Assembly (NCBI RefSeq): GCF_003334255.1
Contig: NZ_QOWU01000136.1
Direction: 5' to 3' (one strand)
Length of the DNA: 2,318 nucleotides
Origin: Escherichia coli
Lineage (GTDB): Bacteria > Pseudomonadota > Gammaproteobacteria > Enterobacterales > Enterobacteriaceae
Below are positions 1 through 2,318 of the stretch, piece by piece. Below the pieces are notes generated by a model, which was not told the DNA's origin, ran no database searches, and saw nothing but the letters and a program-made list of their open reading frames with translations. How positions within the stretch are numbered: position 1 is the first letter of the stretch; each line of letters begins with the position of its first letter. Both the position numbers and the translations under genes were made by a program.

Positions 1-2007
1 GGCGGTGGTCAGCAGGCGGCTGTTCTCACCGCTTCCACTGGTCAGGCGCAGACTGAAGCGCACGCCCTTCACCACCCTCGGCGTGTCCCATTTCGCCAGC
101 GCCAGATACTGGCTGTCAGCTGCGCTCACCTCCACCGTCAGGTGCTGCACTGCCGGTGGGATGACGCTGTTCAGGGAGCCTGACTGCGGCTCAAAGCGGG
201 CACCGTTATCCACGATGGCTTCTTTTTCCGGTACGTGCTGCACCGCCGTGATGGCAAAGGTGCCGTCCGTGTTTTCCCGGATGGCCACACAGCGGAACAG
301 GCGACGGCGCAGTGACGGCAGGGAGAGTCCCCACACCCCGTATGTCTCCACACCATCAGGCAGGGTACTGACCTGTATCCGGTCCGGCGCGGGGTGTGCG
401 GTGATGTCCACACTCACCGGCTTACCGCTGCCGTTAATCAGGTTCACCGTGGCGGCACCTGTCCCCGGAAGTGTCACTTCACGGTCCAGCGTCAGGGTGC
501 GGGTGGCAGCATCAATGGACAGGACACGTCCGCCGGTCAGGGTCCCGGCATAGTCATTATCACAGATTTCAATAATGTCACCGGGTGTGTGCCGCAGCCC
601 CTGAGACCCGAGTGTGAAATCCACCGTCTGCGTTTCCAGCAGTTCGGTCTTTATCACCCACAGCCCGGCACGGTGGGCCTGACCGCGGCTGGTACAGCCG
701 AACGCGTCCATCTTCAGCAGGTTGCGTCCGTAGCGCAGTATGGCTTCCGGGTCTTCCACCAGTTCCGTGGAGGTCTGCCAGCCGTTCTGCGGGTCGGTGT
801 AATTCACCTCCACCGCCGTGTGCCGGTCCTTCAGGGCACTGAAGCTGTAGCGGAACCCCACGCCGTTATCATCCACCACCACATCGCTGTTGGTGTACGG
901 CCACACCACATCCGACGGGCGGTCCTGAACGAACGTCAGCGTCTGGCCGTTCCATACCGGCATACAGCGCATCGCCGAGCAGAAATCACTGAGAACGTCC
1001 CACGCCTTACGCTGTTGTGCCAGGTACGCATTAAAGGTCATCCGCGGCTCTGTGCCCCCGAAACCATCCGGGACCGTCTGGTCGCAGTACTGCCCGATGG
1101 CATACAGCGCCCACTTGTCCACATCCGCCGCCCCCAGACGTTTTCCCATGCCGTAGCGCGGGTGAGTCAGCATGTCCCACAGGCACCAGGCCGGGTTGTT
1201 GCTGTATGCCGGTTTCAGACTGCCGTCCCAGATACCACTGTACGTGCGTTTTTCCGGGTCATAGTTTGACGGCACCTGGATGATGCGACCGCGGATATGG
1301 TAGTTCACCGTCATCTGCTGGCCGCCGAACTGCTCCGCATCCACCTGCAGCCCCACAATGGCCGTGTTCGGGTAGCACTGTTTCACATCGATGATTTCGG
1401 TGTATGACGACCAGAGCGTCTTATTCTGCAGCTGGTCCGTGGTGCTGTCCGCCGTCTCCCTGACCATCCGGATGTTAAAGGGGCGGGGAGGCAGATTATC
1501 CAGAATCACCGAGGCCAGGAACTGTGAGGTGGTCTTGCCGTTAATGGTGACATCCTTTTCTGTCACCCAGTTACCGTTACGCTGTAACTGAATCAGCAGA
1601 CGGACAGAGGACGGATTACGGTCACCCTTTGACGTGGTCTCCACCAGTGACTGCACCCCGAAGGTCACCCGCAGGCGGTCAATGTTCGCTGACGTAATGG
1701 TGCGTGTCACCGGTTTTGCCCTGGTCACTTCCACACCCAGTACAGTTTCAGAGCCGGAGGACTCAAAGCCTTCCGGTGGTGTCTGCTCCTGCTCCCCGGC
1801 GCGCCAGACCGCGGTCACACCGTGTATCACGGGATTACCGTCCGTGTCCGTCAGCGGGGTTTTGTTCACCAGAATACTCTGCAGGCCTTTCACCGGACCT
1901 TCAATGGGTCCCTCACCAATCGCATCAATCACGCTCATCATCTGCGTGGATTTGAGATTATCCTTCGCCTCACGAGGTGTGTGTGCCTTACCGCCACCTT
2001 TACCCAC
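1..2007 (-). CDS. J: Host specificity / tail tip protein J homolog (lambda gpJ-like), N-terminal 669 codons; partial, 3' end lies beyond position 1
   Basis: Reverse-complement translation from GTG (2007..2005) is open for all 669 codons to the window edge (2007 is divisible by 3). The product begins MGKGGGKAHTPREAKDNLKSTQMMSVIDAIGEGPIEGPVKGLQS..., which closely matches the lambda J N-terminus as I recall it (MGKGSSKGHTPREAKDNLKSTQLLSVIDAISEGPIEGP...). Further lambda-J-like blocks follow, e.g. WSSYTEIIDVKQCYPNTA, PAYSNNPAWCLWDMLTHPRYGMGKRLGAADVDKWALY, LFRCVAIRENTDGTFAITAVQHVPEKEAIVDNG. An alternative in-frame GTG start at 2022..2020 would add 5 codons. Confidence 0.92.
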   Translation of the reverse strand, partial: MGKGGGKAHTPREAKDNLKSTQMMSVIDAIGEGPIEGPVKGLQSILVNKTPLTDTDGNPVIHGVTAVWRAGEQEQTPPEGFESSGSETVLGVEVTRAKPVTRTITSANIDRLRVTFGVQSLVETTSKGDRNPSSVRLLIQLQRNGNWVTEKDVTINGKTTSQFLASVILDNLPPRPFNIRMVRETADSTTDQLQNKTLWSSYTEIIDVKQCYPNTAIVGLQVDAEQFGGQQMTVNYHIRGRIIQVPSNYDPEKRTYSGIWDGSLKPAYSNNPAWCLWDMLTHPRYGMGKRLGAADVDKWALYAIGQYCDQTVPDGFGGTEPRMTFNAYLAQQRKAWDVLSDFCSAMRCMPVWNGQTLTFVQDRPSDVVWPYTNSDVVVDDNGVGFRYSFSALKDRHTAVEVNYTDPQNGWQTSTELVEDPEAILRYGRNLLKMDAFGCTSRGQAHRAGLWVIKTELLETQTVDFTLGSQGLRHTPGDIIEICDNDYAGTLTGGRVLSIDAATRTLTLDREVTLPGTGAATVNLINGSGKPVSVDITAHPAPDRIQVSTLPDGVETYGVWGLSLPSLRRRLFRCVAIRENTDGTFAITAVQHVPEKEAIVDNGARFEPQSGSLNSVIPPAVQHLTVEVSAADSQYLALAKWDTPRVVKGVRFSLRLTSGSGENSRLLTTA

Positions 2008-2011
2008 AGAA

Positions 2012-2019
2012 TCCCCCTT
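2012..2019 (-). promoter_or_regulatory. Shine-Dalgarno sequence for J (AAGGGGGA, 4 nt before the GTG start)
   Basis: Minus-strand sequence reads AAGGGGGA-TTCT-GTG; purine-rich and complementary to the 16S rRNA 3' end. Supports the GTG at 2007 as the start. Confidence 0.5.
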
Positions 2020-2049
2020 CACCGTCCGCTGCCGGACACTGTTGATGTA

Positions 2050-2080
2050 TAAAAACAACAGGCACCCCGGAGGGTGCCTG
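2050..2080 (-). terminator. Rho-independent terminator, minus-strand orientation, in the I-J intergenic region
   Basis: Minus-strand RNA reads CAGGCACCC-UCCG-GGGUGCCUG followed by UUGUUUUUAUAC: a perfect 9-bp GC-rich stem (2059..2067 with 2072..2080), a 4-nt loop, then a U-rich tract (2050..2058). On the plus strand the hairpin is not followed by a T-tract, so it is orientation-specific. Confidence 0.7.
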
Positions 2081-2118
2081 CATCATGACGGAATAAAAAT
2101 TCTGAATATCTTCACATT

Positions 2119-2146
2119 TTCACAAACTGACTGTGGCGCGTATAAT
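2119..2146 (+). promoter_or_regulatory. Sigma70-type promoter, plus strand: -35 TTCACA (2119..2124), 16-bp spacer, -10 TATAAT (2141..2146)
   Basis: Perfect consensus -10 hexamer TATAAT and a 5/6 match to the -35 consensus TTGACA with 16-bp spacing. An AT-rich UP-element-like stretch lies upstream (gaataaaaattctgaatatc, 2091..2110). Predicted transcription start is near 2153. Confidence 0.55.
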
Positions 2147-2152
2147 TTCGCT

Positions 2153-2248
2153 GCGTTAGTGTTTTTTCTGCCCGAGTAACAAAAACAACTCCTTAACTCT
2201 AATCTTTGTCTGTCCCCGCAGCTCCGCGATCACTGCGGGATTTTTTTT
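2153..2248 (+). ncRNA. Candidate small non-coding RNA (about 95 nt), antisense to the tail operon, in the I-J intergenic insert
   Basis: Bounded by the plus-strand promoter (2119..2146) and the plus-strand intrinsic terminator (2215..2248). No ATG and no ORF longer than 6 codons between them. Contains a CA-rich stretch (UAACAAAAACAACUCC, about 2177..2192) and an AU-rich stretch before the terminator, as is typical of Hfq-associated sRNAs. Prediction from sequence only. Confidence 0.45.
2215..2248 (+). terminator. Rho-independent terminator, plus-strand orientation
   Basis: CCCGCAG (2215..2221) pairs with CUGCGGG (2233..2239) as a 7-bp GC-rich stem around an 11-nt loop, followed directly by 8 consecutive T (2241..2248) and further T-rich sequence. 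On the minus strand the hairpin is preceded by A-rich and followed by non-U-rich sequence, so it is plus-strand specific. It ends 8 bp before the convergent I stop codon. Confidence 0.7.
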
Positions 2249-2255
2249 ATTCTTT

Positions 2256-2318
2256 TTACCCCTGCCGCCCGATAACCACGACCTTTCCGCCCCCGCCTTC
2301 ATCACGGGTACTGATGTC
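2256..2318 (-). CDS. Tail assembly protein I homolog (lambda gpI-like), C-terminal 20 codons plus stop; partial, 5' end lies beyond position 2318
   Basis: Reverse-complement frame starting at 2318 reads DISTRDEGGGGKVVVIGRQG then TAA (2258..2256). This resembles the C-terminal end of lambda gpI as I recall it (...EISTADEGDGGQVVVIGR). GC-rich coding-like composition stops abruptly at this stop codon. Position directly upstream of J fits lambdoid gene order. Confidence 0.6.
   Translation of the reverse strand, partial: DISTRDEGGGGKVVVIGRQG

Follow-up and report, generated by a model that had tools for sequence, protein, structure and literature searches.

The AT-rich segment between tail genes I and J of an Escherichia coli prophage is very probably a copy of the known small RNA gene pasB

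Lambdoid phages carry independent transcription units termed morons, of which lambda bor and lom are examples. Their prophages also encode small RNAs (sRNAs). In EPEC O127:H6 E2348/69, five prophage sRNAs have been tabulated (Table S6 of Pearl Mizrahi et al. 2021, PMC8550237). PasB (pathogenicity-associated sRNA B) is an RNA of 83 nt encoded on the minus strand of prophage PP6 (NC_011601.1, 1466343-1466261), between E2348C_1436 and E2348C_1437, and its 5' end was assigned by read coverage together with band size (PMC8550237). It was verified by Northern blot, its stability depends on Hfq, its level is higher in the non-activating (LB) condition, and RIL-seq assigned it 37 interactions with RNAs encoded elsewhere (PMC8550237). 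More recently, PasB was placed within an operon of structural phage genes, 1,158 hits to it were counted across Escherichia and Shigella, and the function of the Pas sRNAs was described as not elucidated (Zhu, Shabalina and Storz 2026, bioRxiv 10.64898/2026.05.13.724894). The same authors cite the Rfam accessions RF02702 and RF02703 for AgvB and AsxR, two further prophage-encoded sRNAs.

We analysed a window of 2,318 nt of E. coli DNA (contig NZ_QOWU01000136.1, assembly GCF_003334255.1); "the window" denotes this whole stretch, and all positions refer to it. Most of it is the 5' part of the tail-tip/host-specificity gene J (1-2007, minus strand), recognised from its translation and from the gpJ annotation of homologous RefSeq loci. 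The gene starts with a GTG codon at 2007-2005, where E2348/69 and lambda have ATG, encodes the N-terminus VGKGGGKAHTPREAKDNLKST... and runs off the window. At the other end lies the 3' end of the tail assembly gene I (2256-2318, minus strand), represented by its last 21 codons; the translation closes with ...GGGGKVVVIGRQG (...VVVIGRQG) and the stop codon is at 2258-2256. The matching E. coli loci in RefSeq are labelled 'tail assembly protein' and 'gpJ'. The gap between the two genes (2008-2255) measures 248 bp, against 60 bp in lambda (I end 15444, J start 15505) and 61 bp in Gifsy-1, which bears out the original prediction of about 250 bp in place of the few tens found in lambda. The gap had also been described as more AT-rich than its flanks, and indeed its GC content is 45.2%, compared with 60.3% in the coding sequence of J and 61.9% in I. 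The drop is confined to 2088-2255 (39.9%); the J-proximal part, 2008-2087, is at 56.2%.

The AT-rich part of the gap (about 2088-2255) is very probably a copy of pasB, a prophage-borne sRNA gene antisense to the late operon. Three observations identify the + strand unit as a pasB allele. Firstly, the 23-nt probe used to detect PasB on Northern blots (AATCCCGCAGTGATCGCGGAGCT; PMC8550237) matches the window exactly at 2220-2242, with 0 matches expected by chance. Secondly, the synteny is conserved: E2348C_1436 is I (ending at 1466255) and E2348C_1437 is J (starting at 1466496), with a gap of 240 bp. The unit of the window likewise lies between I and J, antisense to them, with its 3' end beside the I stop codon. 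This stop is found 7 bases past the PasB U-run in the window, 5 nt from the PasB 3' end in E2348/69, and at most about 12 bases away from the PasB terminator in every locus with a readable flank. Thirdly, the window and the E2348/69 pasB locus align colinearly from promoter through terminator, with about 4 substitutions and one 4-nt indel relative to the annotated 83 nt (~90% identity). A scan of the window found no Rfam family covering the PasB unit. The element is already known and not new, and its observation here does not amount to a discovery.

The unit possesses its own predicted transcription signals. A consensus scan found a single promoter site, a sigma-70 promoter on the + strand (2119-2146) with a -35 box TTCACA (2119-2124), a 16-nt spacer and a -10 box TATAAT (2141-2146). 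It agrees with the consensus at 11 of 12 positions, 9 of 2000 shuffled gaps reach an equally good match, and the promoter is also called in the PPompW phage. The Rho-independent terminator (2215-2248, + strand), for which the scan gave a call at 2223-2239 followed by a T8 run, is composed of a GC-rich stem of 7 bp (CCCGCAG 2215-2221 with CUGCGGG 2233-2239) and a U8 tail (2241-2248), that is, the 3' stem-loop and poly-U end expected of PasB. The original prediction had given the gap a promoter and two opposed terminators; all of these are present, but only the terminator of the + strand belongs to the unit.

Upstream of the promoter, conservation among variants delimits an A/T-rich block (2088-2118, + strand) that forms the left edge of the PasB module. 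Within the spacer 2082-2118, 23 of 37 columns are invariant, also where the sequence to the left of ~2088 is unrelated. This block contains a CRP-like palindrome, TCTGA-N6-TCACA at 2101-2116, which is one base off the CRP core. The site (2098-2119: AAT TCTGA ATATCT TCACA TTT) is nearly invariant and abuts the -35 box, and the half-site pattern has 1 match in the window for 0.10 expected by chance. Its centre lies at about -44.5 from the predicted start, the canonical position being -41.5, and its conservation is not specific, since the whole upstream block is conserved. Neither PMC8550237 nor bioRxiv 10.64898/2026.05.13.724894, the two papers on PasB recovered by a literature search, mentions a PasB promoter or CRP. 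PasB is more abundant in LB than in the activating condition, which is based on DMEM; this difference would fit catabolite control through this putative CRP site, which we regard as a lead and not as a finding.

The limits of the module were examined in a set of variants. A scan of IMG/VR with the exact pattern of the PasB terminator yielded 101 stretches which, together with the window and fetched loci, gave 43 unique junctions and 24 unique PasB variants; the terminator stem is invariant in this set because its sequence served as the search pattern. The module 2088-2255 is kept as a block across the 43 unique junctions, including those with unrelated J-proximal segments. The gaps fall into a short class of 239-254 bp, to which the window belongs, and a long class of 340-344 bp (for example phage PPompW_132418), in which the sequence from I to ~2088 is conserved and unrelated sequence takes the place of the J-proximal part. 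There is thus a mosaic or recombination breakpoint at about 2088. The left edge of the PasB module was placed there because long-class conservation ends at this point, and it coincides with the GC step. The long class is the commoner of the two, and its unrelated J-proximal segment of ~180 bp has a hairpin of its own (860-1040 in the long-class locus L106).

The module is also better preserved than its surroundings. Among the junction variants, the major-base frequency is 0.91 in the upstream block (2082-2118), 0.97 in the -35 and -10 hexamers, 0.96 at the PasB 5' end and 0.94 in the region of the CUCCUU motif (2187-2196), compared with 0.61 in the J leader and 0.75 in the first 53 nt of the J coding sequence. 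Column entropy ranges from 0.15 to 0.6 in the module, versus 0.8-1.2 in the J leader and J 5' coding sequence. The leader (2008-2048, minus strand), which contains a purine-rich ribosome-binding stretch GAAGGGGGA at about 2013-2022, varies more than any other part of the gap, with a mean column entropy of 1.21 over the 43 unique junction variants. Not all lambdoid I-J junctions have the extended spacer: it is missing from lambda, Gifsy-1 and the lambda-like phages HK630, DE3 and cdtI, whose I-J span is ~190 bp shorter. These module-less phages are only ~73% identical in I and J, and a search for a near-isogenic empty site that would give the exact insertion ends consequently found none. The heptamer TGATGCA, common to the window and lambda, was considered as an insertion mark and rejected; it is lost in other PasB variants and is probably a chance match.

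Of 5,426 complete E. coli genomes, 1,791 contain a match to the gap, at up to 8 places per genome and with a best identity of 92.9%; 147 phage records, mostly of Stx-converting phages, match it too. The PasB allele of the window is nearest to the variants L017 and L015 and identical to none of the other 23. The type strain of E. albertii carries the PasB module. Searched in one genome per species, the exact PasB terminator gave no match; a looser 16-base pattern (ATAATTTCNCTGCGTTA) gave mostly chance matches, E. albertii being the only true one among the matches listed, and its match in Enterobacter asburiae is not PasB. Two Desulfobacteraceae-type MAGs (Deltaproteobacteria; L120-L149 and L162-L186) carry the same pattern on dozens of their contigs, presumably as part of an unrelated dispersed repeat that shares the short string by chance.

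These results support the original reading of the insert as a moron, an independent transcription unit within the late tail operon: related phages have its flanking genes side by side, a promoter and a terminator of its own are predicted, its composition differs from that of the flanks, and its homologue is expressed. No ORF is conserved across the variants, contrary to what a protein-coding moron would show. By analogy with the EPEC RNA, the element is an sRNA moron, whose product would be a non-coding, Hfq-dependent RNA and not a protein. In the DESeq2 table for E2348/69, the baseMean of pasB is 482, against 4.8 for I and 15.0 for J (PMC8550237), and since baseMean is not length-normalised the contrast per base is far larger. 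The log2 fold changes of pasB are -6.79 and -2.39, one in each sheet of the table (PMC8550237). We infer from this homologue that the allele of the window is probably expressed as well.

Promoter and terminator, alignment, published coordinates and fold together predict a PasB primary transcript of ~96 nt (2153-2248, + strand). The 5' end reported in EPEC corresponds to about position 2169, which would give ~80 nt here, while the promoter-predicted start, ~2153, lies ~16 nt further upstream. This mismatch may reflect an under-representation of the 5' end in read coverage, or processing after the U-run. Position 2169 directly follows a U-run whose length differs among variants (2153-2169). The predicted fold comprises a weak 5' stem, formed by the U-run and an A-rich stretch, a mostly unpaired body and the terminator. 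The body (2187-2214, + strand) is a candidate seed region and carries CUCCUU at 2189-2194, which is complementary to the Shine-Dalgarno sequence. Pairing within the body involves 2193-2197 in the minimum free energy structure, including the last two bases of CUCCUU, and 2195-2197 in the centroid, so the motif is fully unpaired in the centroid only. The RNA as a whole is not unusually stable (z -1.2). With the PasB variants, RNAalifold supported the terminator alone, and found neither covariation nor a consensus 5' stem.

Together, these features suggest how the unit would work. The promoter at 2119-2146 would fire on the + strand, against the late tail operon, and produce an RNA of ~80-96 nt ending at the terminator (2215-2248) that abuts the I stop codon. 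By homology with PasB of E2348/69, this RNA would be transcribed from the prophage in its repressed state, when the tail genes are silent, would be stabilised by Hfq and would pair in trans with host and accessory-genome mRNAs. Pairing would most likely take place through the unpaired segment that separates the weak 5' stem from the terminator, with its CUCCUU; as this motif is anti-Shine-Dalgarno-like, PasB may occlude the ribosome-binding sites of its targets with the assistance of Hfq. For the window PasB we infer both the seed position and the target RNAs. The portion of RIL-seq Table S3 covered here contains one PasB pair.

PasB could instead act mainly in cis, pairing with read-through late transcripts and thereby causing their cleavage or uncoupling the expression of I from that of J; leaky tail-gene expression would then be damped in lysogens, or the dosage of J tuned during lytic growth. 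The RNA has perfect complementarity to the late mRNA between the I and J cistrons, its gene always lies antisense to the late operon, next to the I stop, and Pearl Mizrahi et al. draw its convergent overlap with the 3' region of I as '(> <) >' (PMC8550237). We nevertheless consider a mainly cis role unlikely, given the 37 RIL-seq interactions with RNAs encoded elsewhere (PMC8550237) and a cis partner that is normally absent, the tail genes being essentially untranscribed in the lysogen. A cis role is compatible with the trans role that we favour.

The second terminator of the original prediction is a hairpin on the late strand (2049-2081, minus strand), detected by both terminator scan and folding, with a stem of 10 pairs, a UCCG loop and a following UGUUUUUAUA; the scan call covers 2081-2058, followed by TGTTTTTATA, and the fold has a z-score of -4.6. 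It is a separate element beside J and not part of the PasB insert: it lies in the J-proximal segment of normal GC content and is absent from long-class junctions. The latter (PPompW-type, L106 ~908-945) have a different strong late-strand hairpin instead (z -6.5), and stable late-strand hairpins are also found in lambda (L004 ~765-790, z -2.8) and Gifsy-1 (L107 ~558-585, z -4.6), both devoid of PasB. All four I-J junction types examined have, upstream of J, a stable late-strand hairpin that is GC-rich, closes on a loop of 4 nt and is followed by a U-rich tail. The simple terminator scan gave no call on the lambda and Gifsy-1 hairpins, and the term terminator is therefore secure for the window hairpin only. 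Within the short class, the stem changes read on the minus strand are C-G to U.G at two positions and C-G to U-A; the same single changes read on the + strand are A.C mismatches. Pairing is thus kept on the late strand only, which points to selection on the late-strand RNA. This hairpin could be a terminator for polymerase that is not antiterminated, or an mRNA-stability element.

An overlapping hit of cmscan to STnc100 (RF02076; minus strand, 2130-2049) was rejected. Its score is 24.3 bits (E = 0.012) for a gathering score of 47, and it skips 127 of 206 model positions, aligning the late-strand hairpin/terminator and a short 5' stretch; we treated it as a sub-threshold match driven by the terminator. 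No minus-strand promoter was detected upstream of it.

The CRP-like site and the late-strand hairpin could be united with PasB in a single scheme, in which PasB would be a catabolite-controlled, dual-mode RNA: the putative CRP site would couple it to cAMP, and it would act in trans on host mRNAs and in cis on the late mRNA at the I-J junction, where with the late-strand hairpin it would gate production of the tail-tip protein J. This idea, which appears neither in PMC8550237 nor in bioRxiv 10.64898/2026.05.13.724894, seems to us quite unlikely.

We judge it very unlikely that PasB is an AgvB-like anti-sRNA, or sponge, in which a CA-rich stretch (AACAAAAACAAC, 2178-2189) would imitate the target sites of GcvB and so titrate it away. 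Prophage anti-sRNAs of such logic do exist in EHEC (Tree et al. 2014, PMC4104026), and the main variant group largely conserves the CA-rich motif. However, the predicted 5' stem takes up part of the motif, the L027 and L001 variant groups have other sequence in its place, and no gcvB::pasB chimera occurs among the top sRNA-sRNA pairs of the activating-condition RIL-seq sheet, in the portion covered here. AgvB and AsxR are moreover 51-60 nt long and map to the PR' moron site rather than to the I-J gap (PMC4104026), and neither has an Rfam match in the window. AgvB itself, the first guess suggested by the CA-rich motif, was rejected on these grounds of locus, size and lack of an Rfam match.

That the insert is a protein-coding moron, specifying a small late-strand peptide such as MKINVKELFLLLGQK... 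(a 'hypothetical protein' in some phage records), is hardly credible. Small minus-strand ORFs are present in many variants and are annotated in phages 1720a-02 and PhiR12_1, and there is an AAGGAG motif on the late strand. Yet the ATG is deleted in the window, leaving a GTG-start ORF alone; L019 and L080 contain no ORF of at least 12 aa; changes in the length of the A/T runs shift the frame and create at least 4 different C-termini; divergent variant groups encode unrelated peptides; and both promoter and terminator serve the opposite strand. The 49-aa ORF at 2156-2305 and the 'MKINVKELF...' peptide were discarded as candidates, being unconserved and shifted in frame between variants. Hypothetical-protein ORFs at this place (L001 1650-1802, L002 1624-1722 and window 2156-2305, minus strand) are probably a mis-annotated sRNA locus.

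Finally, inert mosaic filler left by tail-module recombination, with chance matches to a promoter and a terminator, is a highly improbable account of the gap: lambdoid tail regions do have a mosaic structure, with a recombination boundary here at ~2088, but an 11/12 promoter match is rare by chance (9/2000 shuffles), the block is better conserved than the neighbouring J leader and J 5' coding sequence, and the homologue is a verified, abundant RNA, so that published Northern and RNA-seq data already contradict this reading (PMC8550237).

The copy of pasB identified here indicates that a reading of sequence alone can recover a real prophage sRNA gene hidden inside a structural operon, in this case one that RefSeq annotation misses and for which Rfam holds no model. 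We recommend pasB as the annotation for the I-J gap in Stx-type and related lambdoid prophages; it is present in about one third of complete E. coli genomes. What we add to the known PasB is small: a CRP-like site, conserved ahead of the promoter, and a hairpin that recurs on the late strand. The anatomy of the locus (the boundary at ~2088, the promoter, the possible CRP site, the 5' end mismatch, the candidate seed and the separate hairpin) provides a starting point for experiments.

Compared with PasB of E2348/69, the unit of the window has the same I-J slot, antisense orientation and promoter hexamers and an identical terminator, and differs by a deletion of 4 nt at ~2205, an extra base in the 5' U-run and one more T in the terminator tail. 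STnc100 is linked by Zhu et al. to PasD and not to PasB (bioRxiv 10.64898/2026.05.13.724894). With AgvB and AsxR of EHEC prophages (PMC4104026), PasB has in common that it is short, prophage-encoded, Hfq-binding and expressed in the lysogen, with a variable 5' part and a conserved terminator; the genes of these anti-sRNAs, however, lie downstream of PR' and Q, whereas pasB lies between I and J, their sequences do not match that of PasB, and a sponge role of PasB would be hypothetical. Like the classical lambdoid morons (Juhala et al. 2000, cited in Tree et al. 2014), the element is extra DNA between otherwise adjacent genes, with its own promoter and factor-independent terminator, a deviant composition and, as judged from its homologue, expression from the repressed prophage. 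It departs from them in its product, which would be a non-coding sRNA where theirs is a protein.

Follow-up and report, generated by a model that had tools for sequence, protein, structure and literature searches.

Throughout the lambdoid late operon, RNA polymerase modified by Q is resistant to intrinsic terminators, and morons are independent transcription units inserted in late operons. At tR', downstream of PR', the terminated product became an Hfq-binding sRNA, as seen in the 6S RNA of phage λ and in StxS of Stx phages (PMC7547250, whose Term-seq data for EHEC Sakai are deposited at GEO). PasB of EPEC E2348/69 is an experimentally validated Hfq-dependent sRNA (PMC8550237, Table S6) and was described as lying inside a phage structural-gene operon (bioRxiv 10.64898/2026.05.13.724894). 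EcOnc22 of EHEC Sakai gives an Hfq-CRAC peak and a Northern band of ~85 nt, is destabilised in Δhfq, and has the homologues EcOnc23 and EcOnc24 (Tree et al. 2014). A literature search on the terminator between I and J of phage λ, or on phage Term-seq at this site, returned nothing specific.

Here, we analyzed a 2,318-nucleotide stretch of Escherichia coli DNA (assembly GCF_003334255.1, contig NZ_QOWU01000136.1; "the window") in which the tail genes I and J are coded on the minus strand. The features discussed are the following.

1–2007, minus strand: gene J (tail tip / host specificity protein), 5' portion with the GTG start at 2005–2007; the left window edge cuts the gene
2008–2048, minus strand: J leader, with the Shine-Dalgarno sequence GAAGGGGGA at 2012–2020
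2049–2057, minus strand: U/T-tract of the predicted terminator, TTGTTTTTA
2058–2081, minus strand: stem-loop of the predicted terminator, GCAGGCACCC-TCCG-GGGTGCCTGT, 10 pairs including the closing G·U, with a 4-nt loop
2082–2100, no strand assigned: conserved linker from the hairpin to the CRP-like site, minus strand ...TTTTTATTCCGTCATGAT, within the most conserved block of the spacer
2101–2116, no strand assigned (read on the minus strand): CRP-like site TGTGA-N6-TCAGA, one mismatch to TGTGA-N6-TCACA
2119–2146, plus strand: candidate pasB promoter P1, near-consensus sigma-70 TTCACA-16-TATAAT (11/12), pointing away from J; predicted start ~2153
2157–2162, plus strand: candidate pasB −10 element TAGTGT, which fits the reported 5' end at 2169 and is TAnnnT in all variants
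2169–2247, plus strand: pasB, a known Hfq-dependent sRNA gene antisense to the tail operon; 83 nt in E2348/69
2215–2247, plus strand: pasB terminator, CCCGCAG...CTGCGGG then T8; 9 nt separate its end from the stop codon of I
2256–2318, minus strand: 3' end of gene I (tail assembly protein), with the stop codon TAA at 2256–2258

The lambda_TipJ model (NCBIfam NF049904) matches the minus strand from the GTG at 2007 to position 2, over 668 amino acids and with 1491 bits, and the J N-terminus of the window is 74% identical to that of λ J. The minus-strand translation from 2318 to 2256 ends in ...DISTRDEGGGGKVVVIGRQG (also written ...GGGGKVVVIGRQG) followed by the stop, and this I C-terminus can be aligned both to λ I and to the C-terminal end of the protein annotated as tail assembly protein in E2348/69. 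The spacer between I and J spans 248 bp in the window versus 60 bp in λ. Inside the J coding region, we also observed a weak terminator-like hairpin on the plus strand (250–267, antisense to J), GATGGCAAAGGTGCCGTC then CGTGTTTT. Its sequence is identical in prophage PP6 of E2348/69 (L385 22254–22237), and it is probably a chance occurrence within conserved coding sequence.

The original prediction was of a strong intrinsic terminator at 2050–2080, between I and J and oriented with the tail genes. A consensus scan identified one strong terminator-like site on the minus strand of the window, with a stem running from 2081 to 2058 and a tract at 2049–2057, so the coordinates were right to within 1–2 nt. 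The I and J alignments likewise bear out the position and the sense, as the hairpin lies between the I stop codon (2256–2258) and the J GTG (2005–2007), with the stem ending 50 nt before the start. The stem had been called a 9-bp GC stem; it does have nine Watson-Crick pairs, but only seven are G-C, the other two being A-U, and a closing G·U is added. The minus-strand tail 3' of the stem is given by the scan as TGTTTTTATA, and the sequence directly after the stem is UUGUUUUUA. Folded alone, the hairpin region (2046–2084, minus strand) reaches −21.6 kcal/mol with z = −5.3, and 0/200 dinucleotide shuffles folded as well. Read on the plus strand, the palindrome runs into CATCATGACGG / CAUCAUGACGG, without a U-tract, and the predicted terminator is therefore one-directional. 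In summary, the site has the features of an intrinsic terminator, namely a stable G+C-rich stem, a short loop, a U-tract on one strand, and retention in relatives, and it sits between I and J, in operon sense, shortly 5' of J.

The DNA upstream of the hairpin had been described as an insert. Extra DNA is indeed present there, but its identity as a known sRNA gene on the opposite strand, pasB, had been missed. The published PasB Northern probe from EPEC E2348/69 matches 2220–2242 exactly, and the 83-nt PasB (NC_011601.1 1466343→1466261, between E2348C_1436 and 1437) aligns to 2169–2247 with one 4-nt gap. The exact probe match and this alignment together identify the insert as a pasB cassette antisense to the tail operon, and the genes flanking pasB are the same in the window and in E2348/69. 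The hairpin is placed just past the upstream end of the cassette, in the opposite direction. Because it points away from pasB, it cannot be the pasB terminator, and pasB has its own at 2215–2247. RNA data from the EPEC lysogen show hardly any expression of I and J (baseMean 4.8 and 15) and abundant pasB (482–1082), and the level of tail-strand RNA is very low upstream as well as downstream of the hairpin.

Two other prophage sRNAs were considered for this locus and ruled out. AgvB was rejected as the plus-strand sRNA, as AgvB and AsxR lie downstream of PR' and Rfam gave no AgvB match. HnrS (EcOnc10-12) was rejected as the local sRNA, as its Sakai locus lies beside the lysis genes. The 5' half of pasB (~2169–2205) is strongly divergent between phages (...GAGTAACAAAAACAACTCCTTAAC vs ...CAATAAAAACAAAACTCCCTGTGG, in comparison with L084–L089). 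Conserved are the pasB terminator and the block upstream of the gene. This pattern of a variable 5' part and a constant 3' part is the one described for AgvB/AsxR-type prophage sRNAs.

A transcript started from P1 near 2153 would be ~95 nt long. As the 5' end reported for PasB was read from RNA-seq coverage, it may reflect either processing of a longer primary transcript or use of the weaker promoter (2157–2162). Upstream of P1, the CRP-like site is centered 44.5 bp from the predicted P1 start and ~60.5 bp from the reported 5' end (2169). A match of this quality also arises in 18/200 shuffles of the window. All relatives keep both half-sites unchanged and differ only in the central spacer, and across 236 loci pasB and the CRP-like site were found only in the family with a window-type J. 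PasB is reported to be higher in overnight static LB than in DMEM, the opposite of the CRP-repressed Spf. From this, we infer that CRP might activate pasB, or that pasB might be under catabolite control.

In the Stx1 prophage Sp15, EcOnc22 maps onto a pasB homolog situated between I and J (NC_002695.2 2,902,849–2,902,909; L097 550–610), a mapping that needs an offset of +135 nt between NC_002695.1 and NC_002695.2, derived from the published StxS1 3' end. The Sakai counterpart of the hairpin occupies NC_002695.2 2,902,742–2,902,763 (about 2,902,607–2,902,628 in NC_002695.1). Given the location of EcOnc22, PasB and EcOnc22-24 appear to be one family. The PasB and EcOnc22 literature that we examined makes no mention of the link.

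To follow the hairpin across relatives, we aligned the spacers of 80 IMG/VR loci whose J N-terminus is 97–100% identical to that of the window, and added six phage records (spacers 74–87% identical) and the E2348/69 locus. The best-conserved part of the spacer is one block that runs from the CRP-like site through the hairpin and its T-tract (minus strand: AAAATGTGAAGATATTCAGAATTTTTATTCCGTCATGA, hairpin, TYGTTTTT). The pasB body, above all its 5' half, and the J leader are far more variable than this block. The T-tract varies among relatives (TTGTTTTT, TCGTTTTT, TTGTTTTC) and is kept in all of them. An exact-pattern scan of IMG/VR gave 119 scorable instances, every one immediately 5' of J, and the hairpin is linked to the CRP-like site in 117/119. 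The T-tract is present in 119/119, a count that was required by the search pattern; the spacer alignments show the tract without that requirement. Conservation in related junctions, whose absence, together with a lack of mapped 3' ends, the original prediction had named as the argument against it, is what these scans and alignments found. Spacers of this type have the hairpin travelling with the regulatory region that lies upstream of pasB, the two forming one conserved block. Two of the MAG contigs encountered, binned as "Collinsella sp." and "Clostridiales bacterium" (L090, L093), carry an E. coli-type J at 94–98% identity, in one case next to a pasB spacer and in the other next to a sodC-type spacer (described below); they are most likely mis-binned enterobacterial prophage contigs.

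The stem itself is well kept, with 98.8% of the stem cells paired across 16 distinct versions. One of the ten pairs is changed on both sides, C-G to U-A or the reverse, and in the 119 instances this pair is C-G in 64, U-A in 40, U·G in 14, and C·A in 1. The excess of U·G over C·A indicates that the tolerated intermediate is a wobble pair on the tail strand, although the counts are phylogenetically non-independent and are therefore supportive rather than strong evidence. Covariation is thin here: it concerns one pair in closely related, non-independent sequences, and a DNA palindrome would be expected to compensate likewise. These data bear on the idea that the palindrome acts as DNA, either as a site for a dimeric protein or as a linker for homologous recombination and the exchange of J (host-range) alleles. 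The hairpin block does have variable sequence on both sides. The spacer alignments place recombination break points directly 3' of the T-tract, where different J leaders, variable among relatives, are joined as at a mosaic boundary, and a palindrome in DNA is preserved by compensatory changes equally well. A symmetric DNA site, however, would be indifferent to U·G (14) versus the reverse (1) on the tail strand, with the same caution about non-independent counts. Moreover, in other spacers three more unrelated hairpins occupy the same place, and all that they have in common are terminator features, namely a GC stem with a short loop and a T-tract in the same sense. We regard a role as DNA as very improbable.

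These other hairpins came from a wider survey. A single-protein scan of genome contigs gave 7 loci and added little diversity, and the diversity comes from IMG/VR scans with three J N-termini, representing the window-, HK633-, and λ-type families (236 loci). The built-in terminator scan missed the terminator of λ and those of the second spacer class described below, possibly because their stems are extended through flanking A-T pairs. We therefore used a purpose-written detector with thresholds of ≥6 pairs, ≥4 of them G-C, a loop of 3–8 nt, and ≥5 T within 8 nt, and took a stretch inside J as the control. A same-sense hairpin and T-tract lie within 200 nt 5' of J at 231/236 loci (148/152 distinct sequences), mostly 15–51 nt from the start codon. 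On the opposite strand, the detector found one in 10/152 distinct sequences, and in the control stretch inside J in 0/157 on either strand. The hairpin sequences before J are unrelated between spacer types. Structure, a compensatory change, and the near-universal presence of a same-sense terminator in relatives thus all back the placement of a strong intrinsic terminator immediately 5' of J.

The spacer types differ in how this is achieved. In a second pasB spacer class (43/80 loci), pasB and its upstream region are kept to TTTTTAT and are followed by unrelated sequence. The window-type hairpin is absent from this class, which has another same-sense terminator, CCCCGGTATC-TGCT-GATACCGGGG then TTTCTCTTT. 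We also observed ~104 nt of extra leader before J in this class (L024, about 1020–1200; also L003 and L033), containing a second hairpin, AGCATG...CATGCT then TTTTC. In λ, mEp460, and PhiR63_2, the spacer has AAACCGCC-TSCG-GGCGG then TTTTGTC, 20 nt before J. HK633, an HK97-like phage whose J is only 33% identical, has AAGCCACCTCCGGGGGGC then TTTTTTT, and its database record annotates this counterpart as "rho-independent terminator" (NC_019719.1 14462–14484). The terminator before J takes yet other forms in Cronobacter phage ENT39118 and in Serratia phage Rovert. Since λ, HK97-like, and other phages without the insert carry it, the terminator is not peculiar to the insert.

In a third junction type (L092 1–880; L055, L066, L093), an antisense sodC gene lies between a pasB-like gene and J. 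The sodC product is a Cu,Zn superoxide dismutase (NF007628, 218 bits), and the pasB-like gene has lost its upstream block. The detector found no terminator before J in these sodC-type junctions, which argues that the element is dispensable in some phages.

We then looked along the whole late operons of two relatives. Same-sense intergenic terminators are found in λ at D/E, E/FI, I/J, J/lom, and lom/orf-401, and in PP6 of E2348/69 at terminase/capsid, T/H, I/J, J/lom, and lom/fibre. Those besides I/J are located as follows.

λ (locus L384), same sense: terminator-like hairpins at 6099–6116, 7163–7180, 18920–18935, and 19612–19633
PP6 (locus L385), same sense: terminator-like hairpins at 6892–6909, 14616–14631, 23989–24008, and 24741–24770

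In the two late operons, most junctions at which the genes do not overlap hold a same-sense terminator-like hairpin, and J and lom are each bracketed by such hairpins. With such terminators at several other junctions, the I/J terminator is one of a series that punctuates the late operons.

Hairpins of this kind might also serve without useful termination, as elements of mRNA processing or stability. Here, the hairpin would be a barrier to 3' exonucleases or a protective hairpin at the 5' end of the J message, and it would set the amounts of upstream tail-assembly mRNA and of J mRNA during lytic growth. Similar hairpins do stand at junctions separating genes needed in very different amounts (λ D/E and E/FI). 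Since Q-modified polymerase is expected to ignore the terminator during lytic growth, when alone the operon is strongly transcribed, any role in the lytic phase would have to be post-transcriptional. A U-tract would be superfluous in a stability element, but practically every version, in all three J families, has a T-rich tract right after the stem; the conserved tract argues that termination itself, beyond RNA stability, is under selection. The strict one-strand orientation and the tight spacing to the stem are likewise terminator traits. We consider stability as the sole role unlikely, but it is compatible with the terminator reading and both roles can coexist.

The hairpin could instead be the 3' end of a discrete small RNA from the tail strand. 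Two versions were envisaged by the original prediction, a minus-strand transcript begun in the insert and an RNA derived from the 3' UTR of the I mRNA. The first would be ~85 nt long and divergent from the pasB promoter region; the second would carry a full PasB antisense and could titrate PasB. The layout is that usual for Hfq binding, with the U-rich, single-stranded AAUUUUUAUU located 5' of a strong terminator. Conservation is very high over the 45 nt that precede the hairpin, although the CRP-like site accounts for it at the DNA level. A promoter on the tail strand can be drawn from the −10 element TATAAT (2141–2146), which mirrors to AATTAT, with a 17-bp spacer, a −35 element CAGAAA, and a start at ~2135, 18 bp from the predicted plus-strand start. 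Such a spacing of starts was reportedly described for bidirectional promoters by Warman and colleagues in 2021. Nevertheless, no promoter for a tail-strand sRNA passes the scan threshold, and the best relaxed candidates in the insert score 7/12.

Rfam also gave a weak, partial match on the tail strand to STnc100 (RF02076, a prophage-associated sRNA) at exactly 2130→2049, with 24.3 bits and E = 0.012, where the putative ~85-nt RNA would also lie. This match spans 27 nt at the 5' end of the model plus the terminator. The score is about half of the gathering threshold of 47, and 127/206 model positions, the middle of the model, are missing; we therefore rejected membership in STnc100 and ascribe the match to generic terminator likeness. 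Table S2 of the EHEC Sakai Hfq-CRAC study has a peak on the pasB strand (EcOnc22) and none on the tail strand at this junction, no I-J intergenic RNA is among the entries listed in the EPEC RIL-seq tables, and λ RIL-seq reports PreS, LPR2, and 6S only. Thus, the transcript begun in the insert is left with weak 7/12 promoter candidates and no RNA listed there, and none of the three data sets lists an RNA derived from the I 3' UTR. The same kind of terminator also occurs in phages without any insert. Altogether, a discrete tail-strand sRNA ending at the hairpin seems quite unlikely.

There is a slim chance that some tail-strand RNA ending at the I/J terminator overlaps the pasB regulatory region or all of pasB. 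Unmodified polymerase could produce it in the lysogen, or it could result from late mRNA being trimmed to the hairpin after induction. If so, it might be a perfect antisense partner that removes PasB at the lytic switch, or a second regulatory RNA, transcribed divergently from pasB.

In all, the hairpin is a real feature, maintained by selection, and an ordinary representative of a known type of element. We conclude that it is probably a rho-independent, conditional terminator on the tail-gene strand at the I/J boundary, one that stops ordinary polymerase and is read through by the Q-modified enzyme, and that it represents the local version of a backbone feature. Termination at the site is deduced from the sequence. 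Control by Q, the usual expectation for lambdoid late operons, is presumed on the basis of the gene order, the window itself having no Q gene or qut site. In the proposed mechanism, polymerase without the Q modification would terminate within the U-tract at ~2049–2053. In a lysogen, this would stop transcription entering from I, or tail-strand transcription through or out of the pasB cassette, and J, lom, and the cargo beyond would thus stay silent. During lytic growth, Q-loaded polymerase would pass the I/J terminator like the other intergenic terminators of the operon, and in the long late mRNA the hairpin could double as a barrier to 3' exonucleases.

What looked like an oddity of an inserted segment would then be the normal terminator that λ-like phages keep before J, a minor point on its own. 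The junction has more to offer. As the sodC-type junctions indicate, the I/J boundary is a repeated landing site for opposite-strand cargo of the kind expressed in lysogens, be it pasB or pasB together with sodC, and the regulatory region of the cargo and the terminator of the phage backbone form one conserved block. For studies of PasB, it also means that late transcription must cross pasB in antisense before it reaches the I/J terminator.

Compared with known systems, the hairpin is closest to its counterpart in λ (15461–15484, AAACCGCC-TGCG-GGCGGTTTTGTCATTT), with which it shares the junction, the strand, a GC stem, a loop of tetraloop size, and a T-tract. The terminators of λ and HK633 stand at the same site, a few tens of nucleotides before the J ribosome-binding site. 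The window hairpin is unrelated to that of λ in sequence and is stronger (−21.6 vs −15.2 kcal/mol). It also lies farther from the I stop codon, at ~175 bp with the pasB cassette between them, versus ~15–20 bp in λ- and HK633-type spacers. Like tR', it is predicted to be an intrinsic terminator in a Q-controlled operon that only Q-modified polymerase would be expected to read through. Unlike tR', it has no strong constitutive promoter upstream on the same strand, and no Hfq-bound product is listed for it. Finally, like the terminators that flank morons, the window hairpin stands at the edge of an inserted, lysogen-expressed unit, here pasB; unlike them, it points away from the inserted gene, and phages that carry no insert have a terminator at the same place.

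Follow-up and report, generated by a model that had tools for sequence, protein, structure and literature searches.

The closest described system is PasB, an Hfq-dependent sRNA of EPEC E2348/69 that was found by RIL-seq (Pearl Mizrahi et al. 2021, PMC8550237). It is 83 nt long, is encoded at NC_011601 1466343-1466261 between E2348C_1436 and 1437, and has the Northern probe AATCCCGCAGTGATCGCGGAGCT (PMC8550237 table S6). Static overnight cultures in LB had more of it than exponential cultures in DMEM, and its Hfq-dependent accumulation has been reported for E2348/69 only (PMC8550237). PasB has also been treated by Zhu, Shabalina and Storz in a preprint (2026, doi 10.64898/2026.05.13.724894). The main text of PMC8550237 and that preprint are silent on the promoter, the start site and CRP, and we found nothing published on how pasB is transcribed. 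Rfam holds no family for the RNA. The anti-sRNAs AgvB and AsxR are comparable: they are short, bind Hfq, are encoded by lambdoid prophages and combine a conserved 3' part with a variable 5' part. They sit, however, at the moron site downstream of PR', outside the tail operon (Tree et al. 2014, PMC4104026). They have no sequence in common with the PasB locus, and neither of their Rfam families was found in our search. AgvB, which had been a first guess for the RNA described here, was thus ruled out.

The DNA analysed here, a stretch of 2,318 nt that we call the window, covers the I-J tail-gene gap of a lambdoid prophage, with both tail genes on the minus strand (Table 1). The product of J is the tail-tip or host-specificity protein; its translation begins VGKGGGKAHTPREAKDNLKSTQ... 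(also written VGKGGGKAHTPREAKDNL...), and in RefSeq its homologues carry the annotation 'phage attachment tail tip protein J'. The translation of gene I, ...DISTRDEGGGGKVVVIGRQG*, is identical to the annotated C-terminus in sequence L001, and closely related RefSeq loci name this gene 'tail assembly protein'. The gap between the two genes is about 248 bp long (2008-2255). It contains two copies of TTCACA, at 2111-2116 and 2119-2124, which the initial annotation had singled out as a possible binding site for a regulator.

Table 1. Features of the window, with positions counted from its first nucleotide.
Feature	Position	Strand	Basis or remark
Gene J, 5' part	1..2007	-	start GTG 2005-2007; leaves the window at its left end
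Terminator-like hairpin with U-rich tail	2048..2081	-	arms 2059-2067 / 2072-2080; terminator scan and inverted-repeat search
A-tract ATAAAAAT	2093..2100	+	about -60 to -53; possible distal UP subsite or flank of the dyad
Dyad TCTGA-N6-TCACA followed by TTT	2101..2119	.	invariant half-sites and variable spacer; candidate site for a dimeric regulator
-35 hexamer, the second TTCACA	2119..2124	+	promoter scan; 5/6 against TTGACA
-10 hexamer TATAAT	2141..2146	+	promoter scan
PasB, predicted primary transcript	2153..2248	+	alignment to E2348/69; start 2153 inferred from the -10
PasB intrinsic terminator	2215..2248	+	stem CCCGCAG / CTGCGGG (2223-2239), then T8
Gene I (tail assembly), 3' end	2256..2318	-	stop TAA 2256-2258; leaves the window at its right end

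The plus-strand RNA downstream of the promoter is the PasB orthologue, and it lies antisense in the I-J gap. The reverse complement of the published Northern probe matches 2220-2242 of the window exactly, and pairwise alignment with E2348/69 gave about 90% identity over the whole gap, with the promoter region identical across 2101-2124. The two loci share the same gene, the same intrinsic terminator and the same antisense position between I and J; a 4-nt indel and a small number of substitutions separate the window RNA from PasB of E2348/69. On the window, the published 83-nt PasB spans about 2169-2248. In an alignment of 18 copies the arms of the terminator were invariant in all of them, and the U-tract that follows is a 3' end of the Hfq type.

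Several further features of the RNA family were observed. The 5' half of the RNA (window 2163-2214) is highly variable and carries indels. Conserved across the family are the promoter block, GCGTTA (2153-2158), a short AATCTTC segment near 2201-2207 and the terminator. This pattern of a scaffold with a variable region recalls the AgvB and AsxR anti-sRNAs. A C/A-rich run, AACAAAAACAAC, lies in the 5' region at 2176-2187; runs of this type are targets of the GcvB R1 seed.

PasB-like loci were found in 1810 of 5426 complete E. coli genomes, about a third, with a median of two copies; the 4243 places detected in these genomes amount to up to nine per genome. They were also found in 150 phage records, mostly from Stx-converting phages. 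The Zhu, Shabalina and Storz 2026 preprint reported 1158 hits, fewer than were found here, probably because diverged EHEC and Stx-phage variants (about 78% identity) were not captured there. A scan for the PasB terminator with one genome per species returned mostly chance matches and one identical copy in E. albertii, and yielded no footprint at greater phylogenetic depth.

Upstream of PasB, the sequence TTCACA-16 bp-TATAAT (2119-2146) matches the sigma-70 consensus at 11 of 12 positions, which bears out the earlier view that the second TTCACA is a -35 element. A consensus scan found two sigma-70-like sites in the window compared with 0.7 expected in shuffled sequences; on the plus strand it found one strong promoter of this type. 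From the -10 element we infer a start at 2153. The published 5' end, which is based on RNA-seq coverage, corresponds to about 2169 and is thus 16 nt further downstream. The inverted repeat 2160-2166 / 2181-2187 and the predicted fold place a U-run in a 5' hairpin of PasB, and on these grounds processing of a 96-nt primary transcript to about 2169 is plausible. A second promoter is also possible, since TAnnnT at 2157-2162 does not vary among 36 distinct sequences. Neither the consensus scan nor inspection of variants revealed a convincing minus-strand promoter that would use the conserved block described below.

Both sequence features in the initial annotation were found again: two TTCACA copies lie 8 bp apart from start to start, with TT between them, and CTGA-N8-ACAT is present at 2102-2117 (the minus strand across the repeat region reads TGTGAAAATGTGAA). 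The repetition itself is at chance level. The window has seven exact direct repeats of 6-mers separated by 0-6 bp, compared with 4.6 +/- 2.6 in dinucleotide shuffles, and 22% of the shuffles reach seven (p = 0.22). When the 247-bp intergenic stretch was taken alone, 24% of shuffles had at least one such repeat. A much lower expectation, 0.01, is obtained for the pattern as it stands, but this pattern was drawn from the sequence itself and the figure is post hoc. A repeat search of the window found no direct-repeat family at the TTCACA copies.

To describe conservation, two sets of homologues were used. The first consisted of 18 copies with 75-98% identity, picked from BLAST matches to the entire gap and aligned blind to the motif. 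The second, drawn independently, was obtained by scanning viral contigs with the PasB terminator as the sole criterion; 36 distinct sequences of the 76-nt stretch 2087-2162 and 30 distinct promoter versions were recovered. In the first set, TCTGAA-NN-TCTTCACATTT (2101-2119) was invariant and 2120-2140 was not. In the second set, 8 of the 27 columns from 2093 to 2119 varied, compared with 24 of 27 in the immediate flanks (36 unique sequences; Fisher p = 1.7e-5). A-tract positions 2093 and 2095-2098 and the right arm TCACATTT were invariant in the 36 sequences, and the left arm was TCTGA in 35 of them and TATGA in one. The spacer between the arms took six forms (ATATCT, AACTCT, AATTCT, ATTTCT, GTTTAT and TTTTCT). 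Thus, what is conserved at the pasB promoter is an A-tract joined to an inverted repeat whose spacer is free to vary, and not the direct repeat. The copies are kin by descent and recombination; independent substitutions are therefore few, and a count of tests based on the 19 invariant bp is too high.

The two TTCACA copies fared differently in the same alignment. The first copy, which is the right arm of the dyad, never changed among the promoter versions. Every column from 2120 to 2124, in the second copy, varied, and 13 of the 30 versions lacked this copy and had TTCTGT, TTTGCA, TCCGGC, TCTGCA or other sequences instead. The -10 element was kept as nATAAT or TATCAT in 28 of the 30 and was always 24 bp from the right arm of the dyad, with no indels. 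Versions with a poor -35 that matches at 1-3 of 6 positions (for example TCCGGC, 1/6, and TTCTGT, 2/6) and with a 5/6 -10 still carried the conserved block. The repetition therefore looks like a coincidence in which the right arm of the dyad adjoins a consensus-like -35.

The dyad motif is essentially confined to PasB-type promoters. It occurred 138 times in 1.18 Mb of related phage DNA; 126 occurrences were upstream of a PasB-type terminator, 10 lay in PasB-type promoter modules whose downstream part was different, and 2 fell elsewhere. A phage-encoded regulon was also sought in this DNA, and the two occurrences outside PasB modules compare with 2.2 expected by chance. The dyad appears to be undescribed, PasB itself being known. 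As a cis element of a bacterial promoter, it belongs to a common class of features.

Tandem PasB arrays of two to four units are present in some lambdoid phage contigs (L026 7727-8429 on the plus strand; also L025, L029, L079 and L090). Each unit has its own A-tract and dyad block, -10 and terminator, but the RNA bodies differ, and one unit type has a degenerate -10 (GTGCAT). In the PasB-like units of L039, L043, L061, L062 and L104, the RNA body is kept from about window position 2152 onward. Upstream of it, these units have unrelated sequence that follows a terminator-like hairpin, with no dyad block and no TATAAT.

The minus-strand hairpin at the other side of the block lies about 40 nt upstream of the J start and outside the TTCACA repeat. 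It is kept in most copies, with changes in the loop or stem in E2348/69, and a different bidirectional hairpin takes its place in the L013-L016 group. An Rfam match to STnc100 at 2048-2081 was rejected as sub-threshold (24.3 bits against a gathering score of 47). More generally, the matches to STnc100 and Hrs1 were far under their gathering scores and were due for the most part to terminator hairpins of a generic kind. The I-J gap acts as a hot spot for the insertion of additional genes. In the EAEC 042 prophage (L138 6128-6604), the gap holds an ORF for a 112-aa hypothetical protein on the strand of I and J, and no PasB.

We consider it fairly probable that pasB is transcribed from a promoter with a separate conserved upstream element, that this element is bound by a dimeric host protein, and that the TTCACA repetition is coincidental. 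RNA polymerase with sigma-70 would use TTCACA/TATAAT, with initiation of pasB transcription near 2153. The element, which spans about -60 to -34 and comprises the A-tract and the imperfect inverted repeat TCTGA-N6-TCACA-TTT, would act as a cis element of this promoter; a dimeric DNA-binding protein of the host would bind the dyad, possibly together with the alpha subunit of RNA polymerase at the A-tract. In this way the element would determine or adjust the activity of the promoter, with the largest effect in members of the family with a poor -35. Fixed arms, a free spacer and a fixed distance to the -10 suggest a dimeric helix-turn-helix protein. That the block is kept beside poor -35 sequences is as expected if it compensates for a weak -35, and an activating role in which the block partly replaces the -35 may be envisaged on this basis. 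The window promoter is near consensus and may need little help, and a repressing role is also possible. Points against this account are the published 5' end near 2169, the invariant TAnnnT at 2157-2162 and the group of PasB-like units devoid of the block. The initial annotation had argued that expression of the RNA may be regulated rather than constitutive. This much of it is plausible, given that the PasB level differs by condition and that an invariant block lies upstream of the -35, but the binding unit that it proposed, the direct repeat, did not survive the comparison of homologues.

As to which protein might bind, we infer a host factor from the layout of the block, and no known regulator's matrix scored convincingly at the dyad. 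The matrix check suggested earlier gave 4.9 bits for CRP, and a consensus search for LexA gave matches at chance level. It is possible, though doubtful, that the A-tract and the TCTGA-N6-TCACATTT dyad form the operator of a host global regulator, either CRP, at a weak site in an unusual position, or a dimeric factor with no link to this motif so far.

CRP taken by itself, with cAMP-CRP binding the dyad and activating pasB when glucose is lacking, is an unlikely identity for the protein, and the evidence is divided. CRP-dependent promoters (consensus AAATGTGATCTAGATCACATTT) resemble this one in their 5-6-5 dyad, in which the TCACA-TTT arm is perfect, the flank is A/T and the spacer varies, and in the location of the dyad immediately upstream of and touching the -35. 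The sequence TCTGAATATCTTCACA agrees with TGTGA-N6-TCACA at 9 of 10 core positions and is the sole such site in the window, where 0.10 would be expected. Its flanks AAT and TTT resemble the AAA and TTT of the 22-bp consensus, and its half-sites are invariant around a free spacer, as for CRP. In addition, PasB is higher in overnight LB, and the CRP-repressed sRNA Spf shows the opposite behaviour in the same data (PMC8550237); overnight LB and exponential DMEM, however, differ also in growth phase and oxygen.

The matrix score speaks against CRP. We used a symmetrised matrix built from 107 ChIP-seq sites of ETEC H10407 (PMC4287617). The dyad scored 4.9 bits, whereas the median for bound sites is 13.0 and their 10th percentile 8.1; no more than 3% of them score this low. 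Such a score is expected once per ~650 random positions (1.5e-3 per position), and a position inside gene J scores higher. The low score is due to C at the second position of the left arm, where half-sites have G in 87% and C in 1% of cases. This position is never G in the PasB family (35 C and 1 A). The left arm TCTGA and a matrix score in the lowest 3% thus set the dyad apart from CRP-dependent promoters, and so does its location. Class II activation by CRP needs a site centred at about -41.5, and activating positions are -41.5, -61.5 and so on. Given the predicted start, the dyad centre (2108.5, 32.5 bp upstream of the -10) is at about -44.5, which is about 3 bp further upstream than class II. 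The modes in CRP ChIP-seq data are -40.5 and -92.5 (PMC4287617). The site is not listed in the published CRP ChIP tables of ETEC and EAEC, and the EAEC 042 prophage that was examined has no PasB; the lack of a peak in EAEC 042 says nothing, because the I-J gap of that prophage holds a different insert.

Other regulators were compared with the dyad by eye on the basis of their consensus sequences, and these comparisons are leads only. Cra, FNR, OmpR, ArgR, MetR, IHF and Lrp each failed on the central position, the spacing or the conservation. LuxR/SdiA-type boxes, P2 Ogr-type sites and alternative sigma factors failed on the same grounds.

It is rather unlikely, and somewhat more so than binding by CRP, that the block is only an UP element, which would raise promoter strength through the alpha subunit of RNA polymerase while pasB is expressed constitutively. 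UP elements are A/T-rich and tolerant of change, with the consensus NNAAAWWTWTTTTNNNAAANNN at -60 to -40. The invariant A-tract lies at about -60 to -53, where distal UP subsites are found, and the window promoter is near consensus and would need no activator. Compared by eye with NNAAAWWTWTTTTNNNAAANNN, the distal AAAAATT matches and is invariant, but the proximal part does not match. An UP element would also leave unexplained the strict invariance of the G/C-containing TCTGA and TCACATTT next to a free spacer. Moreover, PasB levels are condition-dependent, although this dependence is possibly post-transcriptional.

The block might also be conserved for reasons other than transcription of pasB, either as a signal on the minus strand in the late tail-gene mRNA or as a recombination joint. 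We regard this as improbable. The left boundary of the PasB module falls at the A-tract (2093-2100), where homology to the L013-L016 group and to the units of tandem arrays starts. The block sits at a mosaic boundary, exactly at the left edge of the module, with three or more unrelated sequences adjoining it, and it is transcribed within the I-J late mRNA; its location at such a boundary is one point counter to the proposed promoter element. Nevertheless, the block travels with each tandem PasB unit at a fixed distance to the -10. It also occurs independently of the minus-strand hairpin, which the L013-L016 group lacks, and no minus-strand promoter or structure is evident at the block.

A slightly poorer prospect still is the tandem operator of the initial annotation, in which the two TTCACA copies would be bound by a repressor or activator overlapping the -35. 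The repeat is exact and overlaps the -35, and 17 of the 30 promoter versions have both copies. OmpR- and PhoB-type operators likewise have two identical direct hexamers overlapping the -35. However, known tandem-repeat binders of the response-regulator class have a period of 10-11 bp, and the period here is 8 bp. The second copy varies at all five positions from 2120 to 2124 and is replaced in 13 of the 30 versions, while the first is invariant and has as its conserved partner the upstream TCTGA, in inverted orientation. The repeat is also at chance frequency (p = 0.22 in the window as a whole, 0.24 in the gap alone).

It is very improbable that the dyad region contains a box for LexA (SOS) or DnaA. 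LexA boxes keep CAG and have the full consensus TACTGT-N8-ACAGTA; the CTG-N10-CAT at 2102-2117 resembles CTG-N10-CAG but breaks the invariant CAG with CAT, and CTGT-N8-ACAG with up to two mismatches was matched 16 times in the window against 11.4 expected, in agreement with the earlier judgement that the likeness is unconvincing. The 9-mer ATTTTCACA (2116-2124) is one mismatch from the DnaA-box sequence TTWTNCACA, but it belongs to the non-conserved copy, and the conserved copy, ATCTTCACA, has two mismatches. DnaA-box-like 9-mers (TTWTNCACA with at most one mismatch) occur seven times in the window compared with 2.5 expected, and 3 of 200 shuffles reach seven; this excess, which is mostly inside gene J, is probably a composition effect.

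In practical terms, the TTCACA repeat is a -35 box beside an unrelated conserved half-site and is not to be treated as a tandem operator. A search for the regulator of pasB can be aimed precisely at the invariant dyad-symmetric block that precedes the -35, and the identity of this regulator would show whether the prophage sRNA PasB is wired into host nutrient or stress sensing. If the block were the operator of a global regulator, a whole family of prophage sRNA cassettes would be coupled to host physiology.

Follow-up and report, generated by a model that had tools for sequence, protein, structure and literature searches.

The spacer between prophage tail genes I and J carries a variant of the Hfq-dependent small RNA PasB in an Escherichia coli genome

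Five prophage-encoded small RNAs (sRNAs) have been defined in the EPEC O127:H6 strain E2348/69 (Pearl Mizrahi et al. 2021, PMC8550237). One of them, PasB (E2348CN_0006), lies on the minus strand of NC_011601.1 at 1466343-1466261 (83 nt), in prophage PP6, between E2348C_1436 and E2348C_1437, and was probed on Northern blots with AATCCCGCAGTGATCGCGGAGCT (Table S6 of the same paper). In that study the band had the size predicted by RNA-seq and depended on Hfq, with changes in the hfq mutant of log2 -6.8 in the activating and -2.4 in the non-activating condition. PasB took part in 37 RIL-seq interactions, being the second RNA (the 3' partner) in 99-100% of the chimeras, and the authors found no common motif among its targets. 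In the lysogen, the flanking tail genes had baseMean values of 5 and 15 and PasB values of 482-1082. Because its neighbours are almost silent there, PasB is an autonomous transcription unit. A later survey (Zhu, Shabalina and Storz 2026, bioRxiv 10.64898/2026.05.13.724894) reported 1,158 hits for PasB, in most cases a single one in each genome and confined to Escherichia and Shigella, with the gene embedded in a phage structural operon and commoner than the other Pas RNAs in non-EPEC/EHEC strains. The same survey described a polymorphism at 'position 27', which is C in PasB and another base in PasB-2, and proposed, with conservation as its only evidence, a seed in the single-stranded stretch ahead of the terminator.

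In EHEC Sakai, EcOnc22 (in Sp15), EcOnc23 (Sp14) and EcOnc24 (Sp11) were recovered as homologous orphan Hfq-CRAC peaks on the plus strand; on Northern blots they give bands of about 85 nt, and they lose stability when Hfq is missing (Tree et al. 2014, PMC4104026, Table S2). Two other prophage RNAs, AgvB and AsxR, are encoded downstream of a Q-antiterminated PR', measure 51-60 nt and act on sRNAs.

The window analysed here is a stretch of 2,318 nucleotides from E. coli (contig NZ_QOWU01000136.1 of assembly GCF_003334255.1). An earlier note, made from the letters of the window, had proposed that it holds a prophage-encoded, non-coding sRNA of about 95 nt, of the Hfq-binding type, with its own promoter and terminator and antisense to the tail operon. 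This proposal holds, as the locus is an allele of the validated PasB: the candidate is a real sRNA gene that was already known, a variant of PasB and not a new kind of element. The features to which we refer below are the following, in order along the window:

1-2007, minus strand: 5' part of the host specificity / tail tip gene J, with a GTG start at 2005-2007 (read as fMet, MGKGGGKAHTPREAKDNLKST...)
2048-2081, minus strand: terminator-like hairpin on the strand of the tail genes, GCAGGCACCCUCCGGGGUGCCUGU followed by UGUUUUUAUA, 40 nt upstream of J
2082-2118, plus strand: AT-rich block CATCATGACGGAATAAAAATTCTGAATATCTTCACATT, a candidate UP element at -71 to -35 relative to the predicted start, its function suggested by its position
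2119-2146, plus strand: predicted sigma-70 promoter, with -35 TTCACA at 2119-2124, a 16-nt spacer and -10 TATAAT at 2141-2146
2153-2248, plus strand: predicted primary pasB transcript of 96 nt, placed by the -10 box, the match to the PasB probe and the homology to E2348/69 PasB
2162-2167, plus strand: internal U-run, present in all alleles and paired with the A-rich stretch in the predicted fold of the window allele
2178-2189, plus strand: AAC AAA AAC AAC, a run of four A-A-N triplets to which the distal face of Hfq may bind, read from the sequence
2189-2213, plus strand: seed region CUCCUUAACUCUAAUCUUUGUCUGU, predicted to be unpaired, of which 2189-2206 is homologous to the E2348/69 seed CUCCUUCACAUUGAUCUUCA
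2215-2248, plus strand: Rho-independent terminator, with stem CCCGCAG (2215-2221) / CUGCGGG (2233-2239), an 11-nt loop and U8 at 2241-2248
2256-2318, minus strand: 3' end of tail assembly gene I, with a TAA stop at 2256-2258, 8 nt past the U-tract of the sRNA

The window thus contains about 2 kb of gene J (its 5' portion) and the final 20 codons of gene I, both on the minus strand, on either side of a 248-bp spacer with the sRNA gene on the plus strand. In close relatives, both E. coli chromosomes and free phages, the tail genes follow the lambdoid order H-M-L-K-I-J.

Several lines of evidence identify the gene. The reverse complement of the PasB probe occurs in the window exactly and only once, at 2220-2242 (23 nt), and the window is 90% identical to the E2348/69 PasB RNA over 100 aligned columns. 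In E2348/69 the gene likewise occupies the I-J spacer, that of PP6, and the two spacers align over their whole length, so that the two alleles share their neighbour genes, spacer, orientation, promoter block and an identical terminator. Outside the seed, the window allele differs from E2348/69 PasB by a C inserted in the U-run and by one extra U in the tail. Judged on sequence, its homology to PasB, its place in the I-J spacer opposite the tail genes, and a promoter and terminator of its own with a U-tract of at least 4 should make it a member of the PasB family; its seed is not that of E2348/69 PasB, a difference that concerns target specificity and not the identity of the gene. We therefore favour, with a probability of roughly 0.9, the reading that the window carries a pasB allele, a free-standing, moron-style sRNA gene set against the tail operon whose product is stabilised by Hfq and acts in trans. 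None of 5,426 complete E. coli genomes contains an identical copy of the window; the closest reaches 97.8%. In addition, a search of the plus strand against Rfam 15 returned nothing above noise (Trp_leader at 17.6 bits and anti-hemB at 13.3 bits, both mainly on the terminator); as Rfam 15 gives no match for PasB or EcOnc22-24, automated annotation will go on missing both.

The anatomy of the gene bears out most of what the earlier note had read from it. The TATAAT box with a good -35 element is there, matching the consensus at 11 of 12 positions (TTCACA-16-TATAAT), and is the best of two promoter-like sites in the window, compared with 0.7 +/- 0.8 such sites in shuffles. Across 81 distinct spacers, A2, T3, A5 and T6 of the -10 box are near-invariant, and a good -35 is found only in PasB-type alleles. 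Equally, the GC stem and U8 tract expected about 70 nt past the -10 box are present, the GC-rich 7-bp stem beginning 69 nt after it and the T8 run occupying 2241-2248. Transcription probably starts at G2153, as the -10 box suggests and the lengths of the EcOnc22-24 CRAC peaks support. The published 5' end of E2348/69 PasB corresponds approximately, being taken from read coverage and band size, to window position 2169, 16 nt downstream of the predicted start, which gives an RNA of 80 nt; at its 3' end, the RNA as published stops with the final U of the U-tract, window position 2248.

The claim that the region has no coding capacity also stands, since 2153-2248 holds no ATG and neither of the open reading frames that overlap it is credible. 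The plus strand of the spacer has no ATG and no Shine-Dalgarno sequence from which a small protein might be made. A mechanical 181-aa frame on the plus strand is antisense to J and was rejected as coding. On the minus strand, a 49-aa frame (2156-2305) spans the whole spacer and is unlikely to be coding because indels of 1 nt and 4 nt between alleles break it. Some phage records annotate a hypothetical protein at the site of this 49-aa frame.

With respect to structure, the minimum free energy (MFE) of 2153-2248 is -18.2 kcal/mol (z = -1.2), a stability that is unremarkable for the composition, and the predicted fold leaves about 20 nt unpaired ahead of the terminator stem. The earlier note had also pointed to a pairing of GCTGCG (2150-2155) with CGCAGC (2217-2222) that would close the RNA into a compact fold. 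The complementarity is real, but the closing helix does not survive: the MFE fold leaves the pairing unused, three of the six 5' bases precede G2153, CGCAG already forms the 5' arm of the stem in the terminator, and alleles of the BP-4795 type have GGGCG at that site. From the sequence and from known Hfq motifs, binding of Hfq would be expected at the U8 tail and at the AAC AAA AAC AAC stretch (2178-2189).

The tail-strand hairpin at 2048-2081 adjoins the sRNA gene and is not a demonstrated component of it. The AT-rich block at 2082-2118, immediately upstream of the promoter, is highly conserved across spacers, an apparent conservation that is partly biased because part of the block served as the search anchor. 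Over the 81 distinct I-J spacers, hairpin and block together are conserved above the level of the sRNA body. They could act as a stop for tail-direction transcription that is not antiterminated, or could serve the pasB promoter as an UP element or as a site for a regulator. The Rfam model STnc100 aligned with the hairpin region (2049-2130) at 24.3 bits, below its gathering threshold of 47; this alignment skips 127 of the 206 model positions and covers only the 5' 27 nt of the model and the terminator.

To which RNAs would such an sRNA pair? In the parts of Table S3 of the RIL-seq study covered here (parts 10 and 30 and excerpts of part 31), the partners of PasB include E2348C_2648, the napF 5'UTR, map, the nlpD-rpoS spacer, hflX and fabR, as well as ler, bfpB, caiF, rplX and the tolC 5'UTR. 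Several of the partner fragments lie at a ribosome-binding site or start codon, namely those of yijD, caiF, rpoS, yrdD and napF. We scanned ten chosen partner fragments against the E2348/69 RNA by windowed RNAduplex, with 40 shuffles each. The best duplex fell in PasB nt 32-55 (CUCCUUCACAUUGAUCUUCA) for seven of the ten partners, against 26% of 400 dinucleotide shuffles (binomial ~0.005); the remaining three showed no fit to this seed. The summed duplex energy was -185.5 kcal/mol, against -157.6 +/- 6.8 kcal/mol for shuffles, and was reached by none of the 40 shuffle sets. The napF leader forms 16 contiguous base pairs with PasB (-25.4 kcal/mol, z = -4.7), and the 8-mer GUGAAGGA, the complement of UCCUUCAC, is present in three of the ten fragments (fabR/yijD, caiF and ler). 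Taken together, the bias of the duplexes towards nt 32-55, their energies and the shared 8-mer place the seed of E2348/69 PasB at UCCUUCAC (AUUGAUCUUC), which is consistent with the proposal of Zhu et al. (bioRxiv 10.64898/2026.05.13.724894). As a separate observation, the rpoS leader/start region and the LEE master regulator ler are both among the partners in the parts of Table S3 covered, and the ler fragment holds the seed complement UGUGAAGGA.

The window allele carries a different version of this region. It reads CUCCUUAACUCUAAUCUU-UGUCUG and keeps the CUCCUU core, which resembles an anti-Shine-Dalgarno sequence, but it differs from E2348/69 PasB by four substitutions and a 4-nt deletion, all inside the seed, immediately before the terminator. 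With the same EPEC fragments, its best duplexes shift elsewhere and fall to shuffle level. Given these substitutions and the deletion, the targets of the window allele probably differ from those of E2348/69 PasB. The 'position 27' of the published numbering is the C/A difference between E2348/69 and the commonest allele that we recovered, and it sits centrally in the mapped E2348/69 seed; the window allele has A there, like the common variant PasB-2. Because both this polymorphism and the differences of the window allele lie inside the seed, alleles may regulate different genes. In the E2348/69 allele the 9-mer CTTCACATT has two copies, one in the seed and the other in the block ahead of the promoter. 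The window allele lacks this repeat, which may be due to chance or be the trace of a local duplication.

The same comparison extends to EHEC. The EcOnc22, EcOnc23 and EcOnc24 loci of Sakai are all I-J spacers with the tail genes on the minus strand, and are three identical copies. No locus matched the EcOnc22/23/24 probe, as printed, from end to end; of its reverse complement, only the 3' 23 nt are found exactly in Sp15, at the site homologous to the PasB body. EcOnc22-24 have in common with PasB the I-J spacer, the strand relative to the tail genes, the upstream block, the CCCGCAG/CUGCGGG terminator and the ACUCC and UAAUCUUCAU motifs, whereas they are 74% identical to it overall, have AATAAT as their -10 box and differ in the 5' loop and in the flanks of the seed. 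PasB of EPEC and EcOnc22/23/24 of EHEC are one tail-operon sRNA family. The name 'EcOnc' does not occur in the text of the 2026 survey (bioRxiv 10.64898/2026.05.13.724894), and Table S6 of the 2021 study gives no EHEC homologue of PasB (PMC8550237). The CRAC peaks of EcOnc22-24 measure 60-62 nt, as many as separate the predicted start, a G found 7 nt past the -10 box, from the final base that the probe covers. For the two to coincide, the coordinates in the paper must be offset by +122 to +124 against the current Sakai record NC_002695.2. An offset of about this size does exist, since the AgvB1 probe maps ~140 nt above the peak listed for it. Short of proof, these lengths support a start at the base homologous to window G2153.

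We assembled the family from two pattern scans of IMG/VR, to which phage and E. coli records were added; they gave 64 distinct promoter-to-terminator variants and 81 distinct spacers. Conserved among them are the key positions of the -10 box (TATAAT, TATCAT, AATAAT or GATAAT), the 5' GCGUUA, the U-run, AACUCC/ACUCC, AAUCUU, the terminator stem and the U-tail. In addition, a run of three or four A-R-N triplets is found in every allele type despite the change in sequence. The variable parts are the loop after the U-run, the bases that flank CUCC and the loop of the terminator, the terminator stem being invariant in canonical alleles. A subfamily of IMG/VR variants (v25, v42, v48 and v50) keeps the upstream block and the CUCCUUAAGG core with a longer body, and has another, longer hairpin (CUCCCGUCAG...ACGGGAG) where the terminator stands, its 3' module being replaced as a whole.

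Conservation and covariation across related prophages had been named by the earlier note as a check on the RNA, and the two fared differently: the motifs are conserved in the 81 distinct spacers, while no covariation was recovered. RNAalifold on 26 diverse alleles, in an alignment where MAFFT misaligned some terminators, gave only three pairs, all in the terminator and none in a conserved 5' structure, and single-sequence folds differ between allele types; on both counts, there is no evidence of covariation. The structural support consists of the invariant stem with variable loops and of the one subfamily with a replaced hairpin.

The spacer is present in 1,810 of 5,426 complete E. coli genomes (about one third), with a median of 2 copies per carrier genome. 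Among 100,044 species-representative genomes, the only carriers were E. albertii and two probable contaminant contigs; this contig scan used a 17-base pattern, which produced ~60 chance matches and only 3 true ones. The two contigs, one from a 'Collinsella sp.' MAG and the other a 460-bp contig of 'Parendozoicomonas haliclonae', carry I-J spacers of the E. coli type with pasB-family genes, and most likely reflect contamination or mis-binning, not true hosts. The family is essentially confined to Escherichia, E. albertii being the only credible match outside E. coli.

It is tempting to go further and to regard the I-J spacer as the site of a single sRNA family, PasB together with EcOnc22-24, built as a cassette that swaps its seed and possibly acts on the tail mRNA at induction. 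We hold this broader idea tentatively, and would sooner bet against it than for it. If it were true, the promoter block, the Hfq modules and the terminator would stay fixed while a seed of ~20 nt around the CUCC core diversifies, so that each prophage would give its host a different post-transcriptional regulon, and the window allele would represent another specificity.

Could the RNA serve the phage itself, mainly as a cis-antisense regulator that, during lytic growth, brings about cleavage of the late tail mRNA, alters the expression of J or interferes by convergent transcription? Its geometry would suit such a role: its complementarity to the late tail mRNA is perfect over the I-J spacer, every spacer examined, those of free Stx phages included, has the gene at this site and in this orientation within the tail operon, and its terminator ends 8 nt from the stop of gene I, with the conserved tail-strand terminator hairpin adjoining. 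The expression and interaction data speak for a different role. In the E2348/69 lysogen PasB is abundant and the tail mRNAs are almost absent, and the RIL-seq rows covered give many partners in trans with a shared complementary motif. Moreover, the seed is the most variable part of the RNA, which fits diversification of targets in trans, whereas a cis role would put no constraint on its sequence. We consider it unlikely that regulation of the tail mRNA in cis is the main role of PasB; a secondary role in cis may come into play during induction.

Less probable still is that the RNA is an anti-sRNA sponge like AgvB and AsxR, in which the A/C-rich GAGUAACAAAAACAAC would mimic the targets of GcvB and titrate a core sRNA, a kinship at which the earlier note had hinted. 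The stretch is indeed rich in C and A, it contains A-R-N triplets of the kind that AgvB uses on the distal face of Hfq, and its origin is a prophage. Against this, the AgvB and AsxR models (RF02702 and RF02703) are absent from the Rfam matches at E <= 10, and the best duplex with GcvB reaches -12.8 kcal/mol, which is at the level of shuffles (-14.9 +/- 2.5). The sRNA-sRNA part of Table S3, in the rows covered, gives PasB a single partner, an intergenic fragment by pasA, the other partners being mRNAs, so that these rows hold no sRNA partner of the kind a sponge would need. Finally, that there is no functional RNA here, and that promoter-like and terminator-like sequences arose by chance in a spacer that the phage conserves for other purposes, for example as a boundary of recombination or to terminate the tail operon, is hardly credible: conservation is higher in the upstream block and in the hairpin on the tail strand than in the RNA body, and the fold is unremarkable, but two laboratories working on two pathotypes detected the RNA on Northern blots and found it Hfq-dependent and Hfq-bound, which refutes this explanation for the E2348/69 and Sakai alleles.

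On the favoured reading, that of a trans-acting pasB allele, the following sequence of events can be proposed. In the lysogen the tail genes would be silent and host RNA polymerase would transcribe pasB from its own sigma-70 promoter, probably from G2153 and as far as the intrinsic terminator ending at 2248. Hfq would stabilise the transcript through the 3' hairpin and U-tail, and probably also through the (AAN)4 stretch. PasB would then act in trans through the single-stranded seed just upstream of the terminator, with its CUCCUU core, and this seed would pair with host and virulence mRNAs, in their ribosome-binding regions and in their coding sequences. What is published for the alleles of E2348/69 and Sakai is that the RNA exists, that it depends on Hfq and that it forms Hfq-bound chimeras with mRNAs (PMC8550237, PMC4104026); inference enters with the precise position of the 5' end, with whether the RNA represses or activates, and with what the window allele, whose seed differs, would target.

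This locus illustrates that a promoter, a terminator and the lack of an open reading frame, read from raw sequence, can recover a true Hfq-dependent sRNA. What our analysis adds to the published description is the unification of PasB with EcOnc22-24, the mapping of the E2348/69 seed, and the finding that allelic variation, that of the window included, is concentrated in this seed.

Compared with the other known prophage sRNAs, AgvB and AsxR are like PasB in being short Hfq-binding prophage RNAs in which the 3' terminator module is conserved and the targeting region varies. In contrast to them, loci of the PasB type lie in the tail operon, encode RNAs of 80-96 nt, have mRNAs as partners and are not homologous to them; location, size and the lack of homology rule out that the window RNA is AgvB or AsxR. 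The earlier note had also named IsrK as a possible match, and the IsrK model, like those of AgvB and AsxR, is not among the Rfam matches at E <= 10. A parallel in design is offered by the class II Hfq-dependent sRNAs such as ChiX and MgrR, which combine a Rho-independent terminator and a long U-tail with an internal A-R-N repeat and depend strongly on Hfq. Although unrelated to them in sequence, the pasB gene of the window would resemble ChiX and MgrR in the layout of its modules, as judged from its candidate Hfq motifs.
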